Assembly (NCBI GenBank): GCA_003212275.1
Contig: QCQE01000004.1
Location: 3,238-67,237, forward strand
Direction of reading: 5' to 3'
Length of the DNA stretch: 64,000 nt
DNA from: Pelagibacteraceae bacterium AG-447-N18
Lineage (GTDB): Bacteria; Pseudomonadota; Alphaproteobacteria; Pelagibacterales; Pelagibacteraceae
Both the position numbers and the translations under genes were made by a program. Within the stretch, counting starts at the first letter, position 1; each line of letters starts with the position of its first letter. The notes beneath the pieces are model-generated. The model saw only the letters and a program-made list of their open reading frames with translations, did no database searches and was not told where the DNA came from. Shown one piece after another: positions 1 through 64,000 of the stretch.

Positions 1-588
1 TCTTTGATCTATCATAAGTGCCGTTGAAAAACCTTGGTTATTAAGTCGTATTAATTCTTTTAATCCACCGATTCCTTTTTTAATTTGATTGTTGCAGATG
101 TATTTCTTTCTTATTCGTTCCATGAATTTATTTAAAAAAATATTATTTAGTGGTCTATAGATTGCGCCAATTTTAATACCTATTTTATCTATCTGCATTG
201 CCATAAGCTCAAAGTTACTGAAATGTCCTGATATAAATACGACTTTTTGATTTTGATCTTTAATATTTAAAAGTATATCTTCACCTTCTATAGAAATATT
301 TTTACTAAGATTACCGTTTCTAAAATTTTTCATATAAAGATATTCTGCAAAAACTCTCCCATAATTATTCCACATTGAAGATTTGATTTTATTGAATTCT
401 TTAGCATTATAATCTGGGAAAGCTTTTTTTATATTATTATTGATTATTTTTTTTGATCTAAAAATTGGACCAATAATTTCAAATAATTTTCCACTTAGAG
501 AAGATGAGAGTTTAACCCCAATAATTTTGAATATCACATAAAAAATGCAAATTATAATAAATTGTATAAAGTATTTAATTATTTTCAT
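1..588 (-). CDS. lpxL: Lipid A biosynthesis acyltransferase (LpxL/HtrB family), N-terminal part only; C-terminus lies beyond the left window edge
   Basis: My own minus-strand translation from ATG 588-586 gives MKIIKYFIQFIIICIF...VVFISGHFSNFELMAM. It has an N-terminal TM helix and an H-x4-E acyltransferase motif, overlaps the lpxK stop by 14 nt, and is not in the ORF track because it is open at the edge. Confidence 0.7.
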   Translation of the reverse strand, partial: MKIIKYFIQFIIICIFYVIFKIIGVKLSSSLSGKLFEIIGPIFRSKKIINNNIKKAFPDYNAKEFNKIKSSMWNNYGRVFAEYLYMKNFRNGNLSKNISIEGEDILLNIKDQNQKVVFISGHFSNFELMAMQIDKIGIKIGAIYRPLNNIFLNKFMERIRKKYICNNQIKKGIGGLKELIRLNNQGFSTALMIDQR

Positions 589-1516
589 AGACCTTTGAAA
601 TATCATTAATAAAAGTTTCTTGGTTTAGAATTTTTAATTCTGATTTAATATAAAAAATTTTATTGTTGTTGTTTAGTCTCATGTAATCTTTTTCAGTAGT
701 CATTACTTTACAATTTAATTTTTCAGACATTGAAATGATATCGTCTATCTCTTTTTGTAAGTATCTATAATGATCAGGAAATTCAATTTCTTTGACAATA
801 TTTAAGTTATTTTTTCTTAACATTGATATAAAAGTCTTATGATTTCCTATACCAGAGAAAACTAAATATTTTTCGCTTTTATCAAACTCATTGATATTCA
901 GTGGAATATATTCTCCTTGATAAATATTTATATTAGGGTCTAAACTATGAATATATTTTATAATATTATTAATATTTTCATTATTTCCATTTAAAAAAAC
1001 ATTTTTATATTTTTTTAAATTTTTAATATTTTCTCTGAGCGGTCCAGCTGGAATAGTAAAACTATTGCCAATCCAATTATCAATATTAAAACAAGCAATA
1101 CTGTAATCGAAATCTATTGATGGATCTTGTAAACCATCATCAAAAATTGCAAGTTCAAAATTTTCGTTAATTGCTTGTTTAATAGAGGAAGATCTATCTT
1201 TGAATTTAAATAATTTTCCGTGATTTGATAATATTTTTTGTTCATCAATTTGGTCTGAATAATATTTTTTAATAAAACAAGTTTTTATTTTATCTTTTAA
1301 AATTTCATTAATCTTCAAGCTTAAAGAGGTTTTACCTGTTCCACCTAGATAAATATTTCCCACACAAATAGTTTTAATTTTTGAATATTTCTTTTTTTTT
1401 GTTGTTAATTTTTTGAAAGTTTTTAAAATTGTTAGTAATAATGATACAGGGAAAAATAAATAAGAAAGAATGTTAGGTTTATTGTAATCCCAAAATTTGG
1501 GTTTTTTAAATTTCAT
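575..1516 (-). CDS. lpxK: Tetraacyldisaccharide 4'-kinase
   Basis: P-loop VGNIYLGGTGKTS typical of LpxK; about 310 aa; sits between waaA and lpxL. Confidence 0.9.
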   Translation of the reverse strand: MKFKKPKFWDYNKPNILSYLFFPVSLLLTILKTFKKLTTKKKKYSKIKTICVGNIYLGGTGKTSLSLKINEILKDKIKTCFIKKYYSDQIDEQKILSNHGKLFKFKDRSSSIKQAINENFELAIFDDGLQDPSIDFDYSIACFNIDNWIGNSFTIPAGPLRENIKNLKKYKNVFLNGNNENINNIIKYIHSLDPNINIYQGEYIPLNINEFDKSEKYLVFSGIGNHKTFISMLRKNNLNIVKEIEFPDHYRYLQKEIDDIISMSEKLNCKVMTTEKDYMRLNNNNKIFYIKSELKILNQETFINDISKVYENN

Positions 1517-2750
1517 TATGAATTGATTTATCTAACTCATTTAAGGTTTTTTTAAGTATTGTTGTACCAAGATATTTCATTTTTTTTACTTTTTTCACGT
1601 TTTTTTTAAAAATTATTGAATTAGCACATTGTTGAGGAGAATTGATTGAAGATGATATTTTTAATTGATTTAAATATTTGTAAACATCTCTAAAATTATC
1701 AATATTGGGTCCGTGTAATATTTTTGCACCGAATCGAGCGGGTTCTAAAGGATTTTGCCCACCTCTTTTAATAATTGACCCACCTAAAAAAACTGTTGTT
1801 GCAAATTTGTAAAACTTTTTAGACTCTCCGAAGGTATCAACGATATAAATATCAATATTATCTAATTTTTTTTTATTTGATCTACGAGATATTGTATTTA
1901 ACCCAAGTTCATTAATTTGTGAAATAATCTGGTCAACACGATTAATATGTCTTGGTATTATAATTGTAATGATATTTTTTATTTTTTTTTTTAATAAAAT
2001 GTGTGTTTTTGCTGCAAATAATTCCTCAGTGTTATGTGTGCTTGCTGCCACAAAAGTTTTATACTTTCTAAATTGCAAGAATAATTTCTTATCTGCTTGA
2101 TTAGTCTCAAAATTGTCATGTTCGATAAATTTTAAATTTCCAATAGAAGTTATTTTTTTTACTTTTAATTTTTTCAAAAAATAATTTGTCTCAGTGTTTT
2201 GAGAATAGGCTTTATCTATTAAACTAAAAGTTGAGTGAGAAAATTTTTTAATTATTGACCAACGCTGAAAAGTTTTTTTAGTAATTCTAGCATTTAGCAG
2301 AATTAAATGGACACCTTTTTTTTTAATAGATCGAAACATACTCGGCCATATTTCTGACTCTAAAAAAATTGCTATATCTGGTTTCCAATGATCCAAAAAT
2401 TTTTTTGAGAATAATATGTGATCAATAGGATAAAATTGGTGAATAGTTTTTTTGAATTTGATTTTTTCTAATATTTTTGATGAGCTTAATGTACTGGATG
2501 TTATTAATATTCTATTTATAGATTTGTCATTGTCATACTTTTTTATTATTGGGATAACACTTAATATTTCACCAACACTAGATCCATGAAACCAGATAAG
2601 TTTTCCAGTCCCTCTTTTTTTTGATATAAAACAAAATTTTTCTTTGAATCTATATTTATCCTCTTTATTTTTTAAAATTCTAAAGATAATTATGAGTGGA
2701 GAAAAAAATATTATGATTGAAAGTAAAAATTGGTAAATAAAAAAAATCAT
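1506..2750 (-). CDS. waaA: 3-deoxy-D-manno-octulosonic acid (Kdo) transferase
   Basis: WFHGSSVGE motif, N-terminal TM helix, 414 aa; lipid A gene context. Confidence 0.9.
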   Translation of the reverse strand: MIFFIYQFLLSIIIFFSPLIIIFRILKNKEDKYRFKEKFCFISKKRGTGKLIWFHGSSVGEILSVIPIIKKYDNDKSINRILITSSTLSSSKILEKIKFKKTIHQFYPIDHILFSKKFLDHWKPDIAIFLESEIWPSMFRSIKKKGVHLILLNARITKKTFQRWSIIKKFSHSTFSLIDKAYSQNTETNYFLKKLKVKKITSIGNLKFIEHDNFETNQADKKLFLQFRKYKTFVAASTHNTEELFAAKTHILLKKKIKNIITIIIPRHINRVDQIISQINELGLNTISRRSNKKKLDNIDIYIVDTFGESKKFYKFATTVFLGGSIIKRGGQNPLEPARFGAKILHGPNIDNFRDVYKYLNQLKISSSINSPQQCANSIIFKKNVKKVKKMKYLGTTILKKTLNELDKSIHNEI

Positions 2751-4486
2751 TACCTATGAAATTGTTTGTCATGAAAATTTTTATAAATTTTTGAATTAAT
2801 TAACAAATCTTCATGTTTACCATTATCAATTATCTTTCCAGAGTCTATTACATATATTTTATTTGAGTTTAAAATAGTCGAAAGTCTATGAGCAATAACA
2901 ATTGTAGTTCTATCTTTTGTTAAAATTTTTAATGCATCTTGTATTTTTGTTTCAGTCTCAGAATCTAAAGATGATGTGGCCTCGTCCAAAAGTATAATAG
3001 AGCTTTTTTTTAACATAGCTCTAGCTATTGAAATTCTTTGTTTTTCACCGCCAGATAATCTTACTCCATCCTCACCAATCATGGTTTCATATTTTTCTGG
3101 TAGATTATTTATAAATTCATCACAATGTGATAGTTTTGCTACTCTAAGTATTTCCTCATCACTCGCATCTAAATTTGCATATTTTATATTATTTTTAATT
3201 GTGTCATCAAAAAGAGTTGTCTCTTGACTGACTAGAGAAATATTTTTTCTCAAGGAATGTAAAGTGACGCTATATATAGATTGGTCATCTACAGAAATAT
3301 CACCCGATCCACAATCATAAAGTCTAGGTATTAAATTTAAAATGGTTGATTTACCTGAACCACTATGACCAACCAAAGAAGTCATTTTACCTCCCTCAAA
3401 CTCAAGATTTATATTTTTAAGAACCTCACCGTCAGATTTATTATAGCTAAACATCACATTCTTAAATTTGATATTTGCTTTTTCTACATTAATTTCTTTT
3501 GCATTATCTAGATTTTTAATTAATTTTTCGGTGTCAATTACAGATAAAATTCTTGAGGCTGCCGAAAGACCTTGATTAAGAATTACATTTAATGTCGATA
3601 AAGACCTCACTGGTTGATAAGCCAACATCATTGCAGCAAGAAATGAAAAAAAATTATTTACACTTAATTCTCCTACGGCAATTAATTTTCCTGAATAAAA
3701 AATCAGAATAGCAATCATTACTCCAGTTAATACCTCCATTATTGGAGAAATTCTGACTATCACGTGCCCAATTTTTTTATTTTTGTCTTTAAGTTGATTT
3801 AAATAGTTGTCTGCTCTATTTGACTCATACTTTTCTTTTTGAAAAATTTTTGTAAGTCGATGGTTTTTAAATAATTCAACTAAATACTTAGTTAAAAAAC
3901 TAGATTTTTCTTGAGCTTCAGTTGTTACTTTACCCATTCTTTTCCCCAAACTTCTTGCCGCGGTACTTGCTATTGGAATTAGAATAATTGCAATTAATGA
4001 GAGTTTCCAATTTTGTAAAAACATTACTGCAAGCAGTCCTATCAGTGTTAAACTGTCTTTAAAAAGGTTTAAAATACCATTGCTAAGAAGATTTGTAATA
4101 TGCATTACATCATATGTAAGGTTCGAAATAAATTTTCCTGTATGCTTTTCGTCTATAGATTTGGTGTCAGCACTTATTAAAGTATTTAACATATCAAATT
4201 GAAGTTTCTTTTTTATATCTTCCCCAACATTGATCATTATAACTTTAGCTAAATAAAGAGAAACTCCCTTAGTTGTAAAAGCAATGATTATTAAGAATGG
4301 TATAATTATAAGTAATGATTGATCCTTTTGTATAAAAATCTTATCAATTGCTGGATCAAGTAGCCAAGCAATTGATGAAGTACTTGCAGCAACTAAAAGA
4401 GAAAAAAATACTGCTATCGCAATTTTTTTGATATATTTCTTTGTATATTCATTAAAGAGTCTTTTTAATGTTGCTGATTTTTCCAT
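2750..4486 (-). CDS. msbA: Lipid A export ABC transporter (permease/ATPase fusion), MsbA-like
   Basis: Six-TM N-domain; Walker A GHSGSGKST, signature LSGGEKQR, Walker B ILLDEATS; adjacent to waaA and lpxK. Confidence 0.85.
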   Translation of the reverse strand: MEKSATLKRLFNEYTKKYIKKIAIAVFFSLLVAASTSSIAWLLDPAIDKIFIQKDQSLLIIIPFLIIIAFTTKGVSLYLAKVIMINVGEDIKKKLQFDMLNTLISADTKSIDEKHTGKFISNLTYDVMHITNLLSNGILNLFKDSLTLIGLLAVMFLQNWKLSLIAIILIPIASTAARSLGKRMGKVTTEAQEKSSFLTKYLVELFKNHRLTKIFQKEKYESNRADNYLNQLKDKNKKIGHVIVRISPIMEVLTGVMIAILIFYSGKLIAVGELSVNNFFSFLAAMMLAYQPVRSLSTLNVILNQGLSAASRILSVIDTEKLIKNLDNAKEINVEKANIKFKNVMFSYNKSDGEVLKNINLEFEGGKMTSLVGHSGSGKSTILNLIPRLYDCGSGDISVDDQSIYSVTLHSLRKNISLVSQETTLFDDTIKNNIKYANLDASDEEILRVAKLSHCDEFINNLPEKYETMIGEDGVRLSGGEKQRISIARAMLKKSSIILLDEATSSLDSETETKIQDALKILTKDRTTIVIAHRLSTILNSNKIYVIDSGKIIDNGKHEDLLINSKIYKNFHDKQFHR

Positions 4487-5352
4487 TATGAGACTTTTCC
4501 TATCAAAATATTTATTAAAACTAAAAGACCAAAAAAATTGTTACTTTTAAAAACTTTTAAACATATGCTTGGAGTATTTATATCAAAAGTCTTTATTTGA
4601 TATAAAAATAATTGTGTAAATGGTATTAGTAAAAATAAAAAATAATACAAACTAAAATCCATTAGATAACCTCCTACTACTAGAGAAAATATTAAAATAG
4701 AGTAACATATAATTAAAAATATTTTTGCAGTTCCTTTAAATTTAATTGAGGTTGATTTTAGTCCTATTATTTCATCATCTTTTATATCTTGGAATCCATA
4801 AATTGTGTCGTATCCTAGTGTCCAAAATATGGCTCCTATATAAAATATTAATGGTACAAGATTTAAACTTTCTGAAATTGATGTCCAGGCTAGCACTAAG
4901 CCATAGTTAAATGTTACTCCAAGAAATAGTTGTGGCCAAAAAGTATATCTTTTCATCAGCGGATATGTAAAAGCTAATGGCATTGAGGCTAATGCTAATA
5001 AGATTGTAAAAAGGTTAAAGTTAATTAAAACAATGAATGCCAATAAGCATAGTATAACTGCATAAAATAAACTTAATTTTACAGAAATTTTTCCTGATGC
5101 AATGGGCCTGTCCTTTGTCCTTAAAACTTGTTTATCAAAATTTCTATCTAATACATCATTAACAATACACCCCGCAGATCTCATCAATACAGCACCGAGA
5201 AAAAATAATATTAAGTAGAAAAAATAAATATTTTTATTTTGTGAGAAATCATAAACTAGTGTCAAGCCCCATATACAAGGCCAAAATAGCAACATGTAAC
5301 CAATTGGTTTTTTTAGCCTGGTCAGTTCAATAAATAAGTTTAGTTGGTTCAT
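4486..5352 (-). CDS. ubiA: 4-hydroxybenzoate polyprenyltransferase
   Basis: NDVLDRNFDKQVLRTKDRPIASG prenyltransferase motif; polytopic membrane protein of 288 aa. Confidence 0.9.
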   Translation of the reverse strand: MNQLNLFIELTRLKKPIGYMLLFWPCIWGLTLVYDFSQNKNIYFFYLILFFLGAVLMRSAGCIVNDVLDRNFDKQVLRTKDRPIASGKISVKLSLFYAVILCLLAFIVLINFNLFTILLALASMPLAFTYPLMKRYTFWPQLFLGVTFNYGLVLAWTSISESLNLVPLIFYIGAIFWTLGYDTIYGFQDIKDDEIIGLKSTSIKFKGTAKIFLIICYSILIFSLVVGGYLMDFSLYYFLFLLIPFTQLFLYQIKTFDINTPSICLKVFKSNNFFGLLVLINILIGKVS

Positions 5353-5404
5353 AAAATTTTACTTGTAAATAACAAAGCCAAGATTGATAATCAAATTGAT
5401 TCGT

Positions 5405-5812
5405 ATGAATATAGATTACACAGTTACCGCATTAATGTTTCCAGCAATCCCACTGATAATGGGAGTGTATTCTAATAGATTTCATACTTTGAGTTCTTTA
5501 ATAAGAAAAATACATGATGAGTACGTATTTGAAAAACATACCCCGCCTGAATGGAAAGACCAATTAATAAATTTAGAGAAAAGAATTGGTGTTTTAAAAT
5601 TAAGTATTTTATTTGCTGCTTTTGGATTTTTGTTCAATATGCTTACTGTTTTTGGTCTTTATTTACAAGAATTTTTTATTGCGAGAATAATCTTTGGCTC
5701 ATGTTGTTTGTCAATGATGATATCAATCATATTTTTTATCATTGAAATTCAAATTTCAACCAAAGCTCTTAGGCTACACCTGTCCGATATGGATATTCAA
5801 TTTAAGGAATAA
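5405..5812 (+). CDS. Small membrane protein (DUF2721-like)
   Basis: Three predicted TM segments. The ORF track starts at TTG 5384; I prefer ATG 5405. The family call is from memory only. Confidence 0.5.
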   Translation: MNIDYTVTALMFPAIPLIMGVYSNRFHTLSSLIRKIHDEYVFEKHTPPEWKDQLINLEKRIGVLKLSILFAAFGFLFNMLTVFGLYLQEFFIARIIFGSCCLSMMISIIFFIIEIQISTKALRLHLSDMDIQFKE

Positions 5813-6773
5813 TTACAGCTGGACCAGTTAATAATCTTGCCTCTAAATCCTTATGAGCTTGAGTAGCATCTTTCAAAGAATATTTTTTTGAAATTTCTAC
5901 TTTAAATTTATTAGATAAAATGGCTTCAAAAACTTTTTTTGCTGATTCAACTAGCTCTTCTCTTTTGATTGTATAGTGTGCAATGGATGGTCGAGTAAAA
6001 AATAATCCTTTTGCATTAATATCTTTTTTTACATCAATTGTATCAACGTACCCAGATGCATTTCCAAATGCTACCATCATTCCTCTTATTTTTAATGTTT
6101 CAATTGAACCTTTAAATGTTTTTATTCCAACACCATCATAAACAACATCAATACCATTTTTTCCTACAATTTTTTCAACTTCTTCTGAGAAATTTTTTTC
6201 AGAGTAATTAATTACATGGTGACAGCCATTTTTTTTGGCAATTTCCTCTTTAGCTTTTGAACCAACTGTTCCAATAACTTCTGCACCTAAAGAATTAGCC
6301 CAAGGACATAAAATTTGACCAAGAGCTCCAGCCGCAGCATGATATAGCACTTTGTCTCCTTTTTTTAATGGATAAGCTCTGTGCAATAGATATTCTGCAG
6401 TAATTCCTTTTAATGTTATACAAGATGCCACCTCATCAGAAATTCCGTCTGGAACATAAATTAATTTTTCCTCAGGCATTATTTGTTTTTCTGAATACGC
6501 TCCAATTGGCATTGATGCATGCGTAACTCGATCGCCAACTTTAAATAATTTTACTTCAGAGCCTATCTCTTCAATTATACCACTTGCTTCAAGGCCAATA
6601 CCACTTGGTAGTGGAATAGGGTAGAGACCTGTCCTGTGATAAATATCTATAAAATTTAGACCTATTGATTTATTTTTAATTAAGACTTCTTTAGGACCCG
6701 GTTTTCCTATTTCTATATCCTTAATAGTTAAAACCTCTGGTCCACCAAATTTCTCAATTTGTATCGATTTCAT
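5802..6773 (-). CDS. qor: NADPH:quinone oxidoreductase (zeta-crystallin/MDR family)
   Basis: MDR fold with HAAAGALGQ nucleotide-binding motif; 323 aa. Confidence 0.85.
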   Translation of the reverse strand: MKSIQIEKFGGPEVLTIKDIEIGKPGPKEVLIKNKSIGLNFIDIYHRTGLYPIPLPSGIGLEASGIIEEIGSEVKLFKVGDRVTHASMPIGAYSEKQIMPEEKLIYVPDGISDEVASCITLKGITAEYLLHRAYPLKKGDKVLYHAAAGALGQILCPWANSLGAEVIGTVGSKAKEEIAKKNGCHHVINYSEKNFSEEVEKIVGKNGIDVVYDGVGIKTFKGSIETLKIRGMMVAFGNASGYVDTIDVKKDINAKGLFFTRPSIAHYTIKREELVESAKKVFEAILSNKFKVEISKKYSLKDATQAHKDLEARLLTGPAVIIP

Positions 6774-6776
6774 TTT

Positions 6777-7613
6777 TTATTTTACAAATGTGCCATTATG
6801 ATAATCTTGTACAGCCTGTAATATCTCTGCTTTAGTATTCATTACAAAAGGACCACCTCTTGCAATTTCCTCATTTATCGGCTTTCCAGAAATAACTAAA
6901 AATTTAGCTTTTGATATAGCTTTTACTTCCAAATTTTCACCTTTAGTAAGCAATATCAAGGTACTATCTTTGACATTTTCATGTTTTTGCTCGCCAATTT
7001 TTATTTCACCATCAATTAAATAAATAAAACTATTATGAGTAGATGGTAGAAGGAAATTAAAATTCTTATCTTTATTTAATTCAACATCAAAATAAACTGG
7101 CTCAACATTATGTCCTTTGACTGGACCCTCTGCTTTTTCAAACTTACCAGCTATAACTTTTACTTTTTTTTCGTTATCTTCATGTACGCTCATTTTATGT
7201 GCATCAATATAAATATACTCAGGTTTGCTCATTTTTAATTTTGCAGGCATATTGATCCACAATTGAAATCCATGAAGCTTTCCCTCTTTCATTGCAGGCA
7301 TCTCTGAATGGATAATACCACTTCCAGTTTTCATCCACTGAACATCACCAGCAGTCATTTTGCCTTCACCACCTGTACTATCTTTATGTTCAAAATCACC
7401 AGCAAGCATGTAAGTAACAGTTTCGATTCCTCGATGGGGGTGTGGGGGAAAACCAGCTACATAATCATCACTATTTTCAGAGCCAAATTCATCTAACATC
7501 AAAAAAGGATCAAAGTAATTAGGTTCAACTCCAATACTTCTTTTTAACTTTACTCCAGCACCATCTGAAGCTGGAATTGGATCGATAATTTGTTTTACTT
7601 CAACATTCTTCAT
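6777..7613 (-). CDS. Pirin family protein
   Basis: FPPHPHRGIETVTYMLAG...H.DS.G cupin metal motif; 278 aa. Confidence 0.9.
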   Translation of the reverse strand: MKNVEVKQIIDPIPASDGAGVKLKRSIGVEPNYFDPFLMLDEFGSENSDDYVAGFPPHPHRGIETVTYMLAGDFEHKDSTGGEGKMTAGDVQWMKTGSGIIHSEMPAMKEGKLHGFQLWINMPAKLKMSKPEYIYIDAHKMSVHEDNEKKVKVIAGKFEKAEGPVKGHNVEPVYFDVELNKDKNFNFLLPSTHNSFIYLIDGEIKIGEQKHENVKDSTLILLTKGENLEVKAISKAKFLVISGKPINEEIARGGPFVMNTKAEILQAVQDYHNGTFVK

Positions 7614-7650
7614 CAGTTCTAATTAATGAATTTATTTCTTTTTTTCAAGA

Positions 7651-8019
7651 TCACTTTTTATCTAAACAAAAACCTTTAGCCCCGTTTATAACTAAGAATA
7701 AAAAACCACCAGCTAAAGCAATGTTTTTAAGAAAAGCAGTAAGCTGTACTTGATCAGCAAAATCATTGTGAAAAATAATAGCTGTTGCAAAACAAAATAA
7801 GCTTAATGCTGTAGCGGCAATTCTAGTTTGATAGCCAATTACAATTAGTATAGGTCCAATAATTTCAAGGGTAATTGCGGGTATAATTAAAATACCTGGC
7901 AGACCAAAACTTTCCATCCAACCTATGGTTCCCTCATAATTATTTATTTTAAAAATTCCATTTAAAAAAAATAATGCTGATATTAAAACTCTTCCAAATA
8001 AATCTAATGTTTTAATCAT
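7651..8019 (-). CDS. DoxX family membrane protein
   Basis: 122 aa, four TM helices, DoxX-like sequence; commonly next to pirin/qor-type genes. Confidence 0.7.
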   Translation of the reverse strand: MIKTLDLFGRVLISALFFLNGIFKINNYEGTIGWMESFGLPGILIIPAITLEIIGPILIVIGYQTRIAATALSLFCFATAIIFHNDFADQVQLTAFLKNIALAGGFLFLVINGAKGFCLDKK

Positions 8020-8115
8020 GTTAAAATAGTTTAGTAAATAGAATGGCGGATTGTATGATTGTTTGCAAGCACAAAAAAAAATATTTTGTCACCTTTGGTT
8101 TTTATTTTAAAACTA

Positions 8116-8778
8116 TTAAACTAATTGAATGAGTTTGTTAAGATCTGTAATTTGATATTTTGGTTTAAAATCTAGGTTATCAAAAATGTTATTATTTCGA
8201 TTTACCCAAATAGATTGGTAACCGTAATTTCCGCCACCAGAAACATCCCAAGTATTAGCACTTAAAAATGCAACTTCACTTTTTCTTATATTATATTTTT
8301 TAATAGGCATATCATAAACTTTAGAGCTTGGTTTATATACGCCTACTTGTTCTATAGAAAATATATCATCAAATAAATTGTCTAAATGATTACTTTTAAC
8401 TAATTCATCTAATAATGATGGAGTACCATTAGATAAAATAGCTAATTTAAATTTTTTTTCTTTTAGAGTTTTTAAAGTTTCGGGAACCTCTTTAAAAGTT
8501 GATAGCACTTTATATAAATTTAATAGTTCATTTCTCATTGAGGAGTCAATATCAAAAGCTTTCATTGATTTATCTAAACTATCTTCTGTAACTTGCCAAA
8601 AATCTTTGTGTCTATCCATCAAACTTCTAAGCCAAGTATATTCTAATTGTGTAGTCCTCCAAAAATTTGCAAATCTCTCCCATTTATCTCCAATTTTATC
8701 TTTGCATTTTTCGGCAGCTGAATTGACATCAAACAAAGTTCCGTAAGCATCAAAAATTATTGCTTTAATATTTTTCAT
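8116..8778 (-). CDS. Haloacid dehalogenase type II (HAD superfamily)
   Basis: IFDAYGTLFDV nucleophile motif, SNG..., and a C-terminal SANTWDVSGG motif. Confidence 0.85.
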   Translation of the reverse strand: MKNIKAIIFDAYGTLFDVNSAAEKCKDKIGDKWERFANFWRTTQLEYTWLRSLMDRHKDFWQVTEDSLDKSMKAFDIDSSMRNELLNLYKVLSTFKEVPETLKTLKEKKFKLAILSNGTPSLLDELVKSNHLDNLFDDIFSIEQVGVYKPSSKVYDMPIKKYNIRKSEVAFLSANTWDVSGGGNYGYQSIWVNRNNNIFDNLDFKPKYQITDLNKLIQLV

Positions 8779-8795
8779 AAATTAATTTAACATAT

Positions 8796-9497
8796 ATGAG
8801 TAATATAAGATTATTTTTTTCGGATACATTATCAAAAAATTTGATTGATAAATTAGATAAATCTCAATCTCATTATTTGACTAAAGTAATGAGACTGAAA
8901 AAAAATGATATTTTTTCTTTATTCAATAAAAATAGTGAATGGGAAGCAAAAATTTTAAATATTACAAAAGATTTTGTTGAGTTTAAATTAACCAAACAAT
9001 TAAGACAAAAAGAAAATACACAAGAACTATGGTTAGCCTTTTCTCCTATTAAATCAAATTACCAAAACTTCATGATTCAAAAAGCAACTGAATTAGGTGT
9101 TTCAAAATTCTTACCAATAATTTTTGATCGAACCATTGTAAGAAAAATTAACAAAGACCGATTAGAAAAAATAGTTATAGAAGCATGTGAACAATCAAAT
9201 CGGATTAGTGTCCCATCCATCGAGCAAGCACAAAATTTAAAAAGTTTTTTAAATTCCAATCCAATGAATTTAATTTTTACAGATTTAAATTCAGACAATA
9301 AAAAAATTGAAAAAACAAAGTTTTCAGATGAACCTATTTGTATCATCATAGGCCCTGAGGGAGATTTTTCAGAACACGAAAGGCAGGAGATTCTCTCTTT
9401 TGAAGGAGTACAGGCACTAAAAATTAATGATAATATTTTAAGATCAGAAACCGCGGTGATATCTGCAATTTCGATCATAAATTATGTGATTAATTGA
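8796..9497 (+). CDS. rsmE: 16S rRNA (uracil1498-N3)-methyltransferase
   Basis: RsmE-like N-terminal PUA-like region (HYLTKVMRLKKND) and C-terminal IGPEGDFS...LRSETA SPOUT motif. Confidence 0.85.
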   Translation: MSNIRLFFSDTLSKNLIDKLDKSQSHYLTKVMRLKKNDIFSLFNKNSEWEAKILNITKDFVEFKLTKQLRQKENTQELWLAFSPIKSNYQNFMIQKATELGVSKFLPIIFDRTIVRKINKDRLEKIVIEACEQSNRISVPSIEQAQNLKSFLNSNPMNLIFTDLNSDNKKIEKTKFSDEPICIIIGPEGDFSEHERQEILSFEGVQALKINDNILRSETAVISAISIINYVIN

Positions 9498-9557
9498 TAA
9501 ATTGTCGCGAAAACTAAAGTGTAATTTTTACAAAAGGGCTTTATATAGCTAATAAAA

Positions 9558-10370
9558 ATGAAAAAAATTTTATTAATATTTTCGAGCATTTTTATCTTTC
9601 AAAATGCTTTTGCAAACCAACCTGTTGATTGGCAACTAGGTTTTCAAAAAGCAGCATCAGAGTCGATGAGAGATATTGTAGCCTTTCACGATAATTTGTT
9701 ATTACCGATAATAATAGCGATAAGTGTTTTTGTATTATTTTTAATGCTTTATGCCTGTGTAAGATTTAGAGCTTCAGCAAATCCTAATCCCTCAAAAAGA
9801 ACACATAATGTTACTGTTGAAGTTTTATGGACTTTAATTCCATGCTTAATTTTAATTGTTATGGCGGTTCCATCATTTAAAATTTTATACAAGCAAGATA
9901 CGATTCCAAAAGCAGATTTAACAATCAAAGCAATAGGCTATCAATGGTACTGGGGTTATGAGTATCCAGATGAAAATTTGGAATTTGACTCTTATATGAT
10001 TGAAGAAAAAGATTTAAAAGCAAATCAACCAAGATTATTAGCTGTTGATAATGAAGTTGTTGTTCCAGTTGGTAAAGTAGTCAAAGTTTTAATTACTGCG
10101 AATGATGTTTTGCACGCTTGGGCCCTACCTTCGTTTGGAGTAAAAAGAGATGCAGTGCCTGGAAGAATTAATGAAACATGGTTTAAAGCTGAAAAAGTTG
10201 GTACTTATTATGGCCAATGTTCAGAACTTTGTGGTATAAAACATGCGTTTATGCCTATTGCAGTAAAAGTAGTTAGTGAAGATGAATATCAAGAATGGTT
10301 ATCTGAGGCGCGAGTAAAATTTGCAAAAGAAGAAATAGAGAATGATAAACTTAAATTAGCGAGTAAATAA
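9558..10370 (+). CDS. coxB: Cytochrome c oxidase (aa3) subunit II
   Basis: Signal peptide plus two TM helices; CuA site HAWALPSFGVK...CSELCG..H..M. Confidence 0.95.
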   Translation: MKKILLIFSSIFIFQNAFANQPVDWQLGFQKAASESMRDIVAFHDNLLLPIIIAISVFVLFLMLYACVRFRASANPNPSKRTHNVTVEVLWTLIPCLILIVMAVPSFKILYKQDTIPKADLTIKAIGYQWYWGYEYPDENLEFDSYMIEEKDLKANQPRLLAVDNEVVVPVGKVVKVLITANDVLHAWALPSFGVKRDAVPGRINETWFKAEKVGTYYGQCSELCGIKHAFMPIAVKVVSEDEYQEWLSEARVKFAKEEIENDKLKLASK

Positions 10371-12005
<1,635 letters not shown>

Positions 12006-12028
12006 TAAAATTAGAGCATTAAGAACTG

Positions 12029-12940
12029 ATGGATAATTCAAGGCTAAAAAAAAGAAGCTTAAGCCAAGAGGATTTGTTTAATCTTTCGGAATTATTTAAG
12101 CTGATGAAGCCAAGAGTTATGTCATTGGTAATTTTCACCTGTGCTGTGGGATTACTAACAGCACCAAACATTGTTTCAACTAAAGATGCAATTATTGGAA
12201 TTCTTCTCGTTTCATTAGGTGCCGGAGCAGCTGGTGCTTTAAATATGTGGTATGAGTCAGACCTCGATGCTTTAATGACTAGAACCTGTTTAAGACCAAT
12301 TCCAACAGGGAAAGTCAATAGAAATCAGGCTTTGATATTTGGTGTTACATTATCAATAGTTTCGGTTGTTGCTTTAGATTATTTTACAAACAGAGTTTCT
12401 GCTGCAATATTATTACTAACAATATTGTTTTATGTATTTGTTTATACAATCTGGTTAAAAAGAAGAACTCCACAAAATATAGTTATTGGCGGAGCAGCTG
12501 GTGCCTTTCCTCCAGTTATAGGATGGACTATTTCTACAGGCTCCATATCACTTGAACCATTAACTTTTTTTTTAATAATATTTTTTTGGACGCCCTCTCA
12601 TTTTTGGGCACTTAGCTTATATAAGTCTGATGATTACAAAAAAGCCAAAATACCAATGCTACCACTAACCAATGGAATAGAAAGTACCAAAATCAATATA
12701 TTTATTTATTCTTTATTGATGATACCAGTAATTATTTTTCCATATTTGATTAACTTTGTCGGTTTAACATTTTTAATTCCATCATTGCTATTAACTATCT
12801 ATTACAATTTTTTATGTTATGAATTATTGAATTATAAAAAAAATAGATTTAACTCTAAGAAAGCAAAAGCTATCTTTGGATATTCCATATTGTATTTATT
12901 CTTAGTTTTTGTTCTATTTTTGATTGATAAAATAATATGA
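12029..12940 (+). CDS. ctaB: Protoheme IX farnesyltransferase (heme O synthase)
   Basis: UbiA-family fold with MTRTCLRPIPTG motif; located in the cox operon. Confidence 0.9.
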   Translation: MDNSRLKKRSLSQEDLFNLSELFKLMKPRVMSLVIFTCAVGLLTAPNIVSTKDAIIGILLVSLGAGAAGALNMWYESDLDALMTRTCLRPIPTGKVNRNQALIFGVTLSIVSVVALDYFTNRVSAAILLLTILFYVFVYTIWLKRRTPQNIVIGGAAGAFPPVIGWTISTGSISLEPLTFFLIIFFWTPSHFWALSLYKSDDYKKAKIPMLPLTNGIESTKINIFIYSLLMIPVIIFPYLINFVGLTFLIPSLLLTIYYNFLCYELLNYKKNRFNSKKAKAIFGYSILYLFLVFVLFLIDKII

Positions 12941-13062
12941 TTACACCTGATAAAAAAACAAAAAGAAAAAATATTATTACAGCGTTAGCTATTATTGCGT
13001 TCATGATTTTCCTTTTCTTTTTTACTTTATATAACACAGGGGTATTTGATAGGTCGATATGA
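12937..13062 (+). CDS. 41-aa single-TM protein between ctaB and ctaG (CoxF-like position)
   Basis: My own translation is MITPDKKTKRKNIITALAIIAFMIFLFFFTLYNTGVFDRSI. The ATG overlaps the ctaB stop (ATGA) and its stop overlaps the ctaG ATG (ATGA). It is too short for the ORF track. Confidence 0.55.
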   Translation: MITPDKKTKRKNIITALAIIAFMIFLFFFTLYNTGVFDRSI

Positions 13063-13592
13063 TAGAAAAAAAGAAATTAACACCATTAGTTCTTGCTGGG
13101 ATTTTTGTTTTGATGTTAGGTTTGTCATACGCATCGGTGCCTCTTTATGAGATTTTTTGTAGGGTTACTGGTTTTGGAGGAACTACTCAGGTAGTAGACA
13201 AAGCTCCGAAAATTGTTTTAGATAAAGTAGTTAGTGTAAGATTTGATACTAATGTTAATAATTTACCATGGGATTTTAAAGCAAAATCGAATGTGATGGA
13301 TGTTAAAGTGGGTCAAGTGAACAAAATTGAGTTTGAGGTAACCAATTATAGTAATGAGCCAACTGCAGGTGTAGCAAGTTTTAATGTTTCACCCTCAAGC
13401 TTTGGAAAATATTATAGTAAACTTGGTTGTTTTTGCTTTGAAAAACAAGAATTAAAAGCTGGTGAAACTGCTACCTATGTGATGACTTTTTATTTAGACC
13501 CAGAAATGGTCAACGATGCGACAGTTAAAAATTTACAGGATGTAACTATGTCGTATACTTTTTTCTCGACAGATTACTATAAACAATCATAA
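13059..13592 (+). CDS. ctaG: Cytochrome c oxidase assembly (copper delivery) protein CtaG/Cox11
   Basis: Cox11 motif YEIFCRVTGFGGT and CFCF copper site. Confidence 0.93.
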   Translation: MIEKKKLTPLVLAGIFVLMLGLSYASVPLYEIFCRVTGFGGTTQVVDKAPKIVLDKVVSVRFDTNVNNLPWDFKAKSNVMDVKVGQVNKIEFEVTNYSNEPTAGVASFNVSPSSFGKYYSKLGCFCFEKQELKAGETATYVMTFYLDPEMVNDATVKNLQDVTMSYTFFSTDYYKQS

Positions 13593-13601
13593 TCCAAAAA
13601 A

Positions 13602-14390
13602 ATGTCAGCTGAAAAAAAACATGATTACCATTTAGTAGACCCAAGTCCTTGGCCTATCTATGTTTCATTTTCATGTTTAGTTCTAGCTGTTGGAGCTGTT
13701 TACTACATGCATTATGAGGTTTCATGGGGAATGTACCTTGGATTTGCTTTATTAATTTATGGAGCATACATGTGGTTTAGAGATGTAGTTATTGAAGCTG
13801 AGCATCAAGGACATCATACACCTGTGGTTCAAATACATCATCGTTACGGAATGACTTTATTCATTGCCTCCGAGGTAATGTTTTTTGTTGCTTGGTTTTG
13901 GGCTTACTTTGATGTGAGTCTTTTCCCCAACGATTTTGTTGGAAATGTATGGCCACCAAAAGATATAGAAACTTTTGATCCTTGGGATATACCGTTAATA
14001 AATACATTAGTTCTTTTATTGTCAGGAACAACTGTGACTTGGTCTCATCATGCTCTCTTAGAGGATGATAGAAAAGGATTTATTCAAGGATTGGTTTTAA
14101 CAGTTATATTAGGAGTGTGTTTTACTGCCTTACAAGCTTATGAATATCATCATGCTACTTTTGCTTTTTCAGATCACATATATGGTTCAGTATTTTATAT
14201 GGCAACAGGATTTCATGGATTCCATGTGATCGTAGGTACGATTTTCTTGGCCGTATGTTTGTGGAGAGGAAAGTTAGGTCATTTTAACAAAGATCATCAC
14301 TTTGGTTTTGAGGCAGCAGCTTGGTACTGGCACTTTGTTGACGTAGTTTGGCTATTCTTATTTGCTGCGATTTATATTTGGGGAAGCTAA
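13602..14390 (+). CDS. ctaE: Cytochrome c oxidase subunit III
   Basis: HDYHLVDPSPWP N-terminus and conserved GFHGFHV. Confidence 0.95.
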   Translation: MSAEKKHDYHLVDPSPWPIYVSFSCLVLAVGAVYYMHYEVSWGMYLGFALLIYGAYMWFRDVVIEAEHQGHHTPVVQIHHRYGMTLFIASEVMFFVAWFWAYFDVSLFPNDFVGNVWPPKDIETFDPWDIPLINTLVLLLSGTTVTWSHHALLEDDRKGFIQGLVLTVILGVCFTALQAYEYHHATFAFSDHIYGSVFYMATGFHGFHVIVGTIFLAVCLWRGKLGHFNKDHHFGFEAAAWYWHFVDVVWLFLFAAIYIWGS

Positions 14391-14399
14391 TTTTGAGCC

Positions 14400-15053
14400 T
14401 TGAAACATAAATTTTTATTTTCAGTTTTTATCATATTTTTTATATTTGTTTTTATTGCTTTAGGCACTTGGCAGATAATTCGTTTGAATTGGAAGAATAA
14501 TCTTATATTAGAAATTGAAAATTCATTAAAAAAACCACCAGTCCAACTTTCACAATCTAATCAACAAAATTTTCTTAAAATCAAAACGTCAGGTCGCGTT
14601 GATTTTGAGAAACAAATTTACTTATATAATTTGAATGATTCTGGAACGCCTGGGTTTGAAGTTTTAAATCCAATTCTAATAGATGGTGAAAATTATTTAC
14701 TCAATAGAGGATGGATACCATTTAAAAAAAAAGATACACCAGAGATAAATATATTGGATGAAAATAATATAGAGGGAACTCTTAAAACACAGGGAAGAAA
14801 AAATATATTTAAACCAGATAATGATATTAAAGAAAATTACTGGTTTAGTTTGAATAGAGAAGATATCTTAAAATTTACTGGTAAAGAATTTTCTAAGTAC
14901 ATAATATATTTAGATGGAAATTATCAGTTTCCTAGACCAAAAAAAATTACTGCTAATATTTCTAACAATCATAAAAAATATGCAATGACATGGTTTTCAT
15001 TAGCGATTTCAATTCTTTTGCTATATCTATATTTTAGAAAAAAGAATTATTAA
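14400..15053 (+). CDS. SURF1 family cytochrome oxidase biogenesis protein
   Basis: TTG start; N- and C-terminal TM helices; GTWQIIRLNWK and NRGWIP motifs; cox operon context. Confidence 0.85.
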   Translation: MKHKFLFSVFIIFFIFVFIALGTWQIIRLNWKNNLILEIENSLKKPPVQLSQSNQQNFLKIKTSGRVDFEKQIYLYNLNDSGTPGFEVLNPILIDGENYLLNRGWIPFKKKDTPEINILDENNIEGTLKTQGRKNIFKPDNDIKENYWFSLNREDILKFTGKEFSKYIIYLDGNYQFPRPKKITANISNNHKKYAMTWFSLAISILLLYLYFRKKNY

Positions 15054-16427
15054 ATGAATTATATTAGTACAAGAAATAATCAGAAAAACTTTACTTTTAA
15101 AGATGTTTTCCTTAAAGGTTTAGCAGATGATGGAGGGCTATTTGTACCTAAATCAATTAAACCCTTTAAAGAGGAAGAATTAGATAATCTAAAAAATCTT
15201 AGTTACAATGATTTAGCGGCTGAAATAATTTATCCATTTATTGGAGATTTCATGTCTAAAAATGATCTAATCTCTTTAATTTCAAAATCATATTCAAATT
15301 TCAGATCCGACGACGTTGTTAAAATATCAGATCTAGGAGATTTAAAAGTATTAGAATTGTTTCACGGACCTACACTTGCTTTTAAAGATATCGCAATGCA
15401 ATTGATAGGTAATTTTTATGAATATCATTTAGGGCGTGATCAAAAAAAAATTAATATAATTGTTGCAACTTCAGGGGATACGGGTGCTGCTGCCATAGAC
15501 GCTTTAAAGGGAAAAAATAATTTAAATGTTTTTGTATTACACCCCAACAATAAAATTTCACCTGTGCAAAGAAGACTAATGACAATACATGAAGAGAGTA
15601 ATGTATTTAATATTGCGGTGGAGGGTAATTTTGACGATTGCCAAAATTTAGTAAAAGCAATGTTTAATGACGAAAAATTTTCTAAAGCAATCAATATGTC
15701 GGGTGTAAATTCAATTAATTGGGCAAGAATTATTGCTCAATCGGTGTATTATTTTTACGCTTATTTTAAAGTTGGAAACGGACAAACATTATCTTTTTCC
15801 GTTCCAACAGGAAACTTCGGGGATATTTACGCTGGCTATTTAGCAAAAAAACTAGGTCTACCAATTGATAGACTAATCGTAGCTACAAATAAAAATGACA
15901 TACTGCACAGAGCTATATCTGCTGGTGATTATAATCAAAAAAAAGTAGAGGAAACAAATACTCCAAGTATGGATATACAAATAGCAAGTAATTTCGAAAG
16001 ACTTTTATACGACGTGAAAGATTGCAACTCAGAAGTTACAAAGGATGTAATGGCTGAAATTAAAAATAATAATTATAAAATTGATAAAAGTGACTTAGAT
16101 AAAATTCAAAAAAATTTTATATCTGAAATGCTCGATGAAAACGAAACTGTTGAAATGATAAAAACCATCAATGATGAGCATCAGATGGTAGTTGACCCGC
16201 ATACTGCAGTGGGTATTGGTGCTGTGAGAAAATTAGGATTGGAAAAAAATTGTGTCGTATTATCAACTGCACACCCATGTAAATTTCCAAAAGCAATAAA
16301 AGATGCAATTTCAAAAACTGAAAATTTACCAGAAAGTCTTAAATATGTTAATGACAGAAAAGAAAAATTTCAACTTCTGTCAAATGATATTGAAAAAGTT
16401 AAAAAATACGTAATAAATTCGATATGA
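15054..16427 (+). CDS. thrC: Threonine synthase
   Basis: YISTRN N-terminus, PTLAFKD PLP-lysine motif, 457 aa. Confidence 0.93.
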   Translation: MNYISTRNNQKNFTFKDVFLKGLADDGGLFVPKSIKPFKEEELDNLKNLSYNDLAAEIIYPFIGDFMSKNDLISLISKSYSNFRSDDVVKISDLGDLKVLELFHGPTLAFKDIAMQLIGNFYEYHLGRDQKKINIIVATSGDTGAAAIDALKGKNNLNVFVLHPNNKISPVQRRLMTIHEESNVFNIAVEGNFDDCQNLVKAMFNDEKFSKAINMSGVNSINWARIIAQSVYYFYAYFKVGNGQTLSFSVPTGNFGDIYAGYLAKKLGLPIDRLIVATNKNDILHRAISAGDYNQKKVEETNTPSMDIQIASNFERLLYDVKDCNSEVTKDVMAEIKNNNYKIDKSDLDKIQKNFISEMLDENETVEMIKTINDEHQMVVDPHTAVGIGAVRKLGLEKNCVVLSTAHPCKFPKAIKDAISKTENLPESLKYVNDRKEKFQLLSNDIEKVKKYVINSI

Positions 16428-16912
16428 AACTTAAAATAAAAGATCAACTACCAGACACAGAGATTTTTCATTTTGTAGATGGAGAGCCTCAAAAAAGTAA
16501 ATTAAGAGAAATTATTGGGAATGGTAAAGTTGTCTTGTTTGGTCTACCTGGGGCATTTACATCAACTTGCTCCAAACTTCACTTACCAGGTTTTGTAGCA
16601 AATGCAGATAAAATCAAAGCTAAAGGAATAGAAAATATATTTTGTTTATCAGTAAATGATCCTTATGTGATGAATGGTTGGGGAGAAATAAATAATACTG
16701 GAGATAAAATTAAAATGTTATCTGATCCATATTTGTTATTTACTAAAGCAATTGGAGCAGAAGTTGATCGTAACGCAAAAGGTATGGGAATTAGATCAAA
16801 TCGTTACTTAATGGTGATTGAAAATTTCACAATTGTTAATATTTATGTTGAAAAAGAAACTAAGGAATGTGGTTTAACTTCAGCAGAAAATTTATTAATT
16901 AATCTAATCTAG
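16424..16912 (+). CDS. Peroxiredoxin (Prx5/atypical 2-Cys type)
   Basis: LPGAFTSTCS peroxidatic Cys motif; 162 aa. Confidence 0.88.
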   Translation: MKLKIKDQLPDTEIFHFVDGEPQKSKLREIIGNGKVVLFGLPGAFTSTCSKLHLPGFVANADKIKAKGIENIFCLSVNDPYVMNGWGEINNTGDKIKMLSDPYLLFTKAIGAEVDRNAKGMGIRSNRYLMVIENFTIVNIYVEKETKECGLTSAENLLINLI

Positions 16913-16914
16913 GT

Positions 16915-16940
16915 AGGGCAGTTCTGTTGCTAGGTGACCC
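16915..16940 (+). repeat. Island repeat copy 1 (degenerate boundary copy): GGGCAGTTCTGTTGCTAGGTGACCC
   Basis: Starts 3 nt after the peroxiredoxin stop and ends 2 nt before the stop of the 16943-17290 gene. It carries two 1-nt insertions and one C>T change relative to consensus. Confidence 0.75.
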
Positions 16941-16942
16941 GA

Positions 16943-17290
16943 TTATCTTTTTACACAAGGAAAAGTAATATATTCTAAATTAAGTTTTCTGTATGTTCCA
17001 TCGCTTTGTCTCTCATAGAAATTTTGATTTCTAAAAAAATTAAGAACCTTACCAATTTGACCTAGTCTCGTATCAATCCAACATCTACCGTTTTTATAAT
17101 CAGAAACTTTTTTATAGACTTTCTGTAAATTATAAAGATCACCTTTTTTGCCTACAGCGTCAACGTTTACAATTTCCATTACGAAACCCATATATTTTTT
17201 GTGACCACCTGTTATTTTGCCAGTCACATAATAATCAGCAAAAGCATTTGTAGAAAAAAATATAAGAATAATAAAAATTAGTTTTTTCAT
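16943..17290 (-). CDS. Secreted small protein (115 aa; signal peptide; two Cys; G-x-C-W-I motif)
   Basis: MKKLIFIILIFFSTNAFA signal peptide. I start at ATG 17290. The track's longer 16943..17389 version reads through repeat copy 2. It shares motifs with the 18464-18802 product. Confidence 0.7.
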   Translation of the reverse strand: MKKLIFIILIFFSTNAFADYYVTGKITGGHKKYMGFVMEIVNVDAVGKKGDLYNLQKVYKKVSDYKNGRCWIDTRLGQIGKVLNFFRNQNFYERQSDGTYRKLNLEYITFPCVKR

Positions 17291-17297
17291 AATTAAT

Positions 17298-17321
17298 GGG
17301 GCGTTTTGTTGCCAGGTGCCC
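17298..17321 (+). repeat. Island repeat copy 2 (type A): GGGGCGTTTTGTTGCCAGGTGCCC
   Basis: 23 of 24 positions match consensus. It lies 7 nt from ATG 17290 and 7 nt from the stop at 17329. Confidence 0.9.
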
Positions 17322-17328
17322 GAGGTAA

Positions 17329-17706
17329 CTAATATGGCGCAAATAAAATTGATACAAAAAGCGATCCAATCCAACTTAAAAAGACCCACTGAGATTTTAT
17401 TCCACCTAAATTATAAATTTTATTCATGGCAGATCCTCTTAAGTAGCAATACACTGGAACAAATATTGCGCCCCAAATTAAAGCGTTGTTTATTTTAATT
17501 TTTGCTTTATTCAGTTGTTGTTCGTCGTAATAAATTGTGCTTACATTTATAATTGTATATGCAATAAGCACGGGCCATAAAGTATCAGCACCAAACATGT
17601 TAATTAATAGTGGTTCTAAAAAAAGTGCTCCCAAGATTGGTACAAAAATTAAAAATACTGCATATCCATTATTTATTTTATTTAAGGGTACTTTTTTTGA
17701 TTTCAT
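17329..17706 (-). CDS. Small integral membrane protein (125 aa, about four TM)
   Basis: ORF bounded exactly by repeat copies 2 and 3. It has hydrophobic helices and no family I recognise. Confidence 0.65.
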   Translation of the reverse strand: MKSKKVPLNKINNGYAVFLIFVPILGALFLEPLLINMFGADTLWPVLIAYTIINVSTIYYDEQQLNKAKIKINNALIWGAIFVPVYCYLRGSAMNKIYNLGGIKSQWVFLSWIGSLFVSILFAPY

Positions 17707-17740
17707 AATTATACATAAACTATAATTATTAGAATTTAAA

Positions 17741-17762
17741 GGGGCGTTCTGTTGCCCGGCAC
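17741..17762 (+). repeat. Island repeat copy 3 (type B): GGGGCGTTCTGTTGCCCGGCAC
   Basis: The first 16 nt are identical to consensus. The distal part shares three substitutions with copy 5. Confidence 0.85.
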
Positions 17763-17801
17763 TAGATTAGAAAATAGCATATTTGCTTACTTATTAAAAC
17801 T

Positions 17802-17868
17802 ACTTCGTTGAAAACTTCGTTGAGAGATCTTCTTATTTTGTCCGGAGTTTGCCTTTTAACTTCGTTGA
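17802..17868 (+). promoter_or_regulatory. Three direct copies of ACTTCGTTGA upstream of the + strand cassette gene
   Basis: Copies at 17802-17811, 17814-17823 (12-nt period) and 17859-17868. The last copy ends 20 nt before ATG 17889, and each contains a TTGA(A/G)A element resembling a -35 box. Confidence 0.45.
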
Positions 17869-17888
17869 AAATTTATTAGAGTTAATTT

Positions 17889-18179
17889 ATGAAAAAAATT
17901 TTTAAAATATCCTTTTTAATTTTCTTTATATATTTTAACCCCACTCAAGTTAAATTTAGTCATGCTATTTCATTATCAGGTATTACAGATATATTTAAAG
18001 ACCCTCTTGAATTGTGTATGGACAGAGTTATAGCAATAGAAGGAAAATACGAGACGAGTTATGCTGCCAGAGTTTGTGCTGGATCAAATAAGGGAACAAA
18101 AAAATGTATGGATCGGATAATTGCACAAGAAGGAAAATATGAAGTTGGTTATGCAGCAAGAGTATGCAATGGAAACTAA
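17889..18179 (+). CDS. Secreted small protein (96 aa) with two tandem Cys-bounded modules (CMDR.IA.EGKYE..YAARVC)
   Basis: Signal peptide MKKIFKISFLIFFIYFNPTQVKFSHA. There is an internal 30-aa period (C43-C63, C73-C93). Repeat copy 4 plus a T-run immediately follows the stop. Confidence 0.7.
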   Translation: MKKIFKISFLIFFIYFNPTQVKFSHAISLSGITDIFKDPLELCMDRVIAIEGKYETSYAARVCAGSNKGTKKCMDRIIAQEGKYEVGYAARVCNGN

Positions 18180-18184
18180 ATTAG

Positions 18185-18208
18185 GGGGCGTTCTGTTGCC
18201 AGGTGCCC
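18185..18208 (+). repeat. Island repeat copy 4 (type A, consensus): GGGGCGTTCTGTTGCCAGGTGCCC
   Basis: Perfect consensus with an extra flanking G/C pair, followed by a T9 run. It sits between the stop at 18179 (+ gene) and the stop at 18209 (- gene). Confidence 0.92.
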
Positions 18209-18415
18209 CTATTTTTTTTTATTCTCAAACCAAACCGCAAGACCAACTATCAACCAAGTTAGAATTGACGTTATCACAGCAATTATGAGTATTGCCATAA
18301 ACATTGAAAAATCTTTTAAGAATTCTGGATAATATGTTTTATTGGATAATAAATACACAAACAAAAACCCAACTAAAAGAGGTTGTATTATTATTACATA
18401 AATTTTTTTTATCAT
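18209..18415 (-). CDS. Small membrane protein (68 aa, two TM)
   Basis: ORF exactly fills the space between repeat copies 4 and 5. Its stop codon abuts copy 4. Confidence 0.6.
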   Translation of the reverse strand: MIKKIYVIIIQPLLVGFLFVYLLSNKTYYPEFLKDFSMFMAILIIAVITSILTWLIVGLAVWFENKKK

Positions 18416-18425
18416 AATTTTTTTA

Positions 18426-18447
18426 GGGGCGTTCTGTTGCCCGGCAA
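18426..18447 (+). repeat. Island repeat copy 5 (type B): GGGGCGTTCTGTTGCCCGGCAA
   Basis: The first 21 nt are identical to copy 3. It lies 10 nt from ATG 18415. Confidence 0.85.
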
Positions 18448-18463
18448 TTAACTCTACAAAAGT

Positions 18464-18802
18464 TTATCTTCCTCGACACCCAAAAGTTGCAAAGTATGTT
18501 TTAAATTTTTTCTTTCTTTCTTTTGATATCCAACATTGTCCCTTACTAGAGTCATAATATATTCTTTTTACTTCAAATGAATCAATTTCCTCTCCATTTG
18601 CATAAACTTTTAGATTTTGACCCAATGATACTGAACTTCGATTAGTCTTTACGTTTTTTGTGTACATTGTACAAATAAATCCTGTAAATCCACAATCGTT
18701 ATATCCTGCATCTTTACCACTCCATTTAGCAGAATTAACATAACTTCCGGCAAATGCGGGAGAATGAATTAATAAAAAAATAAATAAAAAAAATCTTATC
18801 AT
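18464..18802 (-). CDS. Secreted small protein (112 aa; signal peptide; four Cys; G-x-C-W-I motif)
   Basis: MIRFFLFIFLLIHSPAFA signal peptide. KGQCWIS and C-terminal FGCRGR resemble NGRCWID and FPCVKR of the 16943-17290 product. Confidence 0.7.
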   Translation of the reverse strand: MIRFFLFIFLLIHSPAFAGSYVNSAKWSGKDAGYNDCGFTGFICTMYTKNVKTNRSSVSLGQNLKVYANGEEIDSFEVKRIYYDSSKGQCWISKERKKKFKTYFATFGCRGR

Positions 18803-18811
18803 AACTTAAAA

Positions 18812-18835
18812 GGGGCGTTCTGTTGCCAGGTGCCC
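18812..18835 (+). repeat. Island repeat copy 6 (type A, consensus)
   Basis: All 24 nt are identical to copy 4. It lies 9 nt from ATG 18802. Confidence 0.92.
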
Positions 18836-18896
18836 TCGACTTTATTTGATTATAGCCAATTATTTTTCCAAAAAAACTCTAATTTTTACGTACTAG

Positions 18897-18931
18897 GACG
18901 AGTAAATGACGAGTGAAAATCAACTCGTTTT
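18897..18931 (+). promoter_or_regulatory. GACGAGT-N4-GACGAGT plus inverted ACTCGT (hairpin plus TTTT) upstream of the lipoprotein mini-operon
   Basis: GACGAGT at 18897-18903 and 18908-18914. ACGAGT (18909-14) is complementary to ACTCGT (18923-28) across an 8-nt loop. A homologous element lies at 19228-19251. Confidence 0.4.
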
Positions 18932-18959
18932 AATTTATAAGATCTGTTAAAATTACGTA

Positions 18960-19103
18960 ATGAAAATTTTAAAGATTTTTATACTATTTTCTATATCATT
19001 AACTTTTGCTGGTTGTGATTTAGCATACTTCGACTGCAAAAGAGAGATGAAGAAAGTAACAGACTCCGCTACAGCAGCTCGTGTTTGTAAAAATAAATCA
19101 TAG
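18960..19103 (+). CDS. 47-aa lipoprotein with one AARVC-type Cys module
   Basis: My own translation is MKILKIFILFSISLTFAGCDLAYFDCKREMKKVTDSATAARVCKNKS, with lipobox LTFAG|C. The AARVC motif is shared with the 17889-18179 product. It is not in the ORF track. Confidence 0.6.
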   Translation: MKILKIFILFSISLTFAGCDLAYFDCKREMKKVTDSATAARVCKNKS

Positions 19104-19106
19104 AGA

Positions 19107-19220
19107 ATGGGAGCAATTAGAGATCTAGTAGCTGATATCTTAGGCGTTTCACCAGATGTCGCAACTTTCATAATTGGTGTTCCGTTTTTTTTACTTGCAA
19201 TATATCTTATGAAAAAATAA
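19107..19220 (+). CDS. 37-aa single-TM protein
   Basis: My own translation is MGAIRDLVADILGVSPDVATFIIGVPFFLLAIYLMKK. It starts 3 nt after the lipoprotein stop and is followed by a hairpin and T-run. Confidence 0.45.
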   Translation: MGAIRDLVADILGVSPDVATFIIGVPFFLLAIYLMKK

Positions 19221-19227
19221 TTTTTGT

Positions 19228-19262
19228 GACGAGTACAGGACGAGTCACTCGGTTGTATTTTT
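19228..19262 (+). terminator. Candidate intrinsic terminator / second GACGAGT-N4-GACGAGT element
   Basis: GACGAGT at 19228-34 and 19239-45. CGAGT (19230-34) is complementary to ACTCG (19247-51), followed by GTTGTATTTTT. Confidence 0.4.
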
Positions 19263-19302
19263 AAATTTACGTTGATAATCAAAACTTATTTTAAAATATG
19301 AA

Positions 19303-19326
19303 GGGGCGTTCTGTTGCCAGGTGTCC
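19303..19326 (+). repeat. Island repeat copy 7 (type A): GGGGCGTTCTGTTGCCAGGTGTCC
   Basis: 23 of 24 positions match consensus (C>T). It lies 19 nt before the stop at 19346. Confidence 0.9.
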
Positions 19327-19345
19327 TTAACTTTTCTTTTTAAGT

Positions 19346-19702
19346 TCAACCGAACGCTAGTATTAATAAAGTGGAACCCAAAATTATTGATCCAAATAAA
19401 GCAAAATAAAACTCTTTTACAAAAAATTTTTTAAATTTAGTTTTTATTCCTATTGCTAGAATAGCACCCATAAAGGTTGCTATGAAATTTCCAAAGGAAT
19501 AAATTAATCCATCACTAAGACCAGTATTACCATCAAGATTTTTCATTAAAACTGCATTTAGAATAATAAATACAATGCTTATAAAGATTAAATTTTGTTT
19601 CGTAAGATTTTTTTTTAGATACTTGTTTTTACCAACAGCATAAATTCCAATTAAACCAAAAATAGAATACAGAACAATACTTATTAAAGAATCCAGAATC
19701 AT
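19346..19702 (-). CDS. Small integral membrane protein (118 aa, about four TM)
   Basis: ORF lies between repeat copies 7 and 8 and is hydrophobic throughout. I recognise no family. Confidence 0.65.
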   Translation of the reverse strand: MILDSLISIVLYSIFGLIGIYAVGKNKYLKKNLTKQNLIFISIVFIILNAVLMKNLDGNTGLSDGLIYSFGNFIATFMGAILAIGIKTKFKKFFVKEFYFALFGSIILGSTLLILAFG

Positions 19703-19737
19703 AAACGCATAATATACTATTTAAAAATAAAAAAGTA

Positions 19738-19763
19738 AGGGATGTTCTTTTGCCAGATGTCTC
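19738..19763 (+). repeat. Island repeat copy 8 (degenerate boundary copy): AGGGATGTTCTTTTGCCAGATGTCTC
   Basis: Ends 2 nt before the rnhA stop (19766). It has a 1-nt insertion and several transitions, but GTTCT.TTGCCAG.TG is retained. Confidence 0.65.
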
Positions 19764-19765
19764 AA

Positions 19766-20188
19766 CTATAAATTGGCAGCATCTCTAGCAAGTAAATCTA
19801 CCTCATTATTTAATTGATCAGTTGAATGGGCTTTTACCCAGTTCCAACTTATTTCAAATTCATTATTCAGAAGATCTAATTCTGTCCAAAGCTCTTTATT
19901 CCTAACTTCTTTTTTATTTGCAGCTCTCCATCCATTTTTTTTCCAATTGTGTATCCACTCTGTTATTCCAGACTTTACATATTTAGAATCAGTAAAAATT
20001 TGAACTTTACTTCCTTTTGGAATTTTTTTAAGCGCCTCTATAGGTGCTAATAATTCCATCTGATTATTTGTAGCATCTTTTTTACTTCCTTTAATTTCAG
20101 TTTTTTTCCCTTCATTTAATATTATTGCTGCCCAACCCCCTTTGCCTGGATTACCAAGACATGAACCATCGGTATAAATTTTAATCAT
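19766..20188 (-). CDS. rnhA: Ribonuclease HI
   Basis: YTDGSCLGNPGKGGW start and DSKYV...W.KV.AH motifs; 140 aa. Confidence 0.93.
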   Translation of the reverse strand: MIKIYTDGSCLGNPGKGGWAAIILNEGKKTEIKGSKKDATNNQMELLAPIEALKKIPKGSKVQIFTDSKYVKSGITEWIHNWKKNGWRAANKKEVRNKELWTELDLLNNEFEISWNWVKAHSTDQLNNEVDLLARDAANL

Positions 20189-21153
20189 TAAACCAAATAA
20201 TCCTTATAGTTTTTTAAATTATTATGAATCACCAGTTTTTGATAATATTCTCTTGGATCCTTAATTTTTATCAAAGCACTCTTTGGGGTATTTGTATAGT
20301 CGTAAAGTCTTGTAAGAAAATATCTCATCGCAGCAGCTCGGCATAAAATATTCAATGATTTTTTCTCAATTCCAGAGATTTTTTTAATACCCTCATATCC
20401 TCTAATTAAATTTTTAATTTTTTTCTTATTCAATTTAAATTGAGTTTTTTTCTTATCAAAACAAAGAGCGTTGATACATATTGCTATTTCGTACATAAAA
20501 TAATCGTTTGCAGCAAAATAAAAATCAATAATTCCAGAAATCTTATTTTTTTTAAAAAATATATTATCTATAAAAAGATCACCATGTATTATTCCATTTG
20601 GCAATTTTTTTGGCCATTTATTTTTAATTTCTCTAAAATTACTTTTGAGAAATTTTTCTAAATTAATGAATTTTTTTGATTTAAATTTAATACTTTTTAA
20701 TAATGGGTTTAAATTCTTTATACTCATTGAGTTTTTTCTAAACAACTTTATTTTTTTTGAGGAAGAGTGCATTTGAGCAACAATTTTTCCGACATCATAA
20801 CAATTCTTCAAACTAAGATTTTTTTTATCTTTTCCATCAAGAAATGAAACAACACAAGCAACCTTATTCTTTATTTTAAATAGATATTTTCCATCACGAT
20901 TTTTCAACGGTTTTGGACATCTTATCTTTAGATCATTTAGTTGATCCATTAATTTCATAAAAAAAGGTATTTCTTTTTTTTGAACTCTTTTTTCGAATAT
21001 AGTTAGTATAAATTTATTGTTTTTTGATTTTAATAAATAATTAGTATTTTCAATTCCTTGTTTTATACCTTTAAAACTTAAAAATTTTTGGTTTTTAAAT
21101 TTTTTATTAATATATGAAATATCTTTCTTATTTATCTTTGTGTAAACAGCCAT
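20188..21153 (-). CDS. thrB: Homoserine kinase, type II (APH-fold ThrB)
   Basis: Kinase-like HGDLFIDNIFF catalytic loop; 321 aa; typical alphaproteobacterial/Pseudomonas-type ThrB. Confidence 0.85.
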   Translation of the reverse strand: MAVYTKINKKDISYINKKFKNQKFLSFKGIKQGIENTNYLLKSKNNKFILTIFEKRVQKKEIPFFMKLMDQLNDLKIRCPKPLKNRDGKYLFKIKNKVACVVSFLDGKDKKNLSLKNCYDVGKIVAQMHSSSKKIKLFRKNSMSIKNLNPLLKSIKFKSKKFINLEKFLKSNFREIKNKWPKKLPNGIIHGDLFIDNIFFKKNKISGIIDFYFAANDYFMYEIAICINALCFDKKKTQFKLNKKKIKNLIRGYEGIKKISGIEKKSLNILCRAAAMRYFLTRLYDYTNTPKSALIKIKDPREYYQKLVIHNNLKNYKDYLV

Positions 21154-22098
21154 TTAATTTAATTTTTTTGGAACACGAAAAACAACGTTTTCCTTTATAA
21201 TTTCTACTTCTTCTATAGTGACAGTAAATTTATTTTTCAATTCTTTAATGAAATTTTCTACAAGTATTTCAGGGGCAGACGCACCAGATGAAATTCCGAT
21301 TATATTTGAATTTTCAATTAAGTTAAATGGAATTTCACTTTGTGAGTGGATCAGTATTGAGTTTTCACACCCCGATTTTTTAGCAACTTCAACAAGTCTT
21401 ACTGAGTTAGATGAATTTCGACTACCAATTATGAAAAATAGATCACACTTTTTTGCAATATTTTTAACAGCCATTTGTCTATTAGTTGTCGCGTAACAAA
21501 TATCTTCTTTCGCAGGCTCTCTAATATTTGAAAATTTTTTCTTAAGTATTGATATTATTTCTTTTGTATCATCTACTGATAGGGTTGTTTGAGTAACATA
21601 GGCAATCTTTTCAAAATTTTTTGGATCATAATTATTTGCTTCATCCTCATTTTGGATAAGGTCGATAGATCCTTTAGGTAGTTGCCCCATTGTTCCAATT
21701 ACCTCGGGATGATTTTCATGTCCTATTAAGATCAAATGGTATCCAGCCTTATGAAGATTTTCAGCCTCTCTATGAACTTTAGAAACCAAAGGACATGTTG
21801 CGTCAACATAAGTCATATTATAGTTTTTTGCATCTTGTGGAATTTTTTTTGGAACACCATGTGCAGAGAAAATAACTGGTCTTGTTTTGTCTTCAATTTC
21901 TTCCAGCTCTTCCACAAATATTGCACCTTTATTCCTTAGGTCATCAACAACAAATTTATTGTGTACTATTTCATGTCTTACGTAAACTGGAGAACCATAC
22001 TTTTGAATTGATTTTTCAACAATTTCAATTGCTCGTTCAACGCCCGCGCAAAATCCCCTTGGAGCAGATAATAATATTTTAAGTTCTTTGTTTTTCAT
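21154..22098 (-). CDS. ispH: 4-hydroxy-3-methylbut-2-enyl diphosphate reductase
   Basis: PRGFCAGVERAI, SAHGV and ATCPLV Fe-S Cys motifs. Confidence 0.95.
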   Translation of the reverse strand: MKNKELKILLSAPRGFCAGVERAIEIVEKSIQKYGSPVYVRHEIVHNKFVVDDLRNKGAIFVEELEEIEDKTRPVIFSAHGVPKKIPQDAKNYNMTYVDATCPLVSKVHREAENLHKAGYHLILIGHENHPEVIGTMGQLPKGSIDLIQNEDEANNYDPKNFEKIAYVTQTTLSVDDTKEIISILKKKFSNIREPAKEDICYATTNRQMAVKNIAKKCDLFFIIGSRNSSNSVRLVEVAKKSGCENSILIHSQSEIPFNLIENSNIIGISSGASAPEILVENFIKELKNKFTVTIEEVEIIKENVVFRVPKKLN

Positions 22099-23023
22099 TT
22101 TTATCTAAAAGATACTCAAGTAATATATGTGGAAATGTTAAAGACGCCAAACCTATAAAAATGACTTTAATAATTGAGTTATCAAAATCATATTTCAAAT
22201 TGAGCAAACTAATACCAACTAAACAAATAATAGCAGTTAATATCGTAAGTGGCATAGCTTTTTTAATAAAAATTAATAAACCATTTTTAATATTACTATT
22301 ATCTAATTCGTAAATTAATGTAATGCTATGTCTTACAGAATGTAAAAAGCAAAAATAAGCAGTAAATGCTATTAAAGGAGAGAGATAATAATTTAAAATC
22401 AATATAGAAAAATAATCAAAAAAAATAGAAAAATTCTTAAAAGTAAATTTTTTAATAAACAAAATAATACTTGAAATAGAACTTAAGATTATCCCTATAT
22501 CTATTAATCTATTACTCTCAATAAAGCTTAAACTTAAATAAAAATTTTCATTATCAATTAATAATAATTTAAATATTACTAAAGTTTCATCAAAATGAAA
22601 ATATAATGGTGCCAAAATAACAAGAGATCCTTTAAGAAAATACAGTATCCCCAAAAAGTGTGAGTTATAGTCATGCAAAAATTGTGTATCCTCTTTGCCA
22701 AAATGATACGAGGCAACAATTAGAAATATTATTAGCAAGATAGATGGTATTAAAACCCAAAGTGTTACAACCACTACAGCTATTGAGATATAGGAAATAT
22801 AAAATAGAGTTATATTTTCAATTTTAAAAATCTTTAGAAGCTTCCCACCTTTGACATGATCCAAAGACCCATGTGATACACCAATAATTAAAATCAAAAA
22901 TAAGCAAAATAATGGTGAAAATATAAAGTTACTAAATTTAAATAGTATTATAGAAAAAATGTTACAGAATAAAAAAAAAATAAAAGAATGATTAAGATTT
23001 ATTTTTTTTAGATTCATACTCAT
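22079..23023 (-). CDS. blh: Beta-carotene 15,15'-dioxygenase (Brp/Blh family)
   Basis: Polytopic membrane protein with conserved His residues (GVSHGSLDH, SYHFGKED, FLHSVRH). It sits directly downstream of crtY-crtB-crtI. Confidence 0.85.
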   Translation of the reverse strand: MSMNLKKINLNHSFIFFLFCNIFSIILFKFSNFIFSPLFCLFLILIIGVSHGSLDHVKGGKLLKIFKIENITLFYISYISIAVVVVTLWVLIPSILLIIFLIVASYHFGKEDTQFLHDYNSHFLGILYFLKGSLVILAPLYFHFDETLVIFKLLLIDNENFYLSLSFIESNRLIDIGIILSSISSIILFIKKFTFKNFSIFFDYFSILILNYYLSPLIAFTAYFCFLHSVRHSITLIYELDNSNIKNGLLIFIKKAMPLTILTAIICLVGISLLNLKYDFDNSIIKVIFIGLASLTFPHILLEYLLDKNEKQRT

Positions 23024-23029
23024 TTAGGT

Positions 23030-24100
23030 TTAATCAAATAAAGCTTTGATAAAAATCCATTTTGGCATTTTTAAAATTATAGTCAAATCTTGAAGAAAAT
23101 TACTCTTATTTGATAGAAATTTGATAATTGTTTTAGGTGAACTTTGAAACATTTTAAAAAAAATTTCTGACATTTTTTTTGGATGTTTTTCAAGAACACG
23201 TAAAAATATTTCATCCAAAAATTGGTACTTTTTACTGATTTCAAATTTTTTAGTATGATGAATATTTTCAATATTTTCTCTAATAAATTTACTATGTTCT
23301 TGTATATTCAAAAAAGTATATCCTGTACTTAATCTCGTCATACCACCAGCAGTTCCAATATTAATTTTATTTTTTTCATTTTTGAATGAGGGATAAAAAA
23401 GTGGAATTGCACCTATTTCTTTATAAGTAATTTTATAATTTTTTAAATTTAATTTCTTTTCAATATATTCTTTAATTTGTTGATCATAATCTTTTTGAGA
23501 GTCATCATTCATTTTTGAAATCCAAGTACTTTCAATCAATGCCTTTCTTTTCGAGAAGGGAAGTGTGTAAAAAAAATGGACACTTTCCCTTTGATCACAA
23601 TCAAAATCCATGAGATTAAAAATATTTTCATCGAAATAATTATTTTCTGTCTCTATTTCAACCCCGCAAAAGTGTTGCCATAAGTTTCTAAAGTCTTTTT
23701 TGATAGAGGGAACGCTATTGAATACAAATGAATTTTTTATGTTGATGTCTTTGAGTTCCTTTAAAAAAAAGATATTTTTATTTTTCTTTAATGAATTATT
23801 TATTTTTTCATAAAACAAACCACTATCGATGCTTTGGTATGGATAATTTTCGCACTCAAGAAAATTCATTTTGTTTGGTGCGTTAATTGAAAAATTTTTC
23901 CAATTTTTTATGACACAATCATCAAAATTATGTTCAGATACCTTCCAAAAAGACCAGGTCTTATCTCTTTTATATTCATCTCGAGGCTCGATTATTGCTA
24001 AGGTTTTATTTTCTAATTTATTATGGATCTCTAATTCATAAGCTAGAGATAAACCAGCACAACCACCTCCAATAATTATGTAATCAAATTCTTTCATCAA
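23030..24100 (-). CDS. crtY: Lycopene beta-cyclase
   Basis: DYIIIGGGCAGLSLA FAD motif; 356 aa; crt cluster context. Confidence 0.88.
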   Translation of the reverse strand: MMKEFDYIIIGGGCAGLSLAYELEIHNKLENKTLAIIEPRDEYKRDKTWSFWKVSEHNFDDCVIKNWKNFSINAPNKMNFLECENYPYQSIDSGLFYEKINNSLKKNKNIFFLKELKDINIKNSFVFNSVPSIKKDFRNLWQHFCGVEIETENNYFDENIFNLMDFDCDQRESVHFFYTLPFSKRKALIESTWISKMNDDSQKDYDQQIKEYIEKKLNLKNYKITYKEIGAIPLFYPSFKNEKNKINIGTAGGMTRLSTGYTFLNIQEHSKFIRENIENIHHTKKFEISKKYQFLDEIFLRVLEKHPKKMSEIFFKMFQSSPKTIIKFLSNKSNFLQDLTIILKMPKWIFIKALFD

Positions 24101-24935
24101 GATTAATTTCTTTATTAATCAATAAATGATCATGTTCGATTTGATCATCCTTTTTATTTAGTAAAGAAAGTATAATTAGATCATAAATTGATAAAATCGT
24201 CTCCAAAACTTTTTCAAGGTTTGAAACGTAAATTTTTCCAGATTTACTATAATTTTCAAAGGTTTTCTTTTTCAAAATTTTATATCCAATTTTCCTGTAT
24301 ATTCTTCTGGCAACTAAAATACTGAATCTAAAGCTAAGTGGAATTTCTCTTATCGAATAAAATGAATTTTTATAAAATGTATCTGCAAGTTTAATAGTTG
24401 AATTAATTTCCTCAAAATTTCCATTTATATAAGATCTATTTTTTTTTGAGTCCTCTATCACATCTCTTGATATATTGGTGAGTTGCATTGCTATACCAAG
24501 ATCGATTGCAGATTTAAGAGATTGTTTTTTGCTCACTTTTAAAATTTTTGCCATCATCAGTCCGACTGTTCCTGCTACTCTATAACAATAGATTAAAAGA
24601 TCTTTTCGAGTATCTATTTTTACATTTCGTCTGATGTCTGACTCTATCCCGTCAAATAAATCATAAATTATTTCCAGAGAAATATTGAATTCATTAATAA
24701 TATTCCACATATTTTCAATAACAGGATCCTCAAAATTTTTTTGTTTAAAATCACTTACAAATTTTTGGAATTTTATTTTTTTTATTTCTATTTCATCTTC
24801 GTCATCTGCAATATTGTCTACAACTCTGCAAAAATCGTATAAATAAGAACAATTTTTATAGGTTCTTTTTGGTAAAAAAAAACCAGCCCAATTAAATGAT
24901 TTTGCGTAAATAGATAAATAATTTTTAGAGGACAT
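24084..24935 (-). CDS. crtB: Phytoene synthase
   Basis: Squalene/phytoene synthase motifs (FCRVVDNIADD; YCYRVAGTVG; NISRDV.ED). Confidence 0.92.
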   Translation of the reverse strand: MSSKNYLSIYAKSFNWAGFFLPKRTYKNCSYLYDFCRVVDNIADDEDEIEIKKIKFQKFVSDFKQKNFEDPVIENMWNIINEFNISLEIIYDLFDGIESDIRRNVKIDTRKDLLIYCYRVAGTVGLMMAKILKVSKKQSLKSAIDLGIAMQLTNISRDVIEDSKKNRSYINGNFEEINSTIKLADTFYKNSFYSIREIPLSFRFSILVARRIYRKIGYKILKKKTFENYSKSGKIYVSNLEKVLETILSIYDLIILSLLNKKDDQIEHDHLLINKEINLDERI

Positions 24936-26398
24936 TATAAAATTTTATCTAAAACCTTTGCTGAGGAAAGTACCCCAGGGACGCCCGCCCCAGGATGAGT
25001 TCCCGCACCAACAAAATATAAATTGTTATAAATTTCAGATTTGTTGTGAAATCTAAAATAAGCAGATTGCGAGAATTTTGGTTGTATAGAAAAACCAGAA
25101 CCATATTTTGTGTTGAGATCTTTTTCAAAATAGTCAGGTGTCAAATAAAAATCTTCAACAATATTTTCTTTTAAGTTTGGCATTAAATCTTTTTCCATTT
25201 TCTCTATCACTAAATTTTTCATTTTTTCACCTTCTAAAGACCAATCAATTTTTGATTGGTTATTGGGAACAGGAACTAGAACATAGAAACAATCATGTCC
25301 ATCTGGTGCCATGGATTTATCAGTCGCAGTTGGTCTATGTAGATAATAACTTATGTCGTTGTTTAATTTTTTATGATTAAAAATGTCATCAAGGTGTTCT
25401 TTATATTTATCGCCAAATTTAATGGTGTGATGCTCAACATTATCGTAAATTTTCTTGGTTCCAAAATAATAAACAAATAAACCCATTGAATATTCCATTC
25501 TATTTTTTTTCCATTTAAACATAAAAGAATTACTACTCTGGCCGTTTAACATTTTTTCATAAACACCAGGGGGATCTGCGTTACAAATAACTTTATTAGC
25601 GTCAATTTTTTTTAAGTTGTCCAATTGAACTCCGGTAATCTCATTTTGGTTTGAAATTATTTGAGTTACCTCAGATCCTTTTATTATCTCGATACCTTCT
25701 TCGTTCATTAATTTTTCAAAACCACTAATGATATTTCCTGTTCCGCCCATAGAATAGTGAATACCCCATTTTTTTTCTAAGTATAAAATCAATCCATATA
25801 TGGAGGTTGTGGTGAATGGATTTCCACCAACTAAAAGAGGATGCATGCTCAACATTCTTCTTAATTTTTCGTTTTTGATATAAGATGATACCAGTGAATA
25901 AACTGACTTATAACTTTTGAGCTTGAGTAATGAGGGTAATTGTTTCATCATCACTGAAGGCTTGTCAAAGGGTACATCAGCTAATTCTGTAAAACCTTTA
26001 TCAAAAATTTTTTTGGTGAAATTAACAAGTTTTTCATACCCTTGAGCATCCTCTTTATTAATAAGCTCAATTTGTCTTTTCATTTCATTTTCGTCACCAG
26101 AGTAATTGAACTTTGACTTATCTTCAAAAATGAATTGATACCAAACTTTAAGAGGTGTTAATTTAATATAATCATTTGGATTTTTTTGAAATAATTCAAA
26201 TAATTCATTAATTAAGTATGGAGCTGTAATTACTGTTGGACCACCATCATAAATGAACCCATTCTTTTTAAAAACTCTTGCTCTACCCCCTAGGTCTTTG
26301 TGTTTTTCAATTAATGTAACATTGTGACCCTTAGCTTTAAGGCGAAGAGCGGCTGCTATACCACCAAAACCAGAGCCTATAACTACAGAATTCATCAT
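24935..26398 (-). CDS. crtI: Phytoene desaturase
   Basis: VIGSGFGGIAAALRL FAD motif and C-terminal FVGAGTHPGAGVPGV. Confidence 0.95.
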   Translation of the reverse strand: MMNSVVIGSGFGGIAAALRLKAKGHNVTLIEKHKDLGGRARVFKKNGFIYDGGPTVITAPYLINELFELFQKNPNDYIKLTPLKVWYQFIFEDKSKFNYSGDENEMKRQIELINKEDAQGYEKLVNFTKKIFDKGFTELADVPFDKPSVMMKQLPSLLKLKSYKSVYSLVSSYIKNEKLRRMLSMHPLLVGGNPFTTTSIYGLILYLEKKWGIHYSMGGTGNIISGFEKLMNEEGIEIIKGSEVTQIISNQNEITGVQLDNLKKIDANKVICNADPPGVYEKMLNGQSSNSFMFKWKKNRMEYSMGLFVYYFGTKKIYDNVEHHTIKFGDKYKEHLDDIFNHKKLNNDISYYLHRPTATDKSMAPDGHDCFYVLVPVPNNQSKIDWSLEGEKMKNLVIEKMEKDLMPNLKENIVEDFYLTPDYFEKDLNTKYGSGFSIQPKFSQSAYFRFHNKSEIYNNLYFVGAGTHPGAGVPGVLSSAKVLDKIL

Positions 26399-26435
26399 GA
26401 TAACTTATATTTTTTTGGATAAATTGTAAAAAGTA

Positions 26436-26933
26436 TTATGAGTTAATTTTTTTTAACTCTTCTTTAGTTTCTTCTAAATTTTTCTGAAACAGCGTATCAA
26501 GTTTAGATTTATCAACTGAGGTTGTTATTATTTTTTTTACAGAGTCTATGGCTATTTTAACAGATGCATCTTTAATCTCTTTAATCGCTACCTCTCTCAT
26601 TTGATTAATTTTATTTTTAGCCAAATTTTTCTTAATTTCTGAAGATTTATGAAATTTGTCATTAAGCTCAATGATTAATTTATCAGCATCTTTCTTTGCC
26701 TGATCAAGTATTTTTTTACTTTCAGATTGCGCAGTGTCTAATTTTTTCTGAGCATTATCTAATAATATCTTTGCTTCACTTCTCAGTTTCTCACTTTCAT
26801 CAATCTCATTTTTTATATCTGAGATTAATTTATTAAGAATGGTATTAATTTTTTGAGGTACTTTTAAATATATCAGACCCCCAAAAAATATTACAAAAGA
26901 GACTGCGACCCAAAAAGTTGAATCAATGACCAT
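26436..26933 (-). CDS. atpF: ATP synthase F0 subunit b
   Basis: One N-terminal TM helix and a long charged helix; F0 operon context. Confidence 0.85.
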   Translation of the reverse strand: MVIDSTFWVAVSFVIFFGGLIYLKVPQKINTILNKLISDIKNEIDESEKLRSEAKILLDNAQKKLDTAQSESKKILDQAKKDADKLIIELNDKFHKSSEIKKNLAKNKINQMREVAIKEIKDASVKIAIDSVKKIITTSVDKSKLDTLFQKNLEETKEELKKINS

Positions 26934-27513
26934 AATATCTATCTCCGTTTTTTTTTACTAGATCATCAACAATCGCAGAGATACTGCTATTATTAACTTC
27001 TGCTCCAATTAATTTTTTTAAAATTTCAGCAGATGTTACGACTGCAATTTTATTAATTTTTTCTGGAGCACTTTGTTTTAAAGTATCTATTTCTATTTCA
27101 GCTTTTTTAATTTCATCATCAATTTGTTTATCTAAAATCTCTTTTTTAGAATTAATATTTTTGATTACTTTTTCTCTAGCATCTTTAAAAATGTTCTTTG
27201 CTTCAATTTTACTTTTAAGAATAATTCCATCAAATTCTTTAAGTTTAGCTTCACTACTTTCTCTTTGTTTTTCAGCTGCCTCAATATTTTCTTGGATTTG
27301 TGATTTTCTTAATTCTAAGTTTGCACTTATTTTAGGCAGTATAAGTTTAGATAAAACAATATACAAAACTCCAAAAGTGAGTACGAGCCAGAAAATTTGA
27401 GAAATCCAAAACTCTGGATCTAATTGAGGCATTCCTCCACTCTCCGCTGCAAAAATCTTTTTTGTAAAAAAGAAATTTGTAATTAATGAATATAAAAATA
27501 TTTTTTTAAACAT
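26923..27513 (-). CDS. ATP synthase F0 subunit b'
   Basis: MPQLDPEFWISQIFW motif typical of the alphaproteobacterial b' subunit. Confidence 0.85.
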   Translation of the reverse strand: MFKKIFLYSLITNFFFTKKIFAAESGGMPQLDPEFWISQIFWLVLTFGVLYIVLSKLILPKISANLELRKSQIQENIEAAEKQRESSEAKLKEFDGIILKSKIEAKNIFKDAREKVIKNINSKKEILDKQIDDEIKKAEIEIDTLKQSAPEKINKIAVVTSAEILKKLIGAEVNNSSISAIVDDLVKKNGDRYYGH

Positions 27514-27516
27514 TAA

Positions 27517-27744
27517 TTAAAATGCGAAAAGAATAATCAATGCAACAACTAATCCAAATAATCCTGTTGCTTCTGCAAGAGCAAATCCTAAAAGCAAATT
27601 AGGAAATTGTTTTTGGGCTGCAGATGGATTTCTCATTGCACCAGATAAATAATTTCCAAAAATTATTCCGATACCTACTCCGGCTCCAGCTAAAGCTATA
27701 GCTGCAAGTCCTGCTCCAATCATTTTTGCTGCTTCTAATTCCAT
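27517..27744 (-). CDS. atpE: ATP synthase F0 subunit c
   Basis: 75-aa hairpin with GAGVGIG and the essential E in ALAEATGLF. Confidence 0.95.
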   Translation of the reverse strand: MELEAAKMIGAGLAAIALAGAGVGIGIIFGNYLSGAMRNPSAAQKQFPNLLLGFALAEATGLFGLVVALIILFAF

Positions 27745-27761
27745 TATATCCTCCTTATAAG

Positions 27762-28496
27762 TTAATGGTGTAAATTTAATGCATCATTTAAATAAATGCA
27801 TGTTAAAATTGCAAAAACATAAGCTTGAAGAAAAGCAACTAGTATCTCCAAACCAGTTAAAGCAACTGAAAAACTCAGTGGAAGCCATCCACCAACAATT
27901 CCGAGGCTTACGACAAAGCTCCCGAAAACCTTCATCATAGTGTGTCCAGCCATCATGTTTGCAAACAATCTTACTGATAAGCTGATAGGTCTACTTAAAT
28001 ATGAAATAATTTCAATGACCACAATTAATGGTAAAAGTATGATAGGAACACCACTTGGAACAAATAGTTTTAAGTAACCAAAGCCATGTTTAATAAAGCC
28101 AACAACTGTAACTCCAATAAAAATAAAAGCTGCTAATATGAAAGTTACAATGATATGACTAGTCACTGTAAAAGTGTATGGTATCATACCAAACATGTTA
28201 CAAAACAAAACAAACATAAATAATGAAAAGATAAATGAAAAATATGGTTTAGCTTTTGAACCAGCAGTATCGCTGATCATTTTTGAAACAAATGAATAGC
28301 TTAATTCAGCTAAGAGCTGAATCTTATTCGGAAGTATTGAATTTTTCTTTGAACCGAGGTTGAATATTATTAAAATCGCGAGAGAACTTATGACCATGAA
28401 TAAACTAGCGTTGGTAAAAGAAATATCAAAAGCGCCTACTTTTATTTCTGGACCAATTCTATAAACTTCGAATTGTGTCATTGGGTTAGCTGCCAT
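27762..28496 (-). CDS. atpB: ATP synthase F0 subunit a
   Basis: Conserved LSVRLFANMMAGH (essential Arg). Confidence 0.95.
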   Translation of the reverse strand: MAANPMTQFEVYRIGPEIKVGAFDISFTNASLFMVISSLAILIIFNLGSKKNSILPNKIQLLAELSYSFVSKMISDTAGSKAKPYFSFIFSLFMFVLFCNMFGMIPYTFTVTSHIIVTFILAAFIFIGVTVVGFIKHGFGYLKLFVPSGVPIILLPLIVVIEIISYLSRPISLSVRLFANMMAGHTMMKVFGSFVVSLGIVGGWLPLSFSVALTGLEILVAFLQAYVFAILTCIYLNDALNLHH

Positions 28497-28506
28497 AAAT
28501 CCTTAT

Positions 28507-28782
28507 CTATTTTTGCATTTTTTTTGCGGATTTGATTACATTAATTATCCCTGCAACTACACCTACAAAAAAAAATATTAAAATTAACCAGGGTTTAGTA
28601 CCAAAGGTCTTGTCCAAAAGAAACCCAATAATTGTCCCTACGGCGACTGCTGAAACTAGCTCAGTACTTAGCTTAAAAGCAGTGCCAATTGGAGATTGAT
28701 TATCTTTTTTATTTTCTAGATCTCTTTTTGAAACCTTTTTCTTTGCAATCTCTAAGCGAGTTTTGAATGGATCTTTGGACAT
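28507..28782 (-). CDS. atpI: ATP synthase protein I (AtpI/AtpZ-like)
   Basis: 91 aa with two TM helices; first gene of the F0 operon. Confidence 0.7.
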   Translation of the reverse strand: MSKDPFKTRLEIAKKKVSKRDLENKKDNQSPIGTAFKLSTELVSAVAVGTIIGFLLDKTFGTKPWLILIFFFVGVVAGIINVIKSAKKMQK

Positions 28783-28795
28783 TTTAATTAATTAC

Positions 28796-31192
28796 TTAAG
28801 CAACCATGCTTTCTGCTTTTTGTAAATCAACAGCCACAAGCTGACTTATTCCTTTTTCAGGCATTGTGACGCCATAAAGTCTATTCATTTTTGACATTGT
28901 TAAAGCATGGTGAGTAACAATGATGAATTTGGTATTTGTAATTTTAATTAGTTCTTCAAGCAAGCCACAAAATCTTGTGACGTTAGCATCATCTAAAGGT
29001 GCATCAACCTCATCCAAAACACATATAGGCGAAGGGTTAGTTAAAAAAACTGCAAAAATCAAAGATAGTGCAGTCAAAGCCTGCTCACCACCTGACAATA
29101 AAGTTATTGATTGGAGTCTTTTTCCAGGAGGACTTACTAACATTTCCAAACCAGCTTCTAAAGGGTCATCAGAGTCAACCAATTCAAGCTTAGCATTTCC
29201 ACCATTAAATAATTTTGTATAAACCTCATTAAATTTTCTATTTACCTTGTCAAAAGCCTCAATTAGTCTTTCCCTTCCTTTTTGATTTAATTCATTAATA
29301 CTATCTTTAAGTTTTATAATTGCTGTAACTAAGTCTGCTCTATCTTGTTCCATTTTTTTAATTTCTGTTTCGTATTTTACAGTCTCTTCGTCAGCCTTTA
29401 AGTTAACTGAGCCTAATTTTTCTCTCTCTTGTTTTTTTTTATCCAATAAATCTTCTTGATTAACAGCATCAGGCAGTTCTTCGACACCAAATAAATTTGA
29501 ATTTTCTAAAATGTTTTCTTCCGTAAGATTTAGCTCAGAAATTATTCTATCAACTAAATCATTTTTTCTTTTTTTAAGTCCTTCAATTGTTGCCCCTGAG
29601 CTTGCTTTTCGTTCTCTTATCTGAATAGATTGTTCTTGTATCTCGTTTAGTTGATTTCTAAAAGTGTCAATTTTTTCATCTGTGGTATTGATAATTTGCT
29701 CATTCTCATTTTTTTCATTTTCAGAAATTCTCAAATTTTCTGAAATTTGCCCCTTTTTTTCTGCCTGAAATTTTGGTTGATTATCAAGTTTATCTCGTTG
29801 CACATTAAGTTTATTTTTTCTATCACTTAATTCTGCAACCATTTTTTCCGAATTAGATAAAAGATTTTTCCAACTCTCAATTTCCTTATCAATTATTGCT
29901 ATTCTCTCATTTCTTTTGACAGACTCTCTTTTGATATTTTGATTTTTACTATAACTATCTGCGTACTCTTCGATGACAAATTGGCAATCATCTAGTGATT
30001 TAATTGCATCATCATTTTTTTGTGAATTAATTAATTGTTTAATTTTATCGATTTCTGATTTTAACTTATTCTTGCTATTTTCCAAATCTTCATTCGATTG
30101 TTTCTCAGTTTGATAATATTTTGAGTCTATTTCAATAAGCTCACTTTTTTCTTCTTTCAGTCTTTTTTCATTTGAGTTTGCATCAATCACTATTCCTCTT
30201 TCTCTACTAATATCATCATCTATTGTTTGTAGAGATTTTTTTACGTTTTCTATTTCGTCTTGAATTCTACTATTTTCCTCATCAAGACTTTTTAGTTCTA
30301 AGTTTAGCCTTTGTATTTTTGATAAATTTTCAATATTTTTTTCTCGTAGAGGCGTTATTTTATCAACCTCAGTTTTAATCAGTTTCTCTAATTCGTTTAT
30401 TTTATTGTTAAAACCACTTACCTCAGTTTCTGCTTCTGTATTAATTTCATTTTCTATTTTAATTTCTTTATCGATCTCTAGTAATTTTAGATAATATAGT
30501 CCTGCTTCAATTTTTTTTATTTCATCAGAAATATTTTTATATTTTGTAGCCTCTTCAGCCTGTTTTTGTAAATTTGCTAGTTGCCTTTCCTGTTGCCTTC
30601 TTAATTCATCAGCTCTCTTTAGATTATTTTCTGCAGCGCTCAACCTTAGTTCAGCTTCATGTCTTCTAACATGTAATCCTGAAATTCCTGCAGCTTCCTC
30701 TAAAATTGCTCTTCTATCAGTAGGTTTTGCAGTAACAAGGGCACCAATTCTGCCCTGACTAATCATTGATGGAGAGTGAGCTCCAGTTGATAAATCTGCG
30801 AAAAACATTTGAGCATCCCTTGCTCTAACTTCTTTATCATTGATATAAAACTTCGAACCTTTATCTTTTTCTATTTTTCTTCTAACATTTATTTCGTCTA
30901 ACTCTCTAAATTGCACTGGACCCTCGTTATTTTCGTTGGCAACTGTTACTGAAACTTCAGCAATATTTTTAGAGGGTTTATTTGATGTTCCTGAAAATAT
31001 GACATCTTCCATGCCTGATCCTCGCATGCTTTTTGCAGATGTTTCACCCATTACCCATCTTAAAGATTCAACAATATTTGATTTTCCGCAACCATTTGGG
31101 CCAACAATGCCTGTTAAACCATTTTCAATTAAGAAATTAGTTTTATCTGCAAATGACTTAAATCCATTGAGTTGGATTTTTTTAAACTCCAT
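28796..31192 (-). CDS. smc: SMC-family chromosome condensation ATPase, unusually short (798 aa)
   Basis: N-terminal Walker A GPNGCGKSN, EEAAGISG, C-terminal LGSVNL...LSGGEQALTALSL...VLDEVDAPLD. Only about 390 aa lie between the head halves. Confidence 0.85.
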   Translation of the reverse strand: MEFKKIQLNGFKSFADKTNFLIENGLTGIVGPNGCGKSNIVESLRWVMGETSAKSMRGSGMEDVIFSGTSNKPSKNIAEVSVTVANENNEGPVQFRELDEINVRRKIEKDKGSKFYINDKEVRARDAQMFFADLSTGAHSPSMISQGRIGALVTAKPTDRRAILEEAAGISGLHVRRHEAELRLSAAENNLKRADELRRQQERQLANLQKQAEEATKYKNISDEIKKIEAGLYYLKLLEIDKEIKIENEINTEAETEVSGFNNKINELEKLIKTEVDKITPLREKNIENLSKIQRLNLELKSLDEENSRIQDEIENVKKSLQTIDDDISRERGIVIDANSNEKRLKEEKSELIEIDSKYYQTEKQSNEDLENSKNKLKSEIDKIKQLINSQKNDDAIKSLDDCQFVIEEYADSYSKNQNIKRESVKRNERIAIIDKEIESWKNLLSNSEKMVAELSDRKNKLNVQRDKLDNQPKFQAEKKGQISENLRISENEKNENEQIINTTDEKIDTFRNQLNEIQEQSIQIRERKASSGATIEGLKKRKNDLVDRIISELNLTEENILENSNLFGVEELPDAVNQEDLLDKKKQEREKLGSVNLKADEETVKYETEIKKMEQDRADLVTAIIKLKDSINELNQKGRERLIEAFDKVNRKFNEVYTKLFNGGNAKLELVDSDDPLEAGLEMLVSPPGKRLQSITLLSGGEQALTALSLIFAVFLTNPSPICVLDEVDAPLDDANVTRFCGLLEELIKITNTKFIIVTHHALTMSKMNRLYGVTMPEKGISQLVAVDLQKAESMVA

Positions 31193-31200
31193 GGATTAAC

Positions 31201-31776
31201 TTATATCAGCTTTTCCAATGTTTTTTTTAAATTTTTATAATTAAGAGATTTTTCGAACTTTTCGTTATTAATTATTATCGTAGGAGTAGAATTAACTTTA
31301 AAATTTTTTGTCCCCTCGATTCGATCATTTAAAACATAGTCCTCTATTTCTTTGTTGTTAATACATTTTTCAAAATCAATATCAAACCCAGCTTTTTTTA
31401 GAAATTCTTTCAAATTATTATTTACTTCTTCTATTTCCTTACCTTTTATCCAAGCTTGTTGATTAGAGTAAAGTTTTTCCAAAATTTCTAAGCTTTGATC
31501 TTGTTTACACAGAGAAATTTTTGAAGCATTTAAAGCAGCAATATCTAAAGGAAAGTGTCTAAATTCTATTTTGACTAGTCCTGTATCTATGAAATCTTTT
31601 TTGAGAGAGGGATAAACATCTTTATGAAAATTTGCACAATGACTACATGTTAGAGACTCGTAGGCAATTATTGTAATCTTCGCATTTTGATTTCCTGAAA
31701 CTATTCTCTTTATTTCTGCGTTAGCACTAGTACTTAATCCAAAAATTAATATTAAAAATAGAAATAATTTATTCAT
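31201..31776 (-). CDS. DsbA-family thiol:disulfide oxidoreductase (periplasmic)
   Basis: Signal peptide and CSHC active site. Confidence 0.85.
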   Translation of the reverse strand: MNKLFLFLILIFGLSTSANAEIKRIVSGNQNAKITIIAYESLTCSHCANFHKDVYPSLKKDFIDTGLVKIEFRHFPLDIAALNASKISLCKQDQSLEILEKLYSNQQAWIKGKEIEEVNNNLKEFLKKAGFDIDFEKCINNKEIEDYVLNDRIEGTKNFKVNSTPTIIINNEKFEKSLNYKNLKKTLEKLI

Positions 31777-32261
31777 TTTTCTTTAAAAACTTTAGTTAAT
31801 TCAATTAAAGAATTTTTGATTTCTTCATTTTTAACATCATTAAGTTTATTTTTATATTTATTGTTTGTCACAGGTTTATTCTGAATTATCTTCTGATTGT
31901 CTATTTTATTTTCATCGTTAAAACTTGTAAATTTAATCCGTTTTACAACTTCATCTTTAAAAAAAGCATTCATTCTATCCATAATTTCTTTTTTTGAATA
32001 TTCTAACTCAACTTCATGACCTCTTTGCACCATTATTAAGAGCGTGCTTACACTGAACTTGTTAGTATTCTTAAAAGACTTTGGATAACAAACTTTAAAT
32101 AATTTTTCACCAGCAATGAATTTCCAATTATTGAGTGTTTCGGAATAAATATGACCTCTTTTATTAATAAACTTTTTAATATTTTTTGGCAAAGTGTCAT
32201 TGAAAGACCTTAATCCTTGAATGCTACCAGTTCTCTGCTTAATATATTTTTTATATTGCAT
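31773..32261 (-). CDS. DUF721 (DciA-like) protein
   Basis: NWKFIAGEKLFKVCYP...LLIMVQRGHEVELEY pattern. I start at ATG 32261, which abuts the divergent mutY ATG (CATATG). The mutY/DUF721/dsbA/smc neighbourhood is conserved in alphaproteobacteria as I recall it. Confidence 0.7.
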   Translation of the reverse strand: MQYKKYIKQRTGSIQGLRSFNDTLPKNIKKFINKRGHIYSETLNNWKFIAGEKLFKVCYPKSFKNTNKFSVSTLLIMVQRGHEVELEYSKKEIMDRMNAFFKDEVVKRIKFTSFNDENKIDNQKIIQNKPVTNNKYKNKLNDVKNEEIKNSLIELTKVFKEK

Positions 32262-33245
32262 ATGAAAGATCAATTTGTAACAAAAAAAATTCTTAATTGG
32301 TACGATTTAAATAAAAGATCATTACCATGGCGAAAAAATGTTTCACCCACTAAAAAGCAATATTTTACATTAGTAAGTGAATTTATGTTACAACAAACTC
32401 AGGTTGCAACAGTTATTCCTTATTTTAATCGCTTCATTAAAAACATTCCAAATCTTAGCTCACTTGCCAAAACTAGTGACAAAAAATTATATAAACTCTG
32501 GGAAGGTCTTGGATATTATTCTAGAGTAAAAAATTTAAGAAAAACTGCTCAAGTTGTAAAAAAAAATTTTCAAGGGAAATTACCAGATACTTTTGACGAT
32601 TTAATTTCTTTACCAGGAATTGGAAATTATACCGCAAGTGCAATTTTGGCGATTGCATTTAATAAGTCTTTCATACCGCTAGATGGAAATGTTGAAAGAG
32701 TTTTAAAAAGATATCTTTTTCTAAAAAAAGAAAAAGAAATTACTAAGGAAAATCTCCACAAAAAAAAATCAATATTAGGAACATCCCCGAGGTCTAGCGA
32801 TTATGCGCAGGCTTTAATGGAATTAGGGGCTTTGATTTGTAAACCTGCAAATCCCAACTGTTTAAAATGTCCAATCTCAAAAAAATGTGAATCATTTCGT
32901 AAAAAAGATTTCAAACTTGTAAAGAACAGTAAAAAAAATATAGATAAGTATTTTATTTTAAATGTTTATAAAAAAGATAAAAAATATCTGTTGGTTAAAA
33001 ATACAAAATTTAAATTTCTCAAAAACTTAAGAATATTTCCAATGCAGGAATTATCTAAACCCAAAAAATTTAATAAAACGATAAATTTTAAAATGTCCAA
33101 CATGAATATGAATATCAAAATTCAATATCCAAAAATTGTTAGAGAAATATCCTCTTCTTATTGGGTTGATCAAAAAAAAATTGGTAATTCTATGTTGCCA
33201 ACATTTACAAAAAAAGTTGTTAAGTATTTAGAGAGCAACTTATGA
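32262..33245 (+). CDS. mutY: A/G-specific adenine DNA glycosylase
   Basis: LPWR..., LMLQQTQV, GLGYYSR, HhH LPGIGNYTA, and 4Fe-4S Cys cluster C..C..C....C. I prefer start ATG 32262 over the track's 32217. Confidence 0.9.
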   Translation: MKDQFVTKKILNWYDLNKRSLPWRKNVSPTKKQYFTLVSEFMLQQTQVATVIPYFNRFIKNIPNLSSLAKTSDKKLYKLWEGLGYYSRVKNLRKTAQVVKKNFQGKLPDTFDDLISLPGIGNYTASAILAIAFNKSFIPLDGNVERVLKRYLFLKKEKEITKENLHKKKSILGTSPRSSDYAQALMELGALICKPANPNCLKCPISKKCESFRKKDFKLVKNSKKNIDKYFILNVYKKDKKYLLVKNTKFKFLKNLRIFPMQELSKPKKFNKTINFKMSNMNMNIKIQYPKIVREISSSYWVDQKKIGNSMLPTFTKKVVKYLESNL

Positions 33246-34384
33246 AAAAAATAGCCATTATTGGAGCTGGTATTTCAGGATTATTTATTGCTAATTTGTT
33301 CAAGAAAAACTCAGATTATCAAGTGGCAATTTATGAGAAAAGTAATTCGATTAATCTTGAGGAAGGTTATGGAATTCAATTATCCGTTAATAGTGTGAAG
33401 CTTTTAAATGAAATTGAATTTAATAAATTTGAAAATGCAAGAAAGTTTAATCCAAAAAAGATTATTTTTTTTTCATCTAAAAACTTCAAAAAGATATGTG
33501 ATTTGAATATCTCTGATTTTAATTCAGAGAATTGTCAGTACACTACTTTGAAAAGATCTGATTTAATAAATTTTTTGAAAAAGGATATAGAAAATTTAAT
33601 TAAATTTAATCATAATGTCTCGAGTATAAATAAAGAAAATCAGAAAATTCAACTTACTTTTGAGAACAATGAAATTTTTGAATGTGATTATTTAATCATT
33701 TCAGATGGAGTTTTTTCAAAAAGTAGAAGTTTGATTTCCAACAATAAAAGTCAACCAAAATACAACAACACACTAGCCATCAGAGGAAAGATAACAAATT
33801 TTTCTGAAATCGATAATGAAAATATTTCATTATTTTTAGGCTCTGATTTTCATCAGGTAATTTATCCAGTAAATCAAAATGGAGACTTAAATTTTATAGC
33901 AATTATGAAGTATGAACTTACTTTAGAACAACAAAAAAATTATTCTTTATTCAAAGAAAATTCCTTCATAAGAAAAGTTTTAGAAAAGGTTCCAAAAGAA
34001 AATAAAGAATTTTTTGATAAAATTCAGGAATTAAAAATATTCCCAGTATTTGTTAGCAAGGACTTTTTTAAAACAAATAATGATAACATTAATTTTATAG
34101 GTGATGCTTTTTTTGCTTTTCCACCTTCATTTGCTCAAGGGGCATCTCAATCCATAGAGGGTGCCTATGAATTATTTAAAAGTATTGAAAATAACTTAGA
34201 AGGGGATTTCTTTAAGAATAGAGTTAATAAAACTAAAATGGTTAATAAAAGATCTAAACTAAATCAATTCGCATTTCATTTGTCTAATCCTGTGGCTGTT
34301 TTTTTTAGAAATATTTTTTTGAAAAAATTTATTAAAAACAAAAAGTTTTTAGATTCTTATTTAGGTAAAATTTATGATAATTAA
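33242..34384 (+). CDS. FAD-dependent monooxygenase (salicylate hydroxylase/UbiH-like)
   Basis: IIGAGISGL dinucleotide motif and GDAFFAFPPSFAQGASQSIEGA motif. Confidence 0.75.
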   Translation: MKKIAIIGAGISGLFIANLFKKNSDYQVAIYEKSNSINLEEGYGIQLSVNSVKLLNEIEFNKFENARKFNPKKIIFFSSKNFKKICDLNISDFNSENCQYTTLKRSDLINFLKKDIENLIKFNHNVSSINKENQKIQLTFENNEIFECDYLIISDGVFSKSRSLISNNKSQPKYNNTLAIRGKITNFSEIDNENISLFLGSDFHQVIYPVNQNGDLNFIAIMKYELTLEQQKNYSLFKENSFIRKVLEKVPKENKEFFDKIQELKIFPVFVSKDFFKTNNDNINFIGDAFFAFPPSFAQGASQSIEGAYELFKSIENNLEGDFFKNRVNKTKMVNKRSKLNQFAFHLSNPVAVFFRNIFLKKFIKNKKFLDSYLGKIYDN

Positions 34385-35451
34385 TTTTTTGAAATTAATC
34401 TTTGTCTTAAATTATCTATAGGCACTATTTGCCCATTAAGATTATAATGCCAATAAGTCCAGCCATTACAACTTTCTGCTCCTAATATTGATGCAGCTAC
34501 CTTGTGAATAGAGCCCTCTTTTTTGGCATGTTTTATACTTCCATCAGCCATAATTTTTGCACTGATTTTCTTTTTATTATCAAAAATAGTAGTGCCTGGC
34601 TTAATTATTCCTAATTCAACCAATGACCCAAAAGGTACTCTTGGCTTAGATCTACCATTTTGCAAAGTATCTAAATAATCATCTTCTATAGGTTTTGTAT
34701 TTTTTAGTCGTTGTTCAGCTGCCTTATGATAGGTTTTTTCTTTTTCAATTCCGTAATAATTTCTACCCAATTTTTTTGCAACCGCTGCTGTTGTTCCTGA
34801 TCCTAAAAAAGGATCTAAAACTAAATCATTTTTATTTGAGGTTGCTAATAAAATTCTGTGAAGTAGAGCCTCAGGTTTTTGAGTAGAATGCACTTTTTTA
34901 CCATTCTTTTTAAGTCTTTCAGAACCATTACAAATCGGCAACTCCCAGTTCGATCTCATTTGAAGATCATCATTTAAACATTTTAAAGATTGATAATTAA
35001 AAGTGTATTTTGATTTTTCTGATTTTGATGCCCAAATCAACGTTTCATGTGCATTAGTAAAACGTGTCCCTCTGAAATTTGGCATGGGATTTTTTTTATT
35101 CCAGATGACATCATTTAAAATCCAAAAACCTAAATTTTGAATAGCGGTGCCAACTCTAAAAATGTTATGGTAACTGCCAATCACCCAAATAGCACCATTT
35201 TTTTTCAAAATTCTTTTACATTCAGTTAACCACAAGTAGGTAAATTCATCATACTTTTTAAAATTTTTAAATTGATCCCATTTATCATTGACTGCATTTA
35301 CCTTAGACCTATCGGGTCTTATAAGCTCATTTCTTAATTGTAAGTTGTAAGGAGGGTCAGCAAAAATTAAATCAAAAGTCTCACTAGGGATTTTTTTAAG
35401 TTCCCTTAAACTATCTCCATTTATTAATTTATTTTTAAAGTCCAAATTCAT
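34381..35451 (-). CDS. ccrM: N6-adenine DNA methyltransferase, CcrM-like (beta class)
   Basis: DLIFADPPYN catalytic motif near the N-terminus, VLDPFLGSGTT SAM motif, and a C-terminal extension as in CcrM. I start at ATG 35451. Confidence 0.88.
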   Translation of the reverse strand: MNLDFKNKLINGDSLRELKKIPSETFDLIFADPPYNLQLRNELIRPDRSKVNAVNDKWDQFKNFKKYDEFTYLWLTECKRILKKNGAIWVIGSYHNIFRVGTAIQNLGFWILNDVIWNKKNPMPNFRGTRFTNAHETLIWASKSEKSKYTFNYQSLKCLNDDLQMRSNWELPICNGSERLKKNGKKVHSTQKPEALLHRILLATSNKNDLVLDPFLGSGTTAAVAKKLGRNYYGIEKEKTYHKAAEQRLKNTKPIEDDYLDTLQNGRSKPRVPFGSLVELGIIKPGTTIFDNKKKISAKIMADGSIKHAKKEGSIHKVAASILGAESCNGWTYWHYNLNGQIVPIDNLRQRLISKN

Positions 35452-35570
35452 TTTATAAAAATAAATTAGACTCCAAAAAGATTCTTGGGTCAACCTAGGA
35501 TTGAATTATTTGGATTCCATTTGTATGATGGTGGTTCACAACAACTACATCTGGTGTTTCTACGTGAAAC

Positions 35571-36131
35571 CTATTTTAACTTGCTGATCGGTGAAAAGGT
35601 TTTTCTATGGTGAGAAGTAATCCCAAATTTTTTTATAGCTTTAAGATGTTGTTTAGTTCCATATCCATAATTTTTACTCCAGTAATAATTTTTAAATTTC
35701 TTACCTAATTTAGAGATCATTTTATCACGTGTAACTTTTGCTATGATTGATGCTGCAGAAATAGATGGTATTTTTTGATCACCTTTAATGACTGATTGAA
35801 GTTTATAATTTTTTAAATTTGGTGTTTTATTTCCATCGACCAAAATTAGTTTTGGTTTTTTTTTGAGTTTTTTAATTGCTCTTTCCATAGCCAATAGACT
35901 TGCATGAAGAATATTTATTTTTTCAATTTCTGAGACAGAAGCTTTACCTGTAGCCCAAATAGAGTTTTTTTTAATGTATTTAGCTAAAAATTCTCGTTTA
36001 TTTTTTTTTAAACTTTTTGAGTCTTTCAATAACTTCTTATTGATGGTCTTGTTCAATATTACGGCTGCTGCATAAACAGGTCCAATTAAGCTACCCCTGC
36101 CAACTTCATCAACTCCAGCAATAGTTTTCAT
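35571..36131 (-). CDS. rnhB: Ribonuclease HII
   Basis: AGVDEVGRGSLIGPV and DSK active-site motifs; 186 aa. Confidence 0.92.
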   Translation of the reverse strand: MKTIAGVDEVGRGSLIGPVYAAAVILNKTINKKLLKDSKSLKKNKREFLAKYIKKNSIWATGKASVSEIEKINILHASLLAMERAIKKLKKKPKLILVDGNKTPNLKNYKLQSVIKGDQKIPSISAASIIAKVTRDKMISKLGKKFKNYYWSKNYGYGTKQHLKAIKKFGITSHHRKTFSPISKLK

Positions 36132-36847
36132 TAAATCCTAATATTTAAATCTTGAATTTTTTGTTTAATTTTTTTTAGATCTTCCCATGAAAATTTTTTA
36201 TTTTCTGGAAATCTAATTAGATAGGAGGGGCTAAAAGAAATCATGATAGGAATAGTTTTGTTCTTTAAAATTATTTCTTTCCACTTACCTCTTTCATTAG
36301 ATATTTTACTTAATCCAGTAATTGCCTCCATTGCTGTGCTGCCCATTAAAATTAAAATTTTTGGATCTATTATTGCAATGTGTTCTTTTAAAAATATTGC
36401 ATAACGTTTTATCTCCTGTGCAGTGGGTTTTCTATCTTCTGGTGGTCTGAAATTAATTGAGTAGGTAGTGTAAATATTTTCTCTTTTTATATTGATTGCT
36501 AGTAACATTTTGTTCAAGAGATTGCCCACTTCTCCTTGAAAGCATAAACCTGTTTCATCCTCTATTTCGCCTGGAGTCTCTCCAATTAACATCACATCAG
36601 CATTAATGTTACCTTCGCCCAGGACCAAATTCTTAGAATTATTTTTTAAATTACAATTTTCAATTGAATTAATCTTTGTTTTAAGATCATTTAGCAATTT
36701 TTTTTTATTTATTGAGGTGTTTTTATTTTCAGTTAAATTGACTTTAAATCTATTGATTGGTTTATCGCTAAAAACAAAATCAGTTTCAATTGTTTTCATG
36801 AATTCTTGAGCATATTTAGCATTTTGATTTAAAGTCTTTTTAATCAT
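36131..36847 (-). CDS. Uracil-DNA glycosylase, family 4
   Basis: LIGETPGEIEDETGLCFQGEVGNLL family-4 motif, with an N-terminal extension. Confidence 0.85.
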   Translation of the reverse strand: MIKKTLNQNAKYAQEFMKTIETDFVFSDKPINRFKVNLTENKNTSINKKKLLNDLKTKINSIENCNLKNNSKNLVLGEGNINADVMLIGETPGEIEDETGLCFQGEVGNLLNKMLLAINIKRENIYTTYSINFRPPEDRKPTAQEIKRYAIFLKEHIAIIDPKILILMGSTAMEAITGLSKISNERGKWKEIILKNKTIPIMISFSPSYLIRFPENKKFSWEDLKKIKQKIQDLNIRI

Positions 36848-36858
36848 ACAATGTAGTA

Positions 36859-38544
36859 ATGGTTCTTAAAAATATAAAATTTATACTAATTATATTATTA
36901 TTTTATCAGAACACTTTGTTTACGAAAAGTAATTCTTTTGAAAAGATTGATTCTAAAAATTTATCAAAATATTTTTCAGGTATTGTTGCTTTTGGTAATA
37001 AAAAAAATTCTGAAGCTTTAGATTTTTTTAATTCATCTAAAATTTTGATCAATAATCATGATCCATTTTTAAAAAGGTATGTATCTTCATTAGTATTAGA
37101 GAATAAAGTATTGCAAGCGATACAAATTATTAAACAAAATTATGAGAATGAAAATATAGATTTTTTCGACTCTTATTTATTATTAATAATTGATAGTTTA
37201 AAAAAAAATGAGTTAGACATTGCCTATGAATATATTTCTATTGCAAATAACTTTGCAGAACAGGACAGGTTTAATTTAGCAATTTTAGAAAGCTTAAAAC
37301 AATATGTTTACCTCTTTAAAGAAAAAAAATTTTTAGACGATAAGAAAAACTTTGGGAGACTATCTTATATTTCAGAAACATTTCAAAAGTGTTATTTGGA
37401 TGATCCTAATACAGGGAGATATTTCTCAAAATTGATAAATGATCCTGAGTCTGATTTTACTAGGTATATTTATTTTTATATAAGTTACTTAGTTGAAAAT
37501 GGAAACATAAACGAAGCAAAAGTAATTACCGATGAAATAGAATTTTTAAATTCAACATTGCTACTATCACAAGGTAAAAGTTGGATTGACAATGGAAACT
37601 TGCAAAAATTTAAAGAGGTCTTTTCATGTAAAAATCATAATGATTTAATTGCTGAATTTTTGTTTTTAATATCAAATCTGTATTCTGCGCAAGACAATTA
37701 CGAGATGTCAAATTTTTACTTAAATTTATCAAATTTTCTTAATCCAAGATTTGTATTTAATCTATCACTAGTTGCGGAAAATCATTATTTTAATAAAGAT
37801 TATGAAAAGGCAAAAAAGGTTCTTAAAAAATTTAAAAAGGATGATGATTTTTATTATTGGTTTAGATTAAAAAAAGAAGCGCAAATAATTTCAGCGCAGA
37901 GAAATAATCAAGAGTCTCTTAACTTTATCAAATTTAATTTTGATAAAATTGAAAATCCAAATGAAAAAATATTATTTGATGTTGCTAATTTTTATAAAAA
38001 AGCAAAAAATTACGAAGAAGCAATAGGTTATTACTCTAAAATTATTGAAAATTTGGATGATAATTCGGATATCAAGTCAGATATTCTTTATCGAAGAGGA
38101 GGCACATATGAACGAATTAAAAATTATGAAAAAGCCGATAAAGATTTAATTGATGCACTTCAAATTACACCTGACGATGCTTATATACTAAATTACCTTG
38201 CTTATTCATGGCTTGAGAGGGATTATAAAATTAATGAAGCGATTAAAATGCTTGAAACAGCCTACGAACTTGAGAGTGATGATCCATATATAATAGACTC
38301 TATTGGTTGGGCTTATTATTTAACTGATGATTATCCAAGAGCTGAAAAATTTTTGAAAAGAGCCGTAGAATTGATGCCGGATGATCCGATAGTGAATGAC
38401 CATTACGGCGATATTTTGTGGAAGCTCAATAGAAAAATCCAGGCTAGATATTTTTGGACCAATGTATTGAAAATGAAAGATACTGAAAAAGAATTAATTG
38501 AAAAAATTAATGTTAAGATGATCGAAGGTCTTAAAAGCTCTTAA
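36859..38544 (+). CDS. TPR-repeat protein (periplasmic/secreted)
   Basis: Signal-like N-terminus and multiple TPR-like repeats in the C-terminal half; upstream of ispE. Confidence 0.7.
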   Translation: MVLKNIKFILIILLFYQNTLFTKSNSFEKIDSKNLSKYFSGIVAFGNKKNSEALDFFNSSKILINNHDPFLKRYVSSLVLENKVLQAIQIIKQNYENENIDFFDSYLLLIIDSLKKNELDIAYEYISIANNFAEQDRFNLAILESLKQYVYLFKEKKFLDDKKNFGRLSYISETFQKCYLDDPNTGRYFSKLINDPESDFTRYIYFYISYLVENGNINEAKVITDEIEFLNSTLLLSQGKSWIDNGNLQKFKEVFSCKNHNDLIAEFLFLISNLYSAQDNYEMSNFYLNLSNFLNPRFVFNLSLVAENHYFNKDYEKAKKVLKKFKKDDDFYYWFRLKKEAQIISAQRNNQESLNFIKFNFDKIENPNEKILFDVANFYKKAKNYEEAIGYYSKIIENLDDNSDIKSDILYRRGGTYERIKNYEKADKDLIDALQITPDDAYILNYLAYSWLERDYKINEAIKMLETAYELESDDPYIIDSIGWAYYLTDDYPRAEKFLKRAVELMPDDPIVNDHYGDILWKLNRKIQARYFWTNVLKMKDTEKELIEKINVKMIEGLKSS

Positions 38545-39389
38545 TGCCTTTTTCCAGAATAAAATCACACGCGAAATTAAATTTGGCATTAAATGTTATA
38601 AGCAAAAGTAAATCTTTGCACAATATAGAGAGCATAATAAGCTTCGTAGATTTGCACGACATAATTTTGATCAAAGAAATTAAATCAAAAAAACATTTAA
38701 TTTCATTCAATGGAAAATTTTCTCGAAGGATAGGTAGGAAAAACACTGTTTCTAAATTATTTGAAATCTTAGACAAAAAAAAAATTTTGAAAAACCAAAG
38801 ATTTCAAATCAAAATCAAAAAATCTATACCTGATAAAGCTGGTCTTGGCGGTGGCTCAATGAATGCAGCAAGTATACTAAGATATTTGGCTCATAAGAGA
38901 ATAATCAATATCAAAAATAAGGAAATGTTAAAAATTTCTAAGTTAATTGGCTCTGATGTGATGTTAGGCTTAAATCATAAAAGTAAGATTTTAAATTCAA
39001 GAAATAAAATAAAGTATTTCAATAATGTAAAAAAAATTTACCCATTAATCGTAAAACCAAATTTTGGTTGTTCGACTAAGGATATTTATTCAAAGGTTAG
39101 AAAGTTTGATAAAGCAAAATTTGGCAAGGGAGCCAAAAAAATGTTTGATATCAATTTTTTAAAAGATATGAAAAATTCCTTAGAAACAATAGCTTTTTTA
39201 AAATACCCAAGATTAAAAAATATGAAACTTTATTTAGAGAATTCTCTAAACCCAGTTTTTGTAAGAATGACAGGATCGGGATCAGCTTTAGTTGCATATT
39301 ATCAAACAAAAAAAAGATGTGAACGTGCGAAAAAAAGGTTTATTCAAAAATACAAAAATATCTGGTGTATAGCCTCAAAAACTATATAA
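38544..39389 (+). CDS. ispE: 4-diphosphocytidyl-2-C-methyl-D-erythritol kinase
   Basis: AKLNLALNV start and GHMP kinase motif PDKAGLGGGSMNAA. Confidence 0.9.
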   Translation: MPFSRIKSHAKLNLALNVISKSKSLHNIESIISFVDLHDIILIKEIKSKKHLISFNGKFSRRIGRKNTVSKLFEILDKKKILKNQRFQIKIKKSIPDKAGLGGGSMNAASILRYLAHKRIINIKNKEMLKISKLIGSDVMLGLNHKSKILNSRNKIKYFNNVKKIYPLIVKPNFGCSTKDIYSKVRKFDKAKFGKGAKKMFDINFLKDMKNSLETIAFLKYPRLKNMKLYLENSLNPVFVRMTGSGSALVAYYQTKKRCERAKKRFIQKYKNIWCIASKTI

Positions 39390-39422
39390 ATTTGATTTTT
39401 TTGTGTTATACGAACTTAATAT

Positions 39423-39496
39423 TGGGGCGTAGCCAAGCGGTAAGGCACGGGTTTTTGGTACCTGCATCCTAGGTTCGAATCCTAGCGCCCCAGCCA
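39423..39496 (+). tRNA. tRNA-Gln (anticodon UUG), CCA encoded
   Basis: 74-nt cloverleaf TGGGGCG/CGCCCCA acceptor, D-arm GCCAAGCGGTAAGGC, anticodon loop TTTTGGT, T-arm TAGGTTCGAATCCTA. It resembles E. coli tRNA-Gln as I remember it. Confidence 0.92.
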
Positions 39497-39499
39497 AGT

Positions 39500-40774
39500 A
39501 TGAAAAATTTTTTAGATACAATTTTTTTTAGATCAAATAATTTAAATTATATAAGTCAAACTATTCGAGATTTAACAAAAAATACTCCAGCAAATAAAAT
39601 ATTTAAAGCCATAAATTCTTATTCATCAGATAGTGAAGTAAGATTTGTAGGAGGTTGCATAAGAAAAATCATTAATAAAGAAATAGTAAATGATATTGAT
39701 ATGGCTACAAATCTTGATCCTCAAAAGGTTTGTGAAGTTTTGAAAGAAAATAAAATTGATTTTTACGAAACTGGTATTGAACATGGAACAATTACAGCAC
39801 TTATAGAAGGGTACAAATTTGAGATTACCTCATTGAGAGAAGATATTTTAACAGATGGAAGACATGCAAAAGTGAAATTTTCAAAAAATTGGAAAGAGGA
39901 TGCATTAAGAAGGGATTTTACCATCAATTCCATATACGCGGATGAAGATGGAAACTTGTTCGATCCTTTTGAGGGTAAAAAAGACTTAGAAAACGGTTTC
40001 GTAAATTTTATAGGAGACGCTGATAAAAGAATTAAAGAAGATTATTTGAGAATTTTAAGATATTTAAGATTTTTCGCTCATTACTCAAAGCATCCGCATA
40101 ATCCAGAATTAATCAGAAAACTTAAAATTAATATCGGTGGTATCTCAAAATTATCTAAAGAGAGACTATTAGATGAGTTAAAAAAAATAACTCACTTAGA
40201 AATATTAGAAAAATTAGCTGATGATAAATTGAGCTCAGAATTATTTTTAATTGTTTTTCCTGAATTAAATAATTTAAAAACCTTTTCAAAATTAAACTCA
40301 AAAAAAAAACAAATAATTAATAAGGCTGATTTTGTCTTTCTATTATCTTTAATGATTATTGATGAGACAGATAATGCGGATTATTTTATGTACAAATTTA
40401 ATATTTCTAAAAAAGATAAAAAAAGAATTAAAATTATTGATAATTTTTTTAAGGAAAAAATTGGACCAAAAACTTTTAGAGAGGAAAACTTTAATGGTAT
40501 TTTTTATTATAATGGAAAACAAGCTGTAACTGATATTCTCAATTATTATTTAATAAAATCAAAAAAAAATTCTGAAAATATTCAAAGATTAATTGATTTC
40601 TACAAAGATAAAACAATACCAAAAATGCCTGTGGGTGCAGAATTTTTAATGGAAAAATTCAATATTCCTGAGGGTAAACAATTGGGTGTAAAATTAAAAA
40701 TAATTGAAGAAGAATGGGTGAAAAATAATTTTCAAATTTCAGATAAACAAGTAAGTCAAATTGTTAACAATTAG
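39500..40774 (+). CDS. cca: tRNA nucleotidyltransferase (CCA-adding enzyme) / poly(A) polymerase family
   Basis: VGGCIRK...NDIDMAT nucleotidyltransferase motif and RRDFTINS motif. Confidence 0.88.
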   Translation: MKNFLDTIFFRSNNLNYISQTIRDLTKNTPANKIFKAINSYSSDSEVRFVGGCIRKIINKEIVNDIDMATNLDPQKVCEVLKENKIDFYETGIEHGTITALIEGYKFEITSLREDILTDGRHAKVKFSKNWKEDALRRDFTINSIYADEDGNLFDPFEGKKDLENGFVNFIGDADKRIKEDYLRILRYLRFFAHYSKHPHNPELIRKLKINIGGISKLSKERLLDELKKITHLEILEKLADDKLSSELFLIVFPELNNLKTFSKLNSKKKQIINKADFVFLLSLMIIDETDNADYFMYKFNISKKDKKRIKIIDNFFKEKIGPKTFREENFNGIFYYNGKQAVTDILNYYLIKSKKNSENIQRLIDFYKDKTIPKMPVGAEFLMEKFNIPEGKQLGVKLKIIEEEWVKNNFQISDKQVSQIVNN

Positions 40775-41247
40775 ATATATTTTACGTCTTTAATTTCAAA
40801 ATTTTTGACCCCGGCAGGAGTTTTTATTTCAACTAAATCATTTTTATTTTTTCCTATTAAACCTTTACCTATAGGCGATTGAAAATAAATTAATTTTTGT
40901 TTGAGATCAGCTTCATCTTTTCCTACAATCTTATAATTTATTTTTTCTCCAGTATCTAAATTTTCTAAAAACACAGTCGAGCCAAAGATAACTTTTCCAT
41001 CATTATTTAATTTCGTAACATCAATGACATTTGCTCTAGCAATGATATCATTAATTTCAGTAATCCTTCCTTCATTATGAGACTGCTCTTCTTTTGCAGC
41101 GTGGTACTCTGCATTTTCTTTTAGATCACCATGTGACCTCGCTTCAGCAATCGCCGCTACAATCTCAGGTCTTTTTTTTTCTTTTAAAAAGATTAATTCA
41201 TCTTTAAGTTTATTTAGGCCATTTAAAGTAATTGGTTCTTTGTCCAT
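40771..41247 (-). CDS. greA: Transcription elongation factor GreA
   Basis: GDLKENAEYHAAKEEQ motif; 158 aa. Confidence 0.95.
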   Translation of the reverse strand: MDKEPITLNGLNKLKDELIFLKEKKRPEIVAAIAEARSHGDLKENAEYHAAKEEQSHNEGRITEINDIIARANVIDVTKLNNDGKVIFGSTVFLENLDTGEKINYKIVGKDEADLKQKLIYFQSPIGKGLIGKNKNDLVEIKTPAGVKNFEIKDVKYI

Positions 41248-41248
41248 G

Positions 41249-42076
41249 TTATTTCCATTTTGCTAACGGAGGTAATGACATTAAAATACCTTCAACGTTT
41301 CCACCAGTTTGCAAACCAAATTTTGTTCCTCGGTCATAGAGTAAGTTAAATTCTGTATAACGACCTCTTTTTATGAATTGTAATTCTTTATGTTTTTTAT
41401 TCCACTTTTTCTTCATTTTTTTTCTAATGATTTTTTCAAAAATAAATTGAAAAGTGATCCCCACATCTCTTACAAATTTAAAATCTTTCTCAAAATTATC
41501 TTTTTTATAATCAAAAAAAATTCCACCAATACCTCTTGGTTCTTTTCTATGAGGTAAATAAAAATATTCATCACACCATTTCTTATATTTAGTGTAATAT
41601 TTCTTATTATGTTGATCACACATTTTTTTTAGGGTTTTATGAAATTCTTTTTTTTCCTTATCATCTTTTATTGATGGGGTTACATCCATACCACCACCAA
41701 ACCAGTCCTGAGTTGTGCAGATATATCTTGTATTAAAATGCATGGCAGGGATCATGGGATTTTTCATATGCATCACAACGGAAATACCAGAGGCCCAAAA
41801 ACTGGGATTTTTTTTTGCACCTAAAATATTTTTTTGAAATTGTTTTGGGAATTTTCCATGAACTTTAGAAAAATTTACTCCAACTTTATCAAATATTCTT
41901 CCATTTTCTAAAATTCTAAATTCTCCACCTCCTTCGTCTCTTTTTTTACTTCTGTTCCAAACAGTAGTTTTGATATCCGCATCTTTTCTTTCTAGGTTGG
42001 TTATAGTATGCCAAATAGCTTCTTGTAGCATTTTGAACCAATTACTTGTGATGTCTTTTTTAATTTCTAAATCCAT
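41249..42076 (-). CDS. hemF: Oxygen-dependent coproporphyrinogen III oxidase
   Basis: GGGMDVTP, HRKEPRGIGGIFFD and RGTKFGL motifs. Confidence 0.93.
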   Translation of the reverse strand: MDLEIKKDITSNWFKMLQEAIWHTITNLERKDADIKTTVWNRSKKRDEGGGEFRILENGRIFDKVGVNFSKVHGKFPKQFQKNILGAKKNPSFWASGISVVMHMKNPMIPAMHFNTRYICTTQDWFGGGMDVTPSIKDDKEKKEFHKTLKKMCDQHNKKYYTKYKKWCDEYFYLPHRKEPRGIGGIFFDYKKDNFEKDFKFVRDVGITFQFIFEKIIRKKMKKKWNKKHKELQFIKRGRYTEFNLLYDRGTKFGLQTGGNVEGILMSLPPLAKWK

Positions 42077-42077
42077 A

Positions 42078-42551
42078 TTAGATTAATTTAGTTTGTTTTA
42101 AACTTTCTGCCAATATGATTGCAACAGAAGATGCAATATTAAGTGAGCGTTTATTGTTTTTCATAGGAATTTTGAGTCTATCTTTAATTTTTTTGTGAAC
42201 CTCATTTGGCACTCCGGCACTTTCTCTACCAAAAAGAATAGTGTCATTTTTATTAAACTTAAATTTTGTGTAAGAAACAGACGCTTTTGTGGTCATTAGA
42301 ACTATTCTTTGATCTTTTTTCGATTTAAAAAAATCATCTGAGCTTTGATGGAATTTTATGTCTTTTTCATTCATATAATCCATAACGACTCGCTTAAATC
42401 TTCTGTCACTCAGCATAAACCCGCAAGGCTCTATTATTTCAAGTTTTGCACCTAGGCACGCACAGGTTCTGATTATTGCTGCTGTATTTTGAGGTATGTC
42501 TGGTTCAAATAAAGCAATTTTAGGGCCATGATTTATCAAATTCTGTGTCAT
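42078..42551 (-). CDS. trmL: SpoU/TrmL-type tRNA 2'-O-methyltransferase
   Basis: 157-aa SPOUT fold with EPDIPQNTAAIIRTC and FGRESAGVP. Confidence 0.8.
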   Translation of the reverse strand: MTQNLINHGPKIALFEPDIPQNTAAIIRTCACLGAKLEIIEPCGFMLSDRRFKRVVMDYMNEKDIKFHQSSDDFFKSKKDQRIVLMTTKASVSYTKFKFNKNDTILFGRESAGVPNEVHKKIKDRLKIPMKNNKRSLNIASSVAIILAESLKQTKLI

Positions 42552-42641
42552 TCTTTCAGTAGTAAATTTATCATTTTATATTATATGAAATCATATATTT
42601 AAGTAGAAAAAAGCAATATTGAGTATATTTAACTATTACTG

Positions 42642-43151
42642 ATGTCAGAAAAAAAAACTAATAGACGAGATTTCTTATTCACAGCAACTTATGCAGTTGG
42701 TGCGGTTGGTGTTGGTGCAACGATATGGCCAATGATTGATCAGATGAACCCAGACGCATCAGTCAAAGCTTTAGCGAGCACCGAGGTTGATGTTAGTTCG
42801 GTTAATCCAGGTAAAACAATTACAGTTTTATGGAGAGGTAAACCAGTTTTTATTCGTAGAAGAACACAAGACGAGATAGCTGAAGCAAGAGCTGTAAAGT
42901 TAGAAGATTTAAAACATCCTGAAAAAGATGAGGATCGTGCAGCAAACCCCGAGTGGTTAGTTATGCTTGGAGTGTGCACTCACTTAGGCTGTGTTCCTTT
43001 AGATCAAAAAGGCGAATACAATGGATGGTTTTGTCCTTGTCATGGTTCGCACTATGATATCTCTGGAAGAATTAGAAAGGGACCAGCTCCGACTAATATG
43101 GAGATCCCTAAATACGAATTTGTTAATGCTAATACAATTAAAATTGGATAA
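42642..43151 (+). CDS. petA: Ubiquinol-cytochrome c reductase Rieske iron-sulfur subunit
   Basis: Tat-like RRDFL N-terminus; CTHLGC and CPCHGS Rieske boxes. Confidence 0.95.
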
Positions 43152-43156
43152 TTATT

Positions 43157-44419
43157 ATGAGTGATCACGAATACACACCGAAATCAAAATTTGGAAAATG
43201 GTTTAACGATCGTTTACCATTACTAACTCTTGCAAATCACTTAACTGATTATCCAACACCTAAAAATTTAAATTATTGGTGGACGTTTGGTGGAATATTA
43301 ACTTTTTGTTTGATTACTCAAATTGTAACGGGTTTAGTTCTTGCAATGCATTATATTGCTCATGCTGATATGGCTTTTGATAGTGTCGAGCATATTATGA
43401 GAGATGTTAATTATGGTTGGTTAATTAGATACATTCATGCAAATGGTGCTTCAATGTTTTTTTTGGCTGTTTATATTCATATATTTAGATCATTGTTTTA
43501 TGGTTCTTACAAAGCTCCTAGGGAAATAATTTGGATAATAGGTATCATCATTTATTTATTAATGATGGCAGCTGCATTTTTGGGTTATGTACTTCCATGG
43601 GGCCAAATGAGTTTCTGGGGTGCAACTGTAATTACAAATCTATTTAGTGCAATTCCTTTAGTAGGCGAGGGTATTGTTACTTGGTTATGGGGAGGTTACT
43701 CAGTTGATAATCCTACTTTGACAAGATTTTTTACACTTCACTATTTAATACCTTTTTTAATTTTGGGTTTAGTTGTTCTTCATATATGGGCACTTCATGT
43801 CCCTGGAAATAATAATCCAGTTGGAATTGACATTAAAAAACCCTCAAAAGATACAGTACCATTCCATCCATACATTGTAATAAAAGATGGTTTTGCTTTA
43901 CTAATGTTTATGATTGTTTTTGCATTTTTTGTTTTTTACACGCCAAATATTTTAGGTCATGCAGATAATTATATTGAAGCTAATCCATTAGTTACTCCGG
44001 CACATATTGTTCCAGAGTGGTATTTATTACCATTCTATGCAATTTTGAGATCGGTCCCAGATAAACTTTTAGGAGTAGTTGCAATGTTATCTGCTATTTT
44101 AATTTTAGCAGCTCTTCCATGGCTTGATACTTCAAAAATTAGATCAGCAGTATTTAGACCTTTATATAGACAATTTTATTGGATCCTTGTCGCTGATGTT
44201 TTGATCCTGGGATATGTTGGTGCTATGCCAGCAGAGGGGTTATATCTGTTAGTTGCTAGAGTAGCTACAGCATACTATTTCTTACACTTTTTAGTGATAC
44301 TTCCAGTTTTAGGCTGGAAAGAAAAAACTCTTCCAATTCCATTAAGTATTACCGAACCGATACTAGGTGGTTCACCTAATTTAGCCACGGCAAAAAATAA
44401 GGAAAGTTTAAATAAATAA
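43157..44419 (+). CDS. petB: Cytochrome b
   Basis: Conserved bc1 cytochrome b sequence ([19 protein letters not shown]). Confidence 0.96.
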
Positions 44420-45199
44420 GTGAAAAATTTTTTTAAAATATTTTCATTTATTATCTTATTTTCTGTACTTTCATTGAGCACTCAAGCTGCAGAAAAAGTT
44501 GAATATTTAAAAACTGATTGGAGTTTTAAAGGTCTCTTTGGAAAGTTTGATCGAGCAGCACTTCAAAGAGGTTATCAAGTCTACACAGAGGTGTGCTCTT
44601 CTTGTCATTCAATGAAATATTTAAGTTATAGAAACTTAGCTGAAAAAGGGGGACCAGAATTTTCTATAGAGCAAGCAAAAGCTATTGCTGCATCTTTTGA
44701 GGTCAAAGATGGACCTAATTCAGACGGTGATATGTTTACTCGTCCAGGCAGATTATCAGATAAGTTTGTAATGCCCTATGACAACGTTCAAGCTGCTCAA
44801 GCCGCAAATGGAGGGGCTTATCCACCAGATATGTCCGTATTAGTTAAAGCAAGAGGGGGTGGGGTAGATTATATTTATTCATTGCTTCAAGGATATGAGG
44901 ACCCACCAGCTGGAGTTACTTTAGATGATGGTGTGTATTATAATAAATACATGTATGGAAATAAAATTAAAATGGCTAACCAGTTATCAGATGGATTAGT
45001 AGAATACTCAGATGGCACAACAGCTTCTGTTGAGCAAATGTCAAAAGATGTAACAACATTCTTGATGTGGTCAGCTGAACCTCATTTAGAGTCAAGACAT
45101 CAAATGGGTTTTAAAGCTATCGTGTATTTAATTATTTTAACAATCCTAGTTTATTTTAGTATGAAAAGAATATGGTCACGTATTGAAACGGAAGTTTAG
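44420..45199 (+). CDS. petC: Cytochrome c1
   Basis: GTG start, signal peptide, CSSCHS heme site, C-terminal TM anchor. Confidence 0.92.
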   Translation: MKNFFKIFSFIILFSVLSLSTQAAEKVEYLKTDWSFKGLFGKFDRAALQRGYQVYTEVCSSCHSMKYLSYRNLAEKGGPEFSIEQAKAIAASFEVKDGPNSDGDMFTRPGRLSDKFVMPYDNVQAAQAANGGAYPPDMSVLVKARGGGVDYIYSLLQGYEDPPAGVTLDDGVYYNKYMYGNKIKMANQLSDGLVEYSDGTTASVEQMSKDVTTFLMWSAEPHLESRHQMGFKAIVYLIILTILVYFSMKRIWSRIETEV

Positions 45200-46249
45200 A
45201 ACGTCTCCATCTTTAACTATATAATCTTTCCCTTCTAATCTCATTTTTCCGTTATTTTTTGAATTTACCCAACCATCATTGGATATGAAGTCATCGTAAG
45301 AAATAGTTTCAGCCCGAATAAATCCTTTTTCAAAATCAGTATGAATTTCACCTGCAGCTTTTGGAGCAGTGCAATTTTTTTCAATTGTCCATGCTCGAGT
45401 TTCTTCGGGCCCAGATGTAAAGTATGTATCTAGGTCAAGAATTTCGTAACCTTTCTTAATTAATTTATTCAATCCTGTTTCCTTTAATCCAATCATTTCC
45501 ATATAATTTTTTCTCTCATTGCTATCCAATTCATTTATTTGATTTTCTATGTCTGCAGAAACGATCAAAGTATTATTGTTTCCATACTTATCAATAAATG
45601 ATTGAGTGTAATTATTTCCACTTTGAACACTTTGTTCATCTACGTTACAAACAAAAATTTTAGGTTTAAGTGATAATAATCCAGATTGATTAAGTTGTTT
45701 TTTATTAAATTGGGTTCTTAAATCATCAAAACTTTTATTATTATTTATACAATCCATAGCTATTTCAAGAATTTTGATTTGATCCTCATCAACATTTTTT
45801 TTATTATTTTTTTCTAACCTTTTTTGAATAGATTCAAGATCTGCAAGCATCATCTCTGTTTCTATAATTTCTATATCTCTAACCGGGTCAACAGAAGGGT
45901 TTACATTTTGAATATCATTAGAGTCAAAGCACCTGATCATGTGAATAATTGCATCGACTTCTCTAATATGAGAAAGAAATTTATTACCCAAACCTTCACC
46001 TTTAGATGCGCCTTTTACCAATCCAGCAATATCAACAAAAGAGATAGTGGTATTGATTATTTTTTTTGATTTTGAAATTTTAGCTAAATTGTTTAATCTT
46101 TCATCAGGAACTATTACAACTCCAATATTTGGATCAATTGTACAAAAAGGAAAATTAGCAGCTTGTGCCTTACTGGAATTAGTTAGAGCATTGAAAAGAG
46201 TTGATTTACCAACATTAGGTAATCCAACAATCCCACATTTAAAACTCAT
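45176..46249 (-). CDS. ychF: Ribosome-binding ATPase YchF
   Basis: GIVGLPNVGKSTLFNALT and a C-terminal TGS-like domain. Confidence 0.95.
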   Translation of the reverse strand: MSFKCGIVGLPNVGKSTLFNALTNSSKAQAANFPFCTIDPNIGVVIVPDERLNNLAKISKSKKIINTTISFVDIAGLVKGASKGEGLGNKFLSHIREVDAIIHMIRCFDSNDIQNVNPSVDPVRDIEIIETEMMLADLESIQKRLEKNNKKNVDEDQIKILEIAMDCINNNKSFDDLRTQFNKKQLNQSGLLSLKPKIFVCNVDEQSVQSGNNYTQSFIDKYGNNNTLIVSADIENQINELDSNERKNYMEMIGLKETGLNKLIKKGYEILDLDTYFTSGPEETRAWTIEKNCTAPKAAGEIHTDFEKGFIRAETISYDDFISNDGWVNSKNNGKMRLEGKDYIVKDGDVLNFRFNT

Positions 46250-46809
46250 TATTTATTATTAACTGTGCTTGAAAATAAATCTAATTTTTTTTCTACAAGT
46301 ATCGAAAGTGACTCAGTTATATTTTTGGATATTTTTTCTACACCCATGATTTCTTCATCATCAAAGTTTTGTAAAACATAATCAGATACTTCAATAGGTC
46401 CTTTTGGTTTTCCTATACCAATTCTTACTCTCGAGTAATCTTTGCCAATAAATTTATCAATAGAAGATATACCATTGTGACCAGCACTTGATCCCCCAAA
46501 TTTCGCTTTTATTTTTCCAAATTCAACATCAAGATCATCATGAAAAACAATTACATTTTCTGGTTCAATTTTAAAATATTCAATTAGTTCTCTAATACAT
46601 ATTCCAGAGTTATTCATAAATGTTAAGGGCTTTATGGCATAAACTTTTTTACTATCAATATTACCAGTTGTTAACAAACCTTTGAATTTTGGTTTTTGTT
46701 TTGTAAGCCCGAACTTTTTATTGATGGAGTCTATAATTTTAAAACCAACATTATGTCTATTATTTTCACTATCTGGAGTTGGATTACCTAAACCTACAAA
46801 TAAAAGCAT
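46249..46809 (-). CDS. pth: Peptidyl-tRNA hydrolase
   Basis: VGLGNP...RHNVGF and GHNG motifs. Confidence 0.93.
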   Translation of the reverse strand: MLLFVGLGNPTPDSENNRHNVGFKIIDSINKKFGLTKQKPKFKGLLTTGNIDSKKVYAIKPLTFMNNSGICIRELIEYFKIEPENVIVFHDDLDVEFGKIKAKFGGSSAGHNGISSIDKFIGKDYSRVRIGIGKPKGPIEVSDYVLQNFDDEEIMGVEKISKNITESLSILVEKKLDLFSSTVNNK

Positions 46810-46841
46810 AAACTATTAATTAGAATTTCAAATTTAGTGGA

Positions 46842-47570
46842 TTATTTTTTTTCTTCTGGAGCTTTTTTGTCTGCAGGTTTTTTATCATCACCCTCTTTTT
46901 TATCGCCCTCCGCAGCTGGTTTATCTCCCTCAGCTGCAGCTGCTTCCGCTCCTTCAGCACCTTCTTCACCCTCTGCAGCTTCTGCCTCTGCTGGTTTTTC
47001 TGGCTCTTTCATTACTGTCGGTGCTGCCAAGGTTGCAATTACGAAATCTCTTCCTTGAATAGTTGGTGTTACTTCTGCATCTAGTTTTACTGAAGAAATT
47101 TTAAAACTTGACCCAATATCGATACCATCTAAATCTAAAGTAATACTTTCTGGTATTTTTTCACTTGGGCATTTTAATTCAACTTTTCTTCTTACAATGT
47201 TAAGTACTCCACCTCTTTTTAAGCCTGGAGATTTTTCATGATTAATAAAGTTAACTGGAACTTCAATCTTAATTTTTACTCCAGGAAGAACTCTTAGAAA
47301 ATCTACATGGGTAGGTTCATCATTTATGATGTGATATTTTACTTCTCTAGGTAATACATTTTGAGATTTTCCATCTACATTTAAAGTAATGATATTTGAT
47401 AAAAAGTTTTCTTTCTCAATCAAGGTTTTTAATAATTTCTTAGATATAGAAACTTTTTGATTTTGGTCTTTACCCCCATAGATAATCCCTGGAACACTGC
47501 CATCATTCCTGATAGCATTAAGTTGACCTTTAGTTTTGTTATCCCTGATCTTTGCTTCTAAAGAATTCAT
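46842..47570 (-). CDS. rplY: 50S ribosomal protein L25/general stress protein Ctc, with an acidic Ala/Glu/Lys-rich C-terminal tail
   Basis: L25/Ctc N- and middle domains (GSVPGIIYGG). The last ~50 aa are PEKPAEAEAAEGEEGAEGAEAAAAEGDKPAAEGDKKEGDDKKPADKKAPEEKK. Confidence 0.9.
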   Translation of the reverse strand: MNSLEAKIRDNKTKGQLNAIRNDGSVPGIIYGGKDQNQKVSISKKLLKTLIEKENFLSNIITLNVDGKSQNVLPREVKYHIINDEPTHVDFLRVLPGVKIKIEVPVNFINHEKSPGLKRGGVLNIVRRKVELKCPSEKIPESITLDLDGIDIGSSFKISSVKLDAEVTPTIQGRDFVIATLAAPTVMKEPEKPAEAEAAEGEEGAEGAEAAAAEGDKPAAEGDKKEGDDKKPADKKAPEEKK

Positions 47571-47613
47571 AAAACAGAGGTTTTTAACCCATGTTCATAA
47601 ATAATCAAGGTAA

Positions 47614-48546
47614 TTATTTGAATAAATCTGAAACTGATGTTGAATTAGAAATTCTTTTTATAGCTTCTCCCATAAGGGCGGAAATTGGTAAAACTTCTAT
47701 GTTTTTAACATTTTTGGTTTTTTCGCTGTTATCAATCGTGTCTGTAATAACTAAATTTTTAATAACTGAATTTTTAATTTTTTTAACTGCGTCTCCACTC
47801 AATACCCCGTGAGTAATATAAACATAAACCTCTTTTGCACCTCTTTGTTTTAATGCCTTAGCTGCATTGACGATAGTGCCTCCTGAATCAATTATGTCAT
47901 CAACCAATATACATGTTTTACCTTTAACATCTCCAATAACATTCATTACTTGTGATTGACCTGGTTTTGGTCTTCTTTTATCAACAATAGCTAAGCCGAT
48001 GTTTAAGATTTTACCAAGAGCTCTGGCTCGCTCTGTTCCACCAACATCTGGAGCAACACAGATTAAATTTTTATTTTTGATTCTTTTTTTAATGTGCCGT
48101 GCAAAAATTGGAGTTGAAAAAAGGTTATCTACAGGGATGTCAAAAAAACCTTGAATTTGACCAGCGTGGAGATCAACTGTCACAACTCTATCTGCTCCAG
48201 CTTTAGTTATTAAATTTGAGACAAGCTTTGCTGATATAGATGTTCTTGGTACAACTTTTCTATCTTGTCTCGCATAACCAAAATAAGGAATTACAGCAGT
48301 TATATTTTTTGCTGATGATCTTTTTAAAGCATCAATACATAATAATAATTCCATTAAATTGTCATTAGCTGGTGAAGAAATAGATTGAATTATAAAAATG
48401 CTATTCCCTCTTATATTCTCATTTATTTCAATGTAAATTTCACCATCTGCAAATTTTCTTATACTAGAATTGACAAGTTTAGATTTTAAATATTTAGCGA
48501 TATTTTTGCTTAAGATTTTATTACTATTTCCAGTTAATAATTTCAT
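47614..48546 (-). CDS. prs: Ribose-phosphate pyrophosphokinase
   Basis: [21 protein letters not shown] and [10 protein letters not shown] motifs. Confidence 0.95.
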
Positions 48547-48553
48547 GAAAAGT

Positions 48554-49312
48554 TTAATTAATCATAATTATTGAAATATTTCTACCATAATCATTTAGAT
48601 TTAATTTTAATGATCTTCTTGCACTAAAAAAATTATTTTTTTTATCGAATGTATCAATTTTAATCATATCAATTTTATCGATTTTTTGTGATTTAAGTTG
48701 AGATTTGACATAATTTGGTAAATCAAAATAAATTAATTCGTTTTTATTTTTAAAGAAAATTTTGTTTTTTTTGTGTTTTTTAATAAATTTCTTTTTAAAG
48801 TCAGCTTTTACCTCATAGTTTTTTTGAGTAATTGACGGACCAATTGCTCCAATTATATTTTTTGGATTACACCCTTTTTTGTGCATAAAATTAATAACAT
48901 TTCTGACTATCCCTCTATACGCACCTTTCCAACCAGCATGGATAGCCGCGATAATTTTTTTTTCATAGTCATATAATAAAACTGGTACGCAATCAGCGGT
49001 CAATACAGCTATTGGCAGTTTTTTTTGATTAGTTATAATTGCGTCAGCTTTAATTTTTTTTTTTAATTTAGAGTTTTCATTTAGAAAAACCAACTTATTG
49101 CTATGTACTTGATGTACTAAATAAATATTTTTTGCTTTTTTCCCTATTTTATCTTTGACAATCTTTAAATTTTTTAAAATATTATTTTTGTTGTCATGAG
49201 AACCGGGACCACAATTTAGACTTTTATATATCCCTTTTGATGTACCTCCATTTTTATTAAAAAAACCATGACTTATATTTTTTTTTTTTAATAATTTTCG
49301 AGAGGTGATCAG
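48554..49312 (-). CDS. YfiH/DUF152 (laccase-domain, purine nucleoside phosphorylase-like) protein; start codon uncertain
   Basis: The track ORF (48554..49093, TTG) lacks the family N-terminus. The same frame stays open upstream and encodes [22 protein letters not shown], typical of this family. There is no in-frame ATG/GTG/TTG there; I tentatively place the start at CTG 49312. Confidence 0.65.
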
Positions 49313-49313
49313 A

Positions 49314-50357
49314 TCAAAATCCTAAATTAAAATTGTTTTTTTGATTTTTTATTAACATAACTTTAAACAATTTTCCCATTTGTTTATCATCTGTTAGTCT
49401 TTTTAATCTGTAATAAATATCTGCTTTTTTTAAAAAGTTTTGATTTTTTGCAATCATCTCAGCTCTTTCGTAGATACCCATTTTTGTAAGAAATTCTTTT
49501 TGTGTTGTTAAACTATGCTTTAATCCACCTAGTTTTTTTATTATTTTTTCAAATAATCGGAAATTGATATTATGCGTGATATCTGAGTTCCCAATTTTAG
49601 CTAAAACATCTGAATATTCGTGTTTATATAATGCTTGTAAAGTATTTTTCATTTTATCTTCATTATATCCATAATCTATGATTAAAATTCCTCCAGATCT
49701 CATTTTGATAATTTTTGAAATTTTTTTCAGATAATTAATACCAAGCTCTGAATATTCTATAAAATTCTGATTTTTAGATATTCTAAAATTAATTTTTTTT
49801 TCATAATTTTTCATATTAATCTTTTTTTCCAAGAAAGAGGTTGTTTTTTTGTTTAAACTAACAAATCTTTCAAACCAAAGATTTCCTTTTTTTTTAAATT
49901 GTTTAATTGCAAGTGCATCAAAAAACTCATTTGCAACAAATATACAAGGAATTTTTTTAATTTTTTTTAAATCGTTTATCCAATTTACGTCTGAATTTAA
50001 TAATTCTTTTTTTTGTATCTTCTTTAAAGTAGGACTTATCTCATAAATTACCAACCTGCAGGATTTGAAAAACAATGGAAACTTTTTAAAACTTTCTATA
50101 AGAATTTTCATCATTGCAGCATTTCCTGCTCCAAGTTCGATTAAATTGAATTCTTTTGGTGACCCTATACTTTTCCAAAAACTTACAACCCAAATAGCAA
50201 TCATTTCAGAAAATAATCTTGATACATTAGGGGCTGTAATAAAATCTCCTTTTTTACCGAATGGATTTTTTTTTATGTAGTACCCAGACTTTTTGTTATA
50301 CATAGTGATATTGATAAACTTGTCTAAGGGTAAATTAACTATTTTGTCTGTTTTCAT
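49314..50357 (-). CDS. SAM-dependent methyltransferase, MidA/NDUFAF7 (DUF185) family
   Basis: GDFITAP and LIELGAGNAAMM motifs; 347 aa. Confidence 0.8.
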   Translation of the reverse strand: MKTDKIVNLPLDKFINITMYNKKSGYYIKKNPFGKKGDFITAPNVSRLFSEMIAIWVVSFWKSIGSPKEFNLIELGAGNAAMMKILIESFKKFPLFFKSCRLVIYEISPTLKKIQKKELLNSDVNWINDLKKIKKIPCIFVANEFFDALAIKQFKKKGNLWFERFVSLNKKTTSFLEKKINMKNYEKKINFRISKNQNFIEYSELGINYLKKISKIIKMRSGGILIIDYGYNEDKMKNTLQALYKHEYSDVLAKIGNSDITHNINFRLFEKIIKKLGGLKHSLTTQKEFLTKMGIYERAEMIAKNQNFLKKADIYYRLKRLTDDKQMGKLFKVMLIKNQKNNFNLGF

Positions 50358-51117
50358 ATTTAGAGATTAATAAATAACATCCGATTATTAAAAAAAAGAT
50401 ACTTATAAGTTGTCCCATAGTTAAATTGAATAATAAATAGCCCAGTTGGTCATCAGGAACTCTTAAAAACTCAATTGCAAATCTAAAAATTGAGTAAAAA
50501 ACTAAAAATATACCAGAGATAAAACCAGGTCTTTTAGAGAAACTCTTATTTTTGAAATATAATAGAATTAAAAATAGAACTATGCCTTCAAAAAACGCTT
50601 CATATAACTGAGTAGGATGTCGATATAAATTATCTATTAGTTTAAATTGGACTGCCCAGGCAACATTTGTTTCGACACCATAAAGTTCTGAATTTATAAA
50701 ATTTGCTATTCTGCCAAAAAAAATACCTATGGGTGCAACAAAAGACACAATATCTAAATAACTAAATGAACTTTGTGAATTTTTTTTCGCAAAAAGGTAA
50801 CTTGCAATTATGATACCTATAACTCCTCCATGAAATGACATACCACCCTGCCAAATTTTTAAGATATCTGATAAATTATTGATATAAAATTCAAAGTTAT
50901 AAAATACTACATACCCTAATCTGCCACCAATAATTAAACCTAAAATTAGATAAGTTAAGTAATCATCAAATTTTTCCCTTACTTTTATTTCAGAAATAAA
51001 AAATTTTTTACTTAAAAACCACCCTAATAAAATACCAACAATATAAGCTAAAGAATACCATCTAATCTCAAATGAAAAAATTTGAAATGCGACTGGGTCA
51101 AAATTATTAATGAACAT
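50335..51117 (-). CDS. lgt: Prolipoprotein diacylglyceryl transferase
   Basis: FDPVAF...IRWYSLAYIVG N-terminus and GGMSFHGG, GRIANFINSELYG motifs. I prefer start ATG 51117 over the track's 51180. Confidence 0.9.
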   Translation of the reverse strand: MFINNFDPVAFQIFSFEIRWYSLAYIVGILLGWFLSKKFFISEIKVREKFDDYLTYLILGLIIGGRLGYVVFYNFEFYINNLSDILKIWQGGMSFHGGVIGIIIASYLFAKKNSQSSFSYLDIVSFVAPIGIFFGRIANFINSELYGVETNVAWAVQFKLIDNLYRHPTQLYEAFFEGIVLFLILLYFKNKSFSKRPGFISGIFLVFYSIFRFAIEFLRVPDDQLGYLLFNLTMGQLISIFFLIIGCYLLISKYENRQNS

Positions 51118-51167
51118 TTCTATTTTTAAATATAAGTTATAATTATAATAAGTTATTAGATTAATAT

Positions 51168-51419
51168 ATGAAAAACTCAAAGTTTGTAATTGAAAAACTT
51201 GCTAAATTATTTGAACAAGGCTTAGTATCGTCAAAAGATATAGCTAATGAAATTATGACTATTTTAAAATCTAAAAGAGATGAAATAGTTTTTAAAATGA
51301 AGTTAACAAGTAAAGAAGAGTTTGAAGTGCTCTCCAAAAGAGTTGAAAATTTAGAAAAAAAAATTGATCAATTAAAATTTACAAAAAAAAAGAAAACTAA
51401 AAAGGCAAAAAGATCTTAG
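51168..51419 (+). CDS. UbiK/BMFP-like coiled-coil accessory protein
   Basis: 83 aa with a coiled coil (KEEFEVLSKRVENLEKKI) and a basic tail. The family call is from memory. Confidence 0.55.
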   Translation: MKNSKFVIEKLAKLFEQGLVSSKDIANEIMTILKSKRDEIVFKMKLTSKEEFEVLSKRVENLEKKIDQLKFTKKKKTKKAKRS

Positions 51420-52716
51420 CTTCTAAACCACCCATTGGTGACTTAGCTAATTTTATATTTCCTCCGTGTGATCTGATGATGTCGGAAGCTATGGATAATC
51501 CAAGTCCAACGCTTGATTTTGTTTCAGCTCGACCTTTATCAATTTTGTAAAAAGGTTTGAAAACATTATCATATTCTGCCTCAGGTATACCCGGACCATT
51601 GTCTTCAATTTTAATGAATAAGTTGTTACTACTTTTAGTAATATCTACATTTACTTTTTTCGCATATTTAATTGCATTGTCTATAAGATTGTTAACACAT
51701 CTTTTGATTAGGTTTTTTCTACCACTTATATAAATTCTTGGTGTAATTTTGGATGATATATTTTCATTTTCATACTTCTCAACTATTTCATTAACTAATT
51801 CGCTAATATTAAATTCCTCGTCTTTTTCAAGGTATGACGAGCTGGTAAACTGCAAATATTCATTTAGCATTTTTTCCATTTCATTAATGTCTTCTGATAA
51901 TTTTTTACTTAATTCTTTATCTTTTATAAATGCTATTTGTAATTTCATTCTTGTTAAAGGAGTTCTTAAGTCGTGGCTAATGCCAGACAACATTTCTGAT
52001 CTTTGATTAAGATGTCTTAAAATTCTTTTTCTCATTCTATCAAATTCATAACCAGCTTGTCTGATTTCTGCTGCACCAGAGGGTTTAAATTCATCAATTT
52101 CTTCTCCTCGACCAAATTTTTCTGCTGCTTTTGCAAGATTAGTTATTGGTCTCGTTTGATTTTTTAGAAAAATTAATGAAATTAAAATCATTATGATTGC
52201 AGGAACTGTTATCCATAGTGCAAAGATACGAGCTGAGGAGGTCGTCACCCTATCTCTTGGAACTAAAAATTTAAAATACCCAGACTGATATTTTATTCTA
52301 ATATCAATTAACTCTTTGTATGAAGTTGTATCAAACCAATAATTTCCATTACCAAATTTTGACTTGAGTTCTCTTCTTAAAGTCCTATCTATAGGGCTAA
52401 ACCATCTTTCATCAAAAGTATAAATAAAATCTTTGTTCTCTAAAAAATCTATATTTAAGTCTTGGTAAACTGAAAAAACATTTTTAATTTCATCTTTTTT
52501 ATAAATTTCATCAGAATAAACTTCAATGAAAGTATTAATTTCATTTACTAACGCTTTAGTCATACCCTTGTTAGTTTTGATCCAAAGGCTATCAAAAAAA
52601 ACAATAGTAATTACCAATTGTAAAACTATGACTGGAACTGCAACAATCAATAAAGCTCTATAAAATAATCTCTTTGGAAGTATATCTTTAAAAAATTTAC
52701 TCAATCCATAGAACAT
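51397..52716 (-). CDS. envZ: Sensor histidine kinase, EnvZ-like
   Basis: Two TM helices, HAMP, H-box LSGISHDLRTPLTRM, N/G boxes. I start at ATG 52716; the track's 52770 would overlap the regulator gene by 74 nt. Confidence 0.8.
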   Translation of the reverse strand: MFYGLSKFFKDILPKRLFYRALLIVAVPVIVLQLVITIVFFDSLWIKTNKGMTKALVNEINTFIEVYSDEIYKKDEIKNVFSVYQDLNIDFLENKDFIYTFDERWFSPIDRTLRRELKSKFGNGNYWFDTTSYKELIDIRIKYQSGYFKFLVPRDRVTTSSARIFALWITVPAIIMILISLIFLKNQTRPITNLAKAAEKFGRGEEIDEFKPSGAAEIRQAGYEFDRMRKRILRHLNQRSEMLSGISHDLRTPLTRMKLQIAFIKDKELSKKLSEDINEMEKMLNEYLQFTSSSYLEKDEEFNISELVNEIVEKYENENISSKITPRIYISGRKNLIKRCVNNLIDNAIKYAKKVNVDITKSSNNLFIKIEDNGPGIPEAEYDNVFKPFYKIDKGRAETKSSVGLGLSIASDIIRSHGGNIKLAKSPMGGLEAKIFLPF

Positions 52717-53374
52717 ATCCAGCTCCTCTAATTGTTTGTAAAAACTTTGGATTTTTTGGATCAATTTCAATTTTTTTTCTAAGTCTTGTGATTATAACAT
52801 CTATTGATCTCTCTTTATCAAGTTCAGTTAGAATACCAATATCTTCACGTGAAAAAGTTTTACCAGGATTATTAATCATTTTTTCTAAAATTTTTTTTTC
52901 TGTGTTGTTAATTTTGTATTCTGAATTTTTCTTAATTATTAGTTGTTTATTTAAATCAATTTTAATATTTTCAAATTGTATTACACGTTTTTGATCACTT
53001 ATTTTTGTTTTTCGAATTATATTTTGAATTCTCAAAATTAACTCTTTTGGTTCGAAAGGTTTTGGAAGATAGTCATCAGCACCAACTTCCAATCCCTCAA
53101 CTCTTTCATTTGCTTCACCTTTTGCAGTTAATAAAATTACAGGTGTATCCAGTTTTTTTTGATTTTCTTTAAGGAACTCTAAGCCACTTTTTCCAGGCAT
53201 CATAATATCTAGTATGATTAGATCAAATTTGATTATTTGTATTTTTTCAAAAGCATCCTCTGCACTATTTGCAGTTGTGACCAGGTAATTATTTTCATTT
53301 AAATATTTTTTAACAAGAGTTCTAATACCCTCATCATCATCAACAACTAAAATATGAGCTACAAAATTATCCAT
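52697..53374 (-). CDS. ompR: OmpR-family response regulator
   Basis: Receiver domain (ILVVDDD, ILDIMMPG, LTAKG) plus winged-helix domain (RGAGYVL). Confidence 0.88.
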   Translation of the reverse strand: MDNFVAHILVVDDDEGIRTLVKKYLNENNYLVTTANSAEDAFEKIQIIKFDLIILDIMMPGKSGLEFLKENQKKLDTPVILLTAKGEANERVEGLEVGADDYLPKPFEPKELILRIQNIIRKTKISDQKRVIQFENIKIDLNKQLIIKKNSEYKINNTEKKILEKMINNPGKTFSREDIGILTELDKERSIDVIITRLRKKIEIDPKNPKFLQTIRGAGYVLWIE

Positions 53375-53804
53375 TAATTATTTTTTTTAAAACGTTATCA
53401 AAGTTAATTACTTCTTCAGAGCTTGAGTTAAGTAATGCACTATGAATTCTTTTTTTTTGAATTTCAAAAATTTCATTAAATATTTTTTTTCCTTTATCAT
53501 TTAGAAATACATGTTTTATTCTTGTATCTTGCTCATCTTTTTTGAAAATAATTATGTCTAGTTTAATTAGATCTTTTAAAACTCTATTAAGACTTTGTTT
53601 AGTTACTTTAAGTCTTTTGAGTAATTCTGAAATAGTGATCCCTTCGTACATGGACAATAAATGAATGACTTTTTGGTGTGCTAGGCCAATTTTATACTTA
53701 TTTAATATTTTTTTTGAGTCTGAAAATGTTTCTCTGTAACCTATAAAAAGCTTTTCGATCAAATCTTTTAGTTGATCATCTTTTAGATATAAAAGTTGTT
53801 TCAT
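53367..53804 (-). CDS. MarR-family transcriptional regulator
   Basis: 145-aa winged HTH (ITISELLKRLKVTKQSLNRVLKDL). Confidence 0.8.
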   Translation of the reverse strand: MKQLLYLKDDQLKDLIEKLFIGYRETFSDSKKILNKYKIGLAHQKVIHLLSMYEGITISELLKRLKVTKQSLNRVLKDLIKLDIIIFKKDEQDTRIKHVFLNDKGKKIFNEIFEIQKKRIHSALLNSSSEEVINFDNVLKKIING

Positions 53805-53872
53805 TATTGGTAAGTTATATTGACATATTACAGATACAAAGATATTTTTTCAGTAAGAATTTTTATTTCATA

Positions 53873-54754
53873 ATGATACCCTACGATAAAAGATCAGGTA
53901 AAATATGGTACAATGGCGAATTAGTCGATTGGTCTGATGTTAAGGTCCATGTTCTAAGCCATGGATTACATTATGCGAGCTGTGTTTTTGAGGGAGAACG
54001 TGTGTATGATGGTTCGATTTTTAAATTAGAGGAACATACTTCAAGATTATTTTACTCAGCAAAGAGAATGGGAATTGAAATACCATACAGCGAAAAAGAA
54101 ATCAATTTTGCTTGTAAAAAAATAGTTTCCACCCAGAAAGTAGAAAACGGGTATGTAAGACCATTTGTATGGAGAGGAAGTGAGATGATGCAAATATCTG
54201 CACAACAAACAAAGATACATGTGGCAATAGCAACATGGGAATGGGGTTCATATTTTGATCCTAAGTTAAAGGTTGAGGGTATCAAACTAAATATTTCGAA
54301 TTGGAGAAGGCCAGCCCCTAACACAATTCCCTGGGATACAAAAGCTTCGGGTCTTTATATGATTTGTACTCTTTCAAAACATGAGGCTGAAAAGGAAGGA
54401 TATACAGACTCTCTTATGTTAGATTATCAGGGCAATATTGCAGAAGCGACAGGAGCAAATATTTTTTTTAAAGATAAAAAGGGAGAATTGCACACTCCAA
54501 TACCAGACTCATTTTTAGATGGAATTACGAGAAGAACAGTTATTGAAATAGCAAAATCTAAAAATATAAAAGTTCACGAAAGAAAAATAAAACCTGAGGA
54601 ATTAAAAGATTTTGAGGGTTGTTTTTTAACTGGTACAGCAGCAGAGGTTACTCCAGTATCATGTATTGCGGAAAATCAATTTAAAGTTTGTGAAATGATA
54701 ATTGATTTAAGTGAAAGTTATCAAGCTTTAGTTAAAAAGAAAAAAGCTGCCTAA
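53873..54754 (+). CDS. ilvE: Branched-chain amino acid aminotransferase
   Basis: Class IV aminotransferase motifs (GLHYASCVFEGERVY, FLDGITR, TGTAAEVTPV). I prefer start ATG 53873. Confidence 0.9.
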   Translation: MIPYDKRSGKIWYNGELVDWSDVKVHVLSHGLHYASCVFEGERVYDGSIFKLEEHTSRLFYSAKRMGIEIPYSEKEINFACKKIVSTQKVENGYVRPFVWRGSEMMQISAQQTKIHVAIATWEWGSYFDPKLKVEGIKLNISNWRRPAPNTIPWDTKASGLYMICTLSKHEAEKEGYTDSLMLDYQGNIAEATGANIFFKDKKGELHTPIPDSFLDGITRRTVIEIAKSKNIKVHERKIKPEELKDFEGCFLTGTAAEVTPVSCIAENQFKVCEMIIDLSESYQALVKKKKAA

Positions 54755-55335
54755 TCTTTATTGTCCTCAGATATAGCGTGGTCTATTCCTTTTCGCATAT
54801 ATTCATATCCTGTAAATAGAGTTAAAACTGCTGATAGCCATAATAAAATTATACCAATTGTTTGAGCATTATAGTCTTGAAAATTGATAATTTTATTTCC
54901 TGTATCCCCAGAAAGTAAAAGACCAATAGAGACCATTTGTAAAACTGTTTTTAATTTTGCAAGATTAGAGACAGGTAGTTTAATTTTACCTTTTGCTAAA
55001 AATTCCCTAAGACCAGATATTAATATTTCTCTTGTTAAAATTATAATTGCAGCAATAACCTCATAATTTTTAATTGTGCCATCCATAACTAATAAAATTA
55101 GTGCAGCAGCTACAATAATCTTATCTGCAATTGGATCTAATAATTCTCCCAATTTAGACTCTTCTCCAAGTAGTCTAGCCAACATTCCATCCAAAAAATC
55201 TGTAAACGATGCAATTATAAATAATACTAAAGCAGTTAGATCTCCATAAAATCCAGGTAAATAGAAAGCTAAAACAAAAAAAGGTACAATTAAAATTCTA
55301 CCTACTGTTAGTATGTTGGGTATTTTTCTTAGCAT
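54751..55335 (-). CDS. pgsA: CDP-diacylglycerol--glycerol-3-phosphate 3-phosphatidyltransferase
   Basis: CDP-alcohol phosphatidyltransferase motif DFLDGMLAR...G..LDPIADK. Confidence 0.92.
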   Translation of the reverse strand: MLRKIPNILTVGRILIVPFFVLAFYLPGFYGDLTALVLFIIASFTDFLDGMLARLLGEESKLGELLDPIADKIIVAAALILLVMDGTIKNYEVIAAIIILTREILISGLREFLAKGKIKLPVSNLAKLKTVLQMVSIGLLLSGDTGNKIINFQDYNAQTIGIILLWLSAVLTLFTGYEYMRKGIDHAISEDNKD

Positions 55336-55340
55336 AATCT

Positions 55341-57176
55341 CTATTCGTGAAAGAAGTTATATATCTTTTTTGCAACTTTTTCCTCAACGCCCTCAACTGA
55401 TTTTATTTCATCTAGACTGGCAGACTCTACTGCTCGAGCAGATCCAAAATGATTTAATAAAGCCCTTTTTCTGATAGATCCAATACCCTCAATCTGATCT
55501 AACAAAGACTTACTAATCCCCCTTTTTCTCTTTGCTCTATGAGCACTAATCGCAAAACGATGAGATTCATCTCTAATTCTTTGAAGAAAGAAAAGAGTAG
55601 GGTCATTTTTATTGAATTTATATTCTTTGCCATTATGAAAAAAAGTTTCATTACCACTATTTCTAAATTTTCCCTTAGCAATCGCGATAATCGGTATTTC
55701 GTGAAGTCCTAATTCATTTAAAGAGTCTCTTGCAACAGAATATTGACCTTTTCCACCATCAACTATTACTAAATCAGGAAAAGAGAGATAATTGTCTTTT
55801 TCTTGAATTGCTCTTTTAAATCTTCTGTTCAATACTTCTCGCATCATTCCGTAATCATCTTGTTCATTCTTTTTGAATTTAATGTTAAATTTTCGATATC
55901 TTTTTTTAATAAAACCTTCTTCACCAAATGCAATTAAGGCTCCAACACTATTTGTTCCTTGAATATGACTATTATCATAAACCTCTACTAAATTTATATT
56001 TGTCTCAAGATTAAATTTACTCGCAACTGAGTCAAATAATTCTCTATTATTCTGACTTTCATAAAGTTTTCGATTTAAACTTTCTTTTGCATTTTTGGTT
56101 GCTTGATTGATAACTTTTAGTTTTGACCCTTTTTTTGCAACAGTTAAGTTTACTTGTTTACCCTCTTTTTTAGAGAGAGTTTTTTCAATCAGATTTTTTT
56201 CTTTTATCTCTTCGGAAATTATTATCGATGAAGGCACACTTTTATTTTCATAAAATTGTGAAACAAAAGAATTAAGTATATTACTTAGACTTTCATCTGG
56301 ATCATGTTTGGGAAAAAATGCCTGGTTACCCCAATTTTGTTTTGAACGATAAAAAAAAACCTGAATACAAGTTTTTCCAGACTCTTTATAACCTGCAATC
56401 ACATCGGCCTCGATTAAATTTGCTTCATTGATTCTTTGCGAAGATTGAATAATATTTAATGATTTTATTCTATCTCTCAAAATCACAGCTTTCTCAAAAT
56501 CTAAATCTTCACTAGCTTTTTCCATCTGATCTGAAAGACTTTTTTGAATTTTTCTTGATTTTCCTGAAACGAATTCTATCGCATCATCCACAGTTTTCTT
56601 ATAGTCTTCCTTTTCAACATATCCAACGCAAGGTCCAGAACACCTTTTAATTTGATAAAGAATGCATGGTCGTTCCCGATTTTTGAAAACTGTATCATCG
56701 CATACTCTTAAATGGAAAATTTTTTGTATCATCTTTATAGTCCAATTTGCTGAGCCAGCTGATGCGAATGGACCAAAATAAAAACCTTCCTTAGTTTTTT
56801 TTCCTCTGTGTCGTCTTATCTGAGGCCAGACATCTTTATTACCAATAAATATAAAAGGAAAAGATTTATCATCTCTAAGTAAAATATTAAATTTTGGTTT
56901 GTGCTTTTTAATAAGGTTGGCTTCAAGCAGTAAAGCCTCACTTTCATTCGAGGTAGTTGTAATCTCAAGTTTTTTTGTTTGAGATAACATTCTCTCTGTT
57001 CTTATAATATGGTTTTTTTCTGCAATATAACTTTTAAGTCTATTGGGTAAATTTTTTGCTTTACCAACATAAAGAATTTCTCCTTTGTCGTTAAGCATGC
57101 GATAAACACCAGGTAGCTTAGGTATTAATGGTAGTTCTTTTTTAATTACTTCTTTTCCAATTTCAGAACTTATCAT
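55341..57176 (-). CDS. uvrC: Excinuclease ABC subunit C
   Basis: GIY-YIG ([21 protein letters not shown]), UvrB-binding domain, RNase H-like endonuclease and HhH domains. Start is ATG 57176, or TTG 57206 as in the track. Confidence 0.93.
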
Positions 57177-57588
57177 GACTTCTTTTTTTGGTAATTTGAA
57201 TACCAACGGATGAGCATTGTTTTAAAATTTCTAATTTTTCAATTTTAAGCATTATTTTCGCAATCCTTTTATCTTTAAACAATTCATCAAAAACAGACTC
57301 TGCAAGTGTTTCTAAAAAATTATAATGTTTCTTTTTTACTAGTTTTGTAATTAATTTTACAATTGTGCTGTAGTTGACAATAGATTTTATATCTTTGTCA
57401 TTTGAAGGCTTTTTATCTTGATAGTCAATTTCAAGGCTAAACTTGACTTTTTGAGGTTTTTCTTTTTCAAAATCGTAATACCCAAGTTTTAAATCTAAAA
57501 TTAACTCATTGATAAGAATTTTTTTCTCATAGTTAAATAGAGCTTTATTCTTATCTATTTTAATAATTTTAAGATTATTTTTTTTCAT
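57163..57588 (-). CDS. folB: Dihydroneopterin aldolase-like (FolB family)
   Basis: FolB-like pattern ([24 protein letters not shown]...[10 protein letters not shown]...FLETLAESV). ATG 57588 lies 1 nt after the upstream stop codon. Confidence 0.65.
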
Positions 57589-57589
57589 A

Positions 57590-58522
57590 TTATTTAATTC
57601 TTGAGGCAATATAATCTAGAATTACAGGATTATAATACTGAAAACAAAGGCCCTGATTCATTATATGGCCTGCATTTTTACTTTCTGAAACCTCCCATTC
57701 CGAGTCATCTCCTTTTACAACACAAGTTTTCCCATTTATTTTATAATCTTCTGAAATGATAATTCTTTTAACACCCACAACTTCTTCTAACCAATCAGAT
57801 AACAGACCTTCATACTTATCTTTTGGATGTGTAAAAGCAAGAACAGGCACATTGTTTAATTTTTTTATATTATCAATCTGTCTTTGTCTTAGCTCAGCAC
57901 CCCCTGGATATTTTTTTGCAAATTTCGCTAGTGCCTTCTCAGAACCAACTTTTTTTACCTTATATTTTGAGGAGAGTTTACCATAACAAGCTTGCATATA
58001 TGATATACCACCTCCCACTTTTTCAGGATGCTCAGCCAATAACATTAAAGTCAAAAGACCTCCACAAGAATGTCCCGATATAATAATTTGTTTTCTAGGC
58101 ACACCTATTTTTACAAATTTGTCTACTAACTCTAAATTTTTTTCAATTCTTTTATCTAATTTATGTATACCTTCATAAGGTTCTTTAAACTTCCAGTATT
58201 TTTTTGGTGACATGTCTCCAGCTAAATCGTTAGTACAAAAGTTATAAACCATAATTTTTTTGTTATTAACTTCCTGATCTACTAGTGAAGCTTGATTTCT
58301 TATTTGATTTACCCAAATGCATTCATTTTTTATTGCTTTATCATTTTTATTTTGTCCATGATTATAAATAATTATAATTTTATTTTTTGGGTCTTTAATG
58401 TTCATGTTCTCATTTACTGAGGCAGATTTAGTAATAAAGCCACTTTTTAAAATTTTTCCATTCGCAAAAACATTGCCACATGATATCAAGCTAAAAATTA
58501 CAACTATTAAAATTTTTTTCAT
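57590..58522 (-). CDS. Exported alpha/beta hydrolase (possible lipoprotein)
   Basis: Signal/lipobox-like [15 protein letters not shown] and nucleophile elbow GHSCGG. Confidence 0.65.
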   Translation of the reverse strand: MKKILIVVIFSLISCGNVFANGKILKSGFITKSASVNENMNIKDPKNKIIIIYNHGQNKNDKAIKNECIWVNQIRNQASLVDQEVNNKKIMVYNFCTNDLAGDMSPKKYWKFKEPYEGIHKLDKRIEKNLELVDKFVKIGVPRKQIIISGHSCGGLLTLMLLAEHPEKVGGGISYMQACYGKLSSKYKVKKVGSEKALAKFAKKYPGGAELRQRQIDNIKKLNNVPVLAFTHPKDKYEGLLSDWLEEVVGVKRIIISEDYKINGKTCVVKGDDSEWEVSESKNAGHIMNQGLCFQYYNPVILDYIASRIK

Positions 58523-59255
58523 TCTTTCCCCCCCATAATATCTGGTGTTTGCCAGTTGAGACTTTGTCCGCTATCAATTGCTAAAATTTGACCCGTAATA
58601 GAGCTATTTTTAATAAAAAAGTCAACTGCGTCGCAAATCTCTTTTACATCAACTTGTTTTTTGAGAGGTGTTGCTAAATATTGTTTTTTAAAATGTTTTT
58701 TAGATTGTCTCTTATTTTTGATTGTGGGTCCTGGCGCTATGCCATTAACTCTTATATTTGGTGAGAGGCTCATAGCACTAGTTTTTGTAAGAGTATAAAG
58801 TCCAGTTTTACTTATTGTGTATGAAAAAAAAAATGGAGTTAATTTAAATACTCGTTGATCAATAATGTTAATAATATTGTTATTTTTTCCCCTGATATTT
58901 TTTGAGAATTCTTTTGATAAAATAGCAGGAGCTTTAAGATTTGTTGAAATATGATTTTCCCAACTTCTAAAACTAAAGTTTTCTAGTTTATCATTTTCGA
59001 ATAAAGATGCATTGTTGATTAGACAATCAAAATATTTTAATTTTGATTTAGCAAACTTTATAATTTTCATAACATCTTTTTCTTTACTAAGATTTCCTTT
59101 TACCAAATAAATTTTTGACCCATAATTTTGAAGTTTCTTTTTTAAATTTTCAGCTTTAGCTTTTGATTTATTATAATGAATTATAATTTGTTTATTCGGT
59201 CCTGATAATTTTTCAGCTATTGCAGCGCCTATTCTGGTTGCTCCACCAGTAATAA

Positions 59256-59274
<19 letters not shown>
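58519..59274 (-). CDS. Short-chain dehydrogenase/reductase (pteridine reductase-like)
   Basis: [15 protein letters not shown] and NNAS motifs, Y..SK catalytic pair. It lies close to folB. Confidence 0.7.
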
Positions 59275-62657
<3,383 letters not shown>

Positions 62658-63605
62658 TTATTTTTGATTTAAAATCTTTTTTGCTGGAATTGTTTTTTTT
62701 ATCCAAGAATTCGGAATTGAATTTAAACCTTTTAATGCAGCGAAGTATGCTCCAGTGAAATTTGCTCTAGAGCAATTGCAACCTCCTGCCTTTATTGTTT
62801 TTAATATAGCTTCTTTATAATTTTTTGAATTAACTATCGTGTAAATTGAACTATTAAAAGTTCCTGGATAACTACATGCCATACCAAGTTTTTTTATAGT
62901 GATAGAATGAAATTTTGAATTTAATCTTCTTATTTTTTTAATGTCATCAACAATAATTTTAAATGAAGTATTTTTTTTAAATTTTTTAATAAATTCATGA
63001 ACTGGATCTTTGGCTCCTTTAAGAGCAAATTCAATTATATAAAATTTAGCTAATGCATATTTTAAACTAATTTTTGAGGCAGTCACAATTTTTATAACTT
63101 TTTTTAGACTTTTAAAATCATAACCATAAAGAAAGTATGGAAGTGCAGCACAAAACCCATCAGATTCATTAACTTTTACACCACCCGAAATTTTCTTATT
63201 TGATTTAATATTGTTTACAGCTTCTATAACATTTTGGTGTATCCATGGTCCTTTGATCATACCACGCCAATCTTTTACTTTTTTATATTTTGATCTGAGA
63301 TTTAAATTTTTCCAATATTTACTTCCAGGACCAAAATTCTTCAAAATATTCTTTTTAAATTGTTTCTCTATATTTTCATGTTTTTCTAAAAGCGTTTGAA
63401 ACATAACTTGTCCAATTTCGTTATAACCTGAGACTTTCCCAGTTTTTATATTGTAGAAAGGACTTTTATTTTTTTTTAAAAAAGTAAAGTCTTTTTTACC
63501 TTTAATATAGGAATTAAGTTTTTTTTGATTGTATACCCAATGTAATGGTCTTGCAGCTGCATCAGCAACTGTTGCTCCTAAAAATACATGAAGGTTATTT
63601 TTCAC
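62658..63605 (-). CDS. ADP-ribosylglycohydrolase-like protein with a non-canonical metal-site motif
   Basis: N-terminal FLGATVADAAARPLHWVY and C-terminal KAGGCNCSRANFTGAYFAALKGLNSIPNSW resemble the ARH family layout (G.GDA.G...E ... GGDTDT...G...G...IP..W). The acidic ligands are replaced. Confidence 0.45.
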   Translation of the reverse strand: MKNNLHVFLGATVADAAARPLHWVYNQKKLNSYIKGKKDFTFLKKNKSPFYNIKTGKVSGYNEIGQVMFQTLLEKHENIEKQFKKNILKNFGPGSKYWKNLNLRSKYKKVKDWRGMIKGPWIHQNVIEAVNNIKSNKKISGGVKVNESDGFCAALPYFLYGYDFKSLKKVIKIVTASKISLKYALAKFYIIEFALKGAKDPVHEFIKKFKKNTSFKIIVDDIKKIRRLNSKFHSITIKKLGMACSYPGTFNSSIYTIVNSKNYKEAILKTIKAGGCNCSRANFTGAYFAALKGLNSIPNSWIKKTIPAKKILNQK

Positions 63606-63606
63606 T

Positions 63607-64000
63607 TTAATGTGATAAAAACTTTTCAGCCTCTAGTGCCGCCATACAACCCATACCAGCAGCAGTAACTGCTTGTCTAAATGTTTTATCTTTTACATCT
63701 CCGGCCGCATAAACGCCTGGTACATTAGTCTCCGTTGAGTCTGGTTTTGTTATTAAGTACCCCTCTTTATCCATACTTAATTGATTTTTAAATAATTGTG
63801 TAGCTGGATCATGTCCAATTGCGATGAAGACACCATCTAATTTAATTTCGTCAATTTTATTTGTTTTAACATTCTTAATTTTAACTCCTTTAACATTTTT
63901 TGGATCTTTATCACCAATAACGTCTTCAACAATACTATCCCAAATAATTTCAATTTTTTTATTCTCCATAAGTTTTTTTTGAAGCATTTTTTCAGCTCTT
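63607..64000 (-). CDS. trxB: Thioredoxin reductase, C-terminal part (N-terminus beyond the right window edge)
   Basis: GVFIAIGHDP, GVYAAGDV and RQAVTAAGMGCMAALEAEKFL motifs. The frame stays open to position 64000. Confidence 0.9.
   Translation of the reverse strand, partial: RAEKMLQKKLMENKKIEIIWDSIVEDVIGDKDPKNVKGVKIKNVKTNKIDEIKLDGVFIAIGHDPATQLFKNQLSMDKEGYLITKPDSTETNVPGVYAAGDVKDKTFRQAVTAAGMGCMAALEAEKFLSH

Follow-up and report, generated by a model that had tools for sequence, protein, structure and literature searches.

The 3' end of the tmRNA gene is a classical integration target, and the attC sites of integrons span 57-141 nt and carry R''/L''/L'/R' boxes. The island analysed here lies between the core genes prx and rnhA of a SAR11 genome and is divided by a 24-25-nt repeat, which when reverse-complemented reads as the 3' end of ssrA, the gene for the two-piece tmRNA of SAR11, ...GGGGCACCUGGCAACAGAACGCCCC; at 25 nt and derived from tmRNA, this site differs from attC. 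Taken as a whole, the explanation that we regard as probable is that this 3'-terminal hairpin segment acts as a recombination (att) core.

The window, i.e., the whole 64-kb stretch of DNA analysed, was scanned with GGGRYGTTCTKTTGCY allowing up to two mismatches, with 100 shuffles as control. Exactly eight matches were found against a chance expectation of 0.22, and none of the 100 shuffles reached eight. As the original prediction had described, all eight copies are in the same orientation (plus strand, 16916-19763) and divide the gap into seven units, with measured spacings (382, 443, 444, 241, 386, 491, and 436 nt) spanning the expected 241-491 bp. The 24-mer is exact in copies 4 and 6 and has one mismatch in copies 2 and 7, and the greater decay of the two outermost copies was borne out by mismatch search and folding. 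The flanking core genes were also confirmed, with thrC further out at one end of the island and thrB and ispH at the opposite end. Listed on the strand of their tmRNA matches, the copies and the flanking genes are as follows:

16424-16912, plus strand: prx, a Redoxin/AhpC-TSA peroxiredoxin (Pfam Redoxin, 6.4e-26), core gene bordering the island distally, stop codon 3 nt from O1
16916-16940, minus strand: O1, GGGCAGTTCTGTTGCTAGGTGACCC on the plus strand, decayed prx-proximal att copy, sub-threshold alpha_tmRNA match (E 0.02)
17298-17321, minus strand: O2, matches the tmRNA 3' end at 23/24 positions
17741-17756, minus strand: O3, 16-nt core intact, then variant arm CGGCACTAG, 5' half of the hairpin stem gone
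18185-18209, minus strand: O4, perfect 25-mer, hairpin GGGGC-AC-CUG-GCAA-CAG-AAC-GCCCC, -11.8 kcal/mol
18426-18441, minus strand: O5, intact core with variant arm CGGCAATT
18812-18835, minus strand: O6, perfect 24-mer
19303-19326, minus strand: O7, 23/24 match
19739-19763, minus strand: O8, GGGATGTTCTTTTGCCAGATGTCTC on the plus strand, decayed copy in the anchor position, 2 nt from the stop of rnhA
19766-20188, minus strand: rnhA, RNase H (Pfam RNase_H, 4.1e-46), core gene

Rfam alpha_tmRNA matches at 10 related loci (195-235 bits) each end exactly in the sequence given above, and seven of the eight window copies are themselves sub-threshold alpha_tmRNA matches on the minus strand. A reading of the repeat as a new or locus-specific site did not survive, as it equals the 3'-terminal 25 nt of the tmRNA gene and the primary arrays lie at ssrA itself. 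The full 25-mer folds with a GNRA loop in either orientation, O1 and O8 gave no fold, and the core can be read as a 7-bp centre, TGTTGCC, flanked by GGGGCGTTC and GGGGCACCT as inverted half-sites. Its left boundary is razor-sharp (134 distinct left arms), and its right boundary decays gradually (49 distinct right arms), many right arms retaining 35-45 nt of tmRNA-like sequence. The claim that sequences outside the core are unrelated between copies holds only in part: copies 3 and 5 have the variant arm GCCCGGCA in common, and the flanks of copies 3, 6, and 7 fall into arm families that are conserved in other genomes.

According to the ORF list, every interval contains either a single ORF or a pair forming one unit, with five units on the minus strand and two on the plus strand, and the ORFs nearly fill the intervals, with a repeat 0-19 nt from their ends, all as predicted. 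The minus-strand ORFs have start codons 7-35 nt from the upstream repeat. The units comprise:

16943-17290, minus strand: cassette 1 gene, 115 aa, minimal sense cassette, signal peptide predicted from the N-terminus
17329-17706, minus strand: cassette 2 gene, 125 aa, hydrophobic and apparently membrane-like, minimal sense cassette
17757-17888, plus strand: cassette 3 arm or leader, conserved, about 130 nt
17802-17811, 17814-17823, and 17859-17868: three ACTTCGTTGA boxes of cassette 3
17889-18179, plus strand: cassette 3 gene, 96 aa with a 69-nt stretch duplicated internally, antisense cassette with no right-hand arm
18209-18415, minus strand: cassette 4 gene, 68 aa, hydrophobic and apparently membrane-like, minimal sense cassette
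18464-18802, minus strand: cassette 5 gene, 112 aa, signal peptide predicted from the sequence
18836-18959, plus strand: cassette 6 left arm, GACGAGT boxes at 18897-18903 and 18908-18914, inverted ACTCGT at 18923-18928
18960-19220, plus strand: cassette 6 cargo, mini-ORFs of 47 aa (N-terminus reading as lipoprotein-like) and 37 aa
19221-19302, plus strand: cassette 6 right arm, GACGAGT boxes at 19228-19234 and 19239-19245, then the conserved GGTTGTATT-TTTAAATTTACGTTGATAAT...GAA arm
19346-19702, minus strand: cassette 7 gene, 118 aa, hydrophobic and apparently membrane-like, minimal sense cassette

The cassette 1 protein matched no Pfam family and is weakly similar to that of cassette 5 (pairwise E 5e-4). 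Metagenomic homologues of the cassette 5 protein at 65-97% identity indicate that at least this ORF is a real gene; the cassette recurs in other contigs with differing neighbours (L215-L225), three different upstream neighbours being visible in a three-way alignment, and is bordered on both sides by motif copies in L215, L216, L218, and L219. The cassette 3 arm is conserved in L119 (88%), L064, L061, L018, and L096, with all three boxes altered together in L018, and the cassette 3 protein has a 38% identical homologue in L048. The left arm of cassette 6 resembles those of the L041, L024, and L064 cassettes, its right arm aligns with L172, L041, L024, L007, L015, and L119, and its box word is present at both ends; compared with the L041 and L024 cassettes, both ends are common and the cargo is different.

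Two classes exist. Armed cassettes have conserved arms of about 55 nt and about 45-130 nt around unrelated cargo, the arms being attP-like with cassette-specific repeat boxes, whereas the other class consists of a bare ORF plus hairpin and is integron-like in logic. In 12 of 67 cassettes, cassette-specific words of 7-11 nt recur at the two ends, compared with 2.4% of mismatched controls, and the conserved arms and repeated boxes may represent attP-type accessory sites. A single arm-binding protein for all cassettes fits poorly with box words that vary from one cassette to the next. Nor can an arm-binding integrase of the lambda type account for the minimal sense cassettes, which lack arms; the system would call for two types of recombinase or for a simple enzyme similar to Cre, Xer, or IntI. 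The proposed likeness to an integron without a linked integrase is fair for the five minimal ORF-plus-hairpin cassettes. A true integron or CALIN (cluster of attC sites lacking an integrase) would match an array of small, mostly single-ORF units with a structured repeat between them and no linked integrase; it is nevertheless the least credible reading, already contradicted by the site, by the absence of intI, attI, and Pc, and by an ORF orientation that is mixed across cassettes (62 antisense vs 29 sense).

The motif identifies two docking sites in SAR11 genomes and metagenomes, the ssrA 3' end and a position 2 nt after the rnhA stop codon, with rnhA standing where ssrA stands at the primary site. 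The SAR11 contig scan returned at least 120 loci and so does not amount to a full per-genome census; among the matches listed, ssrA was present in 69 of 89 loci with the 16-mer. Extra copies at ssrA loci lie on its 3' side and are co-oriented, the sole exceptions being three 3-mismatch matches, and mismatches to the 25-mer rise by rank from ssrA (0.9, 4.0, 7.3, and 10.5; rho 0.69). At 80 loci retrieved via rnhA, without regard to the motif, 28 kb of junction DNA contained 19 sense copies and one antisense copy, and 326 kb outside the junctions contained two weak, chance-level matches. This distribution, in one orientation and at essentially two genomic sites, already contradicts a REP/RAYT-type or MITE-like family spread by transposition, which had been offered as an alternative. 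Such a family would account for an imperfect palindrome that is short, GC-rich, and placed in AT-rich intergenic DNA, yet the sequence is a tmRNA gene end and the cassettes and scanned window ORFs contained neither a transposase nor a RAYT-like gene, making this origin very improbable.

Variation at the prx-rnhA junction across relatives had been set beforehand as a test, and repeat-bounded units did vary in number and content. Alleles at the rnhA site are empty with no motif, empty with one motif, or occupied by one to seven cassettes. Among 40 empty junctions an anchor copy was scored in four, with at most two mismatches in three (L163, L150, and L151); L142, whose far side is unassembled, reads like an anchor-bearing empty junction. 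The single copy in empty junctions corresponds to the rnhA-side half of O8 plus the prx-side half of O1: the left half of O1 (GGGCAGTTCTG plus the prx flank) matches the single-copy empty junctions L150, L151, and L137, and a perfect repeat occupies the O8 position in L102, L061, L142, and L163. The expectation that insertions are always bounded by the repeat was not upheld, as 13 of 25 occupied rnhA junctions hold inserted genes with no recognisable motif; either insertion there does not always need it or scars decay.

Selection on a functional RNA, the tmRNA hairpin being reused as a terminator, stability, or processing element with its cassette-border position secondary, could explain why empty junctions in divergent lineages carry perfect single copies where rnhA and thrC converge. 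The fold in both orientations and a position 0-22 nt after the stop codon in 13 of 20 sense cassettes also fit. However, no copy scored as an intrinsic terminator, because a T tract is absent, and termination at copies 7-35 nt before the start codons would leave sense cassettes without a promoter. Copies 3 and 5 keep the 3' 16 nt with the 5' stem half lost, and O1 and O8 are unfolded. The motif search found no copy behind other genes in the remaining 61 kb of the window, which has 59 ORFs of 150 aa or more in total, and the near-absence from flanking core DNA agrees. A hairpin role, which also leaves shared cassettes with motif breakpoints unexplained, is improbable as the primary explanation.

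Cassette sequence is common to both docking sites. An L022 cassette in the ssrA/tRNA-Leu gap is about 98% identical over about 640 nt to an L102 cassette in the rnhA/prx gap, and the homology ends inside the motif on both sides. In five more flank-swap pairs the same cassette end is joined, at the motif, to an ssrA body in one member and to other DNA in the second. These breakpoints bear out the predicted cassette-accretion locus with crossovers in the repeat. Some junctions have 12-14 nt in common with ssrA, GGGGCGTTCTGT(TG), e.g., the left junction of L022/L102. RecA-dependent exchange needs roughly 20-30 nt, so this identity is too short for RecA.

Homologous recombination alone would have cassettes circularise and integrate, or swap, in a highly recombinogenic and very large population with no dedicated recombinase, the 25-mer plus up to about 130 nt of tmRNA-like or arm sequence serving as portable homology. 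High recombination rates have been reported for SAR11 (PMC2217521), many right arms are tmRNA-like, armed cassettes have arms of roughly 55 nt in common, and recombinase genes are absent from all 67 cassettes and, as predicted, from the 30 window ORFs of 238-424 aa scanned with Pfam, all of which belong to housekeeping families. Besides the short junctions, the razor-sharp left boundary and breakpoints at the core even where neighbouring cassettes give no homology speak against it, and we consider it unlikely, though less so than the other alternatives.

The reading that we judge likely is a cassette island built up by addition at an ectopic att site of the tmRNA type, with a recombinase presumably acting in trans. 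Small cassettes of 0.1-4 kb, carrying one core copy each and no integrase, would integrate through one Campbell-type crossover within the core, which duplicates it, so that direct copies would bound every cassette. The ssrA 3' end would be the primary docking site, and the stand-alone 25-mer 2 nt after the rnhA stop the second, where seven cassettes would have accumulated in this genome. Fresh core copies would arrive with new cassettes, and AT-biased mutation would erode the outermost pair, whose sequence is half old. A motif copy serving as attP beside an integrase was found on no phage or viral contig; as a recombinase was identified nowhere, we infer catalysis of the crossover, most likely by a tyrosine recombinase supplied from elsewhere in the genome or by a phage. 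Docking at the tmRNA end gives a concrete handle on small-gene swapping in a "mobile-element-free" ocean bacterium.

The repeat motif is CAACAGAACGCCCC; allowing up to two mismatches, the degenerate 16-mer GGGRYGTTCTKTTGCY has exactly eight matches in the 64-kb window, against a chance expectation of 0.22. The original prediction of an array of same-strand copies, 241–491 nt apart and lying between converging genes, is borne out: all eight are direct and on the + strand, and each interval holds one ORF or a two-ORF unit (− strand in five cases, + strand in the other two). Beyond the immediate flanks stand thrC on one side and thrB with ispH on the other. The array comprises the following features (match positions are given for the repeat copies):

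16424–16912, +, Redoxin-family peroxiredoxin gene (prx)
16916, +, repeat copy O1
17298, +, repeat copy O2, one mismatch to the 24-mer
17741, +, repeat copy O3
18185, +, repeat copy O4, perfect 24-mer
18426, +, repeat copy O5
18812, +, repeat copy O6, perfect 24-mer
19303, +, repeat copy O7, one mismatch to the 24-mer
19739, +, repeat copy O8
19766–20188, −, RNase H gene (rnhA)

The units between copies are referred to as cassettes 1–7; numbers 1, 2, 4, 5 and 7 are sense (− strand), and 3 and 6 antisense (+ strand). A foreign origin of the cassettes was rejected, since the GC content of the island (0.27–0.32) equals that of its flanks and the cassettes are therefore SAR11-like. Homology backs the coding status of cassette 5 and, weakly, that of cassette 3, and no Pfam family scored above threshold among the cassette proteins of the window. 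The cassette 3 gene contains an internal 69-nt tandem duplication (18015–18083 and 18105–18173, 71% identity), giving a repeated protein module, CMDR(V/I)IA.EGKYE..YAARVC. Three further features were recorded elsewhere in the window, the last of them ordinary for proteorhodopsin-bearing SAR11:

35448–35517, −, bablM sRNA match (Rfam, 79 bits), overlapping the 5' end of a CcrM-like N6/N4 DNA methylase ORF (34384–35493)
39423–39493, +, tRNA gene directly upstream of a poly(A) polymerase/CCA-adding family gene (39500–40771)
22082–24935, −, retinal/carotenoid set adjoining ispH: blh-type BCD dioxygenase, lycopene cyclase and phytoene synthase

At the Rfam gathering threshold the repeat was matched by no family and the window contained no complete tmRNA gene; the identity of the repeat came through related loci and a relaxed search. 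Searching one genome per species with GGGGCGTTYTGTTGCC yielded at least 120 loci, 89 of them on low-GC Pelagibacterales contigs, and in most of the 89 listed the 16-mer extends into conserved sequence, which Rfam assigns to the alphaproteobacterial two-piece tmRNA at 195–235 bits. Because these alignments terminate in ...GGGGCACCUGGCAACAGAACGCCCC, the window repeat is almost certainly the 3'-terminal 25 nt of ssrA, the tmRNA gene, in reverse complement. The relaxed search of the island alone returned − strand matches to alpha_tmRNA (RF01849) at seven of the eight copies, all confined to the 3' end and, at 15–27 bits, below the gathering threshold of 50 bits.

The 25-mer folds into a hairpin of 5 bp plus 3 bp with a GCAA (GNRA) loop (−11.8 kcal/mol), and its core can be read as a pair of inverted half-sites, GGGGCGTTC and GGGGCACCT, flanking TGTTGCC. 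Copies 3 and 5 have lost all but the 3' 16 nt, and the two outermost copies, O1 and O8, have lost the ability to fold. A function of this hairpin in RNA, which might also persist as a secondary role, is weakened by several features: the hairpin is followed by no T tract, start codons lie immediately downstream of copies, the stem is lost in variant copies, and the motif is missing behind all other genes. An intrinsic (Rho-independent) terminator was rejected: full copies do form the hairpin, but a terminator scan called none of the eight. That the 25-mer serves as a DNA attachment (att) site is close to certain.

Among the 89 SAR11 loci listed, 69 contain ssrA itself, and about 22 of these 69 carry one to three extra motif copies, situated beyond the ssrA 3' end and co-oriented with it, the sole exceptions being three matches with 3 mismatches. 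Mismatches to the 25-mer rise with rank from ssrA (0.9, 4.0, 7.3 and 10.5; Spearman 0.69). The loci without ssrA are mostly distal parts of the ssrA island or the thrC/prx–rnhA junction. In 80 metagenome loci retrieved via RnhA, hence independently of the motif, the junction DNA (28 kb) held 19 sense copies and one antisense copy, and the remaining 326 kb two weak, chance-level matches. With 20 copies in 28 kb against two in 326 kb, the motif therefore marks two docking sites, the ssrA 3' end and rnhA, and is neither genome-wide nor locus-specific. The same counts, with no copy in the 61 kb of the window outside the island and 19 of the 20 junction copies on one strand, led to the rejection of REP/RAYT elements (BIMEs); the REP-like family put forward as an alternative in the original prediction gives way to single-orientation copies at essentially two sites. 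As for a third docking site, most candidate loci proved to be distal parts of the ssrA island sharing ssrA-flank genes, and six (L012, L048, L063, L068, L088 and L093; L-numbers denote comparison loci from SAR11 genomes, metagenomes and IMG/VR viral contigs) are unclassified.

Viral sequences were considered as a source of attP. The motif occurs in eight low-GC IMG/VR contigs, none with an integrase beside the site, and in all eight the 25-mer lies in tmRNA-like sequence (L122–L125, L128, L129, L131 and L134). The six scanned with Rfam carry complete phage-borne two-piece alpha_tmRNA genes and the other two share the tmRNA-like extension, so these contigs were rejected as an attP source; they match the tmRNAs published for Melnitz-like phages and pelagimyophages (PMC9004378). 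One of them, L123, also encodes a ribonucleotide reductase and structural genes. A blastn search of INPHARED phages with the 3' 72 nt of ssrA found no match.

In tmRNA orientation the window array begins 2 nt past the rnhA stop codon, so that rnhA takes the position of the target gene; an intact ssrA at the array end holds for ssrA-linked arrays elsewhere. Empty, single-copy and occupied alleles all exist. Among the resolved rnhA junctions 40 are empty, the prx or thrC stop lying 1–58 nt from the rnhA stop, and in most of these the motif is absent or decayed. A few empty junctions retain one intact motif (L163, L150, L151 and L137; likewise L142, with its far side unassembled), and this single copy joins an O8-type rnhA-side half to an O1-type prx-side half (...GAACTGCCCTA-CTAGATTAG-prx), as insertion into one resident site predicts. 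Occupied junctions number 25 and vary in the number and content of units, from one cassette in L102 to seven in the window; the 4.7-kb array of L215 combines a homologue of window cassette 5 with nuclease-like genes. The expectation that relatives would differ by repeat-bounded units, with empty junctions carrying a single copy, is thereby confirmed.

Recognisable copies are present in 12 of the occupied junctions and in none of the other 13 (junctions listed for motif-less insertions: L138, L146, L162, L170, L173, L179, L185, L187, L190, L191, L201, L204, L207 and L211). Either insertions in general favour the convergent junction as a hot spot, or these are old scars decayed past recognition. 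The peroxiredoxin flank is itself lineage-variable, because many SAR11 lineages lack prx (L146, L157–L161, L165–L168 and others), and there thrC converges directly on rnhA. In L056, L058, L179, L186 and L195 a small hydrophobic ORF (MQYFFAPVIVLIVF...) immediately follows the rnhA stop, and the motif copy, where present, sits after this ORF.

Cassette sequence recurs at both docking sites, with breakpoints in the core. In the clearest case the cassette of L022 (SAG AG-365-P20), between ssrA and a tRNA-Leu gene, shares ~98% identity over ~640 nt with that of L102, which lies between rnhA and prx. At one end homology runs through ...GGGGCGTTCTGTTGCCAGGTGCCCCAA and then gives way to the ssrA body in one locus and rnhA in the other; at the other end the cassette arm TCCG.C.CAA is attached to the resident flank and GGGC(G/A)GTTCTGTTG. 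When 165 sites were compared systematically, more pairs came to light that have a cassette end in common, which at the core meets an ssrA body in one locus and other DNA in its counterpart. Homologues of window cassette 5 are 65–97% identical, and in L215, L216 and the window homology starts at ACAGAACGCCCC, ~10 nt before the ATG, with three unrelated neighbours upstream. Two apparent cases were set aside: the cassette shared by L119 and L073 has one boundary at a decayed motif and the other at no recognisable copy, and L041 and L172 have in common only a ~55-nt arm and the core, reinterpreted as a conserved arm family.

Across all sites 134 distinct left arms were counted, with a sharp boundary at the core's first G, but only 49 distinct right arms, in which similarity to ssrA fades over positions 15–45. 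Recombination by RecA alone, as a rival to a site-specific enzyme, is weakened by junctions with just 12–14 nt of identity to ssrA; a dedicated recombinase is somewhat favoured here.

The 67 cassettes measure 124–4157 bp (median 617 bp), and their cargo includes GSDH, trypsin-like peptidases, HNH/MrcB/DpnI-like nucleases, a GT2 glycosyltransferase, an epimerase, DUF2784 and DUF805. The cassettes encode no recombinase: Pfam detected no recombinase, integrase or transposase family in 71 cassette ORFs, among them all 20 that are 232–515 aa long, and no recombinase among 30 window ORFs of 238–424 aa, all of which are housekeeping genes. Over all cassettes 62 ORFs are antisense and 29 sense, and the two orientations correspond to two designs. 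Sense cassettes, five of the seven in the window, are bare ORFs (median 468 bp), with the core 7–35 nt upstream of the ATG in 12 of 20 and the 25-mer about 2–22 nt past the stop in 13 of 20. Antisense cassettes are larger (median 1036 bp), and conserved arms flank unrelated cargo, as in window cassette 6, which shares both ends with cassettes of L041 and L024 and differs from them in its interior. The DNA beside copies 3, 6 and 7 belongs to arm families conserved across genomes, contrary to the earlier description of sequence outside the core as unrelated between copies. Short direct-repeat boxes of 7–11 nt lie in these otherwise conserved arms, two to three upstream and one to three downstream of the cargo ORF, each cassette having its own word, identical at its two ends (examples: GACGAGT, GTACATAG, CTTCGTTGA, ACTTCGTTGA, ATCCCGTACA and TTCCGAA). 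Arms and boxes are located as follows:

17757–17888, ~130-nt left arm, also in L119, L064, L061, L018 and L096
19251–19302, ~55-nt right arm GGTTGTATT-TTTAAATTTACGTTGATAAT..., also in L172, L041, L024, L007, L015 and L119
17802–17868, 18897–18928 and 19228–19245, boxes in the window
L022:3960–4560 and L018:4830–4900, boxes in other loci

In 12 of the 67 cassettes one GC-containing 7-mer is present two or more times at the left end and one or more times at the right, a pattern seen in 2.4% of mismatched left/right control pairs. In L018 the three boxes of the conserved left arm have all changed together. If joined via the core, the arms would form a site of ~200 bp with two to three repeats per side, some 45–70 nt from the core. 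We interpret the geometry of the joined arms as resembling that of arm-type sites in lambda-type attP. One right-arm family has an inverted core copy 20–28 nt away (GTTCTGTT...AACAGAA(T/A)ATAA), perhaps as a second half-site or else to form a hairpin (L022:3918–3975, L018:4768–4825, L012:5311–5365, L064:7891–7950, and two sites in L073).

The repeat is thus a tmRNA gene end that bounds inserted DNA at two sites, and accretion of cassettes at this tmRNA-type core is the probable overall mechanism. Cassettes would circularise and then integrate through a single crossover within the core, catalysed in trans by a putative site-specific recombinase encoded elsewhere; fresh cassettes would supply fresh cores, and the outermost hybrid copies would decay.

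Genomic islands and prophages that tyrosine integrases insert at the 3' ends of tRNA and tmRNA genes, and their tandem accretion, are classical (Williams 2002; Islander/TIGER, PMC4383910). As in such islands, the direct repeats are 3' fragments of the target gene, empty-site alleles are present, ssrA arrays keep the intact gene at one end and a displaced fragment at the far end, and older insertions come to lie farther out as new ones arrive, in keeping with the rise in mismatches with rank. Unlike them, the units are tiny (median 0.6 kb) and lack an integrase, and the window array stands at a detached 25-mer behind rnhA rather than beside a tmRNA gene. Additive flexible islands of streamlined plankton share the ecology and the logic, with cargo at a t(m)RNA-type site split by partial gene copies and integrase-carrying elements rare or absent in most islands: Prochlorococcus has additive islands and tycheposons at six tRNA genes and the tmRNA gene (bioRxiv 10.1101/2020.12.28.424599), and a 'Ca. 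Methylopumilus' island has recurring 20-nt tRNA-Lys ends (PMC10872708). Tycheposons, however, carry a tyrosine recombinase and replication genes, whereas the cassettes described here carry cargo only. In SAR11, partial tRNA repeats in four islands and one island linked to tmRNA have been mentioned in passing (PMC11796062), and known temperate pelagiphages integrate at tRNA genes (PMC8477408). In the SAR11 papers searched we found no description of tmRNA-end arrays, of a detached rnhA docking site, of minimal ORF-plus-hairpin cassettes or of armed cassettes with co-varying boxes.

Integron cassettes are likewise small units, mostly of a single ORF whose 3' end bears one structured recombination site; crossover falls inside that site, so that an integrated cassette holds parts of two sites, and arrays of unrelated cargo contain the same cassettes in different combinations and order. 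An attC, however, is an imperfect palindrome of 57–141 nt with R''-L''/L'-R' boxes. The conserved unit here is a tmRNA-derived site of 24–25 nt whose stem measures 5+3 bp and whose loop is of the GNRA type, IntI, attI and Pc are lacking, docking sites on the chromosome number at least two, and orientation is mixed, unlike the uniformly oriented promoterless cassettes of a CALIN, many cassettes being turned against the array and bearing their own arms. Integron or CALIN membership was accordingly rejected, and because the defining features of integrons are absent the analogy is functional only.

The CIMEs of Streptococcus ICEs and the MGIs mobilised by SXT are integrase-less, att-flanked elements mobilised in trans. 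The cassettes resemble them in lacking recombination genes, in accretion at one att site and in a recombinase, putative here, encoded elsewhere, but CIMEs and MGIs are 10–100 times larger and tied to a known ICE integrase, and we know of no ICEs in SAR11. Acinetobacter pdif modules and Xer-dependent IMEX are one- or two-gene mini-modules between ~28-nt recombination sites, and a housekeeping recombinase encoded elsewhere moves them. The pdif sites alternate in orientation and are plasmid-borne, whereas the copies here are all direct and the arrays chromosomal. By eye the core bears no resemblance to dif (11-6-11 XerC/XerD arms), the consensus compared being the general one rather than that of SAR11.

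SAR11 is the most abundant marine heterotroph. It has been described as lacking canonical mobile elements, with the turnover of its flexible genes unresolved (PMC11796062, PMC2217521). The locus offers a sequence-defined handle on this turnover: a site of 25 nt, two docking positions, alleles defined as empty or occupied, and cassettes that occur at both positions. Cassette gain and loss are directly measurable in SAGs and long-read metagenomes, and the 25-mer can serve as bait for the recombinase. A tmRNA-type att site can moreover exist detached from the tmRNA gene and still gather cargo, and such arrays would escape island finders that depend on a neighbouring t(m)RNA gene. More tentatively, SAR11 may possess a clade-wide, integron-like cassette economy in which the recombinase is unlinked to the arrays, the 25-nt tmRNA-end hairpin is the cassette-borne site, and bare and armed designs both move among two or more chromosomal docking sites, including ssrA and rnhA. 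If so, the differences between box words would suggest a partner that is programmable or has multiple specificities, and this economy would be one of the main ways in which small genes are exchanged in a bacterium considered free of mobile elements.
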